DNA from: Acutalibacteraceae bacterium
GTDB lineage: Bacteria; Bacillota; Clostridia; Oscillospirales; Acutalibacteraceae
Assembly (NCBI GenBank): GCA_045536495.1
Contig: JAZSNR010000027.1
Coordinates: 549-64,548, forward strand
Length of the DNA: 64,000 bases
Reading direction: 5' to 3'
In this document: positions 1 to 64,000 of the stretch, one piece after another
How the letters are laid out: each line of letters begins with the position of its first letter
How positions within the stretch are numbered: position 1 is the first letter of the stretch
Program-made: the position numbers and the translations under genes
The notes under the pieces: model-generated
Seen by the model: only the letters and a program-made list of their open reading frames with translations
Databases searched by the model: none
What the model was told of the DNA's origin: nothing

Positions 1-771
1 GCTTTTGTTAAAAAATTCCCTCACTATTTTGTGGGTTCAAATGCAGATTTGCCCATTGTTGGCGGTTCGGTTCTTACTCACGACCATTTTCAAGGCGGTA
101 ACTATGAATTTGCAATGGCAAAAGCACCAATAGAAACAAAGGTAACCTTTAAAGGTTATGAAGATATTGAGGCAGGTATTGTTAAATGGCCGATGTCCGT
201 TCTTCGTCTTATTGGTGACGATACCGACAAAATTTGTGAGTTGAGCGGTAAAATTCTTGCAAAGTGGAGAGGCTACACAGACGAAGATGCTTTCATTTTC
301 GCAGAAACCTACGGTACACCTCACAACACAATTACACCTATTGCAAGATTCAGAAACGGTAAATTTGAAATTGACCTTGTTTTGAGAAACAATATTACAA
401 CAAAAGAATATCCCGACGGTGTTTACCATCCTCATCCCCAGCATCACCACATTAAGAAAGAGAATATCGGTCTTATTGAGGTTATGGGTCTTGCGGTTCT
501 TCCCTCAAGACTTAAAACAGAAATGGCAACTCTTAAGGATGCCATTATAAACGGCAAAGATATTACTGCTGATGAAACAATTGCAAAGCACGCAGAATGG
601 GTTGAAGATATTAAGAAGAGCAACATCATTACCGAAGAAAACTGCGAAAAGGTTTTACAGGCAGAAATCGGTAAGGTGTTTGCAGATATTCTCGGTCAAT
701 GCGGTGTGTATGCCCGAAATGAAGAGGGTAAAGCACAATTCCTTAAATTTGTAGAAGCAGTTAACGAATGA
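1..771 (+). CDS. galT: UDP-glucose--hexose-1-phosphate uridylyltransferase (long-form GalT), C-terminal part; the 5' end lies outside the window
   Basis: Frame 1 is open from base 1. The sequence [32 protein letters not shown] is typical of Firmicutes GalT. Stop codon at 769-771. Confidence 0.85.
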
Positions 772-790
772 TATAACGGAGGAAAGAGAT

Positions 791-2497
791 ATGTTTGAAA
801 AAATTAAATCCCAATTTCAGATTGGTAAAGTAGACGTTCAGCAGAATGCTTTTGACGGCAGAGGCTTTACCTTTGAACTTGAAGAAACAGAAAAATCCAT
901 TAAAGGTGTTTTGAAAGCAAAGGTTAATCTTACGATGAAATCCTTTGAAATTATCGGTGAAAAGGATTTTGACGATGATGATTTATTCTTTGCGAATGGC
1001 TATCAGGCTTGGACAACTTCCCGTGAATTTTGCAAGAATGACACCTTCAAAGGTCTTATCAAAGCAGCAAATATCAATAAATTCTTGAAGCACTTCGCAG
1101 GTCTTTCAGGTGACTACCATTTTGAAAGCTATGGCGAAGAGGGTAAATTCCACGGCTATACATATTGCTATTTCCGTGAAAAAGGCGAAAAGGAAATCAA
1201 GCTTTACGGCTCAAAAAGTGAGCGTCAGGGCTTTACAATTTTCGCCGTTGATATGAAAGACGATGAGTTTATTTTAAGAAAAGATGTTGAAGGTCTTGCT
1301 CTTGAAGCAGGGCAGGAATATGAAATCTTCGATATTGCTATTATTAAAGGTGATATGGACGATGTAATGGACAAATATTTCTTCGACTTCGTTGGCTGCA
1401 AGAAGCCGGCTATCGAGCATCTTTCCGGTTATACCTCTTGGTACAACTATTTTCAGAATATCAGCGAAGATATTATTCTTCGTGACCTTAACGGGCTTGA
1501 CAGAGCAAGTGAAGAGGTTAATATTTTCCAGGTTGACGACGGCTATCAGCAGGCAGTTGGTGACTGGCTTCTTATTGACGAAAAGAAATTCCCCAACGGA
1601 ATGAAATATATTGCAGATAAAATTCACGAAAAGGGATATAAAGCAGGTATCTGGCTTGCACCTTTCAGCGCTCAGGTTTCTTCAAAGCTTGCAAAGGAAC
1701 ATCCAGATTGGCTTCTTACTCACAACCGAAACGGCAAAAAAATGCTTGGTTGTCAGGGTTGGGGCGGTGCTTACACCATTGATATTTATATCCCTGAGGT
1801 AAGAGAATATATCAAAAAAGTTTTCAACGAGGTTCTCAATGTCTGGGGCTTTGATATGGTTAAGCTTGATTTCCTTTACAGCCAGTGTATTGAGCCCAGA
1901 AACGGCAAAACCCGTGGTGAAATTATGTGCGACGGTGTTGACCTTCTTCGTGAGGCTTGCGGTGATAAATGGATTCTCGGTTGCGGTGTTCCGATAGGTG
2001 CTTGTATGGGCATATTTGATGCTTGCCGTATCAGCTGCGATGCAAATAAGGACTGGTCCTTCAAGCTTTCAAATGGTTTAAGCCAGACTGCTCTTCTCGG
2101 TCTTGTAAGGGTTAATCAGGAAAGTCCTTCATCACAGAATGCAATTATCAACACTGTTTTCCGTAACCACCTTGACGGCAGAGCTTTCTGCAACGACCCC
2201 GATGTATTCTTCCTTCGTGATTTCAATTTGGGTTATACTTGGGAACAGAAGCTTCTTCACGGCAAAATCAATACTGTTTGCGGTAATGTTCTTTTCGTTT
2301 CTGATAATGCAGGGGATTTTGATGATGAAAGAATTGGCTATCTTAAGGAATTCTTTAGAGATAAAGATTATAAGGTGAATATGGCAGAGTTTATTGACGA
2401 TGATGTTATACGCCTTGATTTCTCTGAAAACGGCGAAGAAAAAAGTCTTACATTTAACCTTAAAACAGGCGACAGTAATGTAAAAGAAGTTCTGTAA
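791..2497 (+). CDS. alpha-galactosidase, short GH36 type (Thermotoga GalA-like)
   Basis: 568-aa ORF with RBS GGAGG upstream. Motifs VDDGYQ, GIWLAPF and MVKLDFLY fit the GH36/melibiase fold. It lies next to galT. Confidence 0.8.
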   Translation: MFEKIKSQFQIGKVDVQQNAFDGRGFTFELEETEKSIKGVLKAKVNLTMKSFEIIGEKDFDDDDLFFANGYQAWTTSREFCKNDTFKGLIKAANINKFLKHFAGLSGDYHFESYGEEGKFHGYTYCYFREKGEKEIKLYGSKSERQGFTIFAVDMKDDEFILRKDVEGLALEAGQEYEIFDIAIIKGDMDDVMDKYFFDFVGCKKPAIEHLSGYTSWYNYFQNISEDIILRDLNGLDRASEEVNIFQVDDGYQQAVGDWLLIDEKKFPNGMKYIADKIHEKGYKAGIWLAPFSAQVSSKLAKEHPDWLLTHNRNGKKMLGCQGWGGAYTIDIYIPEVREYIKKVFNEVLNVWGFDMVKLDFLYSQCIEPRNGKTRGEIMCDGVDLLREACGDKWILGCGVPIGACMGIFDACRISCDANKDWSFKLSNGLSQTALLGLVRVNQESPSSQNAIINTVFRNHLDGRAFCNDPDVFFLRDFNLGYTWEQKLLHGKINTVCGNVLFVSDNAGDFDDERIGYLKEFFRDKDYKVNMAEFIDDDVIRLDFSENGEEKSLTFNLKTGDSNVKEVL

Positions 2498-2604
2498 TTT
2501 GATTATAAAAATGCAATTTTACAGAATATTTTTAAAATATTATTGAATATTTATACAAAACGTGATACTATATCTCATTATATTTGAATTTGAAGGAGTA
2601 AAAT

Positions 2605-4152
2605 ATGGGAACAAGTACAATTTTAATTTTGATAACCATTGTTTGCTATCTCGGGATGATGATTGCAATTGGTGCAAAATTTTCAAAGAAAAACAAAGAT
2701 ACATCGGATTTCTATCTTGGTGGTAGAAAATTAGGACCTTTCGTAACAGCAATGAGTGCGGAAGCATCCGATATGAGCAGCTGGCTTCTTATGGGTCTTC
2801 CCGGTGTTGCTCTTATTGCAGGTTTGGCAGAGGCTTCATGGACTGCAATAGGTCTTGCGGTAGGTACATATATCAACTGGCTTGTAGTTGCAAAAAAAAT
2901 ACGTTTGTATTCAAGTAAAATTGATGCAGTTACATTGCCTGAGTTCTTCTCAAAAAGATTCGGTGACAATGCGGGTATATTGAAATTTATCGCTGCAGCG
3001 GTTATTATAGTATTCTTTATTCCTTACACAGCATCAGGCTTCTCTGCTTGCGGTAAGCTTTTCGAATCAATTTTCGGAATTCCTTATATGACAGCAATGA
3101 TTGTCAGCGGTATCGTTATTGTTTTATATACTGCTTTGGGCGGTTTCCTCGCAGCATCAACAACAGACTTTATTCAGTCAATTGTTATGACAATTGCGCT
3201 TGTTGTTGTTCTCGGATTCGGCATTAATTATGCAGGCGGTTGGGAACAGGTTGCTGAGAATGCAGAAAACCTTGCAGGTTATCTCAACTTTACAATCACT
3301 CATGGTGCAGGAAGCGTCAGCGAAGCGATTGCAGGCACAGCAGGTACAAAGCCTTACGGTGCGCTCACAATTGCATCAACTTTGGCTTGGGGGCTTGGTT
3401 ATTTCGGTATGCCCCACATTCTTCTCAGATTTATGGCAATTGAAAAAGTTGAAAAAATTAAACTTGCAAGAAGAGTAGCTTCTATCTGGGTTGTTATTTC
3501 AATGGCAGTTGCAATAGTTATCGGTGTTGTAGGCTACGGCGTTGTTAAGAGCGGTGTTGTTACAGGTCTTGAAGACAGCGAAAGAATAATTATTGAAATT
3601 GCAAAGGTTATCAGCGGCGAAGGTTGGATTTTCGCGATTGTTGCAGGTATCATTCTTTCAGGTATTCTTGCTTCTATTATGTCAACTGCTGATTCACAGC
3701 TTCTCGCAGCATCTTCAAGTATTTCCGAAGATATTTTCAAGGCTGTTAAGCTTAATGTTTCCGGCAAAAAGAAAATGTTGGTTGCACGAATTTCTGTTAT
3801 TGTTATAGCGATCATCGCTATGTTTATTGCAAAAGATCCCAACAGCAAGGTTTTTGAAATCGTTTCATTTGCTTGGGCAGGTTTCGGTGCAACATTCGGT
3901 GCTGTTGTTCTTTGCGCACTTTTCTTCAAACGTACAAACAAATGGGGCGCTCTTGCAGGTATGGTAAGCGGTGCTGTTATGGTATTCGTTTGGAAATTTG
4001 TTATCAGCGGTTTCGGCGGTGCATTCGCAATTTACGAGCTCCTTCCCGCGTTCATCATTTCACTTGTGCTTACAGTTGTTGTTTCTCTTGTCACTCCCGC
4101 TCCTTCAAAGGAAGTTCAGGAAACATTCGATGCTGTTAAAGCAGAAAAATAA
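2605..4152 (+). CDS. putP: sodium:proline symporter (SSS family)
   Basis: 515-aa polytopic membrane ORF with RBS GGAG. Motifs such as FYLGGRKLGP and SWLLMGLPG are typical of PutP. Confidence 0.85.
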   Translation: MGTSTILILITIVCYLGMMIAIGAKFSKKNKDTSDFYLGGRKLGPFVTAMSAEASDMSSWLLMGLPGVALIAGLAEASWTAIGLAVGTYINWLVVAKKIRLYSSKIDAVTLPEFFSKRFGDNAGILKFIAAAVIIVFFIPYTASGFSACGKLFESIFGIPYMTAMIVSGIVIVLYTALGGFLAASTTDFIQSIVMTIALVVVLGFGINYAGGWEQVAENAENLAGYLNFTITHGAGSVSEAIAGTAGTKPYGALTIASTLAWGLGYFGMPHILLRFMAIEKVEKIKLARRVASIWVVISMAVAIVIGVVGYGVVKSGVVTGLEDSERIIIEIAKVISGEGWIFAIVAGIILSGILASIMSTADSQLLAASSSISEDIFKAVKLNVSGKKKMLVARISVIVIAIIAMFIAKDPNSKVFEIVSFAWAGFGATFGAVVLCALFFKRTNKWGALAGMVSGAVMVFVWKFVISGFGGAFAIYELLPAFIISLVLTVVVSLVTPAPSKEVQETFDAVKAEK

Positions 4153-4163
4153 TCGATATTGAA

Positions 4164-4200
4164 TAAAAAACAGCCTTCCGCAAAGGAAGGTTGTTTTTTT
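4164..4200. terminator. bidirectional intrinsic terminator between putP and the GDPD gene
   Basis: The stem cagccttcc/ggaaggttg is flanked by an A-run and a T-run. Confidence 0.7.
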
Positions 4201-4960
4201 AATTCAATATTGTATTCATTTTATCAGGATTTCTTGTTGTTATATTATCTGGTGCAAGGTGGAGTATTTCATACATTTCTTTTTCGTTATTTACTGTCCA
4301 GATTGAAACTAATAAATCATTTTCGTGGAAAATATCAACAAGCTCTTTTGTTGCGTTATCTTTGTTGAAATTGATTCCTATTGCGCCGCTTTGTTTTACT
4401 TCTTCAACAAGGCTTCGAAGATATTCAGGTGTTTGTTTTTTTGGATTTTCAACATTAACATTCAAATAGTAAGGAACTTCGGGACTGTCTTTTTTCACGG
4501 CTTCCACATCTTCCTTGAAAATGCCTGTATAAAAAATTCTGTCTGAAATGCCGTGGCTTTCTGCAAGGTTAACCACCTCTTTAAGATTAGCAACACTTTT
4601 AGCATCAACGTTTACTTTTAAATTTTCGTATTCGCTGACTTTTTTGAATGCCTGGTTGAGAGTTATCTCGTTGCCTGTCGGTTTATCGTGGGCTAAAACT
4701 GCGGTTCCGTCCTCCAAAAAATTCAAATCAAATTCAACTATATCTGCACCGTATTTTGCGCCGGTTTCAATTGCTTCTAAAGAATTATCTTTTGTATCAA
4801 CACAACCTGTATGCGCTGTGTATGTGAAATTTTTTGGCAAATTAAAAGGTTTGTTTTTCAATTCTGTCAACTCCTTTTGGTTGATTATTGCCAACGCAAT
4901 TAAAATAAGAATAGCAACAAAAAGAACGCAAATAATACTTAATACTATTTTCTTTTTCAT
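4199..4960 (-). CDS. membrane-anchored glycerophosphodiester phosphodiesterase family protein
   Basis: N-terminal TM helix, then AHTGC...NSLEAIETGAKYGADIVEFDL...LAHD, which is a GDPD signature. RBS GAGGTGG. Confidence 0.8.
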   Translation of the reverse strand: MKKKIVLSIICVLFVAILILIALAIINQKELTELKNKPFNLPKNFTYTAHTGCVDTKDNSLEAIETGAKYGADIVEFDLNFLEDGTAVLAHDKPTGNEITLNQAFKKVSEYENLKVNVDAKSVANLKEVVNLAESHGISDRIFYTGIFKEDVEAVKKDSPEVPYYLNVNVENPKKQTPEYLRSLVEEVKQSGAIGINFNKDNATKELVDIFHENDLLVSIWTVNNEKEMYEILHLAPDNITTRNPDKMNTILN

Positions 4961-5228
4961 TTTACCACCTCTGATGAAAATAAATATATCACACTTTTTG
5001 GCTTTTGACTACAAAAAAGGAATATTTTATCAGGTCTAGAATAATTTTATACTTGACTTTTTTAGTTTTTTACGGAGTGAACAAAAAAACAGTTTTTTTC
5101 TTTATTTATTTTGCTTTCTTTTGCATTGCCAAGTGTAATTTTATGTTGTATAATAATGAGGAAATGTAGATTAGGGGAAGTTTGGTCAAAATTGGTCAAA
5201 TTATCTCCACCACTTTTTAAAGGGGATT

Positions 5229-7340
5229 ATGATAGTGATTCAAAAATACGATGGATGGAAAGGTTTCGAAAGCGGAACCTGGACAAGAGAAATCAACGTA
5301 AGAAGCTTTATTAAACATAATTTCACACCCTATGACGGAAACGAGAAGTTTCTTGTTGGCCCCACAAAAGCAACACTTGATTTATGGGATCAGGTTCTCG
5401 AGCTTTCCAAGCAGGAGCGAGAAGCAGGCGGCGTTCTCGATATGGATACAAAGGTAATTTCAACAATTACCTCTCACGATCCCGGCTATCTCAATAAGGA
5501 TTTGGAGAAAATTGTCGGCTTGCAGACGGACAAGCCCTTAAAACGCGCCCTTATGCCCTATGGCGGTATTCGTATGGCCGAAAAGGCTTGTAAGGATAAC
5601 GGCTATGAAATAGACCCTGAAATCAAAGAGTTTTTTACTACTCACAGAAAGACTCATAACGCAGGTGTTTTCGATGCCTACACTCCGGAAATGAGAGCTT
5701 GCCGTTCAAGCCACATTATTACAGGTCTTCCCGATGCTTACGGCAGAGGAAGAATTATCGGTGACTACAGAAGAGTTGCCCTCTACGGCGTTGACAGGCT
5801 TATTGAAGATAAAATGGAGCAGAAGGAAACAACCCGTACTGCAATGTATTCTCAGGTTATTCAGGAACGTGAAGAGCTTGCAGAGCAGATTCGTGCCCTC
5901 GAAGACCTTAAAAAGATGGCGATGAGCTACGGCTTTGATATTTCTCAACCTGCTCGCGATACAAAGGAAGCAATTCAATGGTTGTATTTCGGCTACCTTG
6001 CAGCAGTTAAGGAGCAAAACGGTGCAGCAATGTCCTTGGGCAGAACCTCAACCTTCCTTGATATTTACTCCGAAAGAGATATTAAAAACGGTGTTTATAC
6101 AGAAGAGGAAATTCAGGAAATGATTGACCATTTCATTATGAAGCTCCGTCTTATTAAATTTGCAAGAACACCTGAATATAATGCTCTTTTCTCAGGTGAT
6201 CCCCAGTGGGTTACAGAGTCCATCGGCGGTATGGCTATTGACGGACGTCACATGGTAACAAAAATGTCTTTCCGTTATCTTCATACCCTTGAAAATCTCG
6301 GTGCGGCGCCTGAACCCAACCTTACGGTTCTTTGGTCAACCCGTCTTCCTGAAAATTTCAAGCGCTTCTGTGCGAAAATTTCTATTGAGACATCTTCCGT
6401 TCAGTACGAGAACGATGACCTTATGCGTTTTCACCACGGTGACGATTATGCAATTGCTTGTTGCGTTTCTTCAATGAAATTGGGAAAAGAAATGCAGTTC
6501 TTCGGCGCAAGAGCAAACCTTGCAAAATGCCTTCTTTATGCTATCAACGGCGGTGTGGATGAAATTTCAGGCAAGCAGATTGCTCCTAAATATCGTCCCA
6601 TAACAAGCGAATACCTTGATTATAGCGAGGTTATGGAAAAATATGATGCAATGATGGAGTGGCTTGCAGGTGTTTATGTTAACACTCTTAATATAATCCA
6701 CTATATGCACGATAAATACTGCTACGAAAAAATTCAGATGGCTCTCCACGATAAAAAGGTAACCCGTTGGTTTGCAACAGGTATTGCAGGACTTTCCGTT
6801 GTTGCGGATTCTCTTTCTGCGATTAAATATGCCCGCGTTAAAACAATTCGTAACGAAGATGGTCTTGTTGTGGATTACGAGGTTGAGGGAGATTTCCCCA
6901 AATACGGTAACGATGACGACCTTGTTGACGATATCGCTTACGATATTGTTCACCGCTTTATGACTCACATTAAAAAGAATCATACCTACCGTGACGGTAT
7001 TCCAACAACATCAATTCTTACTATCACATCAAATGTTGTTTACGGTAAAAATACGGGTGCCACTCCCGACGGACGCAAGAAAGGCGAGGCTTTCGCTCCC
7101 GGTGCTAATCCTATGCACCGCCGTGACACCAAAGGTGCGGTTTCATCACTTGCATCTGTTGCAAAGCTTCCCTTTGTTGATGCTCAGGACGGTATTTCAA
7201 ACACATTCTCTATCATTCCGGGTGCTCTCGGTAAGGATGACCAAATCTTTGCAGGAGATATTGAGGTTAACCTTGACTGCACTACGGATGCTTGCGTGAG
7301 TCCGACGCTGTTTGAAGGATTAGATGCTGAAGAAGAGTAA
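5229..7340 (+). CDS. pflB: pyruvate formate-lyase catalytic core that lacks the glycyl-radical domain; ends in 30 non-homologous codons
   Basis: N-terminus WKGF..W...INVRSFI and active-site ACCVS are present. PFL homology stops at ...[11 protein letters not shown] (7247). The tail [11 protein letters not shown]...AEEE then runs to a stop at 7338-7340. The start may be GTG 5235. Confidence 0.85.
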
Positions 7341-7449
7341 TATTCGATTTGTACCACCCACCGCTAACGCGGTCCCCCCCTCCTTTTTGCTAAAGCAAAA
7401 AAGAGGGATAGCTAAGGTAAACAATTTAATTTTATTAGGAGGAAATACA
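7248..7449 (+). other. about 200-nt intervening segment that splits PFL (non-homologous tail, stop codon, 61-nt two-hairpin repeat, new RBS)
   Basis: Canonical PFLs have only 5-9 residues between the ALGK motif and NLxxLLDGY. Here about 200 nt and a frame change separate them. Confidence 0.7.
7350..7410 (+). repeat. 61-nt two-hairpin repeat element, copy 1
   Basis: Sequence: tgtaccaccca-ccgctaacgcgg-tcccccccctcctttttgctaaagcaaaaaagagggata. It reappears reverse-complemented at 8573-8631. Confidence 0.85.
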
Positions 7450-7692
7450 ATGGCAGCAACACAGAACCAGATAGATAACCTTGTTTCCCTTCTTGACGGA
7501 TATGTTCAAAAGGGTGGACATCACCTTAATGTTAACGTTTTTTCAAAAGAAACATTACTTGATGCCCAGAAACATCCCGAAAAATATCCTCAACTTACAG
7601 TTAGGGTAAGCGGTTATGCTGTTAACTTTATCAAGCTCACTAAAGAACAGCAGGACGAGGTTATTTCAAGAACATTCCACGATAAAATATAA
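7450..7692 (+). CDS. stand-alone glycyl-radical domain protein (GrcA/YfiD-like; equals the PFL C-terminus)
   Basis: AGGAGG at 7438-7443 lies 6 nt before the ATG. The 80-aa product carries GGHHLNVNV and the glycyl-radical motif RVSGYAVNF. Its stop overlaps the pflA start (TAATG). Confidence 0.85.
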
Positions 7693-8441
7693 TGACAGGT
7701 TTTATTCATTCCAAGGAAAGCTTTGGCACAGTTGATGGTCCGGGCATAAGATATGTTCTTTTTATGCAGGGCTGTCCTATGCGATGCCTTTATTGCCATA
7801 ATCCAGATACATGGAAAACCGATGAGGGCACTGAAATAACTGTTGAAGAAATTATTGAAGAGTTTAATAAAAACCGCGCTTTTTATTCTAAAGGTGGCAT
7901 AACCGTCAGCGGAGGAGAGCCTCTTCTGCAGTTGCCTTTTATAACAGAGCTTTTCAGAAAATGCAAGGAAGAAAATATTCACACTTGTATTGATACTTCG
8001 GGTATCACCTATGAAGAAGATGCAGAGTATCTTAAAAAACTGGATTTTCTTTTAGAATATACAGACCTTGTTATGCTTGATATAAAGCATATTGAAAGTG
8101 AAAATCACAAGGCGTTGACAGGGCATAGGAATGAAAATGTTCTTGCCTTTGCAAAGTACCTTGAAGAAAAAAACATTCCTCTTTGGATAAGGCATGTTGT
8201 TGTAGAAGGGTATACCAATAAAAAGGAAGATTTAATTAAATTAGGCGAATTTATCGGAGAACTTAAAAATCTTAAAGGTCTTGATGTTTTACCCTATCAT
8301 ACAATGGGAGTTAATAAGTATAAAGAATTAGGTATTCCTTATAAATTAGAAGGAATTCCGGCTCTGCCGAAATCTGAAGCTCAAAAGGCAAAGGAATATA
8401 TATTATATGGTATAAGAAAAAGCCGTCAACCGATTGGTTGA
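7692..8441 (+). CDS. pflA: pyruvate formate-lyase activating enzyme (radical SAM)
   Basis: GPGIRYVLFMQGCPMRCLYCHNPDTW contains the CX3CX2C motif. It has the typical PflA length and sits directly after the PFL genes. Confidence 0.93.
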   Translation: MTGFIHSKESFGTVDGPGIRYVLFMQGCPMRCLYCHNPDTWKTDEGTEITVEEIIEEFNKNRAFYSKGGITVSGGEPLLQLPFITELFRKCKEENIHTCIDTSGITYEEDAEYLKKLDFLLEYTDLVMLDIKHIESENHKALTGHRNENVLAFAKYLEEKNIPLWIRHVVVEGYTNKKEDLIKLGEFIGELKNLKGLDVLPYHTMGVNKYKELGIPYKLEGIPALPKSEAQKAKEYILYGIRKSRQPIG

Positions 8442-8452
8442 TGGCATTTTTT
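8422..8452 (+). terminator. intrinsic terminator of pflA
   Basis: Stem gccgtcaacc/ggttgatggc followed by a T-run. Confidence 0.65.
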
Positions 8453-8572
8453 ATGGCAAGTTGGAAGTGGTAAGTTTCGGGTCTGCGACGCTATTATAAT
8501 GCAAAATGCAAAGTTCAAAATGATAAAAGATATCAGGTGTCAGTCGCCAGGATGTAAAAGTAATGCGCATTA

Positions 8573-8631
8573 TATCCCTCTTTTTTGCTTGCAAAAAGGA
8601 GGGGGGACCACCGCAGGTGGTGGGTGGTACA
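8573..8631 (-). repeat. two-hairpin repeat element, copy 2 (inverted relative to copy 1)
   Basis: The reverse complement reads tgtaccaccca-ccacctgcggtgg-tcccccctcctttttgcaagcaaaaaagagggata. The first stem and both loops differ from copy 1, but pairing is kept. Confidence 0.85.
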
Positions 8632-8633
8632 AT

Positions 8634-8658
8634 GTAGGGGACGGATTCATCTGAATCC
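8634..8658 (+). repeat. REP-like element with the gtaggggacgg head and a palindrome
   Basis: The head gtaggggacgg is followed by the ggattca/tgaatcc hairpin. The same head occurs at 37664 and 39826. Confidence 0.6.
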
Positions 8659-8803
8659 TGATGTTTTTTCGGTTAGTGTGATATTGAATGTTAGGTTTCG
8701 GAAAAGTTTCGTTTGACGTTCTGTAATTTTACGTAAAAAGTAACAATATCGAGGCTCATTTGTTGTGCAAACCGTCGAAATTAAATAAAAAGCAAAAAAA
8801 GTG

Positions 8804-8832
8804 TTTACAAAATATGGATGTTGTGCTATTAT
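8804..8832 (+). promoter_or_regulatory. putative sigma-70 promoter of pilin gene 1
   Basis: TTTACA, a 17-nt spacer, then TATTAT with a TGTGC extended -10. It lies about 135 nt upstream of the ATG. Confidence 0.4.
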
Positions 8833-8971
8833 GTGAGTGTAACAAAGGTACGGAACATTCCCGAAAGGGTGTGAACGTAACTTTGGTACATAGTAAACGG
8901 TATTACGGTGAGGGTGAAAGACACTTACCTGTAATATTAAAAAAATATTTTTTTAAAGGAGTTGTTCGTAA

Positions 8972-9397
8972 ATGTTTAAATTTATGAAGAGCAAAAAGGG
9001 TTTCACCCTCGTTGAATTAATGATCGTTGTTGTTATCATGGCTATCCTCGTTGCAGTTGCAGTTCCGATTTTCTCAGCTGTTACAAAGAACGCAAGAATC
9101 AAAACTTGTGCTTCCAACCGTCGTGAAATCGTTTCTCAGATCACAAACTATGCAATGTCAAAAACTGTCAACTTGGAAGGTAGTGCTCAAATCAGTTCAA
9201 CAGAAGATAGTGGTAAAGTTGATAGTTGTGACTTTATGGCAACAACAGAGTTAGCTGGTCTCTTCCAGGAAGTTCCCTATTGCCCCGGTAACGGTACATA
9301 CACAATCAAATGTCTTGAAGGTACTGGCGAAGAAGCAGGTTCTGTAAGAGTTGAAGTTACTTGCGCAGGCGGTCAGGATGCTGGCGAACACGTATAA
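8972..9397 (+). CDS. type IV pilin / pseudopilin (prepilin-type N-terminal cleavage/methylation domain)
   Basis: KKGFTLVELMIVVVIMAILVAVAVPIF is a class III signal with a G|FTLxE site. RBS AAGGAG. C-terminal cysteines are present. Confidence 0.9.
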   Translation: MFKFMKSKKGFTLVELMIVVVIMAILVAVAVPIFSAVTKNARIKTCASNRREIVSQITNYAMSKTVNLEGSAQISSTEDSGKVDSCDFMATTELAGLFQEVPYCPGNGTYTIKCLEGTGEEAGSVRVEVTCAGGQDAGEHV

Positions 9398-9414
9398 TTA
9401 ACTTAGTGATAAAA

Positions 9415-9442
9415 ACTCTCGGAGAAATCCGGGAGTTTTTTC
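9415..9442 (+). terminator. intrinsic terminator after pilin gene 1
   Basis: Stem actctcgga/tccgggagt followed by T7. Confidence 0.7.
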
Positions 9443-9487
9443 TTTATGCTGAAATTCTCAAAAATGTATTTTTTTTACAAAAAAGTA

Positions 9488-9516
9488 TTTACTTTATAAT
9501 TATTGTGTGCTATAAT
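9488..9516 (+). promoter_or_regulatory. putative promoter of pilin gene 2
   Basis: TTTACT, a 17-nt spacer, then TATAAT preceded by TGTGC. Confidence 0.45.
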
Positions 9517-9565
9517 TTGTACGGTAAGGTTTCGTTTTTTTTACGCGAGATATGGAGGAAAAGAA

Positions 9566-10015
9566 ATGTTTAATATTATGAAAAATAAAAAAGGCTTCAC
9601 CTTGGTTGAGCTTATGATTGTTGTTGTTATTATGGCTATTCTCGTTGCAGTTGCAGTTCCTGTATTTTCTGCAGTTACAAAAAATGCAAGAATAAAAACT
9701 TGCGCCGGCAACAGAAGGGAGATTGTTTCCCAGCTCAATAACTACACTATGGGTTCAGTTGATGGAACACAGCATTTTGAAGATATGTCTTTTACAATTG
9801 AATCAGACGGTGACAAGGGAACTGTTGGTGCTACAATTTCCGGGATTACCGAAGGAAATATTAAAAAACTTTTCCACGAATTGCCTTATTGCCCTGCAGG
9901 TGACCCTGAGGCAATCGTAACCTATGAAGTTACGGTTACGAAGGTTTCCAGCGACAACGGTGAGCCTTATGCCGTGGTTGAAGTTGAATGTGACGCTGCT
10001 GAAGAGCATAATTAA
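9566..10015 (+). CDS. type IV pilin / pseudopilin, paralog of 8972-9397
   Basis: The N-terminal 45 residues are nearly identical to pilin 1 (KKGFTLVELMIVVVIMAILVAVAVP.FSAVTKNARIKTCA.NRREIVSQ). RBS GGAGGA lies before ATG 9566. The longer track ORF from 9503 is rejected. Confidence 0.9.
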   Translation: MFNIMKNKKGFTLVELMIVVVIMAILVAVAVPVFSAVTKNARIKTCAGNRREIVSQLNNYTMGSVDGTQHFEDMSFTIESDGDKGTVGATISGITEGNIKKLFHELPYCPAGDPEAIVTYEVTVTKVSSDNGEPYAVVEVECDAAEEHN

Positions 10016-10028
10016 AATTGGTTTTAAC

Positions 10029-10058
10029 AAGGCTTCCTTTCAGGAAGCTTTGTTTTTT
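10029..10058 (+). terminator. intrinsic terminator after pilin gene 2
   Basis: Stem aaggcttcc/ggaagcttt followed by a T-run. Confidence 0.7.
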
Positions 10059-10087
10059 ATTTTTCTAATTTATATAAAATATTGCTT

Positions 10088-10116
10088 TTGCAAAATAAAT
10101 ATGTTAAAATTATAGG
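10088..10116 (+). promoter_or_regulatory. putative promoter of the pseudopilin-PqqD-kinase-LCP operon
   Basis: TTGCAA, a 17-nt spacer, then TATAGG. Confidence 0.3.
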
Positions 10117-10139
10117 GATAAAAAATGAGGTGATGTAAC

Positions 10140-10736
10140 GTGTTATACAAATATTTGTCTTCTGAAAAAGGCTTTACAATGATGGAAATTTTTACAGTTG
10201 TTATTATTTTAGGCATTTTGACCGGTGTAACTGTTCCGCTGTTCAGCAGTTCTTTGAAAAAACAAAGAATAAGTGACTGCAAAAATCAGGCTATGATTAT
10301 TGAAACAACAGTTAAACAAGGGTTGTTCGGAATGTTGGATAACGGTAAAAAGCAGACCATGAAAGTAAATGGTGTGGACGAAGTCAGAATTAATTTCGCT
10401 ATGGATGAAGCTCTTGCGTATAAAAAGCAATACACGGACAAAAATAGCGTTATTCATGATGCATTTATGCTTACTTATGATAATTGCTTTACATTAGGAG
10501 CTTTGCGCGGCGGTTATAGACCGACGGGTATAGCAGATTATGATGAGGGTTGCCAACAAGGCTACTATTTGAAAAAGGAAAGGCTTGAAGACAAACCTTT
10601 TTATGCTTATTTAGATAATGAGAAAATACCGGTTTGCCCCTTTGCAGACGAAAATAATAGTCAAGGCTATTATTATTATGTACTCGAAGACGGTACAGTA
10701 GTTTGTTCCGGTAAAGAATGTAACGAAGCCAGGTAA
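10140..10736 (+). CDS. divergent prepilin-type N-terminal domain protein (minor pilin/pseudopilin-like, Cys-rich C-terminus)
   Basis: GTG start after RBS GAGGTGA. EKGFTMMEIFTVVIILGILTGVTVPLF is a class III signal. The 198-aa body is unrelated to pilins 1 and 2. Confidence 0.8.
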   Translation: MLYKYLSSEKGFTMMEIFTVVIILGILTGVTVPLFSSSLKKQRISDCKNQAMIIETTVKQGLFGMLDNGKKQTMKVNGVDEVRINFAMDEALAYKKQYTDKNSVIHDAFMLTYDNCFTLGALRGGYRPTGIADYDEGCQQGYYLKKERLEDKPFYAYLDNEKIPVCPFADENNSQGYYYYVLEDGTVVCSGKECNEAR

Positions 10737-10757
10737 GTTGCTTCTTTGGAGAAAATT

Positions 10758-11021
10758 ATGAAAATAAACGAAAACTATATTTTAAAAACTGTTGCAGGTA
10801 TGCCCGTCGTTGTTCCTGTTGGTGATGCTGTGAATAATATTCACGGAATGATTACTCTTAACGGTCCTGCAGAGATTATTTGGAAAGCTCTTGAAAACGG
10901 CAAAAGCTACGAAGAAATTGTTGCCGAAATCAAGGCGGAATATGATGCTCCCGAGGATGTTATAAAAACTGATTTGGATGCATTTCTTGAGAAGTTGAAA
11001 AAATACAGTATTTTGGAGTAA
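10758..11021 (+). CDS. PqqD-family (RRE-type peptide-binding) protein
   Basis: 87 aa. It has the small winged-helix PqqD pattern (ILKTVAG..VVVP.......ITLNGPAEIIWKAL..G.S.EEIV..I..EYD......D...FLEKL). GGAG lies 6 nt before ATG 10758. Confidence 0.75.
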   Translation: MKINENYILKTVAGMPVVVPVGDAVNNIHGMITLNGPAEIIWKALENGKSYEEIVAEIKAEYDAPEDVIKTDLDAFLEKLKKYSILE

Positions 11022-11025
11022 TACT

Positions 11026-11718
11026 TTGAAAATTAAAGTTGCTGATTTAGTTGTTGAAGCTGAAATTTACTACGATTTTTTGTTGTCGCGTCTCGGACCT
11101 TATTTGTGCGATGAAAAAGAAAAGACTGATATAAAAATTAATATTCCGAAAGAATTTTATATAGACAGTCATAAAAGAAATCCTCAAATGACTTTGGGCG
11201 AATGCGAGTGCCTTTGGAGCGGTGGTTATTTTTATGAACAGCTTACCCGATTTGGCGGAGTAATGCTACACGCATCCTGTGTTGAATACGAGGGTAAGGC
11301 GTATTTGTTTTCTGCTCGCTCGGGAACAGGAAAATCTACCCATACTCATTTATGGCTAAAACATTTACCGGGTTCGCGTATTATTAATGACGATAAGCCG
11401 GCTATCAGATGCATTGACGGTGTTTATTATGCTTACGGCACTCCCTGGAGCGGTAAGACAGATGAAAGTGTCAATATCGGTGTTCCCATCGCCGGTATTG
11501 CTTTCCTTTCAAGAGGAGAAAACAGTATAAAGAGAATTCCCGGAATAAAAGCTTTAAAGCTATTTATGGATCAAACCGTAAGACCCCGTGATAAAGCTCT
11601 TATGGGTAATATGCTTGAAATCTTAAACGGGGTTCTGACAGATATTCCTATTTACGAAATGTCCTGTGATATGTCGGAAGAGGCAGTTAAAACTGCCTAT
11701 AACGGAATGAAAGGTTAA
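11026..11718 (+). CDS. HPr-kinase-like P-loop protein (HprK-related kinase family)
   Basis: TTG start 6 nt after GGAG. LHASCVEYEGKAYLFSARSGTGKSTHT resembles the HprK C-terminal P-loop core. 230 aa, only 5 nt after the PqqD gene. Confidence 0.65.
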   Translation: MKIKVADLVVEAEIYYDFLLSRLGPYLCDEKEKTDIKINIPKEFYIDSHKRNPQMTLGECECLWSGGYFYEQLTRFGGVMLHASCVEYEGKAYLFSARSGTGKSTHTHLWLKHLPGSRIINDDKPAIRCIDGVYYAYGTPWSGKTDESVNIGVPIAGIAFLSRGENSIKRIPGIKALKLFMDQTVRPRDKALMGNMLEILNGVLTDIPIYEMSCDMSEEAVKTAYNGMKG

Positions 11719-11723
11719 TTAAA

Positions 11724-12845
11724 ATGGCTAGAAAAAGAAAAGAAAAGAAAAACAAAAAAGGCAAAAAGATTGCGCTTATAGTCCTTTGTGTTTTACTTGT
11801 GCTTTGCATCGGACTTTTTGCGGTTGGTTTTAATTATTATCAAAGCCTGAAAGATGCTCCGCCTCCTGTGGAAGATACTCTTACTTATGACTTTGACGAT
11901 GAAACTCTGCCTGAAGCTTTGGAGGATGACCCTGATTTTGATAAAATTTTTGAGGGTAATGCAACAGAGTTTAAAGCCGCTCTTCGCGAATGGGCGACCA
12001 ACGGCGGAGACATAATGTACAGTAAGGACGTTTTGAATGTTCTTTGTGTTGGCGTTGATACCCGAAATAAAAATACAATTTCAGGTCTTTCGGACTCTAT
12101 GATTCTTGTTTCCATAAATCAAAAATTGGGGACAATAACCATGACTTCGATAATGCGAGATAGCTTCGCTTATCTCGAATCTCCCGATGGAGTGGGAAGT
12201 TTTAATAAGATTAACTCTGCTTTCCCTTTTTACGGAATAGATAACCTTATCAGTACCATTCAAAACCATTTTAAAATTCGTATTGATGGCTATGCAATGA
12301 TTAACTTTTCGTTCTTTAAAGCGGTTATTGATGAATTGGGCGGAGTTACTGTTCCTGTTCAGCAGTATGAGGCCAATTTTATGAACCAGGGTTACGATTT
12401 CGGTATCGTTGCAGGTGATGCTGTTACTTTGAACGGTGATGAAGCACTTGTTTTTTGCAGAAGCAGAAGATGGGATTCCGATGGTGACGTTAGCCGAACA
12501 AGAAGACAACGACAGGTTATGGTAGGCCTTCTTCAAAAAGCGGCAACAATCCAGACTTCTGAAATTACAGGCTATATTAAGACGTTTTTACCATATTTGA
12601 AAACCAGCTATGAGGAAACTGAAATTATTTCACTTGCAACAAAAGCAGTTGTTGGCGGTTGGGCTAATTTCGATGTTCAGCAAATTGTAATGCCGGACGA
12701 GGCTTCCAGAGAGGCTCATTCAGGGGATGTCTGGTACTGGGCGGTTGATTACCCTCTTGCAGCACAAACTCTTCAAAAAACTATTTACGGATATTCCAAT
12801 ATTGATTTAGAAGAGGATAGAGTTTCACCTCTCGATATAAATTAA
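11724..12845 (+). CDS. LCP family (LytR-CpsA-Psr) glycopolymer phosphotransferase, membrane anchored
   Basis: Basic N-terminus and a TM helix, then VLCVGVDTR......SDSMILVSIN.....ITMTSIMRDS, the LCP core motif. Confidence 0.85.
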   Translation: MARKRKEKKNKKGKKIALIVLCVLLVLCIGLFAVGFNYYQSLKDAPPPVEDTLTYDFDDETLPEALEDDPDFDKIFEGNATEFKAALREWATNGGDIMYSKDVLNVLCVGVDTRNKNTISGLSDSMILVSINQKLGTITMTSIMRDSFAYLESPDGVGSFNKINSAFPFYGIDNLISTIQNHFKIRIDGYAMINFSFFKAVIDELGGVTVPVQQYEANFMNQGYDFGIVAGDAVTLNGDEALVFCRSRRWDSDGDVSRTRRQRQVMVGLLQKAATIQTSEITGYIKTFLPYLKTSYEETEIISLATKAVVGGWANFDVQQIVMPDEASREAHSGDVWYWAVDYPLAAQTLQKTIYGYSNIDLEEDRVSPLDIN

Positions 12846-12850
12846 CAAAA

Positions 12851-12900
12851 AAAAATAACGGCACAGAGTTCGGTTAAGAATTCTGTGCCCTTTGTTATTT
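12851..12900. terminator. bidirectional terminator between the LCP gene and the convergent oxidoreductase gene
   Basis: Stem ggcacaga/tctgtgcc flanked by an A-run and a T-rich run. Confidence 0.6.
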
Positions 12901-12907
12901 TATTAAA

Positions 12908-14053
12908 TCAATATTCGGGAATTTCGATTGTAACTTCTCTGCCAAGGTCGGAAGAACGAGCAATACCGTCGATAATTGCCTGATTGTAGATAATCTGGCT
13001 TGAGGGAACGGGTGCAGGAAGATTGAATTCAATAGCGTCAATGAATGAACGGATTTTCTTATCGAAGTTGTCGCCGTCATTGTCGCATTCGGGAATAACT
13101 GTTTCAACACATTCGCCTGCAATATTGTGGTAAATTGTCATAGGACCGCCGATTGAGCCGTTCCAGCATTCTGTTGAGGGGATTCTGAGACCGCCTTCTG
13201 TACCCATAATGATTGTGTCACCGGGAGTGTCGCAATGCATTGCCCATGCAATACGGAAGTCGAGAACGATGTCACCTTCAAGACGAACATAAGCAGCTGC
13301 AAAGTCGTCAACACCGAAAACCTCTGTGTATTCGGGTTTCTGGAGGTATTCAGGCTTTTTGCCGAAAAGACCTGCTTTGAAGCCTGTAACTGTGAGGGGC
13401 TTCGGATAACCGATAGCATTGAGAACCATATCAAGAGAATAGCAACCGATATCGCCGAGCGCGCCGAGACCCGCTGTATCTTCCTGAATGAAGGAGGTGC
13501 CGAAGGGAGTGGGGATACCCATTCTTCTGCCGCCACCGGTCTGAATGTAATAGATTTTACCAAGAACACCGCTTTCGCAGATTTTCTTAACCATTTTCAT
13601 ATTCTCGTCAAAACGGGGCTGGAAACCGATTGAAAGGATTTTACCGCTTTCCTTTTCAGCCTTGCAGATTTCAACAGCTTCTTCAAGAGTAACGCACATG
13701 GGTTTTTCGAGAAGAACGTGAACACCGTGCTGGAGAGCGTAAATAGCACAAGGAGCGTGCTGACGGTTATATGTACAAATTGAAACTGCATCAAGGTCTT
13801 TTTCATTGTCGATAAGCTCTTTATCGCTTAAATAGTAGTTGCCTTCAACACCGTTCTGCTTTGCAAAAGCTTCTGCCTTGCCGGGAACAAGGTCAGCAAA
13901 AGCAACAACCTCAACATCTTCGCATTTTAAGTAGCTTTTAAGGTGAGCTTCAGCAATCCAACCGCAACCGATAATGCCGACTTTGATTTTCTTGCCGTCA
14001 TAAACCTTTTTTTCTGTTTGCTTTTCTTTGAAAGCATCAAGAATGTTTGACAT
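12908..14053 (-). CDS. Gfo/Idh/MocA family oxidoreductase
   Basis: KIKVGIIGCGWIAEAHL is a Rossmann motif with the typical family layout. ATG 14053 follows GGAGG. The longer track ORF extending to 14119 is rejected. Confidence 0.85.
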   Translation of the reverse strand: MSNILDAFKEKQTEKKVYDGKKIKVGIIGCGWIAEAHLKSYLKCEDVEVVAFADLVPGKAEAFAKQNGVEGNYYLSDKELIDNEKDLDAVSICTYNRQHAPCAIYALQHGVHVLLEKPMCVTLEEAVEICKAEKESGKILSIGFQPRFDENMKMVKKICESGVLGKIYYIQTGGGRRMGIPTPFGTSFIQEDTAGLGALGDIGCYSLDMVLNAIGYPKPLTVTGFKAGLFGKKPEYLQKPEYTEVFGVDDFAAAYVRLEGDIVLDFRIAWAMHCDTPGDTIIMGTEGGLRIPSTECWNGSIGGPMTIYHNIAGECVETVIPECDNDGDNFDKKIRSFIDAIEFNLPAPVPSSQIIYNQAIIDGIARSSDLGREVTIEIPEY

Positions 14054-14363
14054 AATATACCTCCGTTCCGCTTTTGCGGGTCTTATATTATTACATATAA
14101 TATAGTATAAGATTACCACATTACGAAAATTCTTTCAATAATCAGGACGTTTTTTTCGTGAAAAACAGCCTCAAAAACTGCACAAAATCTATGTTCTGTA
14201 TATGGTGCAAATTACCAAATGCTGTTATTGAGTAAAAAAATGAGTGCACAAAACGACGTAACATTCATACTTTGTTCACATTTATACAACACCAAAACCA
14301 CAAGAATGAGTTATTATATATATGCCAATACAATACGAAGGAAATAAAAATTTCTCGTTCAAG

Positions 14364-14398
14364 AAAAGACCACCGCAAAGACACGGTGGTCTTTTCTT
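14364..14398. terminator. orphan intrinsic terminator-like hairpin in a gene-free gap
   Basis: Stem aaaagaccaccg/cggtggtctttt with flanking A and T runs. No annotated gene ends here. Confidence 0.5.
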
Positions 14399-14481
14399 GT
14401 GTTTGGATTTTATCTGTTTGTAATATTTATAATATTGCTTTTTAATGCGTGGTATTGTATTATTATAATTGAGGTGTTGGT

Positions 14482-16137
14482 ATGGTTATCTACCCCGAAT
14501 CTTTCAGCGTTAAGCCTGATACGGAAGCAACCGTGGGATTCAGAAATCTTTTTAATACATCTGCACAAACCGCAGTTAACAAAAACCTTACTCTTCCAAA
14601 GGGTAGGTATGTTTTTATGAGCAAAAATGCAGAGGAAAGAGAAATTTTAATTTCAAATACAGTGGCAGTTGATGAGTATAAAAAGGGCGAAAAGCCCAAT
14701 ATAAGAAAAATCGGTTTTGCTATTGAAAATGTCAAAAATATGGAAATCGACTGTAATGATTCCGTGTTTATTATTGATGGCAATATGACAAATGTTTTTA
14801 TAAACAATTGCGAAAATATTGTTCTTAAAAATTTGACAATAGTTACGGTTAAGCCTAATGTTCACAAGCTGACCGTTGTGAAAGCATCGCCCTTTTACGT
14901 TACCTTTAAAATTGATGAATCAAGCAACTTTAAAGAGGAAAACGGCGAATATTATTGGTATGGCACTGATTATAAAATGAATTTCACCGATTTTAAAAAC
15001 AGCGGATGGTGGATGCCTACTGCAAAACCCGACAACTATTACCATATTAAACGGAGCGGTGCACATCCTTTTCAAGGGGCTTCAAATATTCGTCAGGTAT
15101 CGGACAGAGTTTTTAATGTCAGATATCTGCTTCCCAAAAATTACGTAGAAGGTCAAGTTTTTTATGTTTTCCCGGTTATTCGCGACCAGGTGGGAATTCT
15201 TATTGATTCTTCTAAGAAAATAACATTAAAAAATGTTAAACAGCATTACAATCCTGCCCTTGCTCTTATTGCCCAGAATACAGAGGGCATAACCTTGGAA
15301 AATCTTGATTTTTCACCTCTAAAGGACAGTGAGGTGGATTTCTGTTCCCATGCGGATTTCCTTCAGTTCAGTATGTGCAGAGGGAAGATTAGTGTTAAAG
15401 ACAGCAATTTTGACGGAGCAGGGGACGATGTTTGTAATGTTCACGGAATACATTTTAAAATAACCGAGAGTAACAAAGATAAATTAACCGTGAAATTTCC
15501 TCACCCTCAAAGCTATGGCTTTTCTTGTATAAAAGAGGGGGATGTAATTGCCTTTGTCGATCCGAAAACACTGGTTGAAGTTGGCAGAACTAAAGTTTTA
15601 AAAGCAAAGCTTCGGGATAAGTACTACTATGATATTACAACTGCTACTTATGATGCACCTTTAGGAGTTGGCGGTGTAATAGAAAATGTTTCTGCTAATC
15701 CTGATTTCGAATTCAGCGGAAATACAATAAATCGAATTGTTACAAGAGGTGTTCTTGCAACAACACGCGGAAAAATAAGAATTGAAAATAATAAATTTTT
15801 AAATACGGGTATGAGCGGTGTTCTCATTTCAGATGATGCATCAAGCTGGTATGAAAGCGGTCCTGTTTGCGATGTGCAAATTCGCGGAAATGCTTTTATG
15901 AACTGCGAAGAAGATGCAATTCTTATTAAACCTGAAAACAAAAAATATAACGGACCTGTTCACAGAAATATATTAATTGAAAATAATCTTTTTGTTTTGA
16001 ATGATACCCATGCGGTAAATATTTCCTGTAGTTCGGATATTGTTTTACGAGGGAATACCTATGCAGGAAATCCTAAAAATAATAAATGGGTGGTTGCCGA
16101 CAAAGTTGAGAATATCGTGACGGACGAACCGAAGTAA
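14482..16137 (+). CDS. right-handed parallel beta-helix repeat protein (putative glycoside hydrolase, possibly GH110-like)
   Basis: 551 aa with no signal peptide. It has repeated beta-helix turns (NCENIVLKNLTI, ..GITLENLDF, IRGNAF.NC). Confidence 0.55.
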   Translation: MVIYPESFSVKPDTEATVGFRNLFNTSAQTAVNKNLTLPKGRYVFMSKNAEEREILISNTVAVDEYKKGEKPNIRKIGFAIENVKNMEIDCNDSVFIIDGNMTNVFINNCENIVLKNLTIVTVKPNVHKLTVVKASPFYVTFKIDESSNFKEENGEYYWYGTDYKMNFTDFKNSGWWMPTAKPDNYYHIKRSGAHPFQGASNIRQVSDRVFNVRYLLPKNYVEGQVFYVFPVIRDQVGILIDSSKKITLKNVKQHYNPALALIAQNTEGITLENLDFSPLKDSEVDFCSHADFLQFSMCRGKISVKDSNFDGAGDDVCNVHGIHFKITESNKDKLTVKFPHPQSYGFSCIKEGDVIAFVDPKTLVEVGRTKVLKAKLRDKYYYDITTATYDAPLGVGGVIENVSANPDFEFSGNTINRIVTRGVLATTRGKIRIENNKFLNTGMSGVLISDDASSWYESGPVCDVQIRGNAFMNCEEDAILIKPENKKYNGPVHRNILIENNLFVLNDTHAVNISCSSDIVLRGNTYAGNPKNNKWVVADKVENIVTDEPK

Positions 16138-16141
16138 AATG

Positions 16142-16166
16142 AAAAACCGTCCTATAGGACGGTTTT
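16142..16166. terminator. bidirectional intrinsic terminator
   Basis: aaaaccgtcc-tata-ggacggtttt lies between convergent genes. Confidence 0.75.
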
Positions 16167-16171
16167 CACTT

Positions 16172-16336
16172 TTATTTTACCTTGAAAGACTGGCAACAAG
16201 TTGCATCAACTGATTTTGCTTCGCAATTACAAGCGCCTACTTCAATAGCGTTTTTTGTGCAATAGTTTGCATCTTTAGCATGGTAAACGCAAGAATCAAC
16301 TGTGCAACCGATGCTGTTGTTTTTCTGTTCGTTCAT
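16172..16336 (-). CDS. DUF1540-like small Cys-rich protein (54 aa; below the ORF-track cutoff)
   Basis: Manual translation gives MNEQKNNSIGCTVDSCVYHAKDANYCTKNAIEVGACNCEAKSVDATCCQSFKVK. RBS GGAGG. Confidence 0.7.
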   Translation of the reverse strand: MNEQKNNSIGCTVDSCVYHAKDANYCTKNAIEVGACNCEAKSVDATCCQSFKVK

Positions 16337-16429
16337 AATTCCAACCTCCTATTAATATAGGTATACGAAATTAATCCGTTACCTATATTATTATGGGTAG
16401 ATTTTTTAAAAATAATCAGAGGTATTAAA

Positions 16430-16957
16430 ATGAAAAAAGAAAATGTGATTAAAAGCTGTTATTCTGTTTTGAGAAAAACTACACCTTTAAATTTTGATTG
16501 CGGAAAAATTTGCAACGGCAAATGCTGTAAAGGTGATGAAAAAACGGGAATGTTACTTTTTCCCGGTGAAGAAAACCTTATTGATACTAATATAAATATA
16601 ATAGAAAATGAACAAGGTGATAAATTGGCGGTTTGTAATGGCAGTTGCGACAGAAATCGCCGTCCGCTGTCCTGCAGGATTTATCCGCTGTTTCCTGTTC
16701 TTTGGGAGGAAGATGGAAAGTCTGGAGTAAAAATTGTTTTTGATTTCAGAGCTGACTGTCCATTGTCAGAAGGGGAATATGATTTTAACAGAAGGTTTGT
16801 TAAAGCGGTAAAAAGAGTTGGTAAATATCTTCTCATGAATGAAGAAACAGCCGCTTATTATAAAGAGCTTTCCAATATGCATAAGGAGCATTTTGAATTA
16901 ATAAAAAAATTTCAAGAAAATTTTAAAAAAAGTGTTGACAAAAGTTTAACCGTCTGA
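16430..16957 (+). CDS. YkgJ-type cysteine-cluster (putative Zn/Fe-chelating) protein
   Basis: The CGKICNGKCC motif plus CRIYPLFP is typical of the UPF0153/YkgJ family. Confidence 0.55.
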   Translation: MKKENVIKSCYSVLRKTTPLNFDCGKICNGKCCKGDEKTGMLLFPGEENLIDTNINIIENEQGDKLAVCNGSCDRNRRPLSCRIYPLFPVLWEEDGKSGVKIVFDFRADCPLSEGEYDFNRRFVKAVKRVGKYLLMNEETAAYYKELSNMHKEHFELIKKFQENFKKSVDKSLTV

Positions 16958-16963
16958 TATATT
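16935..16963 (+). promoter_or_regulatory. putative promoter of the Fur/PerR-rubrerythrin operon
   Basis: TTGACA, a 17-nt spacer, then TATATT. Confidence 0.5.
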
Positions 16964-16970
16964 ATAACTG

Positions 16971-16993
16971 TAAATAGTAATCGTTACTATTTA
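16971..16993. promoter_or_regulatory. perfect 10-3-10 palindrome; candidate Fur/PerR operator
   Basis: taaatagtaa-tcg-ttactattta lies immediately downstream of the -10 box and upstream of the Fur-family gene. Confidence 0.45.
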
Positions 16994-17017
16994 GAAATAG
17001 CGAAAGGAGATGGTTAT

Positions 17018-17389
17018 ATGAGGAGCTCCCGGCAGAGAGATGCGGTTCTTGATATTTTGAAGGTTTCTTGCGACCACCCTACCGCAGACGTTATTTACGA
17101 ACGAGTTAAGGAAAAAATCCCAAATATCAGTTTAGGAACTGTTTACAGGAATTTGGGTCAGCTTCATGACGAAGGTCTTATAACCGTCATCGAAAGCAGC
17201 GACAAAAAGGTTCATTACGAAGGAAACCTTCAGGACCACATTCATTTTTTGTGTAAGAAATGCGATGTTATTACAGACATTTTTTGTAAAAATGAAGTTC
17301 CCAAGGTTTTTGATAATTTAGGTCATCTGGTTGAATCCCAGAAAACAGTTTATTACGGAATCTGCAAAGATTGCCGCGATAATATATAA
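17018..17389 (+). CDS. Fur family transcriptional regulator (PerR-like by context)
   Basis: Pattern QR..VL..L......HPTADVIYE.V.....NISLGTVYRNL with C-terminal CxxC pairs. Confidence 0.85.
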   Translation: MRSSRQRDAVLDILKVSCDHPTADVIYERVKEKIPNISLGTVYRNLGQLHDEGLITVIESSDKKVHYEGNLQDHIHFLCKKCDVITDIFCKNEVPKVFDNLGHLVESQKTVYYGICKDCRDNI

Positions 17390-17431
17390 AAATGTATTTA
17401 ATTAAAAGTTTATTTAAAGGAGTTTATTATT

Positions 17432-17980
17432 ATGAAAAAATGGAAATGCTTAGTATGCGGTCAGATCGTTGAAGGCGAAAATCCCCCTGCAGCTTGCCCT
17501 CTTTGCAAAGCTCCCGCAGAAAAATTTGTTGAAGTAGTAGAAGAAGAAATGACTTGGGCAGCAGAGCATGTTCTCGGCGTTGCTAAAGGTGTTAGCGAAG
17601 AAATTATTGAAGGTCTCCGCGCAAACTTCAACGGCGAATGCACAGAGGTTGGTATGTACCTTGCAATGGCAAGAGTTGCTCACAGAGAAGGCTACCCCGA
17701 AATCGGTCTTTACTGGGAAAAAGCTGCTTATGAAGAGGCAGAACACGCTGCAAAATTTGCAGAGCTTCTCGGCGAAATGGTAACAGATTCCACAAAGAAA
17801 AACCTTGAAATGAGAGTTGAAGCAGAAAACGGTGCAACACTCGGCAAATTTGAGCTTGCTAAGATGGCTAAGGAGCAGAACCTTGACGCTATCCACGATA
17901 CAGTTCATGAGATGGCTCGTGACGAAGCAAGACACGGCAAGGCATTCGAAGGTCTTCTTAAGAGATATTTTGGTGAATAA
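17432..17980 (+). CDS. reverse rubrerythrin (N-terminal rubredoxin-like domain, C-terminal di-iron ferritin-like domain)
   Basis: WKCLVCGQ...CPLCKAP comes first, followed by E..H di-iron ligand motifs. Confidence 0.88.
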
Positions 17981-18029
17981 TTGATTTCTATTTCCCTATA
18001 ATATATAAAAAAGAGTAGGAGTGAGATCA

Positions 18030-18182
18030 ATGAAGTTTGAATGTCCTTGCGGTTATGTCTATGACCCTGTAAAAGGCGACCCCGACAACGGCGTTGCTCC
18101 CGGCACTGCTTGGGAAGATGTACCTGAAGATTGGGTTTGTCCCATATGCAGTCTTGGAAAAGAAGTCTTTTACGAGGTTTAA
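18030..18182 (+). CDS. rubredoxin (50 aa; below the ORF-track cutoff)
   Basis: Manual translation gives [57 protein letters not shown]. Confidence 0.88.
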
Positions 18183-18265
18183 TATATAAACAAGCCGACG
18201 GAGCTGCGGTTTCGTCGGCTTTCGTGGAATAAAAATTGATTTACATATTTTGGGAGAATTGGAAA

Positions 18266-18766
18266 ATGGATAAAACAGCACTCTTTAATTTATCTTATGG
18301 TGTTTATGTTGTTACAACTTGGGTTAACGGTAAAGCAACGGGCTGTACCGCTAATTCTGCTATGCAAATCACTTCCGCACCTGCAACCGTTGCAGTATCA
18401 ATAAATCATGATAATTTTACAAATGAATGTATCAAAGATACGGGAGTGTTCGCAATCAATATTCTTGGAGAGAATATTGATCCGATGGTTATAGGCTCAT
18501 TCGGTTTCAGAAGCGGAAGAGATACGGATAAGTTTGAGGGTATTGAACCCCTTGTGAAAGGTTATCTTCCTATTTTACCCGATGCTATGAGTTATATAAC
18601 CTGCAAGGTTATTGATACAATGGAAACGGCTACACATACTGTCTTCTTAGGTGAGGTTACAGATGCAGGAAATCTTAAAAAAGATACTCCTATGACATAT
18701 TCTTACTATCACAATGTAATTAAAGGCACATCACCTAAAAATGCTCCCACTTATAGTGGTGAATAA
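18266..18766 (+). CDS. flavin reductase-like (flavoredoxin-type) domain protein
   Basis: FNLSYGVYVVTT...GK..GCTANS..Q.TS.P follows the flavin reductase domain pattern. ATG 18266 is preferred over the track start. Confidence 0.75.
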   Translation: MDKTALFNLSYGVYVVTTWVNGKATGCTANSAMQITSAPATVAVSINHDNFTNECIKDTGVFAINILGENIDPMVIGSFGFRSGRDTDKFEGIEPLVKGYLPILPDAMSYITCKVIDTMETATHTVFLGEVTDAGNLKKDTPMTYSYYHNVIKGTSPKNAPTYSGE

Positions 18767-18774
18767 AGATTATC

Positions 18775-18811
18775 GGTACAACTGATCAGGCTATCAGTTG
18801 CACCGTTTTTT
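18775..18811. terminator. bidirectional terminator
   Basis: Stem ggtacaactgat/atcagttgcacc followed by T6. Confidence 0.6.
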
Positions 18812-20642
18812 ATTCTTCAATTAAATCGATAAACATATTCTTTTTTAACTCTTCTCGTGGTAGGAACGGTGCAAGGTCCTCTAAAGGCGGACTTACGATT
18901 GTTCCGTCGGGAAGTTTTTTTGCGCTGCTTTTTGGTTCCCAAACTTGTTCTGTATCAGTGAAAATTTCACAGAATAAAGGCCCGTCAACAGAAAGAGCTT
19001 CTTCTACAACAGCTTTCATTTCTGCATTGCTTTTTGCTGAATAATATTTATAACCAAAAGCCTCTGCAATTTTTTTGAATTCAGGGAAAGAAAGGTCATT
19101 TGACTCGGGACCTATACCAACCTTTGAATGTTCGCTGAATAAGTTGTTTTGGGTCAAACGTATTGAGTGGTAGCCGTTATTATTTATGAGGAATATTTTG
19201 ATGGGCAGTTTATTTGTGATTATAGTCTGCAATTCTTGCAGATTCATCATTATACTGCCATCGCCCTCAAGGCAAATTGTGGGTTTTCTTTCACTGCTTA
19301 TACATAATCCGATAGCTGCAGGAAGACCGTAGCCCATACTTGCAATAGCGCTGTTAATAATAAAACGACTGCCTTTTTGAATGTTATAGCATTGATTTCC
19401 TACAACGCAACAAGCACCGTTTGAAACTGCAGTTAAACTGTTTTCGGGAAGTTTTGAACTTAAGTAGTCAACAAATGCATAGACATTGGCGGTTGTGCCG
19501 TTTTCCTTATAGTGGCGGGGAAGAACAACAGGGTAGTCTTTTTTCCAGCTTTGGCAGGTTTCAATCCAATTGGGATTTGTGTTTAAGGCTTTATCAATGT
19601 TATTGTCAAGCTGCTCAAGAAAATCTTTTGCATCTGCCCAGATTGACATATCAACATGGATTGTGTGTTTTTTCATTTCAGCGCGGTCGATATCAACCAT
19701 AATGACTTTCGCTTCGCGTGCCCAGGTTTTCCAATTATAACCTACTTGTCTTATAGAAATACGTGTACCGACAGCAAGAATTAAATCTGCATTTTGAATT
19801 GCCCAGTTGCCCGGTCTGTCGCCCATATTACCTGCTCTTCCGCAATAAAGAGGATGGTCGTTTTCTATAAGGTCAACGGCATTCCAATAAGTGACAACAG
19901 GGATGTTCAGCTTTTCTGAAACTTTTCTGAAATTTTCATAGCCATCGGAAAGTCTTATTCCGTTACCTGCATATAAAACAGGACGTTTGGCATTTTTTAT
20001 TTCATTGAGAACAGAAATAATTGTATTATTATCAATTTCAGGGGGGAGAAGCTTATCGTCTTCTTCGGAAGAGTAACCTTTAAGTTCTTCGGTTTCAATA
20101 AGTGCACCCTGAAAGTTAACGGGAATATCAATCCAAACAGGTCCAGGTCTGCCGTTTGTGGCAAGGTGCCAAGCCTTTTCAAGAATATAGCGAATATCGT
20201 TGGGGTCTTCTACCATTACCGCATACTTTGTCATAGGCTCAACTGATTTAACAATATCATATTCCTGGTCGCCTACTGCGCGTAAGGTGAGTCCGTCAGT
20301 GAATTGCATTGCGTATCGTGCAGTAGTGTCGTAGCGTACCTGACCGCTTATTATAAACATAGGTATTGAATCAAGCCAACCGCCTACAACACCTGTCAGA
20401 GCGTTAGTTCCGCCGGGGCCTGTTGTTACACATACAGCGGCGATTTTGTTGTTGAGGCGTGCATAGCTTTCGGCGGCAATTGCACAGGCTTGTTCATGAT
20501 GGTTATATGTAACTGTCATTTTTTCATTATGACCGAGTGCATCGTTTAAGTGCATAGCTCCGCCACCGACTACACTGAAACAGTCGGTAACACCTTTATT
20601 AACAAGAAATTCTGCCACGTAATCTGCAAGTCTGATTTTCAT
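18810..20642 (-). CDS. thiamine-diphosphate-dependent enzyme of the acetolactate synthase family (YerE-like candidate)
   Basis: 610 aa with three-domain ThDP architecture, the GDGS....QEL Mg-ThDP motif and N-terminal F.V.GG. It is the last gene of the CDP-sugar operon. Confidence 0.8.
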   Translation of the reverse strand: MKIRLADYVAEFLVNKGVTDCFSVVGGGAMHLNDALGHNEKMTVTYNHHEQACAIAAESYARLNNKIAAVCVTTGPGGTNALTGVVGGWLDSIPMFIISGQVRYDTTARYAMQFTDGLTLRAVGDQEYDIVKSVEPMTKYAVMVEDPNDIRYILEKAWHLATNGRPGPVWIDIPVNFQGALIETEELKGYSSEEDDKLLPPEIDNNTIISVLNEIKNAKRPVLYAGNGIRLSDGYENFRKVSEKLNIPVVTYWNAVDLIENDHPLYCGRAGNMGDRPGNWAIQNADLILAVGTRISIRQVGYNWKTWAREAKVIMVDIDRAEMKKHTIHVDMSIWADAKDFLEQLDNNIDKALNTNPNWIETCQSWKKDYPVVLPRHYKENGTTANVYAFVDYLSSKLPENSLTAVSNGACCVVGNQCYNIQKGSRFIINSAIASMGYGLPAAIGLCISSERKPTICLEGDGSIMMNLQELQTIITNKLPIKIFLINNNGYHSIRLTQNNLFSEHSKVGIGPESNDLSFPEFKKIAEAFGYKYYSAKSNAEMKAVVEEALSVDGPLFCEIFTDTEQVWEPKSSAKKLPDGTIVSPPLEDLAPFLPREELKKNMFIDLIEE

Positions 20643-20654
20643 ATAAGATTACCT

Positions 20655-21599
20655 TTATTCGTCAAAATTAAGTCGCTCTTCTTCAACAACAAGAGGTCGG
20701 TTCATAAGGCGGGTGTTCATATTCATTATGTATTCGCCCAGAAAACCAAGGAAGAAAAGCTGGAGAGAACACAAGAAACTTAAAATTATAATAGTTGGGG
20801 CAGTACCGCCGGGGAAACGATCCCACCAAACAAGCTTCATTGCCAGATATAAAATGCCAACGAAAAAGCTTAATATAGCGGCGGAAAATCCAACAAAGGT
20901 AGCTATTCGAAGTCCTGCTTTTGTATATGACGTAAAGCTGAGCATAGCCGCATCATAAAGAGTAAAGAAATTGTTGTGAGTTTTACCTGCGGCACGTTTT
21001 TGCTGGGTGTATTCAATGTCCTTACGTTTATAGCCCAATTCTGCAACAATGCCACGTATAAACGGTGTGGGGTCTTTTAAATCTCTCAAAACATCAACGA
21101 AGCTTTTATCGTAAAGAGCAAAACCTGTGAAATGCTCTATTTGCTCAACTGATGAGAGCTTTTTGATAACTTTATAATAGCAGGTTCTGAAAAATCGCAT
21201 TATTTTATTTTCTTTACTTGCGCTTTTTATACCGCAGACAATTTTGTAACCATTTTCCCATTCCTTAACGAATTTAGGAATCATTTCAACAGGGTCTTGG
21301 AAATCTGCGCAAATGGGAATTACACAATCACCGCTTGACTGCAAAATAGCATAATAAGGAGAATTGAATTGACCAAAGTTTTTTGCGTTCAAAATTGCTT
21401 TGACTTTTTTATTGTTTTTGCAAATCTCCCGAACAAGAACACGGGTGTTATCTGTTGAACAGTTATCTATTATAAGAATTTCATAGTCGTATTGGGGCAA
21501 AGAATTAACAATTTCCTTTTCAACTGCTTTGCAAATGCCTACAATATTTTCTTGCTCGTTGTAGCAGGGAATAACAATTCCGATTTTCTTTTTGTCCAC
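20655..21599 (-). CDS. GT2 polyprenyl-phosphate glycosyltransferase (GtrB/CsbB/ArnC-like) with two C-terminal TM helices
   Basis: IGIVIPCYNE is followed by the DNCSTD and DAD-type motifs, then C-terminal hydrophobic segments. GTG 21599 follows AGAGG. Confidence 0.8.
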   Translation of the reverse strand: MDKKKIGIVIPCYNEQENIVGICKAVEKEIVNSLPQYDYEILIIDNCSTDNTRVLVREICKNNKKVKAILNAKNFGQFNSPYYAILQSSGDCVIPICADFQDPVEMIPKFVKEWENGYKIVCGIKSASKENKIMRFFRTCYYKVIKKLSSVEQIEHFTGFALYDKSFVDVLRDLKDPTPFIRGIVAELGYKRKDIEYTQQKRAAGKTHNNFFTLYDAAMLSFTSYTKAGLRIATFVGFSAAILSFFVGILYLAMKLVWWDRFPGGTAPTIIILSFLCSLQLFFLGFLGEYIMNMNTRLMNRPLVVEEERLNFDE

Positions 21600-21612
21600 A
21601 GTAATACCTCTT

Positions 21613-22545
21613 TCACACAAGGTTATTTTCTTTAATATACTTTATAGTTTCTTCGATACCGTGCTTAAACTCGGTTTTAGGAACGAATCCCGTATCCTTT
21701 ATTAGATTTTCAATATCTGCACAAAGATACATCGGTTGATTCGGGAAATAATCAATAGCACCGAAGTTGCATTTTGATGTTGTATGGATAGCTTTTGCCA
21801 TTTGTAAAATATAGTCTTTTAAAGGTTTTGTTTTACCGCTTCCTATGGGGTATATTGAACCGTCAATACCATTTTCTGCAATAGCTAAAAGTGCTTTTGC
21901 AACATCGCCACTGTATATGTAGTCCCATTGCTGCTCTGCAGGAGTGAAATTACAGTCCTCGTTTTTGAGCATTTTTAAAAGTGTGCTCATAACCATTGTA
22001 TAAGGTGCATCACCGGGACCGTAAACGGAAAGAATTCTGCACCAATTATGGCGCAAGCCTAACTTTTTACAAAGCTCACGGCTCTCTCTTCCTGCAGCGA
22101 GTTTTGCTTTTCCGTAGGCGGAAACAGGATTTTCAGGAGAGTTAAAAGAAACCTTTTGACCGTTTTCCAATGTTCCGTTTTCTGCCTGACTGCCTGTACC
22201 TACGAATACAGAACAACCTAATTTATGAGAAAGCTCAACAGCATCAAGAGTGTACTTGATGTTCTTCTCTTGCAGAGAAAGGTCGTTTCTTTCCTCGCCG
22301 TATGTTCCTGACCAACCTAAATGGAAAAAATCATCATATTTTTCCTTAGGTGCATTGAATTGGCTTAATTTATCAAGAGAGCAAAGCTCGATTTTTACAA
22401 GAGGGTGAGAGGGGAGCTTTTCAATTCTTCCGTTCTCTCGTGCAAGAACAAGAGTTTCGATGTTTCGGGAAACAAGCTCCTTTATAAGCGCAGCTCCTAC
22501 AACTCCCGTTGCACCTGTTACAACGGCTCGTTTGATATTTTTCAT
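21613..22545 (-). CDS. NAD-dependent epimerase/dehydratase family protein (CDP-sugar 4-reductase/epimerase candidate)
   Basis: VVTGATGVVGAALIKEL is a Rossmann motif and the YGKAK catalytic motif is present. Confidence 0.8.
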   Translation of the reverse strand: MKNIKRAVVTGATGVVGAALIKELVSRNIETLVLARENGRIEKLPSHPLVKIELCSLDKLSQFNAPKEKYDDFFHLGWSGTYGEERNDLSLQEKNIKYTLDAVELSHKLGCSVFVGTGSQAENGTLENGQKVSFNSPENPVSAYGKAKLAAGRESRELCKKLGLRHNWCRILSVYGPGDAPYTMVMSTLLKMLKNEDCNFTPAEQQWDYIYSGDVAKALLAIAENGIDGSIYPIGSGKTKPLKDYILQMAKAIHTTSKCNFGAIDYFPNQPMYLCADIENLIKDTGFVPKTEFKHGIEETIKYIKENNLV

Positions 22546-22546
22546 A

Positions 22547-23881
22547 TTATTTAACCGCTTCAATTATAGTTTTTGCCATATATTCTAACATTTTCTCTGT
22601 CATTCCCGGGTAAACACCAATCCAGAATGAATTGTTCATAACCTGGTCTGTGACGGTAAGGTCGCCTACCACTCTGTAACCTTCGCCGGATTTTCTCATT
22701 TCATCAAATACGGGTTGTCTTATAATATTACCGGAAAAGAGCATACGGGTCTGAACGCCGTTTTCTTCGCAATACTGAACAACTTTGTTTTTAGAAACTC
22801 CATCCTTACAGGTAATCATAAAACCAAACCATGATGGGTCACTGCTTTCACAAGGCTCGGGGAGAATCAATTTGTCTTCTACACATTTAAGTAATTTCTT
22901 CAGAATGTTAAAATTATCTTTTCTTTTTTCAACAAATGAGGGGAATTTATCTAACTGGGCGCAGCCGATAGATGCTTGCATTTCAGTTGCTTTAAGGTTA
23001 AATCCGAAATGGCTGTAAACATATTTATGGTCGTAGCCCAGAGGTAATTCGCCATATTGTCTGTCAAAGCGGTGACCGCAAAGGTTGTCCGTACCTGACG
23101 GACAAGAGCAATCTCTACCCCAATCACGCATTGAGCGGACGATTTTATGTAAAAGAGGATTTTTGGTGTAAACCGCACCACCTTCGCCCATTGTCATATG
23201 GTGGGGAGGGTAGAAGCTTGAAGTGCCGATATCGCCTACTGTTCCGGTAAAATAGGTTTCACCGTCAATAGTATAGGTGCTTCCTAATGCATCACAGTTG
23301 TCTTCAATAAGCCATAAATTGTTTTCTTCGCAGAAGGTTTTTACGGCTTTAAGGTCAAAGGGATTGCCGAGAGTATGAGCAATCATAACTGCTTTTGTTT
23401 TATTGCTTAAAGCATCTTGGAGCTTTGTTACATCAATATTATATTGAGGAATTGTGATGTCAACAAAAACCGGAATTGCACCGTATTGGATTATGGGAGT
23501 AATTGTTGTCGGGAAACCTGCGGCAACAGTTATGATTTCATCTCCGCGTTTTACAGCTCTGTCTTTTAAAAGAGGCGAAGTAAGCGCCCAAAAAGCAAGA
23601 AGATTTGCAGAAGAGCCGGAGTTTACCAGGGAAACATATTTTGTTCCCAAATATTCACCGAGCTTTTTTTCGAATTCTTCACAGTATCTTCCTGATGTAA
23701 GCCAGAAATCAAGGGCAGCGTCAGTGAGATTTTTCATTTCCTCAGCATCAAAAACTCTGCCTGCGTAAGAAATTCTGTCACCCTCTTTATAGGGGGCTTT
23801 CTGCATAAAATTATTGTAATATTCTTCTACCAAAGAAAGAATTTTTTCTTTTGCTTGTTCTTTAGTAAGATTTTCTAACAT
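22547..23881 (-). CDS. rfbH: CDP-6-deoxy-4-keto-hexose 3-dehydrase (E1; DegT/DnrJ/EryC1 family, RfbH/DdhC-like)
   Basis: 444 aa. The N-terminus ...YAGRVFD.EE...L....LDFWLT.GR is typical of RfbH, and the gene follows rfbF-rfbG. Confidence 0.8.
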   Translation of the reverse strand: MLENLTKEQAKEKILSLVEEYYNNFMQKAPYKEGDRISYAGRVFDAEEMKNLTDAALDFWLTSGRYCEEFEKKLGEYLGTKYVSLVNSGSSANLLAFWALTSPLLKDRAVKRGDEIITVAAGFPTTITPIIQYGAIPVFVDITIPQYNIDVTKLQDALSNKTKAVMIAHTLGNPFDLKAVKTFCEENNLWLIEDNCDALGSTYTIDGETYFTGTVGDIGTSSFYPPHHMTMGEGGAVYTKNPLLHKIVRSMRDWGRDCSCPSGTDNLCGHRFDRQYGELPLGYDHKYVYSHFGFNLKATEMQASIGCAQLDKFPSFVEKRKDNFNILKKLLKCVEDKLILPEPCESSDPSWFGFMITCKDGVSKNKVVQYCEENGVQTRMLFSGNIIRQPVFDEMRKSGEGYRVVGDLTVTDQVMNNSFWIGVYPGMTEKMLEYMAKTIIEAVK

Positions 23882-23883
23882 TT

Positions 23884-24942
23884 TTATTCCTCTGTTTCGA
23901 AAAATTCTTCAATTTGTTTTGTCATAATATCCGGGATGTTTCCGTTTTCGGCAAAAACCTTTGTCCATTCAACTGTTTTATCAACAGCCATTTCAACATT
24001 CCAGACAGGCTTCCAGCCAAAAACAGATTTGATTTTATCTGTATTAAGTCTTAAGAAAGATGCTTCGTGAGGTGCATTTTCTTCGCAGACATTAATCCAC
24101 CTTAAGCCGTTACCCCAAGATGAACAGAACATTGTTGCAAGGTCGCCTGTTGTGCGGCAATCGCATTCATCAGGCCCAACATTGTAATAACCTTGTGTTT
24201 CAGGGTTTTGGTACTGCATTTGAGCAATAGTCATATAAACCGAAAGAGGTTCAAGAACATGTTGGAACGGACGGGTTGAATAAGGATTTCTGATTATAAT
24301 ATCTTCTTTTTTCATCGCCGCGCGGACACAGTCGGGAATGAGTCGGTCATTGGCAAAATCGCCACCGCCGATAACATTGCCTGCTCTTGCAGTAGAAACG
24401 GCAACATTGCTGTTATCAAAAAAGGATTTTTTATAGCTATGAGTTACAAGCTCGGAGCAGGATTTGCTGTTGGAATAAGGGTCAAAGCCGTCAAGTGGCA
24501 TATCTTCCGTAAATGCGATATTTGTATCGCAATTTTCATATACCTTGTCCGTTGTTACATTTAAAAAGGAGCGGACGATATCTGTTTTTCTTATACATTC
24601 GCACACATTGACAGTTCCCATAACATTTGTTTCATAGGTGTATAAAGGGTCCTTGTAGCTATCGCGGACAATTGGCTGAGCTGCAAGGTGAAAAACGATT
24701 TCAGGTTGCTCTTTTTCGAAAACCGACAAAAGAGTTTGAAAATCACGAATATCTGCTATGTAGGATTTTATTGAGTTTTCTAGACCCGAAAGCTCATAAA
24801 GGGACGGCTCTGTAGGGGGAGTGAGGGCATAGCCCACAACATCTGCACCCATATCAGTTAAAATCTTACAAAGCCAAGTGCCCTTGAAACCGGTGTGTCC
24901 TGTAACAAGAATTTTTTTGCCGTTATAAAAAGAGTTTTTCAT
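23884..24942 (-). CDS. rfbG: CDP-glucose 4,6-dehydratase
   Basis: GKKILVTGHTGFKGTWL and the YSNSK catalytic motif. The start is taken at ATG 24942; alternatives are 24951 and 24981. Confidence 0.88.
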   Translation of the reverse strand: MKNSFYNGKKILVTGHTGFKGTWLCKILTDMGADVVGYALTPPTEPSLYELSGLENSIKSYIADIRDFQTLLSVFEKEQPEIVFHLAAQPIVRDSYKDPLYTYETNVMGTVNVCECIRKTDIVRSFLNVTTDKVYENCDTNIAFTEDMPLDGFDPYSNSKSCSELVTHSYKKSFFDNSNVAVSTARAGNVIGGGDFANDRLIPDCVRAAMKKEDIIIRNPYSTRPFQHVLEPLSVYMTIAQMQYQNPETQGYYNVGPDECDCRTTGDLATMFCSSWGNGLRWINVCEENAPHEASFLRLNTDKIKSVFGWKPVWNVEMAVDKTVEWTKVFAENGNIPDIMTKQIEEFFETEE

Positions 24943-24944
24943 AC

Positions 24945-25718
24945 TTACCATACCTTCCAGGGTGCTTTGCCGGTGTTCCATAAATTATCTAATTCAAGTT
25001 TTTCGCGCAAGGTGTCAACAGGCTTCCAGAAGCCGTTATGTAAATATGCGTTCAACTGTCCGTCTTTGGCAAGGTTTTCGACAGGTGCTTTTTCAAAGGA
25101 AGTGCTGTCACCCTCAATGTAGTCAAGAACCTGAGGTTCAAGCACCATAAAGCCTGCATTAACAAGGCTTCCGTCCATATCGTTTTTCTCGCGGAAAGAG
25201 GAAATATTGTTGTTTTCATCAATATCAAGGCAACCGAAACGCTGACCGATGGAAACGGCGGTAAGGGTTGCAAGCTGACCCTTTTGCTTGTGGAATTCAA
25301 CAAGCTCGGGAATATTGACATCTGCAACACCGTCGCCGTAGGTAAGCATAAAGGTTTCATCGCCGATGAAATCTTTAACTCTCTTAACACGGCCACCTGT
25401 CATAGTGTCAAGCCCCGTGTCAACAACAGTAACCTTCCAGGGTTCAGCGTGTTCGGAATGAATTGTCAACTGATTTGATTTTGTGAAATCAAAGGTAATA
25501 TCGGAATGGTGCAAAAAGTAGTTCGCAAAATACTCCTTAATGGCATATTGCTTATAGCCTGCACAGATAATGAATTCATTAAAACCGTAATGAGAATAGG
25601 TTTTCATAATATGCCAGAGAATAGGGAATCCGCCAACCTCAACCAATGGCTTTGGCTTGTTCTGACTTTCCTCGCTGATACGAGTACCGTAACCACCTGC
25701 AAGAATAACAACCTTCAT
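24945..25718 (-). CDS. rfbF: glucose-1-phosphate cytidylyltransferase
   Basis: MKVVILAGGYGTRISEES..KPKP.VE.GG.PILWHIM is highly typical of RfbF/DdhA. Confidence 0.9.
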   Translation of the reverse strand: MKVVILAGGYGTRISEESQNKPKPLVEVGGFPILWHIMKTYSHYGFNEFIICAGYKQYAIKEYFANYFLHHSDITFDFTKSNQLTIHSEHAEPWKVTVVDTGLDTMTGGRVKRVKDFIGDETFMLTYGDGVADVNIPELVEFHKQKGQLATLTAVSIGQRFGCLDIDENNNISSFREKNDMDGSLVNAGFMVLEPQVLDYIEGDSTSFEKAPVENLAKDGQLNAYLHNGFWKPVDTLREKLELDNLWNTGKAPWKVW

Positions 25719-25934
25719 ATTTTCACATCCCAATATAATGTTTAAATTACAATATAATTATACAAAAATATAATAACATACTTTGTTTGTAAAATAAAGG
25801 GGTATAAAGGAATTATATTGTATTTTTTACTGTTGTTTTGATGCTTTTAAGCCCCCTTTTTTGTTGACATAGTATAGTGTGAAATGGTATAATTTTAATG
25901 GTATTTTATAGTATTGTGGGAAGGATTGTTATAA

Positions 25935-26960
25935 ATGTATGGCCAAAACAACTTTATCTCAATATTGATATCATGCTATAATTATCAAGACTATGTTAAG
26001 CGTTGTCTTGATTCTTGTAAACATCAAAGCTTTCAGGATTTTGAAATAATAATTGTTGATGATGCTTCTACAGATAACTCCGCAAAAGTTATAGAAAATT
26101 ATATAAAAGAAAATGAGAATTTAAATATAAAATTTATTCGCTTAGAAAAAAATGGCGGACCTGCTGTTGCAAAAGGGACGGCATTGAGTAATGCAACAGG
26201 TGAATATGTAATTTTTGTGGATTGCGATGATTGGATGGACGAGAATTGTCTTGGAATTTTGACAGAACGAGCAAGAAGAACAAGTGCTGATAAAATCAGA
26301 GCGCAAGTAAGAACAGTTGAAGAAGATACAGGAAAAATTATAAGAGAAAGAAAAATCCCCGAAGCTACAAATACCTGGGCTGAGGGTATGATGGCGGCTA
26401 CAATATTGAATTTAGATTTTTTAAAGAAGTTTAACATTTCTTTTTTGCCTGATAGAAAAGTTTCAGATGATTTGTATTTTATTGCACAAGTGAATGCATT
26501 TGCAGAAAATACCGAGTATATCAGAGAAACGGTTTACAATATCTCTTATAAAACTATGTCGGATTCAGGTGTCGGAAATTTTGATAAAACCAAAAAACTT
26601 GAATATGCATACCATACCAACGAAAAGGTAAAAGCCATTTATGATAAACTTGATTCGGAAAATAAAATCGGTTGCGAATACCTTTTTGCTAAGCAATATT
26701 TCTTCTTGCTTTTGCAATTTAGCAGAATACTTAATTTTGAAGATATTAAAGATTATCACAAAGAATTAAGAACAACAATAGACCTATTTTTTCCTGAATT
26801 TTATAATAATAAAAATATTAAGCTTTTTCCTAATGGTGACCCGCTATTGTTTAGATTGGTTATGAAAATATGCGCTTTGGCAGAAAAAACGAAATTGATG
26901 GTGCCTATGCTTAAGGTTTACTGGTTTTTGGCAAGGAAATTTAATTTTATTACAAGATAA
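25935..26960 (+). CDS. family 2 glycosyltransferase
   Basis: ISILISCYNY...IIIVDDASTDNS followed by DCDDW. Confidence 0.8.
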   Translation: MYGQNNFISILISCYNYQDYVKRCLDSCKHQSFQDFEIIIVDDASTDNSAKVIENYIKENENLNIKFIRLEKNGGPAVAKGTALSNATGEYVIFVDCDDWMDENCLGILTERARRTSADKIRAQVRTVEEDTGKIIRERKIPEATNTWAEGMMAATILNLDFLKKFNISFLPDRKVSDDLYFIAQVNAFAENTEYIRETVYNISYKTMSDSGVGNFDKTKKLEYAYHTNEKVKAIYDKLDSENKIGCEYLFAKQYFFLLLQFSRILNFEDIKDYHKELRTTIDLFFPEFYNNKNIKLFPNGDPLLFRLVMKICALAEKTKLMVPMLKVYWFLARKFNFITR

Positions 26961-26983
26961 AATTTAGTTTTAGAGAAATTAGA

Positions 26984-27994
26984 GTGAAGATTATGGATAA
27001 TAAAAAACCATTAATAAGTGTTATAATTCCGGTTTATAATGCGGAGAAATATTTAAATAGATGCATAGATTCGGTTTTAAATCAAAGTTATAGGAATCTC
27101 GAAATAATACTTGTTAATGATGGCTCAACCGACTCATCTTTTTCAATATGTAACGATTATTCTAAAGAGGACAAGAGAATTAAGGTCATAAATAAAACAA
27201 ATGAAGGTGCGGCTCAAGCTCGCAATACAGGCTTGGATTGTGTCAGGGGAGAGTACATCGCGTTTGTTGATTCAGATGATTTTATAAGTTCACAAACTAT
27301 AGAAAGACTTTATAGTGGAGCAACAGAAAATGACTGTGATATAGCTGTTTGCGGATATTGGACTTGTTATGAAAATCAAAATATTAATTTAAATAAAAAA
27401 AACAAAAAAATAAAAAATGCTGTTCTTTGTGGAAATGATACTTTGAAGTTATTTGGTTGGGAAAATCAAGTTTCAGCAAACAGCATTTGGGCAAAACTAT
27501 ACAAATCAGAGCTTTTTGAAGACATTAGATTCCCTGAATTCAGGACGGCAGAAGATTTATTTGTTGCATTCAGGTTGTACCATAAAGCAAACAAAATATA
27601 TGTTACAAATGAACAGATGTATTATTATATTTGCAGACAGGGAAGTCTGATGCATGGTAAAAAGTTGAATACAACTGATACTGTTTTGGTATGCGATAAG
27701 TTAATTGAATATTGCTGTTCAAATGTTGAAGATGAAGTTCAAAAAGAAAAAATGATTGCATTGCTTTTAAAAATAAAAGCAGATACAATTTTAGAAGATT
27801 ATTATTATTCAGTTAAAAGAAGATTGGATAAGTCAGAGTTGAAATATATAAAAGAAATGTATTGTAAAATTCAACCCCAACTTAAAAAAAAGAATATCTT
27901 AAGACCACAATACAGGGTTTTTGAATTGAATCCTTTTTTGTTTTGTGTTTGCGTAGAAATATATTATACTTTGATTGGTAGAAATAAAAATTAA
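26984..27994 (+). CDS. family 2 glycosyltransferase
   Basis: ISVIIPVYNAEKYL...ILVNDGSTDSS followed by DSDDF. The start is either GTG 26984 or ATG 26993. Confidence 0.85.
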   Translation: MKIMDNKKPLISVIIPVYNAEKYLNRCIDSVLNQSYRNLEIILVNDGSTDSSFSICNDYSKEDKRIKVINKTNEGAAQARNTGLDCVRGEYIAFVDSDDFISSQTIERLYSGATENDCDIAVCGYWTCYENQNINLNKKNKKIKNAVLCGNDTLKLFGWENQVSANSIWAKLYKSELFEDIRFPEFRTAEDLFVAFRLYHKANKIYVTNEQMYYYICRQGSLMHGKKLNTTDTVLVCDKLIEYCCSNVEDEVQKEKMIALLLKIKADTILEDYYYSVKRRLDKSELKYIKEMYCKIQPQLKKKNILRPQYRVFELNPFLFCVCVEIYYTLIGRNKN

Positions 27995-28024
27995 TAAAGT
28001 ATAGTGTGGAAAATTGGAGGTAAA

Positions 28025-29536
28025 ATGAATTCTGATAGGTTGAAAAATGGTGTGCTTTCTACCTATACAACATATTTTATTCAGTTTGTTGTTGGTATGA
28101 TTTTTACGCCCGTTCTTATAAAATCATTAGGACAAAGCAGTTATGGTGTTTATCAGATTGCCATGTCTGTTGTTGCGTATATTACTATTCTGAATTTTGG
28201 TATTCCTCATACATATATGCGCTTCTTTGCTGTGGAAAAAAGCAAAGGTGAAAGCAACAAAGTAAAGCAACTTAATGCAACATATTTGCTTGTTATGGGC
28301 GTTATTGCTTTAATAATTTTTACAGTCGGTTTGGCGATTTCTTTAGCTGTAGATAAATTTCTTAGAGTAAATTTATCTCAGGATGAATTGGTTTTATGCA
28401 GAAACGCCATTGTCTTATTATCAATAAATGCGGCAATCACAGTTTTATCATCTGCTTTTGAGGCTTATTTTTTAGCTTTTGAGAGATTCAGTCTTAATAA
28501 AATTGTAAACTGCATTCAATATGTTTTTACCTCATTGTTTTCGTTGGTAGCCCTTAAAATGGGGTTCGGCTTATATTCAATCATAATGATTACTATAGCC
28601 GTTACTTTGATTAAGCTTATATTTACAATGGGCTATAGCGTTAAAAAATTAGAGATGAGAGCTTCTTTTACAGGATTTGATTCTCGTGTTTTGAAGGCTA
28701 TGCTCATATATTCATCTTTTTTGTTTGTGAATCTTATTGCAGACCAGATGAACTGGAGTGTAGACAGGCTTTTATTGGGCGCAATGGTAGGTTCTGAAAG
28801 TGCGGCTGTTTATGGCGTTTCAAGTCAGATTCACAGTATGTATATGCAGTTGATGATTGCCATATCTGCAGTTTTTATAACAAAAATTAATAATATGGTT
28901 GCTCAGAAAGAAGATTGTGCGCTTTCTGACTTGTTTATAAATGTAGGAAAAATTCAGTTTGTATTAGCAGGACTTGTCAATATTGGGTTTATCTTTTTTG
29001 GGAAGCATTTTATTGCTTTATGGGCAGGAGCTGGCTATGAAAACTCATATTGGGTTTGCATAATTCTTATGATTTCTTCAACTGTTCTTTATATTCAGAA
29101 CATAGGAACAGAAATTCAACGAGCAAAAAACAAGCATAAGCAAAGGGCGTTGTTATATATCGGAATGTGCTTTTTGAATTTGATTCTCAGTATCGTTCTT
29201 ATAAACAAATATAATGAAATTGGTGCGGCTTTAGGTACTGCTGCTTCTGTTGTTATTGGCGATGGAATAGTGATGAATATTTATTATAAAAAGAAAATGA
29301 ACTTGGACATTTGCAGATTCTGGAAAGAAATGCTTAAAATATCAATTGCTTTTGTTCCTTCGATTATTTATGGCGGAATGTTCCTTCTATTTAATAACTG
29401 CAAAACATTCTGGGATTGTATTCCTTCTATGGCAATAATGGTGTTAGTATATTGCTTATCTTGCTTTTTTGTTTTACTCAATAAATCACAAAGGGACGAA
29501 ATAAGTTTAAAAATAAAAGGCTTTATCAAGAGGTGA
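28025..29536 (+). CDS. Wzx-type oligosaccharide/polysaccharide flippase (MOP superfamily)
   Basis: About 500 aa with 12-14 predicted TM helices. GGAGG precedes ATG 28025. It sits in a glycan cluster. Confidence 0.75.
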   Translation: MNSDRLKNGVLSTYTTYFIQFVVGMIFTPVLIKSLGQSSYGVYQIAMSVVAYITILNFGIPHTYMRFFAVEKSKGESNKVKQLNATYLLVMGVIALIIFTVGLAISLAVDKFLRVNLSQDELVLCRNAIVLLSINAAITVLSSAFEAYFLAFERFSLNKIVNCIQYVFTSLFSLVALKMGFGLYSIIMITIAVTLIKLIFTMGYSVKKLEMRASFTGFDSRVLKAMLIYSSFLFVNLIADQMNWSVDRLLLGAMVGSESAAVYGVSSQIHSMYMQLMIAISAVFITKINNMVAQKEDCALSDLFINVGKIQFVLAGLVNIGFIFFGKHFIALWAGAGYENSYWVCIILMISSTVLYIQNIGTEIQRAKNKHKQRALLYIGMCFLNLILSIVLINKYNEIGAALGTAASVVIGDGIVMNIYYKKKMNLDICRFWKEMLKISIAFVPSIIYGGMFLLFNNCKTFWDCIPSMAIMVLVYCLSCFFVLLNKSQRDEISLKIKGFIKR

Positions 29537-29544
29537 CTAATAAA

Positions 29545-30456
29545 ATGAATCTTGGAGAAAAGTTAACAGTTTTAGTGTGCTCTTGTGATGCTTATGAAGA
29601 TTTATGGTATCCGTTTTTTAAGTTGTTTAATAAGTACTGGGAAAAATGTCCTTGTAGAATTATATTGAATACCGAAACAAAGAAATATGAATATGAGAAT
29701 CTGAATATAGAGTGCTTTTCTTTTTATGAAGACAATAAGGTGAAATATGGGGAACGATTTTTGAGGCATATGGAAGAAATCAAAACCCCATATACATTAA
29801 TTTTGTTGGATGATTTTTTTATAAGAGAAAAGGTTGATGAGAATAGATTAAGAGAAATAGTTTCCTGGATGGAAGCCGATGAGAGTATTGCAACATTTAA
29901 TTTTGATGCAGTCAAGGATGAGTATAATATAAAAAGTGAATACGATGGCTTTGTTAAGAGGTCAAAAATTGCGCCATATAAATTAAATATGCAAGCGGGA
30001 GTCTGGCGTACAGATTATTTAAGAAAGTTATGGAGAAAGAATGACTCTCCTTGGACTTGGGAAATTTATGGCAACAGCAGAACTTTTGACGATAAATACA
30101 AGTTTTATTGCTTACAGTCGTTAAATGATACTCCCATAAATTACGGATATGATGAAAATGGAATGGGAGTTTTCAGAGGTCAATGGTGCGGAGATATTCC
30201 TCCTCTTTTTGAAACAGAAGAAATTTCAATGGATTTCTCCCAAAGAGGATTTTATTCTCCTGAAAAAGAGCAAAAATCAATACAGGGGAATAATATATTT
30301 GAAATAGTTATAAAGGCACTATCAGGGTTTAAAAACAAATATTTTATTATTTGGTTTCTGGTTGCTTTTTATAAAGTGGTTTGTATGAAATTAAATAAGC
30401 CTTTAAAATATGAGGATTACACCCAATTCATAAATAAGGTTTTGAAAAAATGGTGA
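29545..30456 (+). CDS. hypothetical protein in the glycan cluster (function unknown)
   Basis: The ORF is intact and tightly packed between wzx and yfhO. I recognise no motif. Confidence 0.5.
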   Translation: MNLGEKLTVLVCSCDAYEDLWYPFFKLFNKYWEKCPCRIILNTETKKYEYENLNIECFSFYEDNKVKYGERFLRHMEEIKTPYTLILLDDFFIREKVDENRLREIVSWMEADESIATFNFDAVKDEYNIKSEYDGFVKRSKIAPYKLNMQAGVWRTDYLRKLWRKNDSPWTWEIYGNSRTFDDKYKFYCLQSLNDTPINYGYDENGMGVFRGQWCGDIPPLFETEEISMDFSQRGFYSPEKEQKSIQGNNIFEIVIKALSGFKNKYFIIWFLVAFYKVVCMKLNKPLKYEDYTQFINKVLKKW

Positions 30457-30460
30457 ATTT

Positions 30461-33223
30461 ATGAGTAATAGAGAAATGAAATTTAAACCTATATGGCTTG
30501 TTGCCCCTGCAATTGTGGTGGTATGGCTTATGGGAATGTATTATTACAGAGAGGTTTTTCCTTTCGGTACAGGCAGTATACTCGGGTATGATTTGTATAA
30601 CGGCAGTGTGCCTGTATGGTACCATATATATGATGCATGGCATAGCGGGGATTTATCTGCATTGTTTTATGATTTCACAACTGCAGGTGGGTTTGTATGG
30701 AATTGGTTACTTTCAATTCTTCAACCAAGAAATCTGTTTTTGCTTTTATGGCCCCGTGAATATTTTGCAGATGCGGTTTCGGTGTTCTTCGTTTTCGAAA
30801 TGGCATTGATTGCTTTATCGGCATCTTTCAGTTTCTCTAAAATATTTCCTAAATTGGCAGATAGCTGGCTTGTACTTATCTCGCTTATGTATACTTTCAG
30901 CGGGTATAACTTAGTCCTTTTTACCAATATGGACTGGCTTGACACGGTGCTTCTTTATCCGCTTCTTATAGTGTCAACCTTGAATCTTTTTAAAAATAAA
31001 AGTAAAATACCATTTTTAGTAATATTAAGCTATTTGTTTCTTTTTGGTACATATATGGCGTTTTTTGTCATGGTTTCCCTGATAATTTTCGGCGGATTTT
31101 ATATTTTCCTCATTGAAAAGAAAAGCAATCGCAAAAATGCAATTTTATCTTTAGGCATCGGAGCAGGAGTATCACTTGTTGCAGGGGCAAGGACTGTTTA
31201 TAACTTCGCTTCAAGCATTTTCGGAAGTGCGAGAATGGACACAGGTTCGTTCAGTTATGACAGCGTCACAGGTAAGGCGGAAACTGTCGGTGGCTATTGG
31301 GGTATATTAAATACAGAAAATCAGATAGATATAGCCGCAGTATTTATGTTTATGGGTATGGCTTTGGCTATTGCTTCTCTTATAGTTCTCTGGGTTCACT
31401 TTAAAAAGCATAAAGAAAGCAGAAAATATATCTTGTTTTTTACAATTGTTGTTTTCCTTTTAATGCTTCAGATTGTGGTGAAATCAGTAATGCTGTTGTG
31501 GCATGGTGGCTCATTCCAGATGTTCCCCTTCAGAAACGGCTATATGGTAGCTTTTTTCTGTTGTTGTATAATTGGTTATTATTATAGCGAGTTTGAAGAT
31601 AAGGAAGGTGTTGATTTAAAGGGTTCCGTTCTTAATTTCATTACTATAATACCTGCGTTTGTTGCAGGTTTAATAGCCGTTTGTTATGTTGGTGTTTATT
31701 ATGAGATGCTCAGGGATACCTTTGATATTCTTAATCTTTCCATAAATTTTCAGACCAATACAATGAGATATCCGTATATGTGTTTATCTCTTGCTTTAAT
31801 TGCATGTTTATTGCTTATCAAGCTCATAAAAATCAAAAATGTCAGAAGAACTTTATCAATGGCTATTGTTGTTGCTATGATTGGCGTGAATTCTTTGGCG
31901 TTGATTGGGTATCGGACAGCATTTCAGGATTCAACAACATACGAAAAAGAGAAAAGAGTAATTGAAAATGTTGCGGTCAGAGATGTGCTTTGCAGAGTTA
32001 ATAATGATGATGGCTCGTTGATGACTAACTATGGTTATGTTGCCGGTGTTTCAACCTTGGCAAACTGGACTCATTCTTTAAGCAGTGGACATTTAAAGGC
32101 GTTTACTGATTTAGGCTTTGAAACCTATTTCACATCTGTTACCGGTATTGGGGGAACTGTTTTTTCAGAAGCTTTGATGCGGGTTACTCACACCACATCG
32201 GAAATGAAGATGAATAATCAGTTATATGAAAAATATGCCGAGGATGAGACGGGTATTGATTTTTATAAAAACAGATACACTCTTCCTGTTGGTTTAGTTT
32301 TTGATGAAGAAATAAAAGCAGTTAATGCTGATGATTTCCAAAACACATTCGAATACCAAAATGCAATATATAAGTCTATAGCACAGGACGGAGAGTTGTT
32401 TGAAAAGGTATCTTATGCAGATGTTTCTGAAAGAATAAAAACACAAGAATTTTATTTTAACGCTGATAAAGAGGATGGAAGCGGTAAAGAACTAAGGCAC
32501 GAAGAAAAAGAGGTTTGCACAGCTACATATACTATTGATATCGGTGCTAAAAGTGTTTTATATTTTGCAGGTGGCGAAAAAAATCAAAAGCCTGATTTTA
32601 CAGAGCTTAAAATCAATGGAAAAAAATTCAAAGACTTTTGTGATGGTACATTCAGTAATGCTCCCATTGAATTAGGCGTTTATGAAAATGAAACAGTGAA
32701 AATTGCTGTGAAATTTTCCCCTGATGCTAAAGCGACCGATAGTATAGTTTTCTACTCTATGGATTTAGGGAAGTTAGAAACTCTTTGTTCTCTTTATAAA
32801 GACAAGCAATACAAGATTGAGGAAACAACAATAAGCTTTGAAACCGAAGGTGAAAAAGGACAGCTTGCATTCGTTCCGATTTCGTACGATGAGAATTGGG
32901 TTTGCACTGTTAACGGTGAAAAAACAGAGCCTATATGTTTGGTAGGTAACTTTATTGGTGTAGAGCTTGCTCAGGGCGCAAACCAAATTGTTATGGAATA
33001 TTCAACTACTTCCTTGTGGGTTACAACGATAGAAATATTTGCTGCTTTCTTCCTTGGTTTAGGGCTTGTTGTTTTAATTGATAAAAAGATTAAAATACCA
33101 AAAATAATTTATACATTGGCGTTTATCGCATTTGTTATTATTTTTGTTGGTGGTATGGTAGTTTTATATGCTTTACCTGTTGGTTGGTCTGTTATAAAAG
33201 AAATTATTGCATTGACACTCTAA
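30461..33223 (+). CDS. YfhO family membrane glycosyltransferase (GT-C-like)
   Basis: 920 aa. It has many N-terminal TM helices with the FPFG...L.YDL..G..P.W motif region, a large extracytoplasmic domain and a C-terminal TM. Confidence 0.75.
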   Translation: MSNREMKFKPIWLVAPAIVVVWLMGMYYYREVFPFGTGSILGYDLYNGSVPVWYHIYDAWHSGDLSALFYDFTTAGGFVWNWLLSILQPRNLFLLLWPREYFADAVSVFFVFEMALIALSASFSFSKIFPKLADSWLVLISLMYTFSGYNLVLFTNMDWLDTVLLYPLLIVSTLNLFKNKSKIPFLVILSYLFLFGTYMAFFVMVSLIIFGGFYIFLIEKKSNRKNAILSLGIGAGVSLVAGARTVYNFASSIFGSARMDTGSFSYDSVTGKAETVGGYWGILNTENQIDIAAVFMFMGMALAIASLIVLWVHFKKHKESRKYILFFTIVVFLLMLQIVVKSVMLLWHGGSFQMFPFRNGYMVAFFCCCIIGYYYSEFEDKEGVDLKGSVLNFITIIPAFVAGLIAVCYVGVYYEMLRDTFDILNLSINFQTNTMRYPYMCLSLALIACLLLIKLIKIKNVRRTLSMAIVVAMIGVNSLALIGYRTAFQDSTTYEKEKRVIENVAVRDVLCRVNNDDGSLMTNYGYVAGVSTLANWTHSLSSGHLKAFTDLGFETYFTSVTGIGGTVFSEALMRVTHTTSEMKMNNQLYEKYAEDETGIDFYKNRYTLPVGLVFDEEIKAVNADDFQNTFEYQNAIYKSIAQDGELFEKVSYADVSERIKTQEFYFNADKEDGSGKELRHEEKEVCTATYTIDIGAKSVLYFAGGEKNQKPDFTELKINGKKFKDFCDGTFSNAPIELGVYENETVKIAVKFSPDAKATDSIVFYSMDLGKLETLCSLYKDKQYKIEETTISFETEGEKGQLAFVPISYDENWVCTVNGEKTEPICLVGNFIGVELAQGANQIVMEYSTTSLWVTTIEIFAAFFLGLGLVVLIDKKIKIPKIIYTLAFIAFVIIFVGGMVVLYALPVGWSVIKEIIALTL

Positions 33224-33226
33224 AGG

Positions 33227-33727
33227 ATGTTGTTTTTGAAAAATATAGTTCTTATAGGTATGCCGGGTGCAGGGAAAAGCACCATTGGCGTTATACTTGC
33301 AAAATCTTTGCTTTTTGATTTCTGCGATACGGACTTGAGTATTCAGAAAAGCACATGCAAAAGCCTTTCTCAAATTATAAATGAAGAGGGTATAGATGAT
33401 TTTATAAAGCTTGAAGAGGAAATAATATGTAGTGAAGCTTTTGCTGATTGCGTTGTTGCAACGGGCGGAAGTGCTGTTTACGGCGAAAAGGCTATGGAAA
33501 AGCTAAAAGAAAACGGAATAATTGTTTATCTTAAAGTTAGTCCTGCAGAGCTGGAAAAAAGAATAAAAAATATACATACCCGGGGAATTGCCATGAAAGA
33601 GGGGACAACCATTTCGGCTCTTTACGAAGAAAGAGCGCCTCTTTATGAAAAATATGCAGACATAACAATTGAGTGCGACGGTAAAACTGCCGAAGAATGT
33701 GTTGACTTAATAATGAACAAGATATAA
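33227..33727 (+). CDS. aroK: shikimate kinase
   Basis: NIVLIGMPGAGKSTIG..LA P-loop, followed by D.D and GGG-type motifs. 166 aa. Confidence 0.88.
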   Translation: MLFLKNIVLIGMPGAGKSTIGVILAKSLLFDFCDTDLSIQKSTCKSLSQIINEEGIDDFIKLEEEIICSEAFADCVVATGGSAVYGEKAMEKLKENGIIVYLKVSPAELEKRIKNIHTRGIAMKEGTTISALYEERAPLYEKYADITIECDGKTAEECVDLIMNKI

Positions 33728-33775
33728 AAAATCACCTACTGAGGAAATTTAACTCGGTAGGTGATTTCTTTATTT
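33727..33775. terminator. bidirectional terminator
   Basis: Stem aatcacctac/gtaggtgatt with a T-rich tail. Confidence 0.55.
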
Positions 33776-33946
33776 GTTTTCTTTTTCTTGATTATCCAAA
33801 GCATACTTACAACATTGTAGAACAAGTAAATTGAATGATATGTTATTTTCTGCGGCGGTTTGATTCAATTTTTCAAAAAGTGGCTCGGTAAATCGAATTG
33901 TTCTTGATATATTTGCTGATTTGAATTCGTTTTCGATTTTAAACAT
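33770..33946 (-). CDS. ribbon-helix-helix (Arc/CopG-like) small DNA-binding protein
   Basis: 58 aa. RTIRFTEPLFEKLNQTAAENNISFNLLVLQ fits a beta-alpha-alpha RHH pattern. AGGAG precedes ATG 33946. Confidence 0.6.
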   Translation of the reverse strand: MFKIENEFKSANISRTIRFTEPLFEKLNQTAAENNISFNLLVLQCCKYALDNQEKENK

Positions 33947-33996
33947 AATATCAACTCCTATTACAATATTATGCTCAAAATACACTATATTTATAT

Positions 33997-34010
33997 AACC
34001 ATTAATGGTT
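33997..34010. promoter_or_regulatory. perfect 14-nt palindrome in the divergent promoter region; candidate RHH operator
   Basis: aaccattaatggtt abuts a TTGCAT-17-TATTAT promoter for the + strand genes. Confidence 0.35.
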
Positions 34011-34056
34011 GCATAAATGATTGCGTTGTGCTATTATCGTTTGGGAGGTTGATTTT

Positions 34057-34245
34057 ATGAATAATAATTTAAAAGAATTGGAGTTATTTAAGAAAATGTA
34101 CTATTGCTTATTTAATGCGATAACCGATTCTGAAAAATACAAAACAAAAGAAGAAATGATAGAATTTTTAAAGAGTAAGCAACTTGAAACGGAAGAAATA
34201 TATATAAGTTTTGGGGAGAATCTTGATTTGAGTGAACGATTTTGA
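34057..34245 (+). CDS. hypothetical small protein (62 aa)
   Basis: A strong RBS GGGAGG lies 8 nt before ATG 34057. No homology is recognised. Confidence 0.5.
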   Translation: MNNNLKELELFKKMYYCLFNAITDSEKYKTKEEMIEFLKSKQLETEEIYISFGENLDLSERF

Positions 34246-34266
34246 TACAATTATTTCGGTGATTTT

Positions 34267-34758
34267 ATGGATAATAAAAATTTTGTTCCACAATGGATTT
34301 TAGATAGCAAAACCGCACCCGATGAAGTTAACAAGGATGTTGATAAAATTGTTGGCGGTTATGTTGCCGCCTTTATGAAAAGGGGTTTTACCCAAAGCGA
34401 AATTGGCGAGCTTCTCGTTCCTGCATTTACTCTTCCTTTGGAAGAGGTTGAGAAGAGAATTGACTGCGTTCTTTCCTGCGGGGAAAGTCCTAAGAATGAA
34501 CAAATGCGTATTCTTTGCGCACGACTTGCTTCAAGAGGGTTTCTGTTTTCAAATGATAACAATGACCCTTGCGATATACTTGATTTCATTAAAGATAAAT
34601 ATGGTAAGAGCGTTGCTTCTGAAACACTTTTGGTGTTTCCTGAAATTCTTTCTGTCTGGAAAAAAGCGGATGTAAGAGATAAGGAAGAATATAAAAACGA
34701 TAAAAGACAAGCAGAGTTTATTCTGAATGAAATAGCAAGTATATTTCCGGAAATATAA
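34267..34758 (+). CDS. hypothetical protein (163 aa)
   Basis: Intact ORF with coding-like composition and a terminator downstream. No motif is recognised. Confidence 0.5.
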   Translation: MDNKNFVPQWILDSKTAPDEVNKDVDKIVGGYVAAFMKRGFTQSEIGELLVPAFTLPLEEVEKRIDCVLSCGESPKNEQMRILCARLASRGFLFSNDNNDPCDILDFIKDKYGKSVASETLLVFPEILSVWKKADVRDKEEYKNDKRQAEFILNEIASIFPEI

Positions 34759-34761
34759 AAA

Positions 34762-34798
34762 TTCTCCTCAACTAAAAAGTTGGGGAGAATAATTTTTT
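34762..34798. terminator. bidirectional terminator
   Basis: Stem ttctcctcaac/gttggggagaa followed by a T-run. Confidence 0.6.
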
Positions 34799-35951
34799 AT
34801 TTCATAAGTTCGTCTGCAAGAGCTTCTAATTGTTTGATGTTTTCTTCATTCATTGCAGATTTTATTGTTACTGTTGTATCGGTGTAGGTAATGTCCTTGC
34901 ATTTTTCAAGCATACCTTTAATAACCTTTGCGGCGGTGGGGAACCAAGTGCCGTTTTCGATTATACCGATTGTGCGCTTTTGGTATTGCCTTTCTCTTAA
35001 TTCGTCAACAAACGTTCTCATAAATGGGAAAATATCTGAGTTATAGGTGGTTGTTGCAAGAACAATTTTGCCGTAACGGAAAGCGTCTTCAACCGCTTCT
35101 GCCATATCGTCTCGTGCAAGGTCTGTAACAGTAACCTTGGGACAACCTTTTTCTTTTAAAATGTCTGCAAGCTTTAATACTGCTTTCTTTGTGTTGCCGT
35201 AAACGGATGTGTATGCAATCACAACGCCCTCGCTTTCAACATCATAGGACGACCAGGTATTGTAAAGGTTGAGATAATAACCGAGATTTTCCGTGAGGAT
35301 AGGTCCGTGAAGAGGACAGATTTTTTCGATTTCAAGTGTTGCGGCTTTTTTGAGAAGGTTCTGAACAGGTGCGCCGTATTTACCAACAATACCGAAATAG
35401 TAGCGTCTTGCTTCACATGCCCAGTCTTCCTCAACATCAAGTGCTCCGAATTTGCCGAAACCGTCTGCAGAGAAAAGAATTTTATCTTTTGAGTCATAGG
35501 TAACGATAACCTCGGGCCAATGTACCATTGAAGCGGTAATGAATGTAAGCACACGACCGCCTAAATCAAGAGTATCATTTTCACCAACGATAATCTGTCT
35601 TTCTTCGTAATCTGTTCCGAAAAAGTTTTTCATCATAGCAAACGCCTGTTTTGATGCGACGATTTTTGTTTCGGTATAGGTCTGCATAAAGATGTTAATG
35701 CTTGCAGAATGGTCAGGCTCCATATGCTGAACAATAATATAATCAGGTGCATTGCCATTCATTGCCTCTTTGATATTAGCCATCCACTGACTGTAAAAGT
35801 TAATATCAACACTGTCCAAAACTGCAGTTTTTTCGCCTTTTACAATGTAAGAATTGTATGCCATACCGTTGGGAACAACATACTGTCCCTCAAACAAATC
35901 AATATCGTGGTCGTTTACACCAACATAAATAACTGAATCTGTAATTTTCAT
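34797..35951 (-). CDS. fprA: flavodiiron protein (FprA-type; metallo-beta-lactamase-like plus flavodoxin-like domains)
   Basis: YNSY.V.....A.LDSV and HMEPDHS are di-iron motifs. The C-terminal flavodoxin segment reads VIAYTSVYGNT. Confidence 0.88.
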   Translation of the reverse strand: MKITDSVIYVGVNDHDIDLFEGQYVVPNGMAYNSYIVKGEKTAVLDSVDINFYSQWMANIKEAMNGNAPDYIIVQHMEPDHSASINIFMQTYTETKIVASKQAFAMMKNFFGTDYEERQIIVGENDTLDLGGRVLTFITASMVHWPEVIVTYDSKDKILFSADGFGKFGALDVEEDWACEARRYYFGIVGKYGAPVQNLLKKAATLEIEKICPLHGPILTENLGYYLNLYNTWSSYDVESEGVVIAYTSVYGNTKKAVLKLADILKEKGCPKVTVTDLARDDMAEAVEDAFRYGKIVLATTTYNSDIFPFMRTFVDELRERQYQKRTIGIIENGTWFPTAAKVIKGMLEKCKDITYTDTTVTIKSAMNEENIKQLEALADELMK

Positions 35952-35969
35952 ATTTTTTCTCCGTTTTTT

Positions 35970-35984
35970 TAAGTTATTAACTTA
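35970..35984. promoter_or_regulatory. perfect 7-1-7 palindrome upstream of fprA; candidate Fur/PerR-type box
   Basis: taagtta-t-taactta lies 19 nt upstream of the fprA start codon. Confidence 0.35.
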
Positions 35985-36074
35985 TATGATACACTTTTTT
36001 GAGACTTTTTTCAATGGTAAACTGTTGTAAAGATTTTTGTTTATGATATAATTTTTTCAATAGGAGTTGATTTT

Positions 36075-36686
36075 ATGACAAATAAAGAGAAAATGCACTC
36101 AGGGTTAATTTACTACCCCAGCGGTGACGATATTATGGTTGAGCAGTTAGGCTATGTTAATAAGCTTTATGATTTTAATATGACAAGACCCACCGAGCTC
36201 GATAAAAGAGCAGAAATGCTCAAGGAAATGTTTGCGGAAATTGGTGAGGATTGCTACATAGAACCGCCGTTCCACGCTAACTGGGGCGGTCATCACGTTC
36301 ATTTTGGTAACTCAGTTTACGCGAATTTCGGTCTTACAATGGTTGACGATACCCATATTTATGTAGGGGATTACACGATGTTCGGACCAAATGTTGTTGT
36401 GGCAACTGCAGGGCATCCTATTTTACCTGAGCTTCGCGAAAAAGCATATCAATATAATATGCCTGTTCACATCGGCAGAAACTGTTGGATTGGCGCAGGA
36501 GCGATAATTTTGCCGGGTGTTACAATCGGTGATAATACGGTTATCGGTGCGGGTAGCGTAGTAACAAAAGACATACCCTCTAATGTTGTTGCAGTGGGAA
36601 ATCCCTGCAAGGTGCTTCGCGAGATTAGCGAACACGACAGAGAGTTTTATTTTAGGGATAGAAAGATAGATTACGAAAGTTTTTAA
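36075..36686 (+). CDS. maa: maltose/galactoside O-acetyltransferase family (hexapeptide repeat)
   Basis: MHSG..Y......L................F..G......PF...G.H sets the N-terminal pattern. Hexapeptide repeats follow (IG.N.WIGAGAIILPGVTIGDNTVIGAGSVV). Confidence 0.85.
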   Translation: MTNKEKMHSGLIYYPSGDDIMVEQLGYVNKLYDFNMTRPTELDKRAEMLKEMFAEIGEDCYIEPPFHANWGGHHVHFGNSVYANFGLTMVDDTHIYVGDYTMFGPNVVVATAGHPILPELREKAYQYNMPVHIGRNCWIGAGAIILPGVTIGDNTVIGAGSVVTKDIPSNVVAVGNPCKVLREISEHDREFYFRDRKIDYESF

Positions 36687-36724
36687 AAAACAAGTTCACC
36701 GAAATCTCGGTGAACTTGCTTTTA
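36685..36724. terminator. bidirectional terminator
   Basis: Stem caagttcacc/ggtgaacttg with flanking A and T runs. Confidence 0.7.
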
Positions 36725-37639
36725 TTCTATAGTTTCAATATCATACGGTGTTGTCTGGTAAACGAAGTAGTTCAACCAGTTGGAATAGAGAAGATTTGCG
36801 TGAGAACGCCAGGTATTTAAGGGTTGCTTTGTTATATCGTCATTGGGAAAATAGTTATTCGGCATTTTGATATCAAGCCCGGCATCCTTGTCACGAAGAT
36901 ACTCGTTTTTTAGAGTTTCCGTGTCGTATTCCGAGTGACCTGTAACAAAAATCTGTTTACCGTTTTCTGTTGTAACGATATAAACGCCTGCTTCATCTGA
37001 AGAAGCAAGGATTTTAAGCTCGGGAACTTTTTCAATCTCTTCTCTGCTTACAGTTGTATAGCGAGAGTGGGGGACTTTAAATTCATCATCAAAGCCTCTT
37101 AAGAGAATTGACTGCTTATAATCTGCAGTGTGTTTATAAACACCCGAAACTTTTTCAGGGAGCAGGTATTTCTTTACTCCGTAATGGTAATAAAGACCTG
37201 CCTGAGCACCCCAGCAAATATGGAATGTGCTTGTAACGTGGGTTTTTGACCATTCCATTATTTCGCAAAGCTCTTTCCAATAGCTAACCTCTTCGAATTC
37301 CATTTTTTCAACGGGGGCGCCTGTGATAATAAGTCCGTCAAACTTTCTGTGTTTAACATCATCAAAGGTTTTATAGAACGCTAAAAGGTATTCTTTTGGG
37401 GTGTGTTTCGGGACATGGGATTTTGTGTGAATAAGCTCAAATTCTACCTGCAAGGGAGAGTTACCCAAAAGTCGAGAAAGCTGAGTTTCTGTTACCGTTT
37501 TATTCGGCATGAGGTTGAGAACCAAAATTTTCAACGGACGAATATCTTGAGTAATTGCGCGAGTGTCAGTCATAACGAATATATTCTCTTTTTCGAGAAT
37601 TTCTACTGCCGGTAGCTCGCTGTTAAGTTTAATGGGCAT
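36722..37639 (-). CDS. metA: homoserine O-acyltransferase (MetA family)
   Basis: MPIK....LPA...L..ENIFVM...[17 protein letters not shown] is highly conserved in MetA. Confidence 0.92.
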
Positions 37640-37663
37640 TCCTCATACCTCCTTTACTAATTG

Positions 37664-37687
37664 TAGGGGACGGTCTTGACCGTCCCG
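37664..37687 (+). repeat. REP-like element (gtagggg head plus gggacggtc/gaccgtccc palindrome)
   Basis: gtaggggacggtcttgaccgtccc lies in the metY-metA spacer. Confidence 0.65.
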
Positions 37688-37692
37688 TTTTA

Positions 37693-38973
37693 TTATTCGC
37701 CAAGTGCTTGCTGAATGTCTGCAATAAGATCTTCGGCATTTTCGAGACCACAGGAAAGGCGAACAAGGTTTGCGGTAATTCCGCAAGCTTCAAGCTCTGC
37801 ATCGTTCATCTGACGGTGTGTTGCGCTTGCAGGGTGCAAACAACAGCTTCTTGCATCAGCAACGTGAGTTTCAATAGCGATAAGTTTAAGCTTTTTCATA
37901 AACTCTTCTGCGGCTTTTCTTCCGCCTTTAACACCGAATGAAACAACACCGCAAGTGCCGTTGGGAAGATATTTCTGTGCAAGCTCATAATACTTATCGT
38001 TTTCAAGACCTGCATAAGTAACCCATTCGATTTTATCATTTGCTTCAAGGAATTTTGCAACTGCAAGACCGTTTTCGCAATGACGTTTCATACGAACGTG
38101 AAGGCTTTCAAGACCCAGGTTGAGATAGAAAGCATTCTGGGGAGATTGGATTGAACCGAAATCTCTCATAAGCTGTGCAGTAGCCTTTGTAATGAATGCG
38201 CCCTCTTTGCCGAAACGCTCTGCATAGGTGATGCCGTGGTAACTGTCATCGGGAGTGCAAAGTCCGGGGAATTTGTCGGCGTGAGCCATCCAGTCGAATT
38301 TACCTGAATCAACGATGCATCCGCCAACAGCGGCACCGTGACCGTCCATATATTTTGTTGTTGAATGGGTAACAATATCTGCACCCCATTCAAAAGGGCG
38401 GCAACCTACGGGAGTTGCAAAGGTGTTGTCGATAATAAGCGGAACGCCGTGAGCGTGAGCCGCATTTGCGAATTTTTCAATATCAAGAACAGTAAGAGCA
38501 GGGTTTGCGATTGTTTCGCCGAAAACTGCTTTTGTGTTGGGGCGGAAAGCAGCATTGAGCTCTTCCTCTGTGCAGTCGGGAGAAACGAATGTGAAATCAA
38601 TACCCATTCTCTTCATTGTGACTGCGAAAAGGTTATATGTTCCGCCGTAAATTGTGGAAGAAGAAACAACGTGGTCACCGCAGGAAGCGATGTTGAAAAT
38701 TGCATAGAAGGATGCCGCCTGGCCTGAAGAGGTAAGCATTGCGGCAGTACCACCCTCAAGTTCAGCTATTTTTGCTGCAACGGAATCATTGGTAGGATTC
38801 TGCAAACGTGTGTAGAAATAGCCGTTTGCTTCAAGGTCGAAGAGCTTGCCCATATCTTCGCTTGTTGCATATTTAAAGGTTGTGCTCTGGATAATGGGAA
38901 TCTGGCGAGGTTCACCGTTACCGGGAGTGTAGCCACCCTGAACACATTTTGTTTCTATTTTGTAGTCACTCAT
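37693..38973 (-). CDS. metY: O-acetylhomoserine aminocarboxypropyltransferase (sulfhydrylase), PLP-dependent
   Basis: 426 aa of the Cys/Met metabolism PLP family (TKYM.GHG lysine motif). The N-terminus ...ETKCV.GGY.P is typical of MetY. Confidence 0.9.
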   Translation of the reverse strand: MSDYKIETKCVQGGYTPGNGEPRQIPIIQSTTFKYATSEDMGKLFDLEANGYFYTRLQNPTNDSVAAKIAELEGGTAAMLTSSGQAASFYAIFNIASCGDHVVSSSTIYGGTYNLFAVTMKRMGIDFTFVSPDCTEEELNAAFRPNTKAVFGETIANPALTVLDIEKFANAAHAHGVPLIIDNTFATPVGCRPFEWGADIVTHSTTKYMDGHGAAVGGCIVDSGKFDWMAHADKFPGLCTPDDSYHGITYAERFGKEGAFITKATAQLMRDFGSIQSPQNAFYLNLGLESLHVRMKRHCENGLAVAKFLEANDKIEWVTYAGLENDKYYELAQKYLPNGTCGVVSFGVKGGRKAAEEFMKKLKLIAIETHVADARSCCLHPASATHRQMNDAELEACGITANLVRLSCGLENAEDLIADIQQALGE

Positions 38974-39007
38974 TTTAATCAGCCTTTCGAATGTTGTTTT
39001 TTTAAAA

Positions 39008-39703
39008 TTAATCTGTAAGGAAAATGCACCAATAGAATGTATGGCCGTCTTTAGTGTATGCCCCTACGCCGAATTTTTTGAAATTTTTACTGCAAAGAGC
39101 TTTTTTGCTCTGTTCGATTTTTACAAGCTCGTCAAAGGTTTCTTTGTAGCCGAAAGCGGCGGGGATTATTATTTTATCTGCAAATGTATAGCTTATGCCT
39201 TTTTCATCAAGAAGCTTGTAGTAATATGAACCGTCTTCACGGGTGAAAGCAGTGCCTGTTTTGGTGGCGTATTCTTCCGCGGCTTCTCTTGCGGCATCGC
39301 AAAGGTCCTTGGAAAGCTTTAATGTGCTGCTGCCTTCATTAATTCGCATTTCATTTACTTTTTTGAGGAATAGGTCGGAGTTTTCATCAAATTCATAGCC
39401 TTCCATCTGGCGTTTGAGCTCCTGACCGGCGGCAGTTCTTAAAATAAGACGGGCATCTTTAGTGGTGATGGAGTTGTCGTCGTCCATATCAGTGGCTTCA
39501 AAATCCATTCCGATAAGTTTATCACTGTGAATTCCTACGGCAACGGAAAGTGCAAGTATTGCATCCTGAGTTGTAACATAGGAATCGTTATTTATATCAC
39601 CGTAATATCTTTTAATTTCTACTGCCCAAAAGGGCATAGCGGTTAAAACTATGACGGCAGCTATAACAACTGCGGAAACTATTATTTTAAAAGCTTTTTT
39701 CAT
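39008..39703 (-). CDS. secreted or anchored protein with a type I dockerin-like duplicated Ca-binding segment and a C-terminal CAP/SCP (YkwD-like) domain
   Basis: Signal/TM helix, then GDINNDSYVTTQDA and DMDDDNSITTKDA repeats, then a CAP-like end ...GVGAY.....FYWC.F. ATG 39703 follows AAAGGTGG. Confidence 0.65.
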   Translation of the reverse strand: MKKAFKIIVSAVVIAAVIVLTAMPFWAVEIKRYYGDINNDSYVTTQDAILALSVAVGIHSDKLIGMDFEATDMDDDNSITTKDARLILRTAAGQELKRQMEGYEFDENSDLFLKKVNEMRINEGSSTLKLSKDLCDAAREAAEEYATKTGTAFTREDGSYYYKLLDEKGISYTFADKIIIPAAFGYKETFDELVKIEQSKKALCSKNFKKFGVGAYTKDGHTFYWCIFLTD

Positions 39704-39769
39704 AGAACCACCTTTCCTAAAGGTATAATAACCTATTTTATCGTATTGACAATTTATTATACAATATAT

Positions 39770-39820
39770 AAAAAGAAAATGCAACGAATAATTTGTGAAT
39801 TATTCGTTGCATTTTCTTTT
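39770..39820 (-). terminator. intrinsic terminator downstream of the GH38 gene
   Basis: Long perfect stem aaaatgcaacgaataat/attattcgttgcatttt with a T-run. Confidence 0.75.
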
Positions 39821-39825
39821 GGAGT

Positions 39826-39900
39826 GTAGGGGACGGTCTTGACCGTCTCGTCCAACAATTCGCCACAATAACTTTCGGGCGGGTCAAGACCCGCCCCTAC
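39826..39900. repeat. inverted pair of REP-like elements (BIME/MITE-like, 75 nt)
   Basis: gtaggggacggtcttgaccgtc ... gggcgggtcaagacccgcccctac. The two heads face outward. Confidence 0.7.
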
Positions 39901-39903
39901 GTT

Positions 39904-42330
39904 TTATTCTCCGATCAGATTACATTCAATGAGATTTTTACCATTGAATCTGAATCCTTTAGCTTCAAAGGGTGTGAAAATGATTTCAAACTCTTTGCCG
40001 TTTATAGAAAGATTAGTGCTTTCAGCATTTTCAGAAGAGTTGAAAATGCGAAGAAGATATTCTTCATTATTCCACTTTTTATAAGAAGAAAGAAGAATTT
40101 TGTTGTTGCTTATTTTGAACTCTGTTTCGCATTTTTCGCCGTTGCCTGAGGGGAAGAAGGAGAGGGCGTAGGGCGGTTGGTTGAAAACTTCCGCATCTGA
40201 GTCAATAGTGTCAAATTCGGGGGTTAGTCTGTAAGAGAAATCTCTTTCGCCCATATCAATGTGATTGTGGAATCTGTCATCGTCTGTGATGGGTCTGTCG
40301 TTTATGGGGTGGGCAGAATAAATAGGAGTTCTCATAAGAGTTATATTGAGAATATTGTCTTTTGCGCTACCGCCGTAGGTACTGTTGTTGATAACTGCGA
40401 AAGCGGTGTCATTTTCTTTAAATGCGCACCATTTCTGATATGTAACTTCCTTTTCCTCTTCAAGAAGCTCTTCCTTGCCGAAGGCAGTTTGACCTATGAA
40501 TTTCGGGTTTTCAAAGTTTGTATCAAAGGAAAGTTTGTAAAGAGTGTTAACATCGTTTGCAAGAATTTTTACATCTGTATCAATGTAAACATCTTCTTTT
40601 GGGAGTGAATAAGTGATAATCGCAAAAGAATTACGGTTTTTGAAGGTTGCCTGGATTTTGGCTCTTACATCGCCGTTTTCGATGACGTGAACATTCTCAC
40701 AATCTGCATTGGGGTAACCTGCAAATTTATTTGCTTCTTCTTTTAAAAGGAGAGTGAATTCGCCGATTTTATCATAAAAACCGTCGTTTGTCATACCCCA
40801 GGGGTCTTCGTTGTCTTTATAAACAAGGATTTTACCACTGTTTTCTTTTAAAAGATTTTTGCCCTCAAGCTCATATTTATCAATAAGTCCTGTTGATTTA
40901 TTAATAAGAACAGAGGTTTTTTTGTTTTCAAAAACGAAATGAGTATCGGTTTCTTTTAAAGGTGCAATAGGTCTTTTATCGATTTTTTCAACATGCAATT
41001 TGCAATCAAAACGATTGATGCTCATTGGCTTTAATTCTGCTCTGAAGCAAATTCGCTTTCTCCAGTCCATTGTTAAACTGCTTGATTCTTTTTCGTTCTG
41101 GCAAGGGAGGTAGCTTCCTTTTTCATCGCGGATTTTAACAAGGGTTGTTTCGCCCTCGTTCCAATTCTGGTCGGCAAGCTGAAATTCTGCCTGAATTTCT
41201 CTTGTAATGGGGTAGGGGTGAGGGTTGAAAACAATAACGGGAATTTCACCCTCAATTGCTTTTTCCTGACCCTCGCAAAGCTTGAAGAATGCTTTTGCTG
41301 TAAGGCGGGCAACGATTTCTCTGCCGTAACCTAAAAGGCGGAGGATTTCATTCTCGCCGTCTTTTATCATTGTGCCCGGGAGAATATCGTGGAACTGGCT
41401 GAAAAGAAGTGCTTTTTCTGCGGATTTAAGCTCTTTTTCGTCATAGTCCACACCGCTTAATGCAAGCATTTTTTCGCAGGTGACCAGCTCGTTTTCAAGG
41501 GCTCTGTAATTCTTTTTGATTTGCGCCATTGTGGTATAGCAACCTACCATACAATGAACAAGAGATTTGGAGTAAGTGTTAAGCTCTTTAGTATCAACCT
41601 CGGAAAAATAGTTTTCGCAATAAGAATGTTCTACAATTATTTCGGGGTGAGTTTTGATATATTCTTCAATGTTATCAAGGTCAATTTTTGATGGTCCGCC
41701 ACCATGATTGCCAACACCCCATAACATAAGGTTTGCGCCATCGTGGGCATCTTCTAAAATTCTGTCAATTTTTTTGGTAACTTCGCCTCTTGCGCAGTTA
41801 TAACCGCCCCACATTGAATGACCTATAATTTCGCTGCCGTCATAGCCATTCCAGATGAAATCGGTATCGTCACCTACAATGTTGTGAGGGCGCATAAACA
41901 AATAGGAATCGTAACCGCTTTTTTTGAGAATCTGAACAAGACCGCGAGTGTGGCCAAAGGGATCAAAGTTTATTGCGGTGGTGGGCTTAACACCGAATTT
42001 TTCTTTAAAATAACGGTTTCCTATTTCAATCTGACGCAAAAACCCTTCAGCAGAAGGCATTGTGCAGTCGGGCTGGAGATACCATCCGCCCATAATACGC
42101 CATTTACCTTTTTTAACAAGCTCTTGAATTCTTTTGAAAAGCTCGGGCTCGTTTTCCTCAACCCATTCATAAAGAACGGATTCGTTGTGATTGAAAATGA
42201 AATTATCATATTTTTCACAAAAATCAGCGGCAACGCGGAAGGTGGAAATAGCTTCAGCTATGCCTTCGTTTTTTGCCCAAAGCCAGATTGGGTCAAGGTG
42301 AGCGTTGCATAATAAATGGATTTTTTTCAT
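39904..42330 (-). CDS. GH38 alpha-mannosidase (cytoplasmic)
   Basis: MKKIHLLCNAHLDPIWLW is the GH38 N-terminal metal-site motif. About 808 aa. ATG 42330 follows AGGAGC. Confidence 0.88.
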   Translation of the reverse strand: MKKIHLLCNAHLDPIWLWAKNEGIAEAISTFRVAADFCEKYDNFIFNHNESVLYEWVEENEPELFKRIQELVKKGKWRIMGGWYLQPDCTMPSAEGFLRQIEIGNRYFKEKFGVKPTTAINFDPFGHTRGLVQILKKSGYDSYLFMRPHNIVGDDTDFIWNGYDGSEIIGHSMWGGYNCARGEVTKKIDRILEDAHDGANLMLWGVGNHGGGPSKIDLDNIEEYIKTHPEIIVEHSYCENYFSEVDTKELNTYSKSLVHCMVGCYTTMAQIKKNYRALENELVTCEKMLALSGVDYDEKELKSAEKALLFSQFHDILPGTMIKDGENEILRLLGYGREIVARLTAKAFFKLCEGQEKAIEGEIPVIVFNPHPYPITREIQAEFQLADQNWNEGETTLVKIRDEKGSYLPCQNEKESSSLTMDWRKRICFRAELKPMSINRFDCKLHVEKIDKRPIAPLKETDTHFVFENKKTSVLINKSTGLIDKYELEGKNLLKENSGKILVYKDNEDPWGMTNDGFYDKIGEFTLLLKEEANKFAGYPNADCENVHVIENGDVRAKIQATFKNRNSFAIITYSLPKEDVYIDTDVKILANDVNTLYKLSFDTNFENPKFIGQTAFGKEELLEEEKEVTYQKWCAFKENDTAFAVINNSTYGGSAKDNILNITLMRTPIYSAHPINDRPITDDDRFHNHIDMGERDFSYRLTPEFDTIDSDAEVFNQPPYALSFFPSGNGEKCETEFKISNNKILLSSYKKWNNEEYLLRIFNSSENAESTNLSINGKEFEIIFTPFEAKGFRFNGKNLIECNLIGE

Positions 42331-42476
42331 ATGGGTTGCTCCTGAAAGATTTATAATATAATTGGTATTATAGCAAATAAAATTATAGTGTTCAAGGATA
42401 AAGTTAGATAGACTTCGCAAACAGAAGGCAATTGAAACAAAGCAAAAAGGATATCCTTACGGATATCCTTTTTACT

Positions 42477-42570
42477 TGGCGCAGAAGGAGAAACTCGCAA
42501 GGCTCTGCCTTGCGTTCGCTACGCGAACAACCGATTGTGTTCGGCTTCGCCGAGGGAGTTCGAGTCTCTC
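42477..42570 (-). other. tRNA-Ser(GCU)-associated structured element
   Basis: Components: an inverted 15-nt T-arm copy (42556-42570), internal hairpins, a CAGAG-loop hairpin (42497-42513), then a 20-nt copy of the tRNA 3' end with CCA (42477-42496, 1 mismatch). A duplicate of the tRNA terminator follows at 42444-42473. Confidence 0.6.
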
Positions 42571-42625
42571 AACAGACTAATTGAAGTAAAACAAAAAAGA
42601 TACCCTTACGGATATCTTCTTCGTT

Positions 42626-42716
42626 TGGCGCAGAAGGAGAGACTCGAACTCTCGCGCCGGTTTCCCGACCTACGCCCTTAGCAGGGGCGCCTCGTCACCA
42701 ACTTGAGTACTTCTGC
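42626..42716 (-). tRNA. tRNA-Ser (anticodon GCU), CCA encoded
   Basis: Manual cloverleaf: acceptor GCAGAAG/CTTCTGC, anticodon arm CGCCC-CTGCTAA-GGGCG, long variable arm, T-arm GAGAG-TTCGAGT-CTCTC. Confidence 0.85.
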
Positions 42717-42759
42717 ATTGGTAACTGAAAATCAGTTATTAAATTGTCCTCAAAAGAGG

Positions 42760-42848
42760 TGGCGCAGAGAGTGGGATTCGAACCCACGGTACGTTGCCGT
42801 ACGACGGTTTTCAAGACCGTTCCGTTATAACCACTTCGGTATCTCTGC
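42760..42848 (-). tRNA. tRNA-Ser (anticodon UGA), CCA encoded
   Basis: Acceptor GCAGAGA/TCTCTGC, anticodon arm ACGGT-CTTGAAA-ACCGT, long variable arm, T-loop GGTTCGAATCC. Confidence 0.85.
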
Positions 42849-42864
42849 ATATGTTAGCCTTGAT

Positions 42865-42893
42865 ATATTATCACACTCAAAAGAAAAAGTCAA
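42865..42893 (-). promoter_or_regulatory. putative promoter of the tRNA-Ser pair
   Basis: On the minus strand: TTGACT, a 17-nt spacer, then TAATAT, about 16 nt upstream of the tRNA 5' end. Confidence 0.55.
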
Positions 42894-42948
42894 CAGTTTT
42901 TTAATTATGTTTATAAAAAACTTTTTCCAAAAATTTTCGAATAAAGTA

Positions 42949-42977
42949 TTGACATTCGGGAATTGTAAGAGTATAAT
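42949..42977 (+). promoter_or_regulatory. putative promoter of tRNA-Gln
   Basis: TTGACA, a 17-nt spacer, then TATAAT, 12 nt upstream of the tRNA 5' end. Confidence 0.6.
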
Positions 42978-42989
42978 AACGTTCGTCCT

Positions 42990-43063
42990 AGCGGGATAGT
43001 GTAACGGTAGCACGACAGACTCTGACTCTGTTTGTTGGGGTTCGAATCCCTATCCCGCTGCCA
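42990..43063 (+). tRNA. tRNA-Gln (anticodon CUG), CCA encoded
   Basis: Acceptor AGCGGGA/TCCCGCT, anticodon arm ACAGA-CTCTGAC-TCTGT, T-loop GGTTCGAATCC. 74 nt. Confidence 0.8.
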
Positions 43064-43101
43064 AAAACAAAACCACCCAATCGGGTGGTTTTTGTTTTTT
43101 T
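43064..43101 (+). terminator. intrinsic terminator after tRNA-Gln
   Basis: Stem aaccaccc/gggtggtt followed by a T-run. Confidence 0.7.
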
Positions 43102-43112
43102 GTTAAGATTAT

Positions 43113-43254
43113 ATAGGGATTCGAACCAGGAGGGAGCAAAACTCGTTTTGCGGAAGAAAACAGTCCGGTGGACTGTTTTCGCCGACGTGGGCAACGAGCG
43201 AAGCGAGGCGAGAGGCGCAGAGCGCCGAAAAAATCCCTATCCCGCTGCCAAAAA
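43113..43254 (+). other. tRNA-Gln-associated structured element
   Basis: Components: an inverted 15-nt T-arm copy (43113-43127), GC-rich hairpins, a CAGAG-loop hairpin (43214-43226), then a 23-nt exact copy of the tRNA 3' end with CCA and 4 trailing A (43232-43254). It has its own terminator at 43250-43287. Confidence 0.6.
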
Positions 43255-43422
43255 TCCTCGTACGATAGTACGGGGATTTTATTTTTTCACTCTTCACTCT
43301 TCGCTTTTCACTTTTTTCTTGTTGCTCGGATTTTTGGCAAATAATAGTGAACAGTGAAGAAGTTTTTTGCATAATTTTAACATTCATTCACAAACTATTT
43401 ACAAAAAACTTTGCAAAAGTGG

Positions 43423-43451
43423 TTGACAAATGCTACCAGGGGGAGTATATT
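43423..43451 (+). promoter_or_regulatory. sigma-A promoter of the hrcA operon
   Basis: TTGACA, a 17-nt spacer, then TATATT, directly upstream of CIRCE. Confidence 0.65.
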
Positions 43452-43461
43452 ATTAACAGAG

Positions 43462-43488
43462 TTAGCACTCGGCTTTGGAGAGTGCTAA
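43462..43488. promoter_or_regulatory. CIRCE operator (HrcA binding site)
   Basis: TTAGCACTC-N9-GAGTGCTAA is a perfect match to the consensus. Confidence 0.95.
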
Positions 43489-43519
43489 CGGGTGCTAAAA
43501 GCAAAAAAGAGGTGAGGTC

Positions 43520-44551
43520 GTGGCAGAACTTACAGGGCGCAAGCAACAGATTCTTGCAATTATAATCGAACGCTTTATTGCCACGGGCGAACCTGTTGGC
43601 TCAAAAGCTATATGCGCTGAAATGGGCAATGCGGTTTCTTCCGCTACCATTCGTAATGATATGGCGGATTTGGTTGAAATGGGTCTTTTAGAACAGCCTC
43701 ACACATCCGCAGGTCGAGTACCATCTCAACTTGGTTATAGATATTATGTTGATAATTTAATGACTGCTTATGAATTAGGTATAGAAGAGCAGGAACGAAT
43801 CAAAATATGGTTACAGTCCTTTTCAGGCGAACCTGATAAGCTCCTTGAAAAAGCAGGGAGCATTTTAGCGGAGCTTACGGACTGCGTTGCAGTTTCCTCT
43901 TCACCTGCAGATGCAGATGCAAAGATAAAGCGGATTGAGCTTGTTCCTTTAAGCAGTCATACTGCTATGATAGTTCTCCTTGCAACCTCGGGTATTCTTA
44001 AAAGCTCGGTTGTAAGAAGTGACGCAGAAATAAATGTTGATATCGCGGAGGTTTTCTATAACATCTGTCAGAATTATTTTATCGGTAAATCCGTTTCTGA
44101 TATAAATGTAATGTTTATTCAAACTCTTGTTGCTTCCCTTGGGGACAGAGTTTTTATAATGTCACCTTTCTTGTGTGCTATCGCGGACCTTTGCGAAGCG
44201 GTTAAAACAACAGAGCTTCATTTAAAAGGTCAGTCAAACATACTTAATCACGAAGAGCTTTCCGAAGATGCTTTCAGACTTATGGATTTTCTTCACAGAG
44301 GAACACCTCTTGAAAATATGCTTGGTTCACATAAGAAACAGTTAAATGTGGCAATCGGAACAGAAAATCTTTACAGAGAATTGAAGAATTCTTCAACGAT
44401 TTTCTCAAAGTATTCCGTAGGTGACAAGGACAGCGGTTCAATCGGTATAATCGGTCCTACGAGAATTGATTATGCAAGACTTATACCGAGTATAAAATAT
44501 TTAGCATCGGTTATCGGAAATCTCCTTTCGGAGACTTTAGAGGAGGGTTAA
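43520..44551 (+). CDS. hrcA: heat-inducible transcription repressor HrcA
   Basis: GTG start after GAGGTGAGG. RKQQIL..II..FI.TGEPVGSK......G..VSSATIRNDMADL...GLL.QPHTSAGRVP matches HrcA. Confidence 0.93.
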   Translation: MAELTGRKQQILAIIIERFIATGEPVGSKAICAEMGNAVSSATIRNDMADLVEMGLLEQPHTSAGRVPSQLGYRYYVDNLMTAYELGIEEQERIKIWLQSFSGEPDKLLEKAGSILAELTDCVAVSSSPADADAKIKRIELVPLSSHTAMIVLLATSGILKSSVVRSDAEINVDIAEVFYNICQNYFIGKSVSDINVMFIQTLVASLGDRVFIMSPFLCAIADLCEAVKTTELHLKGQSNILNHEELSEDAFRLMDFLHRGTPLENMLGSHKKQLNVAIGTENLYRELKNSSTIFSKYSVGDKDSGSIGIIGPTRIDYARLIPSIKYLASVIGNLLSETLEEG

Positions 44552-44553
44552 AA

Positions 44554-45105
44554 ATGGCGAATGAAGAAAACAAGGCAGTAGAAACCGAAGAAGCTGCCGA
44601 AGTGAAAAAAGAAACAAAAAAAGAAAAGAAAGCAAAGAAAAATGCAGAGGTTGATGCTCTCAAGGCAGAAATTGAGAAGCTCACAACTGACCTTGCGGCT
44701 CTTAAAGATTCACATCTTCGCACTCTTGCAGAATACGACAACTACAGAAAACGCTCTCAAAGAGAAAAGGAAGCAACCTACGGTGATGCGAAAGCGAATA
44801 CACTTAAAGCACTTCTTCCCGTAATTGATAATTTCGACAGAGCTCTGGAGAACTCAACCGATGATATTGAGGTTTACAGAAAAGGCGTTGAAATGACAGT
44901 TGCTCAGCTTAAAGAAATTCTCAAGAATATGGAAGTTGAGAGCTTCGGCGAGGTTGGGGACGAATTTGACCCCAATATTCACAGTGCGGTTATGATTGTT
45001 GAAAATGATGAGCTTCCCGAAAACTCCGTTGCGGCGGTTTTTGAAAAAGGTTATAAAATGGGTGACAGAATATTGCGCTTTGCAACTGTTCAGGTCACTA
45101 ACTAA
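44554..45105 (+). CDS. grpE: nucleotide exchange factor GrpE
   Basis: Acidic/Lys-rich N-terminus, then the LR..AE.DNYRKR motif and a conserved C-terminal beta domain. Confidence 0.93.
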   Translation: MANEENKAVETEEAAEVKKETKKEKKAKKNAEVDALKAEIEKLTTDLAALKDSHLRTLAEYDNYRKRSQREKEATYGDAKANTLKALLPVIDNFDRALENSTDDIEVYRKGVEMTVAQLKEILKNMEVESFGEVGDEFDPNIHSAVMIVENDELPENSVAAVFEKGYKMGDRILRFATVQVTN

Positions 45106-45126
45106 ACATATAAACAATACTTATAA

Positions 45127-46992
<1,866 letters not shown>

Positions 46993-47006
46993 TTATTGAT
47001 TAAAAG

Positions 47007-47039
47007 CCGAAGACGGTTCTCAAAAGGAACCGTCTTCGG
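47007..47039 (+). other. 13-bp perfect stem-loop between dnaK and dnaJ (no T-run)
   Basis: ccgaagacggttc-tcaaaag-gaaccgtcttcgg. It is probably a processing, stability or partial-termination element. Confidence 0.5.
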
Positions 47040-47069
47040 TGAGTGAATTCCTAAAGAAAGGAATCAATT

Positions 47070-48224
47070 ATGGCAGATAAAAGAGATTATTACGAGGTGT
47101 TGGGCGTTTCCAAAAGCGCCACACCCGATGAGATAAAAAAAGCATATCGCCAGCTTGCGAAAAAATATCACCCCGACCTTAACCCCGATAACAAGGAAGC
47201 GGAAGCAAAGTTTAAAGAAGCAAACGAGGCTTATGAAATTCTTTCCGACTCTGATAAGAAAGAAAAATATGACCGCTTCGGCTTTGCAGGTGTTGACCCC
47301 AGCTACGGCGCAGGTCAAGGTGGCGGATTTGGTGGCTTCGGCGGATTTGACGGCGGAATGGAATTCGATTTGGGCGACCTTTTCGGTTCATTCTTCGGCG
47401 GATTCGGTGGTGGCGGTTCACGCTCCAATCCCAACGCTCCCCGTCGCGGTAGCGATATTCAGACTAACATATATATTTCCTTTGAGGAAGCCGCAAAGGG
47501 TTGCAAAAAAACTGTTGAATTCCAGAGAATTGAGCTTTGTGACGAATGCTCCGGTAGCGGTGCGGCAAAGGGTACTTCACCCCAGACCTGCCCTGACTGT
47601 AACGGCAGAGGTCAGATCAATGTTCAGCAGAGAACACCTTTCGGCACTATCAGTACATCAAAGCCCTGTCAGCGTTGCGGCGGTAAGGGTACATTCAATC
47701 CCAATCCTTGCACAAGATGTAAGGGTGCAGGAAGAATCAGAAGAACTGTTAAGCAGGAAATTACTATTCCTGCAGGTATTGATGACGGACAGATTTTCAC
47801 AGTTCGCAACGAGGGTAACCGCGGTGTAAACGGCGGTCCTGCAGGTGATTTGAGAGTTGGCGTTGTAGTTAAGCCCCATCCCTTCTTTGAACGCGACGGC
47901 TACAATGTATGGTATGATATGAAGGTTACTTTCGTTCAGGCTGCTCTCGGTGATAAGCTCCGAGTTCCCACCCTTGACGGACAGGTTGAATATATTCTTC
48001 CTGCAGGAACTCAACCCGGTGACATTTTCAAGTTGAAGGGCAGAGGTATTCAGGTGCTTAACTCCACAAGACGCGGTGACCAGCTCATCAGAATCAGCGT
48101 TGATGTTCCGAAAAACCTTAACGAAAAGCAAAAAGAAGCACTTCTCAATTTCAACAATGCGATGGGTGCAAACCCCGTTGACCCGGAAGAGAAAAAAGGT
48201 TTTTTCGGTAAAAAGAAGAAATAA
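47070..48224 (+). CDS. dnaJ: molecular chaperone DnaJ
   Basis: J-domain DYYEVLGV...[13 protein letters not shown], a G/F region and four CxxCxGxG zinc-finger repeats. Confidence 0.97.
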
Positions 48225-48228
48225 AAGT

Positions 48229-48276
48229 TTAACCCTATTAAATTTTCCTAAAAAATTTAATAGGGTTAATTGTTTG
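48229..48276 (+). terminator. intrinsic terminator of the dnaK operon
   Basis: 18-bp stem ttaaccctattaaatttt/aaaatttaatagggttaa. Confidence 0.7.
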
Positions 48277-48337
48277 TATTTCATTTTTAGTCTTTTTATG
48301 ATATTATAACTTTAATCAATAAAAGGGAGTAAGCTTT

Positions 48338-48883
48338 ATGAAAATTATGATAGCATCCGATATTCACGGTTCTCTTAAATACTGCCGTGAATTAGTAGAA
48401 AAATATAGAGAAGAAAAATGCGAAAAATTAGTGCTTTTAGGTGATGTTCTCTATCACGGACCTAGAAATGATTTGCCTGAGGAATATAATCCCAAGGGGG
48501 TTATTGCACTTTTGAATGATATGGCGGAAGAGATTCTTTGCGTCAGAGGTAACTGTGAAGCAGAGGTTGACGAAATGGTGCTTTCTTTCCCTGTTCTTGC
48601 AGAATATGCTTTCTTTTATCATAAAGGAAGAATGTTTTTCCTTGCTCACGGTCACAAGCTCAATCCTCAAAATCTTCCTAAAATCAAAAAAGGTGACATT
48701 CTCTTTAATGGTCATACCCATATAAGCAAAATTGAAGAATTAGAGGGTGGATATATTTACGCCAATCCCGGTTCAGTTTCTATTCCTAAAGAGAACACAC
48801 CCAGAGGGTATATGATAGTTGATGATGAGGCTATTACTCATAAGACTTTGAGTGGGGAAAAAGTGCAGGAGTATATTCTTTAA
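48338..48883 (+). CDS. YfcE/MJ0936-family metallophosphoesterase
   Basis: MKIMIASDIHGS, LGD..YHGPRN, GNCE and GHTH motifs. Confidence 0.85.
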   Translation: MKIMIASDIHGSLKYCRELVEKYREEKCEKLVLLGDVLYHGPRNDLPEEYNPKGVIALLNDMAEEILCVRGNCEAEVDEMVLSFPVLAEYAFFYHKGRMFFLAHGHKLNPQNLPKIKKGDILFNGHTHISKIEELEGGYIYANPGSVSIPKENTPRGYMIVDDEAITHKTLSGEKVQEYIL

Positions 48884-48937
48884 TGCGGAGTGCGGAGTGC
48901 AGAATGGCTTCGTAAGGAGTGAAAGGAAAAAGAAAAA

Positions 48938-49423
48938 ATGAGAAGAGATAAAATAAATTATTATTTAGACATAGCCCAGACAGTTTCACAAAGATGCACT
49001 TGCTTGAGAAGGCATTACGGGGCAGTAATCGTTAAAGATGATGAGATAATTTCAACGGGTTATGTAGGTGCACCCAGAGGAAGACAAAATTGCACTGATA
49101 TGGGTGTTTGTATCAGAGAAAAGCTGAATATTGCCCGAGGGGAAAGATATGAGCTTTGCAGAAGTGTTCATGCGGAAGCGAATGCAATTATAAGTGCTTC
49201 AAGAAAAGATATGATAGGAAGTACAATTTTCCTTGTGGGAACGGATGTTAAAACAGGAGAATATGTTAAAGATGCTTGTTGCTGTTCAATGTGCAAAAGA
49301 ATGGTAATAAACGCAGGAATTGAAGAAGTGATAATTCGTGACGATAAAGATACATATCGAGTAATCAAAGTTTCGGATTGGATTGAAAATGACGAATCTG
49401 CAGAGGGTATACTTGGTTATTAA
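48938..49423 (+). CDS. deoxycytidylate (dCMP) deaminase, ComEB-like
   Basis: VHAEANAI and CC.MC...I.NAGI zinc-binding CDA motifs. Confidence 0.88.
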   Translation: MRRDKINYYLDIAQTVSQRCTCLRRHYGAVIVKDDEIISTGYVGAPRGRQNCTDMGVCIREKLNIARGERYELCRSVHAEANAIISASRKDMIGSTIFLVGTDVKTGEYVKDACCCSMCKRMVINAGIEEVIIRDDKDTYRVIKVSDWIENDESAEGILGY

Positions 49424-49433
49424 TAAAAATAAG

Positions 49434-49475
49434 AGCAACCGACAGTTTGCGAAAACTATCGGTTGCTTTTGTTTT
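49434..49475. terminator. bidirectional terminator
   Basis: Stem agcaaccga/tcggttgct followed by a T-run. Confidence 0.6.
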
Positions 49476-50418
49476 AAATTACATTTTTATATGCGAGTTC
49501 CATTGTTTTTGAAAGGGCGACAGCATCATCAATTCCGTAGGGAATGGGAGAGTCTGTTTCAATTGCATCAATCCAGGTTTGCATTGGTGATTTGGTGTTG
49601 TCGGGGACCTTCGGGAATACCCAACCGTCACCGATGTTATAGCAAACCTTGTTCATAAATCCGCCTGCAAGAATTGTTCCTTTTGAGCCTACAATCTCAA
49701 GCTGGAAGGGATTGTTCGGTGCAACGAAGCCTGTTTCACTGACACCGATAGCACCGTTTTTATATGTAAGAACAGTTACGGCATTGTCTTCAACGGAATC
49801 TACCATAACATTAGTGAATGCGGAGGAAGCCTTTTCTGGTTCGCCCATAAGCCAGTTGAGAATATACATTGAATGAGCACCCAAGTCCATCATTGCACCG
49901 CCACCGCAGGCTTCTCTGTCATAGAAGGTTTGCGGGAGCCAGCCTGCGCCTGCACCGTTGTGGGCGTTTCTCATTCGGCAGTAGTTTATTTCGCCAACAA
50001 GTCCATTGTCAACGGCATCTTTAATCCAAAGAAAATCGCCTCTTGTGCGCCACGGGAATGAAATGCAGAATTTAACGCCGTTTTCTTTTACTGTCTTTGC
50101 AACATCAAGAGCATCTGCTTCTGTAAAGCAAAGCACCTTTTCCGTAAAAATATGTTTTCCTGCTTGGGCGGCTTTTTTCATAACCGTATGATGCAAGTCG
50201 GTGGATGTGCAAACTAAAATCCCATCAACATCAGTTCTTTGCAGAAGCTGGTCATAGTCTTCAACATATTCGCAATTATATTGTTTTGCATAATGGAGTG
50301 CGCTTTCTTTATTGTTGTCCCAAATAGCAGTGATTTTGCAAAGGGGATTATCTAGGATAGTGTTTGCATATCCTTCAAAATGAACATGCCAGGTGCCTAC
50401 TAATGCTATATTAATCAT
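49474..50418 (-). CDS. Gfo/Idh/MocA family oxidoreductase
   Basis: INIALVGTWHVHFEGY has a Rossmann-like start with the typical family layout. 314 aa. Confidence 0.8.
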   Translation of the reverse strand: MINIALVGTWHVHFEGYANTILDNPLCKITAIWDNNKESALHYAKQYNCEYVEDYDQLLQRTDVDGILVCTSTDLHHTVMKKAAQAGKHIFTEKVLCFTEADALDVAKTVKENGVKFCISFPWRTRGDFLWIKDAVDNGLVGEINYCRMRNAHNGAGAGWLPQTFYDREACGGGAMMDLGAHSMYILNWLMGEPEKASSAFTNVMVDSVEDNAVTVLTYKNGAIGVSETGFVAPNNPFQLEIVGSKGTILAGGFMNKVCYNIGDGWVFPKVPDNTKSPMQTWIDAIETDSPIPYGIDDAVALSKTMELAYKNVI

Positions 50419-50421
50419 ATC

Positions 50422-52518
50422 TTACAACTCAACTTTCTCACATTCATAACCAAGTAATTCATTACTTACCTTATCGGGTTGATGTCCGCCGATATGGAGA
50501 GTGATTTTGCCGTCGGGAGTTACTCTTTCGCCGTTTTTGAGAACCGCTTTAATCCAATATGTATCAATATCAATTGTTACATTTGCACTTTCGCCTGCCT
50601 GGAGATTTGTTGATTTAATACCGCAAAGCTGGAAGTGGGGAGTGTGGGTTCTTGAATCGGAATACTCTGCATAAATCTGTGTTTTTTCAATACCTGCTCT
50701 GTCGCCGATATTCTTAACATCAACGCTTACTTTTATAGTATCATCGTTCTTTTCAAGAACTTTTGCATCTGTGTACTGGAACTTAGTATATGAAAGACCA
50801 TAACCGAAGGGGTAGAGTGCATCGCCCTCGATAAAGCGATAGGTTTTACCCTGCATATTGTAATCTGTGAAATCGGGGAGGGGATGCTCGCCGTCATAGA
50901 TTGTTACGGGGAGTTTACCGCAGGGATTATTTTCGCCTGCAATTGTTTTTGCAATTGCAAGACCGCCCTGAGAACCGGGATACCAAGCGTGAATGATTGC
51001 TTTTGCGTGGTTTCTTACCTTTTTCCCAAGGTCAACGGAGCTACCGCACATAATAACAACAATAACATTATCACAAGCATCGCAAACCATTTCTGCAAGC
51101 TTCTGCTGTGTTTTGGGGAGATAAATATTTTTCTTATCACCGCAAGCGGTATAGTCATTATCGTAGCCTGTGTCTTCGCCCTCAATTGAGCAATCAAGAC
51201 CAAGAGCAAGAATTGTAATATCTGCTTCTGCGGCAGCAGCTGCACCGTCGCTGAGCATATTGCCGAAGCCACTCCATTCATTGATTTTTTCGTGGCAGTA
51301 GTTACAACCTCTTTCGACAGAAATATCAGCATCTGTGAATACTCTTCTCATACCATCTGCAACTGTAATGTATTCGGAAGCGTAGGCATTGTAGTTACCC
51401 TCAAGAGCAGTAACAGAAAGAGCATTAGGACCGATAACTGCAATTTTCTTATTGGTGTTTTTATCGAGGGGTAAATAATTATCGTTTTTAAGAAGAGTTA
51501 CGCAGTTTTCAGCGGCTCTTAAGTTAAGCTCTCTGTGTTCTTTGCAGTCAAGCTTGCTGTAAGGAATATCGGAATAGGGTCTTACCTCTTCAAATTCGCC
51601 TAAAAGGAAACGAATCATATAAAGTCTTTCGGCGGCTTCTGTGATTTGCTCCTCTGTAATAAGGTCTTCTTCATAAGCATCAACGAGAGCGTCGTAAGTC
51701 TGACCGCAGTTAAGGTCGCAGGAGTTTTTAAGAGCAGCTGCCGCTGCTTCTGCTCTTGTTTCTACGAATTTATGGAATTCATAAATGTCCTGCAATGCAC
51801 CACAGTCGGAAACGAAGTAACCGTCAAAGCCCCAATTCTTACGGAGAACCTCACCCATAAGGTAAGAATGTGCGCAACAGGGTTCACCGTTGGTGCGGTT
51901 ATATGCACCCATAACGCCTGCAACACCTGCTTTAACTGTCTTTTCAAATGCAGGGAGATAGGTTTCGTAGAGGTCGTGGAGAGTTGCCACAGCATCAAAA
52001 CCGTGGCGGTCTTTTTCGGGGCCTGAATGAACGGCAAAGTGCTTTGAACAAGCAGTACCCTTATAAAATTCGCCGTCACCCTGAATACCTTTAATGAAAG
52101 CAGTGCCGAGGGTTGCGGTAAGGTAAGGGTCTTCACCGAAGGTTTCCTGACCGCGTCCCCAACGAGGGTCACGGAAAATGTTGATATTGGGAGCCCAATA
52201 TGTGATACCCTTGAAAATATCGTGGTCGCCATATTCAACGTGCTTGTTGTATTTAATACGACCCTCTGTGGAAATTACATCAGAGATTTGGTTGATAAGG
52301 TCGCTGTCAAAGGTTGCCGCCATAGCAATTGTATGGGGGAAAACTGTTGCAGTTCCGCTTCTTGCAACGCCGTGAGCACCTTCATTCCACCAGTTATATG
52401 CTTTTATTCCAAGTCTTTCAATGGCAGGTGAAGTATAAAGGAGCTGGGTCATTTTTTCTTCAACCGTCATTTTGGACACAAGTTCTTTTGCTTTGAGTTT
52501 TGCTTCGTTTTTTGTCAT
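50422..52518 (-). CDS. GH3 beta-glucosidase/beta-xylosidase (cytoplasmic)
   Basis: MT.EEK..QL, NWWNE..HG, RDPRWGR..E.FGEDP and FVSDCGA (nucleophile region) motifs. Confidence 0.9.
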   Translation of the reverse strand: MTKNEAKLKAKELVSKMTVEEKMTQLLYTSPAIERLGIKAYNWWNEGAHGVARSGTATVFPHTIAMAATFDSDLINQISDVISTEGRIKYNKHVEYGDHDIFKGITYWAPNINIFRDPRWGRGQETFGEDPYLTATLGTAFIKGIQGDGEFYKGTACSKHFAVHSGPEKDRHGFDAVATLHDLYETYLPAFEKTVKAGVAGVMGAYNRTNGEPCCAHSYLMGEVLRKNWGFDGYFVSDCGALQDIYEFHKFVETRAEAAAAALKNSCDLNCGQTYDALVDAYEEDLITEEQITEAAERLYMIRFLLGEFEEVRPYSDIPYSKLDCKEHRELNLRAAENCVTLLKNDNYLPLDKNTNKKIAVIGPNALSVTALEGNYNAYASEYITVADGMRRVFTDADISVERGCNYCHEKINEWSGFGNMLSDGAAAAAEADITILALGLDCSIEGEDTGYDNDYTACGDKKNIYLPKTQQKLAEMVCDACDNVIVVIMCGSSVDLGKKVRNHAKAIIHAWYPGSQGGLAIAKTIAGENNPCGKLPVTIYDGEHPLPDFTDYNMQGKTYRFIEGDALYPFGYGLSYTKFQYTDAKVLEKNDDTIKVSVDVKNIGDRAGIEKTQIYAEYSDSRTHTPHFQLCGIKSTNLQAGESANVTIDIDTYWIKAVLKNGERVTPDGKITLHIGGHQPDKVSNELLGYECEKVEL

Positions 52519-52670
52519 CCGGATTTCTCCTTTTCGGGAATTTTTTTTATAAGGTAAATATAAACTAAATATATAATATAGTCAATGAATGAAAGCCACA
52601 AAAAATAAGGGAAAAACTATAACAAAATGACAAAATAGAAACGGTTGTTTTTATCGGCAATTTTTATAAA

Positions 52671-52712
52671 AAACAACAAACCGCCTGTATTTAGGCGGCT
52701 TGTTGTTTTTTG
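52671..52712. terminator. bidirectional terminator-like hairpin inside a gene-free region
   Basis: Stem aacaacaaaccgcc/ggcggcttgttgtt with flanking A6 and T6. Confidence 0.55.
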
Positions 52713-53312
52713 GCTTTTTATGAAACTATCTTTATATATCTACCTTGAAGTCCGATTCGGCGATAAATATGGGCGAAGCGGAAGTTCAAGGGGTATATCA
52801 ATAAAAGCGTTATCTTTTAATAACAGGGACTATTATACATATATTTTTTTGAAAGTCAAGACAAGATGTACAAATAGTAAAGCGCTGTGTTGTGCAAAAT
52901 ATACAACAAAGATAAAGAGCCGAATGTGCTTGTCTTGCATAAAAGAGTCAAAGATAAATTGCGGGTTTTGTATATTTTGCACAATACAGTAAAAGAAATT
53001 TAACACATTATGACTAAAAAGTTGGATTATTTTTAAGAGGCGACAAAAAAGTTTGTGAATGTTTTTACAGCTCATTTTAAGGGGATAGGAAAAAAAGATG
53101 CAGAACGGACAAACCGAGCAAAAACAAGGCTTCAGACTTGTTTTTGTTTGCCCGAAGGCGTACAAAGGTACGTCGAGTGGCGAGGTTTGTTCGTAGCATG
53201 AAACTTGAATTTTTTAATAACTTGGTTTTTTTATTGTTTAAGGGGTTCTTACAGGTATCAGTCCTGCAGGAACCCCCTTGATACATATTGTTTTATGCGG
53301 TCTGCGCTTTTT

Positions 53313-54878
53313 TTACATCCTCTTTTCTTCGTGATATTCTTGTTCAGTGTTAACATTCCAGATTTGAGCTTTGTCTGTTTTACCGTTTTTGATGCAATCA
53401 ACCGCTTCCATTGCGGTGAGCATTGAATGGTCCATATTGTTGTAGCGATGCATACCGTTTCTGCCGATGCAATAAAGATTTTCGATTTTATCTAAATATT
53501 CTCTCACCTTATCAAAATCTTTATAAGTGCCGAAATAGGCAGGGTAGGCTTTTTTGACCTTTATTCTGGTGGCATCAAGAATGTCCTCTTTATCAATTAC
53601 ACCGATTTTTTGAAGCTCGTCACAAGCGAAATTGATAAACTCTTTATCGGACATATTCCAGAATTCGTCACCCTCGTTGCAGAAATATTCAAGACCTACC
53701 CATACTGTGTTTTCAGGGTCTTTTACCATATATGGTGACCAGTTATTGAAAATCTGGAGTCTGCCGATTTTTACATCTCTTTCCTGAATATAAATCCAGC
53801 AGTCAGGGACGATATTGCCGAGAGTTTTGTGCTCCGTTTTGTTTTCCAATTTAAGCTTATTTACAAGAAGTCCTACGGTTATAAAATCGCGGTAGGGAAG
53901 GTCTTTTGCAATATCGTTCACGTCTTCGGGAACGGGATTGCCCATTCCGAGAACAAGGTCCTTTACGGGCATTGTAGAAATGAAATAATCGGCTTTGTAT
54001 TGTTTTATTCCCTGAGGAGTTTCAACACCGATATGAGAAATTTTTCCGCACTCGGTTTCAAGGGTGACAACGCGATTATTTTTAAGAATTTTTCCGCCTT
54101 TTTTCTCTATTTCTTCCGCGAGAGCTTCCCAAAGCTGACCGGGACCTTTTTTCGGGTAATAGAACTGCTCTATTAAAGAGGTTTCTACCTTATCTCCTTT
54201 TTTGAAAGGCTTTGTTATTACATTGAGAAAGGCTTTTGTAAGGGAAAGCCCTTTAACCCTTTGAGCACCCCAATCAGCAGAAATCTGAGATGGATTTATA
54301 CCCCAAAGCTTTTCGGTATAATCCTCGAAAAACATTTCGTAAAGCGGTCTGCCGAAACGGTTTATATAGAAGTTTTCTAGAGAGTCTTCATCCTTTTTGA
54401 AAACACAGGAATAAACATAACCGAAGCCTGCCTTTATTGTTCGCGAAAGTCCCATATTTATAAAGGTTTCCGGCTTTAAGGAAATGGGGTAATCAAAGAA
54501 TTTTCTTAAGTAATAGATTCTTGAAACGCGGTTTCTTAAAAGCAGAACCTTATCGTCTTTTTCAGGGTCGGGGCCATTTTCAGAGAGTTCTTTTTCCGTG
54601 CCTGTTTTTATATCATCATAAGAGGGTTTGCTTTGCAAAGGCATAAGCTCTTGCCAAAGCTCGTTTACCTTATCAATTTTAGAAAAAAATCTGTGACCGC
54701 CTATGTCCATTCGGTTGCCGTTATATTGGGCAGTACGGGAAATTCCGCCGATAAATTCGCTTTCTTCAAGAATTACGGGGATTATATCTGTGTTCTTTAA
54801 AAGCTCGTAAGCGGCAGTAAGCCCTGCAGGACCTGCACCGATTATTATTGCGGTTTTTTGAGTTGCTATGATAATCAC
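53313..54878 (-). CDS. NAD(P)/FAD-dependent oxidoreductase (amine-oxidase / UDP-galactopyranose-mutase-like fold)
   Basis: [17 protein letters not shown] is a dinucleotide-binding motif. 521 aa. The specific substrate is unknown. Confidence 0.7.
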
Positions 54879-54883
54879 TCCTT

Positions 54884-56926
54884 TTACAACAGTTCTCTGT
54901 TGTAGAGTCCGTTTGTCTTCTTACCGTCAATGGTTTTGCTGTTTTTGTATGATTGATAGATTTTTTCACATTCCTTTTTTGTTTCAACTGTAAAATATAA
55001 TGTAACAAAATCCAAATTTGAAAGATTTTTATCGCCTATATAAAGAGGTACACTGTTATGAAGAACAGAATATTTTTTATTGTGGCACAAAAGGGGGAAA
55101 TCAATTCCTTTTCTGTCTGTAAGAATGGATTTACCGTTGCAGTTAAGGCAACCGTTTTCGCTTTTTTGAGGACAGGCTCTCATTAACATAATTGGCAAAT
55201 AACCGTAAATATATGCACCTTTTTCTATATCTGCGCAGATGTTTTTAGTTGCTCTTTCGGAAAGCTCAAAGGAAAGGGTAATGTCTGTTAATCCCATCGC
55301 CTTATAAGACTGCGCAGAAATGCTGTTTGTTACATTAAGACCGTGAGAACCGTGAATTCTGAATCCTGCTTTTTTGAGAAGAGAAATTCCGCCGATATTA
55401 CCTGTTACACCTCTTACAATGCCTATCTTTTTGATTGTCGAAAGTTTTTTTAGAATTTCGGCTTCATCCTCGGGGTAAATGAGTTGAGGAAGCTCTGCTG
55501 CGATTTTTACGGGTAAGCATTCTGTTTCTTCCATATTATTGAGGATTTCGTCAATAGGAAGAATTACTATATCTGCTTTTTCAAAATCCTCGCTGTACTG
55601 GGAAAAGCTTTGAAGACGAATTCTTGTTTTGGGTTTTGTAAAGTTGTTTTCGGCTTTTTGTATATCGGGATTTATTTGATTGATTTTATAATTTTTAGCG
55701 GAAAGCTTTTCTTCCAGAAGATTTGCTCCATCGCGCCTTAAAGCATTTATTGCAGAAGCAGGAAGAGTTAATAAATCTTTATTTTCGAATTCAAGAGAAC
55801 CTAAATAAAATGAGGTTTCGCCCAATTTAGAAAGGTTTCGGGAAGCAATTTCTTCTGAAAGGGGAGCGGTACGAGGTTCTTGGGGAATGTCGCCTTTTAC
55901 CTCAACCGTAATACCTTTGGATGTTAAATAAAGAGTTGTTGGCTCCTCTTTTTTCAGAACGAGTTTTGCATTCAGTTTATTAGGGCGGATTTCGTCTTTA
56001 TATAAGTTTTCAAGCTCTTTTAAAACACTGCTTGCAGAGGTCACATCCTCCTTAACACGATAGCCGAACATATCAACAGTTCTTTTGCCTTTAAGATAGC
56101 CGTTTGTAAATCCGCTTCGGGAGAAAACGGAACGAAGAGTTCCTTTGTCATAAAGCTCATTGTTTATAGCCTTTTTAAGGCTCGTTACTGCGGCGGCGAC
56201 ATATTCGGGACGCTTCATTCTGCCCTCAATTTTGAAGGAGTCAATACCTATGTCTAGAAGGTCTTTTATATTGTCAAGATAGGACATATCTTTAAGAGAG
56301 AGCGCGTATTCTCTGCCGTGAGCATTTTTCCAATTAAGGCGGCAGCCCTGGGCACAAAGCCCTCTGTTTCCACTTCTTTCTCCCAGCATTGCAGAAAGAT
56401 AACAGTTGCCCGATGCACTCATACAATGGGCACCGTGAACAAAAACCTCAAGCTCTGCTTTTACTTCGTTTCTTATAGCTTTCATTTCTTGGAGTGAGAG
56501 TTCGCGTGCTAAAACTATTCGTGAAAATCCCATTTCTTCGAGAAATTTTGCTCCTGAAAGATTGTGAACCGCCATTTGAGTAGAGGCGTGAAGAGGCATT
56601 TCGGGACAAATTTCTTTTAAGGCTTTAACAGTTGCAAAATCCTGAACAATTACTGCATCTGCACCGCTTTGGGCAATAGCTGTTAATATTTTATATAATT
56701 CTTCAATTTCTTTATCGAAAATTAAAGTGTTAAGAGTAACAAAAACTTTTACATTACGAAGACGGCAGTATTTAACTGCATCTTTTAAATTATTGGTTGT
56801 AAAATTGCCAGCATTACGCCGAGCGTTGAAATTATCAACACCCAGATACACTGCATTTGCACCGCTTCTTACAGCGGCTTTTAACTGTTCTTGCGCTCCA
56901 ACAGGAGCGAGGATTTCGTGAATCAT
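54884..56926 (-). CDS. U32 family peptidase-like protein (long form)
   Basis: ELLAP.G....L.AA...GA.AVY.G and the E.F.HGA.C.S.SG.C motif. Confidence 0.85.
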
Positions 56927-58155
56927 ATATCTGTAATAATTTCTTTCTTTTCTGTTCTCACTCTTAAAATATCACCTTTTTTTACATCTGCGGTGCAGTC
57001 GAGGGTGAGAAATTCTTGAGGGTGGCAAGCACTTTCGCATTCTTCACCCTGTTCATTTACAATTTTTGTTGCGGTGAATTTCATACCGAAGGTTTCGGGG
57101 GAAAGCACCTCAATTGTGTCGCCTAATTTAAAGAAATTACGCTGTTGGATTTTAAGCTTACCGTCTTTACAGTCTTCCAGGGCAACGCCTGCAAAGGTGC
57201 AATCCCAATGATAAAGTCCGTCGTTTTTGTGACCGTGAACAAGGTTTCCGAAATAGAAACCGCTATTATAGGGACGGTGGCTTATAGCATTAAGCTCATC
57301 ATCGAGAAGCTCTAAAGGTGCAGATTTGTCAATTGCTCTTCTGTATGCATTGACAACGTGAGAAACGTAGAATTCCGTTTTCATTCTGCCTTCGATTTTG
57401 AATGAGTCAATGCCCGCATCTGCAAGCTTGTCCAAAAATCCGATAGCTTTCATATCGTGGGATGAAAGAAGAGCTGAATGGTCGGGGTATTCTTCCAATT
57501 TCATATATTCATTGGGGCGGTTTCTTTCTACAAGATAATATTCCCAACGGCAAGGCTGAGTGCATTCGCCTCTGTTACCGCTTCTGCCGTTCATATATGA
57601 TGAAATAAGGCATCTGCCCGAATACGCCATACACATAGCACCGTGAACAAAGGCTTCAAGCTCAAGCTCTTCAGGGATTTTTGAATGCATTTCGGCAATT
57701 TCGTCGATAGTCATTTCACGGGCGATAACAATTCTTGAAGCGCCCATTTCATAGTAGGCGAGAGCGGAAGCATAGTTGCAACAATTAGCTTGCGTGCTGA
57801 TATGCACTTCCAAATTTGGTTCTGCCTGTTTTATTGTTCTGACTGCGCCTAAATCCGACACGATAACCGCGTCAACACCCAAACCATAAAGAGTTCGGGC
57901 GTAGGATTTGAGAGGCTCGATTTCATTGTTCTTTGTGAAACTGTTTACTGTAACATAAAGCTTTTTGTTTTTTGAATGCAAAAGCTTTACGGCAGCATCA
58001 ATATTCTCTTGCGTAAAGGCAGATTTTTCTGCTCTCAACTGAAGAAGAGGTCCGCCGATATAAACCGCATCCGCACCGAAGCGGTCAGCGGCAATAAGGC
58101 AGTTCATATCTCCCGCAGGAGCGAGAAGTTCAACTTTGTTTTTTAGCTCGTTCAT
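56923..58155 (-). CDS. U32 family peptidase-like protein (YrrO/YegQ-like)
   Basis: VELLAPAGD, AVYIGG and EAFVHGAMCMAYSGRCL motifs. There is a 4-nt overlap with the downstream U32 gene. Confidence 0.88.
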   Translation of the reverse strand: MNELKNKVELLAPAGDMNCLIAADRFGADAVYIGGPLLQLRAEKSAFTQENIDAAVKLLHSKNKKLYVTVNSFTKNNEIEPLKSYARTLYGLGVDAVIVSDLGAVRTIKQAEPNLEVHISTQANCCNYASALAYYEMGASRIVIAREMTIDEIAEMHSKIPEELELEAFVHGAMCMAYSGRCLISSYMNGRSGNRGECTQPCRWEYYLVERNRPNEYMKLEEYPDHSALLSSHDMKAIGFLDKLADAGIDSFKIEGRMKTEFYVSHVVNAYRRAIDKSAPLELLDDELNAISHRPYNSGFYFGNLVHGHKNDGLYHWDCTFAGVALEDCKDGKLKIQQRNFFKLGDTIEVLSPETFGMKFTATKIVNEQGEECESACHPQEFLTLDCTADVKKGDILRVRTEKKEIITDI

Positions 58156-58329
58156 AAATTTCTCATTTCTAATTTGTAGTCTTTATTTTTATTTATATAA
58201 TTTTACACTATATTTGGCTAAAAAACAAGGTGTAATATACTTGATTTTTAAGAGTATGCTGTGTTATAATGATTTTCTATTATAGGTTATTATGTTCTAT
58301 TACGTGATATCACACGAGGAGATGTTAAA

Positions 58330-59763
58330 ATGAAGTACGATGTTGCTGTCATAGGTGCAGGTGTTGTGGGTTCTCTTATCACAAGAGAGCTTTCAAAATA
58401 CAACATCAAGGTAGCACTTCTTGAAAGATGCAACGATTGTGCAATGGGTGCTACAAAAGCAAACTCTGCCATTGTTCACGCAGGCTTTGATGCTAAACCG
58501 GGAACACTTAAAGCGAAGCTAAATGTTCGTGGTGTTGAGCTTATGAAAAAGGTTTGCAAGGAGCTTAATGTGCCTCTCAAAAATAATGAAGCTCTTGTTG
58601 TAGCTTTTTCCGAAGAGGAAATACCACATCTTGAAGTTCTCAAAGACAGAGGCGAAAAGAACGGTGTTCCCGAGCTTCGCATTGTTGGAAGAGAAGAGCT
58701 CGTTTCGCTTGAACCCAATATCGGCGATACAGCAGTAGGTGCGCTTGTTGCTCCCACATCTTCGATTGTTTGCCCTTATGAGCTTACTATTGCAGGTGTT
58801 GAAAATGCAGTTACAAACGGTGCAGAGTTTTTGAGAAACTGCGAAGTTACTGCTATCGACTATGCAGATAATGAATTTAAGCTTACAACATCTCTCGGCG
58901 AAATTGCCGCGGAATATGTTATTAACGCCGCAGGTGTTTATTCCGGGAAAATCGCTTCCCTTATTGGCGACAATTCAATTGAAATCGTTGTTCGTCACGG
59001 TGACTATTATCTCCTTGATAAATCTCAGGGCTCACTTGTTTCAAGAACAATTTTCCAATGCCCCACAAAAATGGGGAAGGGTGTTCTCGTTTCTCCCACA
59101 GTTGACGGCAACCTTATAGTTGGTCCTTCTGCTGAGGATATTGACGATGGTGACGATGTTGCTACAACATCAATAGGTCTTGACAAGATTTACACCAATG
59201 CTATAAAGAGCGTTCCCGCGGTTTCTTTGAGAAATGCTATTACCTCTTTCAGCGGTAACCGCGCTCATCCCACAAGCGATGATTTTATTATCGGTTCATC
59301 CGAGGTTAATAAGAAATTTATTAATGCGGCAGGTATTGAATCTCCAGGTCTTTCCTCTGCTCCCGCAATTGCAGAAATGGTTGACGGTATTATAAACGAG
59401 CTTTCAGGCGGATTCGAAAAGAAAGCAGATTTCAATCCTGTTCGTCCCGAGCCTGTTCGCTTCCGTCATATGTCAACAGAAGAAAGAGCAAAGCTTATTG
59501 AGAAAAACAAAGCATACGGCAGAATTGTTTGCCGTTGCGAAACAATTACAGAAGGCGAAATTCTCGATGCCATTCACGCTCCTGCAGGTGCTCGTGACGT
59601 TGACGGTGTTAAGAGAAGAACAAGAGCAGGTATGGGCAGATGCCAGGGTGGCTTCTGCGGAAGCAAGGTAGTTGAAATTCTTGCAAGAGAATTGAATGTG
59701 CCTATGAATGAAATCACAAAATTCGGCAGTCAGTCGAAAATTATGTATCACAAAACAAAGTAA
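58330..59763 (+). CDS. FAD-dependent oxidoreductase, GlpA/L-2-hydroxyglutarate-oxidase-like, with a C-terminal BFD-like [2Fe-2S] domain
   Basis: YDVAVIGAGVVGSLI is an FAD motif. C-terminal C.CE.....I and CQGGFC cysteine motifs are present. Confidence 0.8.
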   Translation: MKYDVAVIGAGVVGSLITRELSKYNIKVALLERCNDCAMGATKANSAIVHAGFDAKPGTLKAKLNVRGVELMKKVCKELNVPLKNNEALVVAFSEEEIPHLEVLKDRGEKNGVPELRIVGREELVSLEPNIGDTAVGALVAPTSSIVCPYELTIAGVENAVTNGAEFLRNCEVTAIDYADNEFKLTTSLGEIAAEYVINAAGVYSGKIASLIGDNSIEIVVRHGDYYLLDKSQGSLVSRTIFQCPTKMGKGVLVSPTVDGNLIVGPSAEDIDDGDDVATTSIGLDKIYTNAIKSVPAVSLRNAITSFSGNRAHPTSDDFIIGSSEVNKKFINAAGIESPGLSSAPAIAEMVDGIINELSGGFEKKADFNPVRPEPVRFRHMSTEERAKLIEKNKAYGRIVCRCETITEGEILDAIHAPAGARDVDGVKRRTRAGMGRCQGGFCGSKVVEILARELNVPMNEITKFGSQSKIMYHKTK

Positions 59764-59777
59764 GGAGGTAGGGCGCT

Positions 59778-61031
59778 ATGTTGAATTATGATTTAGTTGT
59801 AGTCGGCGGTGGCCCTGCCGGTATGGCTGCGGCTCTCAAGGCGAAGGAAGAGGGCGTAGAAAAAATAGTTATTCTTGAGAGAGCGGAAACTCTCGGCGGT
59901 ATTCTTGAACAATGTATTCACACAGGCTTCGGTCTTCATTATTTCGGCGAGGAGCTTTCAGGTCCCGAATACGCAGGAAGATTTATAGAACAGGTTGAAA
60001 ATACCGACATTGATGTTTTTACTGACACAATGGTTTTAAATATTTCCGAAGATAATATTGTTACAGCGGTTAACAATAATGAAGGACTTATGCAGTTTAA
60101 GGCAATTGCAGTTGTTCTTGCTATGGGTTGCCGTGAAAGACCTCGCGGAGCGCTTTCAATTGCAGGTTCAAGACCAGCAGGTATTATGACTGCAGGTACT
60201 GCACAGAAATACGTTAACATTGACGGCTATATGCCCGGTAAAAAGGTTGTTATTCTCGGCTCGGGCGATATCGGTCTTATAATGGCAAGAAGAATGACCC
60301 TTGAGGGCGCAGAGGTTAAGGTGGTTTGCGAGCTTATGCCTTACTCGGGCGGTCTTACAAGAAATATTGTTCAATGCCTTGACGATTTCGGTATTCCGCT
60401 CCGTTTGAGCTGTACGGTTGTTAAAACCCACGGTAAAGACAGACTCGAAGGCGTTACAATTGCAAATGTTGACGATAAACTCCAACCTATTCCCGGAACG
60501 GAAGAATATATCGAATGCGATACTCTTCTTCTTTCCGTTGGTCTTATTCCCGAAAATGAGCTTTCAAAGGATGTGGGCGTAGAGCTTGACAGAGTTACAA
60601 GCGGTCCCATTGTTGACGAATACAGAGAAACTCTTCACCCCGGTATATTTGCTTGCGGTAACGTTTTGCAGGTTCACGACCTTGTTGACTATGTTACAGA
60701 AGAAAGTCAGATTGCAGGTAAAGGCGCGGCAGACTACATTTTCGGTAAGAAAAAAGGCGGCACATTTATTAACACAAAGAGTATCAATGGTGTTCGTTAC
60801 ATTGTTCCCCAGAGAGTTAATATTGAAGGCGAAGAAAACCTTAAGCTCTATTTCCGAGTTGGTCAGGTTTATAAGGGTGCAAGGGTAGTTGTTGAGTGTG
60901 ACGGAAAAATCCTTTCATCCAAGAAGAAGGTTAAGCTTGCCCCCGGTGAAATGGAAAATGTTGTTATTACAACAGAAATGCTTAAAGATATGAACAAAGA
61001 CAGCGAAATCGTTGTCAGAATTGAAGAATAA
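59778..61031 (+). CDS. FAD/NAD(P)-binding pyridine nucleotide-disulfide oxidoreductase family protein
   Basis: YDLVVVGGGPAGMAAA plus a second GSGDIG dinucleotide motif. It is the usual partner of the GlpA-like gene. Confidence 0.8.
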   Translation: MLNYDLVVVGGGPAGMAAALKAKEEGVEKIVILERAETLGGILEQCIHTGFGLHYFGEELSGPEYAGRFIEQVENTDIDVFTDTMVLNISEDNIVTAVNNNEGLMQFKAIAVVLAMGCRERPRGALSIAGSRPAGIMTAGTAQKYVNIDGYMPGKKVVILGSGDIGLIMARRMTLEGAEVKVVCELMPYSGGLTRNIVQCLDDFGIPLRLSCTVVKTHGKDRLEGVTIANVDDKLQPIPGTEEYIECDTLLLSVGLIPENELSKDVGVELDRVTSGPIVDEYRETLHPGIFACGNVLQVHDLVDYVTEESQIAGKGAADYIFGKKKGGTFINTKSINGVRYIVPQRVNIEGEENLKLYFRVGQVYKGARVVVECDGKILSSKKKVKLAPGEMENVVITTEMLKDMNKDSEIVVRIEE

Positions 61032-61045
61032 GGAGGGCGGGTAAA

Positions 61046-61411
61046 ATGAAAAAAAGTCTTATTTGCGTTTCCTGTCCTTTAGGCTGTCCTATTGAGGTTG
61101 AAATTGAAAACGGTGAGGTTATCTCCGTTAGCGGTAACACCTGCAAACGCGGTGACTCCTACGCAAGAACTGAAATCACCAACCCTATGAGAAGCCTTAC
61201 AACAAGTGTTAAGGTTGAGGGTGGTGTTCACTCGGTTGTTCCGGTTAAGAGTGCAGGTCCTGTTCCAAAGGACAAAATGTTTGATTGTATGAAAGAAATT
61301 AATGCGACGGTTATTAAAGCTCCCGTTAAAATCGGCGATATTGTTATTAAAGATATCTGCGGTTTGGGTGTTGATATTGTTGCAACAAACTGTGACAGCG
61401 GTAAACGATAA
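61046..61411 (+). CDS. DUF1667 domain protein
   Basis: LICVSCPLGCPIEVE......V.GN.C.RG follows the DUF1667 pattern. It is the third gene of the conserved triad. Confidence 0.8.
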   Translation: MKKSLICVSCPLGCPIEVEIENGEVISVSGNTCKRGDSYARTEITNPMRSLTTSVKVEGGVHSVVPVKSAGPVPKDKMFDCMKEINATVIKAPVKIGDIVIKDICGLGVDIVATNCDSGKR

Positions 61412-61432
61412 ATCCCGAAAGGTAATTATATA

Positions 61433-62842
61433 ATGAAACCCTATGAAATTGCGGCGGAGGTTAAGCCCTCCGAAAGACAGCTTAATTGGCAAAAGACTGA
61501 GTTTTACGGTTTTATAAACTTCGGTCTTGCAACAGTTGTAAACAGAGAATGGACTGATGGTTCAGTTAACCCTATAAACTTTAATCCGGAAGAATTTGAC
61601 GCTCAGGAATGGGTGCAGTTCTTTAAGGATGCAGGCTTTAAGGGTATGGTTCTCAATGTTAAGCACCACGACGGTTTTTGCCTTTGGTGCTCGGAGCACA
61701 CTGCTTATTCCGTTGAAAGTGCAACGGATTGGGATGTGGAAAATCGCGACATTGTTGAGCTTTTAAGTAAAGAATGTAAAGAACAAGGTCTTAAATTTGG
61801 TATTGCTATTTCACCCCTTGACCGTAATTGCAAATTATACGGTAGCGGTGAACTTTATAATGCATATTTCAAAAAGCTTTTAAGAGAGGTTCTTACAAAA
61901 TACGGCGATATTTTCTATGTTCGTTTTGACGGTGCAGCAGAACCCGATAAGAATGGTAATATTCAGGAATATGATTGGGAAGGCTATTATGAGGTAGTCA
62001 GAGCTTGTCAGCCCGATGCAGTAATTGCTCTTGTTGGTCCTGATGTTCGTTGGTATGGTAATGAATGGGGCGTAATCCGCGAAAACGAATGGAGCGTTAT
62101 TCCCGAAAAATACAGCATCTATAACGCTATTGAAAAAAGTAAAAAGCCACAAAAGAAACGTCAGAAAGAAGAAAAGTTTGAGCTTGATTTAGGCTCGCGC
62201 AAGGCTATAAAAAAGGAAAACGATTTTATCTGGTATCCTTGCGAAGTGAGTATGTCCATCCGTGACAGATGGTATTATCACAAGGATGACGAATATACCG
62301 CCAAAACAAAGGACAGGCTTCAGAAAATATATTTTAGTTCCGTTGGTGCAAACTGCGCCTGGATGCTCGGTGTTCCGCCAATGAAAAACGGTAAGTTTGC
62401 CGAAATGGATTACCAGATTTTGAAAGCTTTCGGTTATGACCTTAAAAGAATGTTTAACTACAAGGTTTCTCAAATCGGTACGGTTCAGGTGAGCAGTTCA
62501 CTTTCCGAAGAATTTGACGGAGCAAATCTTCTCGACGAGAATGAAAACAAAACCTGGCGCCCTGCTCCTAATGATAAAGAACCCGAAATTACAATAACAC
62601 TTTCTCAAAAAGATATGTTTGATAAGGTTGTTATGATGGAGCATATTATCAACGGTCAACACGTTGAGGAATATGAGGTTTACATAGATAACGGTAGCGG
62701 TAAATTCAAGAGAGTGGCTAAAGGCGGAGTTGTAGGTTACAAGAGAATTGTAAAAATCACTCCCGAAGAGGTTACAAGAGTGAAAATTAAAATCACCTCA
62801 TACAGAGGTAATCTTGAAATGCAGTCCGTTACTTTATATTGA
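61433..62842 (+). CDS. GH29 alpha-L-fucosidase with a C-terminal F5/8 type C (discoidin) domain
   Basis: P...QL.WQ..EFYGFI.FG, KHHDGFCLW and the C-terminal beta-sandwich segment. Confidence 0.85.
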   Translation: MKPYEIAAEVKPSERQLNWQKTEFYGFINFGLATVVNREWTDGSVNPINFNPEEFDAQEWVQFFKDAGFKGMVLNVKHHDGFCLWCSEHTAYSVESATDWDVENRDIVELLSKECKEQGLKFGIAISPLDRNCKLYGSGELYNAYFKKLLREVLTKYGDIFYVRFDGAAEPDKNGNIQEYDWEGYYEVVRACQPDAVIALVGPDVRWYGNEWGVIRENEWSVIPEKYSIYNAIEKSKKPQKKRQKEEKFELDLGSRKAIKKENDFIWYPCEVSMSIRDRWYYHKDDEYTAKTKDRLQKIYFSSVGANCAWMLGVPPMKNGKFAEMDYQILKAFGYDLKRMFNYKVSQIGTVQVSSSLSEEFDGANLLDENENKTWRPAPNDKEPEITITLSQKDMFDKVVMMEHIINGQHVEEYEVYIDNGSGKFKRVAKGGVVGYKRIVKITPEEVTRVKIKITSYRGNLEMQSVTLY

Positions 62843-62845
62843 TTT

Positions 62846-63439
62846 ATGAAGAAAATTGCAATATACGGCGGTTCTTTTGATCCGCCTCACAAGGGACATA
62901 AGCTTTTAGCTGAAAATCTCGCAAAAATATGCGGTGCAGGAAAGGTTATAATAATACCGACGGCTTTATCGCCTTTTAAAAATTCAAGCTCTGCAACATC
63001 CCAAGACAGACTTAATATGTGTCAAATCTTCTTTAATGAAAGTCTTTTTTCTGTAAGCGATATTGAAATTAAAAGAGGCGGAAAAAGCTACACTGTTGAT
63101 ACATTGCGAGAAATAAAAAGCGAAAATCCGGATGCAGAATTGTTTCTGTTTATGGGTGACGATATGCTTCTGTCTTTCAATAAGTGGTATAAGTATGAAG
63201 AGATTTTAAAGCTTTCCACTATCGTTTGCGCTTGCAGAACAGAAAATCTCGGGGAACTTCAAAATATGAAGGAGTTTGTAAGGGATGTTCTTAAAGCAGA
63301 GGACAGAGTTATAGTTTGCGAAAGTGTGCCCTTTGAAATCAGTTCTACCGAAATTCGCTCTTCTTTGAAAAACGGCGAAAATATCGGTCTTTCAGAAGAG
63401 GTTTATAACTATATTTCTTCGAGGGGGTTGTATCAATGA
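62846..63439 (+). CDS. nadD: nicotinate-nucleotide adenylyltransferase
   Basis: KIAIYGGSFDPPH.GH motif with the ISST.IR motif near the C-terminus. Confidence 0.92.
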   Translation: MKKIAIYGGSFDPPHKGHKLLAENLAKICGAGKVIIIPTALSPFKNSSSATSQDRLNMCQIFFNESLFSVSDIEIKRGGKSYTVDTLREIKSENPDAELFLFMGDDMLLSFNKWYKYEEILKLSTIVCACRTENLGELQNMKEFVRDVLKAEDRVIVCESVPFEISSTEIRSSLKNGENIGLSEEVYNYISSRGLYQ

Positions 63440-64000
63440 ACAGGGATGCTGAATATACAGAGCTTTTGCGCGAGAAACTGACAGAGAAAAGATTTATACA
63501 CTCTCTTAATGTGGCAGAGTCTGCGAAAGAGCTTGCAAAAATTTACGGCTGTGACGAAGAAATTGCATATACTGCAGGTCTTATTCACGATTGTTGCAAG
63601 GATACTCCCGCAGGACTTCAACTTTCATATATGCTGGAAAACGGCGCAGAGCTTACAGAAATTGAAATAAGCACCGCAAAGCTTTACCACGCTATGTGCG
63701 GTAGCATATATGTGAAAAAGGAATTCGGAATTGAAAACGAAGATATAATTAACGCCGTTCGCTATCACACAACAGGAAGAAAAAATATGAGCCTTCTTGA
63801 AAAAATTGTATTTATTGCGGATTTTATCAGCGCAGAAAGAGATTATAACGGCGTTGAAATAATGAGAGAAAAAGCAGTAAGGTCGCTTGATGAAGCAATT
63901 GTTGAGGGACTTGGCTTTACAATAAAAGACCTCATAGACAGAGGTGAAAGGTTTGTTCATCCCGACACGATTGACGCCTACAACGATGCTATGGGGAATT
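63436..64000 (+). CDS. yqeK: HD-domain bis(5'-nucleosyl)-tetraphosphatase YqeK; the 3' end lies outside the window
   Basis: ATG 63436 overlaps the nadD stop (ATGA). Manual translation gives MNRDAEYTELLREKLTEKRFIHSLNVAESAKELA...GLIHDCCKD. The ORF stays open to the window end and is absent from the ORF track. Confidence 0.85.
   Translation, partial: MNRDAEYTELLREKLTEKRFIHSLNVAESAKELAKIYGCDEEIAYTAGLIHDCCKDTPAGLQLSYMLENGAELTEIEISTAKLYHAMCGSIYVKKEFGIENEDIINAVRYHTTGRKNMSLLEKIVFIADFISAERDYNGVEIMREKAVRSLDEAIVEGLGFTIKDLIDRGERFVHPDTIDAYNDAMGN

Follow-up and report, generated by a model that had tools for sequence, protein, structure and literature searches.

Among glycyl radical enzymes, pyruvate formate-lyase (PFL) is the most widespread, and in gut anaerobes it is a main route to formate; it is a long-standing question how its buried glycine loop leaves the barrel for activation and how the enzyme is repaired after oxygen damage. 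The locus described here, which lies in a 64-kb stretch of DNA from an Acutalibacteraceae bacterium (the window), raises the further question of whether PFL can naturally exist as two separately encoded pieces or whether its gene has been broken at this site. A sequence-only reading of the window had left both answers standing, proposing either a natural two-piece glycyl radical enzyme, created by the insertion of a small element, or a very recent inactivation.

Three genes follow one another on the forward strand. The first, pflB-core (5229-7340), encodes a PFL catalytic subunit of 703 amino acids which natively lacks the C-terminal glycyl-radical domain. The second, grcA3 (7450-7692), encodes a free-standing glycyl-radical subunit of 80 amino acids with matches to NCBIfam NF038360 and Pfam Gly_radical, and the third, pflA (7692-8441), encodes the PFL-activating radical-SAM enzyme. 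The latter scores 316 bits against TIGR02493 (cut-off 231.75), contains the radical-SAM motif CPMRCLYCHN and matches Pfam Radical_SAM and Fer4_12. The Pfam and NCBIfam E-values of the proteins of the locus range from 1e-24 to 0, and chance is therefore no concern for these family assignments. The sequence-only reading had correctly located the core frame with its PFL homology and ACCVS motif up to 7247, the thirty codons that follow, the RVSGYAV domain in a separate frame within an 80-residue ORF that starts at ATG 7450, and the overlap of the stop codon of this ORF with the pflA start.

The locus has candidate expression signals for an operon, and the small subunit has a strong translation start signal to itself. 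A sigma-70-like promoter candidate for the operon lies on the forward strand at 5126-5154 (TTGCCA, 17 nt, TATAAT) and agrees with 11 of 12 consensus positions, as a consensus match only; by the same kind of matching, no plus-strand promoter of comparable quality was found in the interval between core and grcA3. The Shine-Dalgarno sequence AGGAGG occupies 7437-7442 of the forward strand, 7 nt 5' of the grcA3 ATG and not the 6 nt given before. At 7692, the TAA of grcA3 and the ATG of pflA overlap as TAATG, which suggests translational coupling of grcA3 to pflA. The operon ends, on the same strand, in an intrinsic-terminator-like hairpin with a T-run (8422-8455), in which a 10-bp stem with 6 GC pairs is followed by ATTTTTTATG.

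The core protein has all parts of a PFL except the radical domain. Residues 20-606 match Pfam PFL-like (E 6e-224), and the motif AIACCVSS contains the catalytic pair Cys411-Cys412 (6459-6464). The protein scores 1103.8 bits against TIGR01255, above the cut-off of 994.2, while covering only profile positions 2-665 of 744. Thus, of the hallmarks of a canonical single-chain PFL, the Cys-Cys pair and the barrel are present, and a glycyl-radical domain on the same polypeptide is absent. PFL homology ends with ALGKDDQI at 7247, equivalent to about residue 680/681 of E. coli PFL, and the frame runs on for thirty more codons to the TAA at 7338-7340. The Pfam Gly_radical profile is shared between the two ORFs, with positions 1-51 falling in core residues 622-672 and positions 49-106 in the small ORF. 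All of the 120 closest core homologues are truncated; they measure 681-722 aa and have the same terminal tail, save two longer proteins (P0242 and P0288), which were considered as possible fusions and turned out to be internal assembly duplications. An AlphaFold2 model of the core, built from 27 close homologues that are too alike one another, reached a mean pLDDT of 40.8, and a Foldseek search with it recovered solely E. coli PFL, via the sequence term.

The 80-residue protein scores 168.6 bits against NF038360 ('autonomous glycyl radical cofactor GrcA3'; cut-off 158) over positions 2-78 of 78 and is, by this match, a member of the GrcA3 family. It stays below the cut-offs of the models for GrcA/YfiD (TIGR04365, 92.7 bits against 170) and GrcA2 (NF008341, 104.3 bits against 145). 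GrcA3 aligns to residues 683-756 of E. coli PFL and is laid out as a helix, a beta-strand, the glycine loop RVSGYAV with Gly55 (7612-7614), and a C-terminal helix. In alignments to E. coli PFL, the truncation point of the core complements the N-terminus of GrcA3 exactly, and this point is the same in all truncated cores of the split loci. More than 120 clusters of 80-residue proteins are 93-99% identical to GrcA3; several of them already bear the name GrcA or GrcA3 at NCBI, where proteins of 94-95% identity are named GrcA3. The small protein is thus already catalogued and no different from what the NF038360 annotation describes, though that annotation does not mention that the neighboring 'formate C-acetyltransferase' is natively truncated and ends in a conserved Cys tail. 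Our literature search, which covered GrcA3, split or truncated PFL and spare-part homologues, retrieved no paper on the GrcA3 family or on natural split PFLs, nor did the searchable literature yield data on biochemistry, transcripts or proteomes, either for this organism or for any system of the GrcA3 type. The locus is accordingly a typical member of a family for which no describing paper was found.

Relatives of the 80-residue protein occur in at least 596 species-level genomes. Going by record titles, the carriers include Acutalibacteraceae, Oscillospiraceae, Lachnospiraceae (Blautia, Dorea, Sellimonas) and Ruminococcus, and further Holdemania, Atopobium, Spirochaetales and Gastranaerophilales. 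Among the 80 best loci, 78 have a separate small ORF of 75-83 aa, and about 75 of these 78 have a truncated core 5' of it. A Shine-Dalgarno core of at least 5 nt stands 6-10 nt (mostly 7-9) before the ATG of the small ORF in 69 of the 78, and pflA follows 3' in at least 65 of the 80. In the core body, the tail and GrcA3 alike, nonsynonymous change is low against saturated synonymous change (ratio 0.03-0.27). Comparison with related genomes thus settles whether the break is conserved or specific to this strain: it is conserved. The natural two-piece enzyme suggested by the sequence-only reading is borne out by the recurrence, among these best species-level loci, of split, Shine-Dalgarno sequence and downstream pflA together with purifying selection. 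On this comparative evidence the split at the locus is real and the two-piece PFL is very likely functional, and the split appears to be the usual form of PFL in many Oscillospirales, Lachnospiraceae and Ruminococcus. We consider it probable, with good though not complete confidence, that pflB-core, grcA3 and pflA form a three-gene operon encoding a naturally heteromeric PFL.

The alternative that survives best, though we regard it as unlikely, is that GrcA3 serves only as a spare part for a full-length PFL encoded elsewhere, and that the adjacent truncated PFL is inactive or has another role. This is the role of E. coli GrcA/YfiD (PDB 6OWR), which, like phage T4 Y06I and GrcA3 itself, is a free-standing PFL-type glycyl-radical domain with an RVSGYAV loop. 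Both YfiD and Y06I are activated by the PFL-activating enzyme (PFL-AE) and work in trans with a PFL body (PMC8683613; review PMC13450708). The NCBI model name rad_fix_GrcA3 follows the same concept, in two loci from Gastranaerophilales (L055 and L085) a GrcA3-like gene occurs but no core lies closer than 4 kb, and a full-length PFL could sit beyond the 64 kb of this genome seen here; within the window, there is no second PFL gene. Against a mere spare part speak the truncated cores that accompany the small ORF nearly throughout, with their Cys-Cys pair intact and under strong purifying selection, as well as the uniform truncation of the core and of all its closest homologues at a point which exactly complements GrcA3. 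The two small proteins also differ in build: YfiD has 127 aa and a disordered N-terminus of 60 residues, and only residues 21-78 of GrcA3 align to it (6OWR 68-125), whereas GrcA3 keeps the PFL helix 683-693 that is absent from YfiD. Moreover, the partner of YfiD is a full-length PFL cleaved by oxygen at Gly734, while the partner gene of GrcA3 never encodes the domain at all.

A far less probable alternative to the heteromeric enzyme is that frameshifting, readthrough, ribosome hopping or an intron unites the two ORFs in a single polypeptide or mRNA reading frame. Two loci lend themselves to this idea, namely L001, where core and grcA3 are in frame with only one TGA and 15 nt between them, and L041, a natural fusion with a linker of 35 residues. 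Across loci, however, the spacer from core to grcA3 varies from -17 to about +400 nt (982 nt in one locus) and places the two ORFs in relative frames 0, 1 and 2; recoding or splicing is therefore ruled out for practical purposes, and we grant it only a very slim residual chance. The strong, conserved Shine-Dalgarno sequence and ATG before the small ORF point the same way, the majority of spacers could not accommodate an intron, and the spacer of this locus has no credible match in Rfam.

Even less probability, close to none, is left for a recent inactivation or for a split created by insertion of a small hairpin element. What had given rise to this idea is a mobile-looking repeat of 58-66 nt with two hairpins, which is intergenic and occurs in other, unrelated genomic contexts as well. 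Copy 1 lies on the forward strand at 7351-7410, inside the 109-nt spacer between core and grcA3, and copy 2 lies inverted on the reverse strand at 8573-8630, 3' of the pflA terminator and 1.1 kb from copy 1. When six copies were folded singly, hairpin 1 varied in length between them. Copy 1 has no U-tract and is thus not an intrinsic terminator. In the closest relative (L007), whose glycyl-radical domain is 98% identical, the 60-nt element is absent, yet the gene is split with the same tail, the same stop position (the window has two extra Glu codons) and the identical ribosome-binding site TTATTAGGAGGAAATACAATG. Of the features that the sequence-only reading had credited to an inserted element, the hairpins can stay, but the stop codon, the ribosome-binding site and the split itself cannot, all three being present without it. 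Judged by this relative, the hairpin element came in later, into a pre-existing spacer, to which it contributed hairpins only. Hundreds of split species lack such an element altogether, and none of the marks of a pseudogene or a recent disruption (a strain-specific break, relaxed selection, intact close orthologues) was found, so that conservation and selection contradict a very recent inactivation. Errors do exist among the family entries (the duplications in P0242 and P0288, a frameshift in L006), but an assembly or sequencing artefact of the contig is practically excluded by the same architecture in hundreds of independent assemblies from many projects, among them the complete Sellimonas caecigallum JCM 35759 genome (L044).

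The core subunit contains a further element for which canonical PFLs have no counterpart. The C-terminal tail of the core (7248-7337, forward strand) is an acidic module of the form Cys-x4-Cys-x2-PTLFEGLD, with Cys684 at 7278-7280 and Cys689 at 7293-7295. The thirty codons had earlier been called unrelated, which holds with respect to canonical PFL but not beyond it, as the module is conserved at the protein level across many species. Among 27 close homologues, C684, C689, P692, T693, L694, F695, E696, L698 and D699 are invariant; the tail is kept in distant species despite very different DNA, and its nonsynonymous differences amount to 0.04-0.23 against synonymous differences of 0.7-0.9. By these substitution patterns, the tail is a conserved module under purifying selection. 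A search of the 35-aa tail against 1.84 billion representatives returned only PFL C-terminal fragments and chance matches in repetitive proteins, with none outside a PFL context. The tail was also considered as a degenerate copy of the Gly-loop region, an idea left unsupported by a profile comparison of tail and GrcA3, which found nothing. In one locus (L006), the tail is frameshifted by an assembly error.

The Cys module is not always carried by the core. It resides there in about 52 loci, while in about 23 related loci the core is Cys-less and the module is carried instead by what we call ORF X, an additional small ORF lying between core and grcA3; the two arrangements are complementary, and one locus (L040) has neither. 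ORF X shares homology with the core tail at its C-terminus (hhalign probability 97%, E 9e-11) and, in its N-terminal half, with the corresponding half of GrcA3, with weak matches to NF038360. ORF X, which has no match in Pfam, thus joins the Cys module to a segment that mimics the helix and strand at the N-terminus of GrcA3. No description of the Cys tail or of ORF X was found in the searchable literature. We propose that the module of tail and ORF X most likely recognizes, retains or stands in for GrcA3 at its docking site, possibly via a bound metal or redox chemistry. More tentatively, and as a possibility that we would not yet favor, the Cys-x4-6-Cys-x2-P(T/N)L module could be the third component of a modular PFL, acting as a metal- or redox-dependent latch or placeholder which fills or guards the docking site and controls the exchange of GrcA3.

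Two lines of work bear on such a modular enzyme. In E. coli, an engineered truncated PFL(1-695) together with YfiD reaches wild-type activity once activated (Andorfer et al., 2021; PMC8683613). Like the enzyme of this locus, it is a two-piece PFL whose body lacks the whole radical domain; unlike it, it is artificial. The natural cut falls at E. coli position ~680, some 15 residues before the artificial one, and the natural body adds the Cys tail or ORF X. Free YfiD can be activated by PFL-AE, PFL residues 696-733 serve as a recognition element for YfiD, and the truncated E. coli PFL binds YfiD poorly and is poorly activated (PMC8683613). Because of this poor binding and activation, efficient assembly at the present locus would have to rely on further features. 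The second line consists of two PDB entries titled 'Formate acetyltransferase', 38LB (739 aa) and 38LA (687 aa), which correspond to a split-type PFL core. Residues 598-737 of 38LB are nearly identical to an Atopobium-like locus (L084), including the Cys-rich acidic tail, and 38LB shares 70-75% identity with the window core over residues 517-695. It belongs to another lineage, and its tail is longer and richer in cysteines. 38LA is 52 residues shorter than 38LB and ends about where the tail begins. The GrcA3 search that matched E. coli PFL and 6OWR returned no GrcA3-like chain from either entry. Neither appears in a structure library that covers releases up to 2026-04-08, and both are therefore probably very recent; an accompanying paper was not found.

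Large glycyl radical enzymes with small Cys-containing polypeptides are also known from benzylsuccinate synthase (beta and gamma subunits) and 4-hydroxyphenylacetate decarboxylase (small subunit) (review PMC13450708). In those multisubunit enzymes, the large subunit keeps the radical and [4Fe-4S] clusters are bound by the small ones, whereas here the radical would reside on the small subunit, and the Cys module has only 2-3 conserved cysteines and a hypothetical cofactor.

A working mechanism for the heteromeric PFL starts from the 703-residue subunit, which supplies the barrel and Cys411-Cys412 and ends immediately ahead of the helix with which the glycyl-radical domain begins. PflA would place the radical on Gly55 of free GrcA3. 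GrcA3 would then dock into the core, contributing the tenth barrel strand and bringing Gly55 beside Cys412, and catalysis would thereafter proceed as in single-chain PFL. As the radical carrier is a cheap protein of 80 residues, oxygen-cleaved GrcA3 could be replaced without remaking the 80-kDa enzyme.

For the annotation of these genomes, it follows that the 'formate C-acetyltransferase' of about 700 aa should not be called a pseudogene, and that its small neighbors, GrcA3 and ORF X, should be retained. Among new leads, the most promising are the Cys tail and ORF X. If the latch reading is true, gut anaerobes would possess built-in sensing of oxygen damage coupled to a swap of the radical cofactor, and the need for residues 696-733 of E. 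coli PFL in rescue by YfiD would be explained. In hundreds of gut-anaerobe species, PFL is encoded as a large catalytic protein with a separate radical carrier of 80 residues, and with a radical domain that is free, the activation of the loop and the repair of the enzyme would become separable and directly testable.

The pyruvate formate-lyase (PFL) genes of the window, the 64 kb of this genome that were analysed, are laid out as two ORFs followed by the gene of the activating enzyme. The catalytic subunit gene, pflB-core (5229-7340, forward strand; 703 aa), encodes a protein with PFL homology, in which Pfam detects PFL-like at residues 20-606 (E 6e-224), followed at residues 622-672 by the first half of Gly_radical, and which carries the catalytic pair Cys411 and Cys412 in AIACCVSS (nt 6459-6464). 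Against NCBIfam TIGR01255 it scores 1103.8 bits, covering profile positions 2-665 of 744 only. In a search of solved structures, the homology to Escherichia coli PFL stops at about residue 681 (...ALGKDDQI, nt 7247), and thirty further codons lead to the TAA at 7338-7340. After a spacer of 109 nt, grcA3 (7450-7692, forward strand) encodes an 80-aa glycyl-radical subunit that includes RVSG55YAV and aligns with E. coli PFL 683-756. This layout had been described in the sequence-only reading and is confirmed here, as is the Shine-Dalgarno sequence AGGAGG (7437-7442, forward strand), which lies 7 nt and not 6 nt before the ATG at 7450. The grcA3 stop overlaps the start of pflA (TIGR02493, 316 bits), which suggests translational coupling. 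Since a good promoter-like site (5126-5154, forward strand) and a terminator-like hairpin (8422-8445, forward strand) frame the three genes, these would form one operon.

Judged by its profile scores, the small protein belongs to the curated GrcA3 family: it reaches 168.6 bits against NF038360, "autonomous glycyl radical cofactor GrcA3" (cut-off 158), and fails the cut-offs of the GrcA (92.7 bits; cut-off 170) and GrcA2 (104.3 bits; cut-off 145) models. The protein database contains over 120 clusters of proteins that are 80 aa long and 93-99% identical to it, several of which are already called GrcA or GrcA3 by NCBI (Oscillospiraceae, Christensenellales, Ventricola and Agathobacter MAGs). A scan with one genome per species found relatives in at least 596 genomes, the closest among the matches listed being L007 and L009, both loci from Acutalibacteraceae. 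Further taxa in the record titles are Oscillospiraceae, Lachnospiraceae (Blautia, Dorea and the complete genome of Sellimonas caecigallum), Ruminococcus, Holdemania, Atopobium, Spirochaetales and Gastranaerophilales. In the best 80 loci among these at least 596 genomes, to which the locus counts refer unless another total is given, the radical domain has its own ORF (75-83 aa) in 78, with a truncated core immediately upstream in about 75 of the 78, and pflA lies downstream in at least 65 loci. The exceptions are a canonical 744-aa PFL (L071) and a fusion of 794 aa with a 35-residue, Cys-containing linker in a Treponemataceae MAG (L041). The latter single-chain PFL (L041 1841-4225), with CMSC in its linker and a radical domain 88% identical to GrcA3, may have arisen by re-fusion of a split gene or may represent an ancestral intermediate. 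Apart from P0242 and P0288, two longer proteins that were discarded as true exceptions because they reflect assembly duplications, the 120 closest homologues of the core are 681-722 aa long and carry its tail at their C-terminus. The comparison of these loci indicates that the split is ancient and widespread, and not a singular oddity of the window genome.

As to its origin, a small inserted element had been proposed to have created the split by supplying the stop codon and the ribosome binding site. The spacer does contain a two-hairpin repeat of 60 nt (7351-7410, forward strand), a second copy of which lies inverted after the pflA terminator (8573-8630, reverse strand). L007, whose radical domain is 98% identical to that of the window, has a spacer of 66 nt without this unit, yet it shares the tail, the stop position (except that the window has two more Glu codons) and an identical ribosome binding site, TTATTAGGAGGAAATACAATG; the proposed origin is therefore rejected. 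Being missing from L007 and from related loci (0 of 86), the unit is rather a secondary insertion that contributes hairpins only. Four further copies were found in metagenome contigs, in different contexts (L087 1108-1167, reverse strand; L088 3-61; L089 1711-1776; L090 894-952). The copies are intergenic, 58-66 nt long, and consist of GTACCACCCACC, hairpin 1, GGTCCCCCC, hairpin 2 (TCCTTTTTGC..GCAAAAAAGAGGG) and ATA; all six fold the same two hairpins, and the stem of hairpin 1 varies yet always pairs (ACCGC/GCGGT, CCACC/GGTGG, ACCATTGCC/GGCAATGGT). In L087 and L089 the repeat precedes different genes, and in the window it follows a terminator. It lacks a U-tract and is thus not a canonical terminator, and it matches no Rfam family; a mobile small element, a structured RNA and a protein-binding site are all conceivable.

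Other repeats occur as well. Short intergenic AATGCAAAATGCAAA-type repeats are present near the pfl operon (8499-8513), in the spacer of L007 (3946-3962) and next to the hairpin repeat in L090 (about 850-890). A terminator-like unit, in which TGTAGGGGACGGTCTTGACCGTCCC precedes a T-rich stretch, is repeated at 37662-37702 and 39825-39865, and its first 12 bases recur at 8634-8645, adjoining the second hairpin-repeat copy. Just downstream of the pfl operon, a 188-nt direct repeat (8970-9157 and 9564-9751; 78% identity) spans the beginnings of two neighbouring genes, whose N-termini resemble type IV pilin or pseudopilin (MFKFMKSKKGFTLVELMIVV...) and which are thus tandem paralogues. A 68-nt direct repeat that contains a hairpin (GGATATCC..GGATATCC) is found at 42430-42497 and 42579-42646 (84% identity), where it overlaps the start of a minus-strand tRNA cluster (42629-42848).

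A very recent inactivation, the other origin proposed, is rejected by the recurrence of the split in the best loci and by the substitution pattern. When the window is compared with eleven relatives, synonymous sites approach saturation (pS 0.4-0.9) and nonsynonymous differences are low in the core body (0.01-0.13), the tail (0.04-0.23) and GrcA3 (0.006-0.10), which indicates purifying selection on all three parts. Recoding or splicing was dismissed, given a distance from core stop to small-ORF ATG of -17 to about +400 nt (982 nt at one locus), relative frames of 0, 1 or 2 among the split loci, a Shine-Dalgarno core of at least 5 nt placed 6-10 nt (mostly 7-9) before the ATG in 69 of the 78, and no Rfam match in the core-grcA3 region. 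A natural two-piece enzyme is therefore the reading well supported by the sequences, through the conserved split and its independent translation signals.

The thirty codons at the end of the core had been considered unrelated to PFL, but they form a conserved module, in which C684, C689, P692, T693, L694, F695, E696, L698 and D699 are invariant among 27 close homologues. The tail of L001, a locus from a GC-rich, Ventricola-like genome, matches at the protein level, although the underlying DNA is very different, and other clades show variants such as FELEPDCACCEPN (Blautia, Sellimonas, Dorea) or GCCE. About 23 of the best 80 loci have a short, Cys-less core tail, and their spacers of 187-406 nt (982 nt once) encode a third small protein of 55-85 aa, ORF X. 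Its C-terminus shows the tail motif (e.g., in L051) with an invariant C-x4-6-C-x2-P, the counterpart of which is fused to the PFL core in the window (tail versus ORF X C-terminus in profile comparison: probability 97%, E 9.4e-11). The N-terminal half resembles the opening helix and strand of GrcA3 (probability 94.7%, E 5.8e-8; ERIDDIVAMLDDFMSKKGGHMNIKV in side-by-side comparison), and ORF X gives sub-threshold matches to NF038360 at profile positions 2-30. No Pfam family matches ORF X, and all its NCBIfam matches are sub-threshold. Profile comparison detects no similarity between tail and GrcA3, and a search of 1.84 billion representative proteins with the tail recovers nothing beyond C-terminal pieces of PFL and chance repeats. 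ORF X is seen, for example, in L051 (about 3700-4000), L078, L062, L037, L031, L034, L043, L046, L058, L063, L070, L077 and L080, and in several loci it begins within the 3' end of the core gene. Within the best 80 loci, the Cys module is located on the core in about 52 and on ORF X in about 23, only L040 having neither; this complementary placement argues that the module belongs to the PFL system.

The mode of action proposed here has a precedent in E. coli, where the PFL activating enzyme can place the radical on the free radical domain YfiD (PMC8683613; PMC13450708). Once activated, engineered PFL(1-695) with YfiD equals the wild type in activity, and both PFL residues 696-733 and the N-terminus of YfiD play a part in binding (PMC8683613; PMC13450708). 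By analogy, PflA would activate free GrcA3 at Gly55, and GrcA3 would dock into the nine-stranded core, to which it would bring the counterpart of the PFL helix 683-693, a tenth strand, the Gly loop and the C-terminal helix; once damaged, GrcA3 could be exchanged for a new copy. The natural cut, at about E. coli position 680, precedes the engineered one by about 15 residues, so that GrcA3 keeps a helix which YfiD lacks, and this may offset the poor binding seen with the truncated E. coli construct. At the docking site, the probable role of the Cys tail or ORF X would be to recognise or retain GrcA3 or to act as a placeholder. A metal site is conceivable, by comparison with the Zn(Cys)4 site that adjoins the Gly loop in class III ribonucleotide reductase. 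Two Gastranaerophilales MAG loci, L055 and L085, contain GrcA3-like 80-aa genes (at about 4001-4240), and the 4 kb upstream of them contain no PFL core; such copies may be truly autonomous, in better agreement with a spare-part role than with that of an obligate subunit.

A literature search for "GrcA3" gave no match, no description of natural split PFLs was found in the searchable literature, and a comprehensive review of glycyl radical enzymes of June 2026 covers YfiD-type spare parts only (PMC13450708). Two PDB entries named "Formate acetyltransferase", 38LB (739 aa) and 38LA (687 aa), are absent from the structures released up to 2026-04-08 and are probably recent. Over residues 598-737, 38LB is almost the same as the split core of the Atopobium-like locus L084, Cys-rich tail included, and 38LA is 52 residues shorter, ending about where the tail starts; from these entries, the split-type PFL is evidently under study by others. 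The locus typifies a catalogued family, of which we found no published characterisation. Three features that we saw described nowhere stand out as leads: the conserved Cys tail, its alternative occurrence as ORF X, and the way in which ORF X mimics part of the radical domain.

Follow-up and report, generated by a model that had tools for sequence, protein, structure and literature searches.

Two structured modules in the 64-kb window (the whole stretch of DNA analysed here), one behind tRNA-Gln(CUG) and the other behind tRNA-Ser(GCU), have a layout that, as read from the sequence, is that of RtT RNA, a described family, here in a gut Clostridia bacterium. They probably represent RtT-type trailer RNAs, which would arise by read-through of the tRNA terminator and trimming at the copied tRNA 3′ end.

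Layout of the modules and their loci

Both tRNAs are followed by the same six parts in the same order: a terminator, an inverted copy of the T arm, a core that is rich in GC and forms several hairpins, one final hairpin, a direct copy of the tRNA 3′ end through CCA, and a second terminator. The first-pass annotation had described this layout, and repeat search, tRNA calls, terminator calls and folding confirmed it. The features are as follows.

42440-42476, minus strand: Ser module terminator 2 (site called at 42477-42440), 84% identity with terminator 1 when the wider duplication is compared
42477-42497, minus: Ser module 3′ bracket CGAGTTTCTCCTTCTGCGCCA, repeating the tRNA-Ser 3′ end in direct orientation, 20/21
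42498-42547, minus: Ser module core with three hairpins, from folding and alignment of five species
42498-42512, minus: last of the three Ser core hairpins, AGA loop (the 'CAGAG' hairpin of the first-pass annotation)
42514-42528, minus: middle Ser core hairpin
42541-42553, minus: Ser core hairpin of GCGAAGC type, its 5′ side overlapping the extended inverted copy at 42548-42553
42548-42570, minus: Ser module 5′ bracket, the T arm of tRNA-Ser in inverted copy, 15 nt exact (42556-42570), 23 nt at 87%
42561-42570, minus: 5′ strand of Ser P1, within the inverted arm
42588-42625, minus: Ser operon terminator 1, from sequence, inside the 68-nt duplication
42626-42716, minus: tRNA-Ser(GCU), last gene of a two-tRNA operon (ARAGORN and Rfam)
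42760-42848, minus: tRNA-Ser(UGA), first gene of the tRNA-Ser(UGA)-tRNA-Ser(GCU) operon (ARAGORN and Rfam)
42865-42893, minus: promoter-like site of the Ser operon, TTGACT-17-TAATAT (promoter-like site scan)
42949-42977, plus: tRNA-Gln promoter, TTGACA-17-TATAAT, 12/12 consensus match
42990-43063, plus: tRNA-Gln(CUG), CCA encoded (ARAGORN and Rfam), 100% identical across 12 species
43064-43102, plus: Gln terminator 1, hairpin 43069-43092 and T run (terminator-like site called)
43113-43127, plus: Gln module 5′ bracket ATAGGGATTCGAACC, the T arm of tRNA-Gln in inverted copy, 15/15
43113-43121, plus: 5′ strand of Gln P1, the first bases of the inverted arm
43128-43231, plus: Gln module core, from alignments, 90% identical across species
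43136-43151, plus: Gln core hairpin H1
43156-43180, plus: Gln core hairpin H2
43181-43192, plus: Gln core hairpin H3
43193-43213, plus: invariant single-stranded stretch of the Gln core, from alignments
43214-43226, plus: Gln core hairpin H4 (the other 'CAGAG' hairpin of the first-pass annotation), with a GAAAA linker after it
43232-43250, plus: Gln module 3′ bracket AATCCCTATCCCGCTGCCA, direct tRNA-Gln copy from T-loop A58 to CCA
43232-43240, plus: 3′ strand of Gln P1, with a 10-nt tail remaining beyond
43251-43287, plus: Gln terminator 2, immediately 3′ of the copied CCA (terminator-like site called at 43251-43280)

The inverted 15-nt T-arm copies, described earlier as perfect, are indeed exact in both modules, and the direct 3′-end copies, which cover the final 19–21 nt of each tRNA with CCA included, were likewise found. 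For Gln the direct repeat joins 43232-43254 to 43045-43067 (23/23), of which 19 nt are tRNA and the remainder AAAA. The Ser copy belongs to a 68-nt duplication (42430-42497 versus 42579-42646, 84%) that takes in the tRNA 3′ end, the terminator and 12 nt further; the second Ser terminator is, as had been claimed, a near-duplicate of the first. The inverted arm and the 3′ copy pair in the manner proposed, in a closing helix, P1, of 9 bp in the Gln and 10 bp in the Ser module (9–11 bp over the modules), and the single mismatch in the Ser copy preserves a G-U pair in this helix. The interval between the repeats is 104 nt for Gln (the core) and 58 nt for Ser. Its description as GC-rich and multi-hairpin also held, with a GC content of 0.53–0.65 within the elements versus 0.39 for the whole window, and z = -4.6 and -6.3 for folding of the two elements against shuffles. 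Because an exact 15-mer and an exact 19-mer occur together within 250 nt, and do so twice, the layout is not chance (~1e-7 per 15-mer), and both elements were found again in other species.

Upstream of the Gln module, the scan for promoter-like sites gave no sense-strand promoter other than that of tRNA-Gln, and it returned none between terminator 1 and the module for either Gln or Ser. A strong intrinsic terminator separates tRNA from module, whose transcription would need read-through. An exact-protein look-up for the HrcA and GrpE of the window matched no record, and a tRNA upstream of hrcA, sought in relatives by synteny, was absent, so the locus is rearranged.

Conservation, covariation and relatives of the modules

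A genome scan found tRNA-Gln, terminator, module and 3′ copy at the same site in 11 other Acutalibacteraceae/Oscillospirales species. Over the 12 species mean identity is 100% for the tRNA, 92% for the Gln module, 90% for its core and 77% for terminator 1 plus spacer, with 63% for the upstream and 53% for the downstream flank, compared to 48% for shuffled sequence. Judged by these identities, the Gln core is under apparent purifying selection nearly as strong as that on the tRNA and, since the Gln module is conserved at one place in 11 other species with flanks near random, neither module, as we read it, is an integration scar. The Ser module is kept in four further loci (L009, L011, L015 and L018). 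Gln terminator 1 is orthologous between species yet evolving fast. A terminator stands directly after the copied CCA in 12/12 species with the Gln module, and many of these second terminators are mutually non-homologous, with several unrelated hairpin sequences.

The first-pass annotation had made its case depend on conservation of the hairpins, which proved to be both conserved and covarying. In alignments of the Gln family, 98.2–99.3% of cells are paired, with 7 compensatory pairs (13 sequences) or 13 (21 sequences); 0 shuffles attained the observed score, and slid controls were only 33–51% paired. All one-sided changes in the four Gln core hairpins, and 5/6 of those in P1, give G-U on the tRNA-sense strand and would be A-C mismatches if read on the opposite one, evidence that sets the strand and not strictly the molecule, G-T pairs being possible in single-stranded DNA too. 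P1 is 95–98% paired, and two of its pairs covary between Gln-type and Arg-type modules. In the Ser family (five species) the core is 99.3% paired, with two compensatory pairs and two G-U changes, and P1 is 98% paired. These two-sided pair changes, together with wobble restricted to the tRNA-sense strand, indicate what appears to be a selected, strand-specific RNA structure, and the invariance of the unpaired core bases points to a probable function beyond folding. As for the CAGAG hairpin said to be shared by both modules, its position (H4) is constant in the Gln family and 5/5 of its pairs covary, but the CAGAG loop is no conserved signature, being replaced by AGA, GATA, GGA/GGAG, GGTA or GAA. 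A consensus fold returned by RNAalifold (AGGGA/UCCCU, GGGAU/AUCCC) was inseparable from P1 in the Gln sequences and is disfavoured by the Arg modules, where A29 -> C lies opposite U.

The Gln-type core also occurs behind tRNA-Arg(ACG) fragments (arm GGAAGGGATTCGAAC, copy AATCCCTTCCGGCGTACCA) and behind a tRNA-Gln with a different acceptor stem (L132), the 3′ copy tracking the local acceptor; both brackets are apparently re-tailored to whichever tRNA precedes the module. Brackets of the same type were found in at least seven tRNA/core combinations, E. coli tyrT among them. Tandem units are present in the relatives L009, L016, L139, L140 and L011 (in L009 two identical ones, terminator included), and single units in the window. 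Three loci (L134, L137 and L139) hold a variant in which arm and core are kept and the 3′ copy is absent, and the copied tRNA end is therefore dispensable; the outer arm of this variant no longer matches the tRNA (ATGGG instead of ATAGGG). Beside the arrays in L136 and L140 stand tRNA fragments whose start lies at the anticodon loop rather than the T loop; L126 has a similar partial tRNA, and in all three the DNA upstream of the fragment is unrelated. Four RtT units with Ser-type brackets and one terminator per unit stand in L126 behind a tRNA-Ser(CGA) fragment, 2/4 of them above the Rfam cut-off. Viral contigs searched with the generic bracket pattern GGATTCGAAC...AATCC-N11-CCA in three size ranges returned about 290 loci, nearly all ordinary minus-strand tRNA genes, with true modules only in L126, L248 and L315.

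Comparison with RtT RNA and other known elements

RtT RNA, whose description in E. coli dates from 1978 to 1991, is a 171-nt species excised from the tyrT transcript and reported as a separately released RNA; it corresponds in E. coli to rttR and to the 178-bp repeats distal to tyrT. Both it and the present modules immediately follow a tRNA gene and share its strand, open with an inverted T-arm copy (GGGGAAGGATGAGAAGCTTCG in E. coli), continue with a GC-rich core of several hairpins with GNA-type loops, carry a 5-bp hairpin 5–6 nt ahead of the 3′ bracket, and end in a tRNA copy from A58 to CCA (19 nt in E. coli; here 19 in Gln, and 21 with one mismatch in Ser). Arm and copy make up the outer helix as in the consensus structure of the Rfam family (RF00391), and the tandem repetition of E. 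coli is seen in relatives but not in the window, which has single units. The two differ in host (Clostridia versus Gammaproteobacteria) and in the tRNAs concerned (here Gln, Ser and Arg). They also differ in termination, since every unit here has its own intrinsic terminator, plus one between tRNA and unit, whereas the E. coli units have none and transcription of tyrT is reported to stop at a Rho-dependent site. The RtT layout had been missed in the first-pass annotation.

RF00391 aligned end to end with the Gln module at 43098-43250, where the T run, the arm, the last hairpin, the 3′ copy and the tail all correspond; the score (14.5 bits, E = 1.6–9.1) is far below the gathering threshold of 45 bits. 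The Gln covariance model (R1), in turn, found 4/4 E. coli RtT units at full length (E = 0.007–0.6, 12.8–20.8 bits). The matches are thus reciprocal and full length, but weak, and at gathering level Rfam gave no family for the window modules, a Ser 'type B' module or a second Arg module. A profile of the core only (nhmmer) gave E = 20 on E. coli RtT (L019) and nothing on the L126 units; core homology to RtT is not significant and, because the core-only profile had no match, the similarity between the models may stem largely from the tRNA-derived brackets. By reading the sequences, the core motifs shared with RtT are short only (GCGAAGC and CGAAGxGxGAGG). The Gln model does not match the Ser module, nor the Ser model the Gln modules or E. 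coli RtT, its one weak match being an L126 unit (14.7 bits). The earlier view of a single element family as opposed to chance decay hence stands for the shared architecture and its recurrence in other species, but does not extend to demonstrated sequence homology between Ser and Gln modules. For RtT itself, annotation still gives no mode of action (bioRxiv 10.1101/2024.07.17.603846).

The suggestion that the modules are transcribed mimics of tRNA ends survives in part, in that they are best read as putative transcribed structured elements carrying a tRNA 3′ end, but a mimic of minihelix type is not what they form, as the acceptor 3′ strand is unpaired. A tRNA mimic like the tRNA-like domain of tmRNA or other tRNA-like structures was rejected because this strand is a free 10–11-nt tail in the isolated module, and neither ARAGORN nor the Rfam tRNA and tmRNA models made a call on the modules. 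A MITE or other non-autonomous transposon, for which many dispersed copies with terminal inverted repeats and target-site duplications would be expected, was also rejected: apart from those behind tRNA ends, the 64-kb window and ~240 kb of related loci held none. 3′ETS RNAs, such as E. coli 3′ETS-leuZ, originate in tRNA-operon trailers, from which the tRNA-processing machinery releases them, an origin and release that the modules as proposed would share. They lie ahead of the operon terminator, however, and have no T-arm or 3′-end copies, whereas the modules are beyond a terminator and bracketed by tRNA-derived sequence.

Proposed origin and its rivals

As RtT-type trailer RNAs, the modules would be transcribed when RNA polymerase passes the tRNA terminator, because they have no promoter of their own, and the second terminator would halt transcription just beyond the copied CCA. 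The copied tRNA end would provide the 3′-maturation site of the tRNA, with trimming expected to stop at CCA, and P1, by pairing the inverted arm with the copy, would close a compact multi-hairpin domain that could survive as a stable RNA of ~140 nt (Gln) or ~95 nt (Ser). The 3′ copy may be held identical to the tRNA through exchange with the tRNA end and terminator, either by unequal crossing-over or by gene conversion, and the same process may generate the arrays, with the arm following by compensatory selection. The portion of the arm outside P1 (UUCGAAC) is also invariant, of which this model gives no account. The tRNA-specific brackets suggest that the downstream function concerns the cognate tRNA, its precursor or the processing enzymes.

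We consider it rather unlikely that the modules act in cis as a refolding device and not as free RNA. In the read-through transcript the inverted arm would invade the tRNA T arm over 15–23 bp and the 5′ acceptor strand of the tRNA would pair with the distal 3′ copy, to give a tRNA-like chimera that lacks a T arm. This product would either be flagged for decay or processing, for instance at the long duplex, or serve as an alternative acceptor end. When the complete read-through transcripts are folded, the minimum-free-energy structure of each takes exactly this arrangement (z = -7.5 and -6.8), but the presence of the two copies by itself leads to such a fold, which no covariation distinguishes from P1. 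The arm is complementary to 15–23 nt of the tRNA T arm versus 9–11 nt of the 3′ copy, and GGGATTCGAAC is invariant even in the variant without a 3′ copy; against this, the match of the outer arm to the tRNA is lost where the 3′ copy is lost (ATGGG), which fits P1 as the selected helix. Moreover, tRNAs fold co-transcriptionally, most transcripts should end at terminator 1, and the separate release reported for E. coli RtT speaks for a free RNA.

We regard as very unlikely a minute mobile element, non-autonomous and moving in the form of a folded single strand. Its arm and copy would rebuild a duplex identical to the T-arm region of the tRNA gene, which a host tyrosine recombinase would join with that gene, as for CTX phage or integron attC. 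Integration at the T loop of a circle [3′ end-terminator-arm-core] would predict the observed order; one core is found behind different tRNAs with its ends matched, the structure is strand-specific and tolerates G-T, and GCGAAGC-type mini-hairpins, very stable in DNA, abound in the cores. The earlier idea of a mobile element copying the end of its target is to this extent retained, albeit weakly, but in the window and related loci copies stand at tRNA ends only, and BLAST of phages and plasmids with the modules gave short chance matches only and hence no relatives. In addition, terminator 1, part of such a circle, evolves faster than the core (77% versus 90%), the unpaired core bases are invariant, and for the arrays unequal crossing-over is simpler, the L009 units being identical with their terminator.

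Still less probability attaches to miniature attL/attR remnants of integrase-borne elements inserted in the tRNA T loop, as first proposed. A direct repeat of the tRNA 3′ segment from the T loop is the expected trace of a T-loop crossover, and at the modules, as at the att sites of phages and genomic islands, the 3′ portion of a tRNA gene is directly repeated downstream of the intact one. Here, however, no element lies between the repeats, which are ~100–130 nt apart and run from the T loop to CCA, and a search for integrase, transposase and reverse transcriptase within ~8 kb of the modules found none, only housekeeping genes. The interior is structured, 90–92% identical in 12 species and covarying in at least 12, the bracket recurs in its at least seven tRNA/core combinations, including E. 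coli tyrT, and the extra inverted arm would be left unexplained by a scar. The apparent att fragments of L136 and L140, in turn, start at the anticodon loop and have unrelated flanks.

We give almost no credence to, and rejected, the idea that the region encodes a short basic peptide comparable to the 'protamine-like' Tpr of E. coli RtT (annotated there as tpr within rttR), although an ORF (43085-43357) crosses the Gln module and AGGAGG at 43128-43133 is invariant, since this only candidate ORF has no ATG start codon and is broken between species by frameshifting 1- and 2-nt indels (alignment columns 36, 42, 46-47, 72 and 103), and the substitutions are compensatory in stems rather than synonymous in pattern.

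For the trailer-RNA reading, a wider extension can be conceived that we hold to be unlikely as it stands, namely that RtT-type brackets may define a cross-phylum class of tRNA-specific riboregulators, in which an antisense T arm is checked by a sense copy of the 3′ end. If true, a module would swap strands with its cognate tRNA or the read-through precursor and would sense how one tRNA folds, is processed or decays, or would redirect these steps, with the diverse cores as the effector part. The modules resemble tRNA fragments or att sites and adjoin real integration sites, and can therefore mislead the prediction of genomic-island or prophage boundaries; present Rfam thresholds miss them. With the RtT-type bracketed layout now seen in Clostridia, behind tRNAs other than that of E. 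coli, with brackets fitted to the local tRNA and a conserved, covarying core, an enterobacterial curiosity becomes a candidate general class of tRNA-linked RNAs, with many natural variants supplied for finding what RtT does.

Layout of the elements behind tRNA-Gln and tRNA-Ser

The window holds three tRNA genes and, as the two tRNA-Ser genes form one operon, both of its tRNA transcription units end with the structure described in the first-pass annotation. The layout proposed there behind tRNA-Gln and tRNA-Ser(GCU) was borne out: an inverted T-arm copy (the arm), a core, a direct copy of the tRNA 3′ end and two terminators could all be placed, and the order on the Ser side, on the minus strand, is that on the Gln side.

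Features of the two tRNA transcription units (tRNA genes from tRNA calls)
42990-43063, plus: tRNA-Gln(CUG)
43064-43102, plus: Gln terminator 1
43103-43112, plus: Gln spacer, 10 nt
43113-43127, plus: Gln inverted T-arm copy, 15 nt, exact
43128-43231, plus: Gln core, GC-rich, 104 nt
43232-43250, plus: Gln 3′ copy, exact, final 19 nt of tRNA-Gln (T-loop A58 to CCA)
43251-43287, plus: Gln terminator 2
42760-42848, minus: tRNA-Ser(UGA)
42626-42716, minus: tRNA-Ser(GCU)
about 42588-42625, minus: Ser terminator 1
42548-42570, minus: Ser inverted T arm, 15 nt exact, 23 nt at 87%
42498-42547, minus: Ser core
42477-42497, minus: Ser 3′ copy, 21 nt, one mismatch
42440-42476, minus: Ser terminator 2

The Ser 3′ copy and terminator 2 lie within a 68-nt duplication (84% identical) of the stretch from the tRNA end through terminator 1. 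Both elements are GC-rich (0.53-0.65, compared to 0.39 for the window) and, when isolated, fold better than shuffled sequences (z = -4.6 and -6.3), with a helix between arm and 3′ copy (P1) closing three or four inner hairpins and leaving a free, CCA-ended tail of 10-11 nt.

Downstream of the Gln module, short CT-rich direct repeats, TTTTCACTCTTCACTCTTCGCTTTTCAC (43284-43318), with an 18-nt inverted partner (43343-43360), lie between its terminator and a near-consensus promoter (TTGACA-17-TATATT, 43423-43451), behind which stands a perfect CIRCE operator, TTAGCACTC-N9-GAGTGCTAA (43462-43488). Both precede hrcA-grpE-dnaK-dnaJ (43520-48224), a classic HrcA-regulated heat-shock operon. On the Ser side, a 164-aa ORF (41818-42312, plus), antisense within a GH38 α-mannosidase gene (39904-42420, minus), is probably a spurious shadow ORF.

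Conservation and base-pair covariation

HrcA of the window is 95% identical to that of an Acutalibacteraceae (Clostridia) MAG, which places the organism in this family, and since the genes neighbouring the tRNAs are rearranged in relatives, we searched for the element itself. A scan for pairs of tRNA-Gln 3′ ends spaced as in the module, each species being represented by one genome, yielded 11 species, all Acutalibacteraceae or Oscillospirales MAGs and all with the full layout (11/11). Four of these species also carry the Ser module downstream of tRNA-Ser(GCU), with 93% identity. Purifying selection is strong; identities along the Gln locus are given below.

Mean pairwise identity of 12 Gln-locus sequences (shuffled sequence, 48%)
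80 nt upstream: 63%
tRNA-Gln: 100%
Terminator 1 and spacer: 77%
Module: 92% (core alone, 90%)
100 nt downstream: 53%

With the Gln copies aligned to their own covariance model, 99.3% of cells were paired (98.2% with metagenome copies added), and seven pairs had changed on both sides (13 with metagenome copies), among them all five of the last hairpin. None of 500 shuffles attained the observed values, and in a sliding-partner control pairing fell to 33-51%. All one-sided changes in the four core hairpins, and five of six in P1, produce G-U on the tRNA-sense strand; because G-U on that strand is an A-C mismatch on the other, selection acts on the structure of one strand, the one with the polarity of the tRNA, for which RNA is the simplest reading. 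In the Ser module, too, 99.3% of cells were paired; two pairs had changed in a compensatory way, and two further changes gave G-U. The CAGAG loop earlier proposed as a family signature proved variable, only the position of its hairpin being conserved.

Brackets, alternative cores and relation to RtT RNA

Scanning metagenomes with nothing but 20 nt of Gln core sequence gave four kinds of match. First come further Gln modules and, second, a tRNA-Gln with another acceptor stem (L132), whose sequence the 3′ copy of the module reproduces. Third, the Gln core stands behind 3′ fragments of tRNA-Arg(ACG) in three loci (L131, L136, L140) with both brackets re-tailored, the arm being GGAAGGGATTCGAAC and the copy AATCCCTTCCGGCGTACCA; the closing helix has GAA/TTC in place of ATA/TAT, a covariation in P1. 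Fourth, a variant keeps arm and core without the 3′ copy and is tandemly repeated in L139. The same brackets also enclose other cores, one in a second module type behind the Arg fragment and one in a 190-nt 'type B' module behind tRNA-Ser in L011.

In the three Arg loci only a 3′ part of the tRNA is present, starting at the anticodon loop in L136 and L140, a module array follows, and after the first module comes a further type with core AGGGATTCGAACCCGTGAGGG...TCGAATCCCTTCCGGCGTACCA. These sites look like att sites of integrated elements; a similar partial tRNA occurs in the viral contig L126, and the DNA upstream is unrelated in L126, L136 and L140 (it differs between the two Arg loci); we read all three fragments as probable att sites of integrated elements. 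Type B sites, with a larger, distinct GC-rich core (GGCAAGGAGCACGACCGCCGCCGGTGGCGG...ACAATTTTGGGCACCGCAAGAGGG) that matches no Rfam family, lie behind tRNA-Ser(GCU) in L011 (5620-5830), L015 (about 1560-1790) and L018 (about 3140-3360); in L011 it carries the same brackets (ACTCGAACTC at the start, TTCGAGTCTCTCCTTCTGCGCCA at the end), and in L015 and L018 none are evident. Past the distal terminator, L013, L014, L017 and L018 carry runs of short GC hairpins with spacers TATATCATC or TATGTAATC (e.g. ATCCAAGCCGCAGGCTTGGCATATCATCACGACGCAGTCGTGTATATCATC), another intergenic repeat family. The core pattern also matched an unrelated tandem repeat family in L130 (about 5200-5700; motif GAGCGAAGCGAG), which has no tRNA brackets.

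Scanned permissively, the Rfam models include a weak match, RtT RNA (RF00391), at 43098-43250, spanning the whole model at 14.5 bits against a cut-off of 45, so that by Rfam's own criterion the modules are outside the family. The parts aligned were the T run, inverted arm, outer helix, GC hairpin before the 3′ bracket, 3′ copy and CCA-ended tail. In the defining locus, the tyrT-tyrV region of E. coli K-12, one RtT unit lies between the tRNA-Tyr genes and three past tyrV. Each begins with an inverted T-arm copy (GGGGAAGGATGAGAAGCTTCG), continues with GC-rich hairpins, a 5-bp hairpin and GAGTA, and ends in a copy of the final 19 nt of tRNA-Tyr (A58 to CCA). Over 150 kb, the Gln covariance model matched the four E. 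coli units, each over its full length (12.8-20.8 bits, E = 0.007-0.6), and otherwise only short stretches of tRNA-Gln 3′ halves.

Scanning viral contigs for the bracket pattern revealed, in L126, a GC-rich contig probably of a proteobacterial host, a tRNA-Ser(CGA) fragment with four units behind it. Two of these, at 54 bits, exceed the Rfam cut-off; the brackets of all four are Ser-type, and every unit has a terminator behind it, just as in the window. L248 (3300-3600) and L315 add a further tRNA type: two tandem modules of about 105 nt, ending AATCCACCCGCGCCCACCA, each with its own terminator and no Rfam call, in loci holding no intact tRNA gene; the arm of the first unit, GGATGAGAAC, has the T-loop variant that E. 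coli RtT also shows. In four of the seven bracket/core combinations tabulated the copy begins at A58. A core-alone profile found no match to proteobacterial RtT, and neither the Ser nor the Gln model detects modules of the other type; what is common to the phyla and to both window elements is therefore the architecture, and descent of the cores from one ancestor cannot be demonstrated.

Proposed transcription and maturation, and rival readings

Neither module has a promoter-like site between terminator 1 and its start, and in 12/12 species an intrinsic terminator directly follows the copied CCA, its hairpin being of several unrelated kinds among the species. That it is retained makes little sense unless polymerase reaches this point regularly, which points to transcription from the tRNA promoter by read-through of terminator 1. 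Since the copied 19-21 nt give module and tRNA matching 3′ ends, the enzymes that trim the tRNA should likewise halt at the module's CCA, and P1 and the stable hairpins would protect its body. This scheme parallels the published account of E. coli RtT, annotated in EcoCyc as a 171-nt RNA that starts directly past tyrV and extends to the first copied CCA, and described in recent papers as processed from the tyrT transcript, its mode of action being given as unknown. As RtT units hold an inverted copy of the tRNA-Tyr T arm, one might speculate that the pseudouridine-bearing sRNA 'antisense to tRNA-Tyr' of a preprint whose protocol gave no strand information (PMC11623569) derives from RtT.

Recombination with the tRNA end may keep the 3′ copy identical to the tRNA, with the arm following through compensatory selection. 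L009 holds a pair of identical Gln units of 186 nt as well as 1.5 Ser units, tandem units are also present in L016, L139 and L140, and in several species terminators 1 and 2 are identical, as expected from unequal crossing-over between tRNA end and copy.

A serious alternative is that the module acts in cis within the read-through transcript. In minimum-free-energy folds of both full transcripts the arm pairs over at least 15 bp with the tRNA's own T arm, and the 5′ acceptor strand of the tRNA pairs with the distal copy; the part of the arm that P1 leaves unpaired (UUCGAAC) does not vary, not even where the 3′ copy is missing. The order of parts and the matched ends are what one would expect of a mobile element that moves as a folded single strand, but such an element is improbable: neither dispersed copies (in the window and comparison loci) nor phage or plasmid relatives were found, and terminator 1, which it would have to include, changes far more rapidly in evolution than the core does. 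The attL/attR remnants first suggested were not borne out, the interior being conserved and covarying, with no mobile-element genes within about 8 kb and the inverted arm unexplained by a scar; a peptide is ruled out by 1- and 2-base indels within the only ORF crossing the Gln module.

The modules, putatively RtT-like in their working, are best called a variant of RtT. Altogether, the finding stands and is of more interest than a scar would be, yet it is not new in kind: it extends the RtT architecture to another phylum and to other tRNAs, and the new evidence lies in the strong purifying selection, the base-pair covariation and the brackets that track the neighbouring tRNA.
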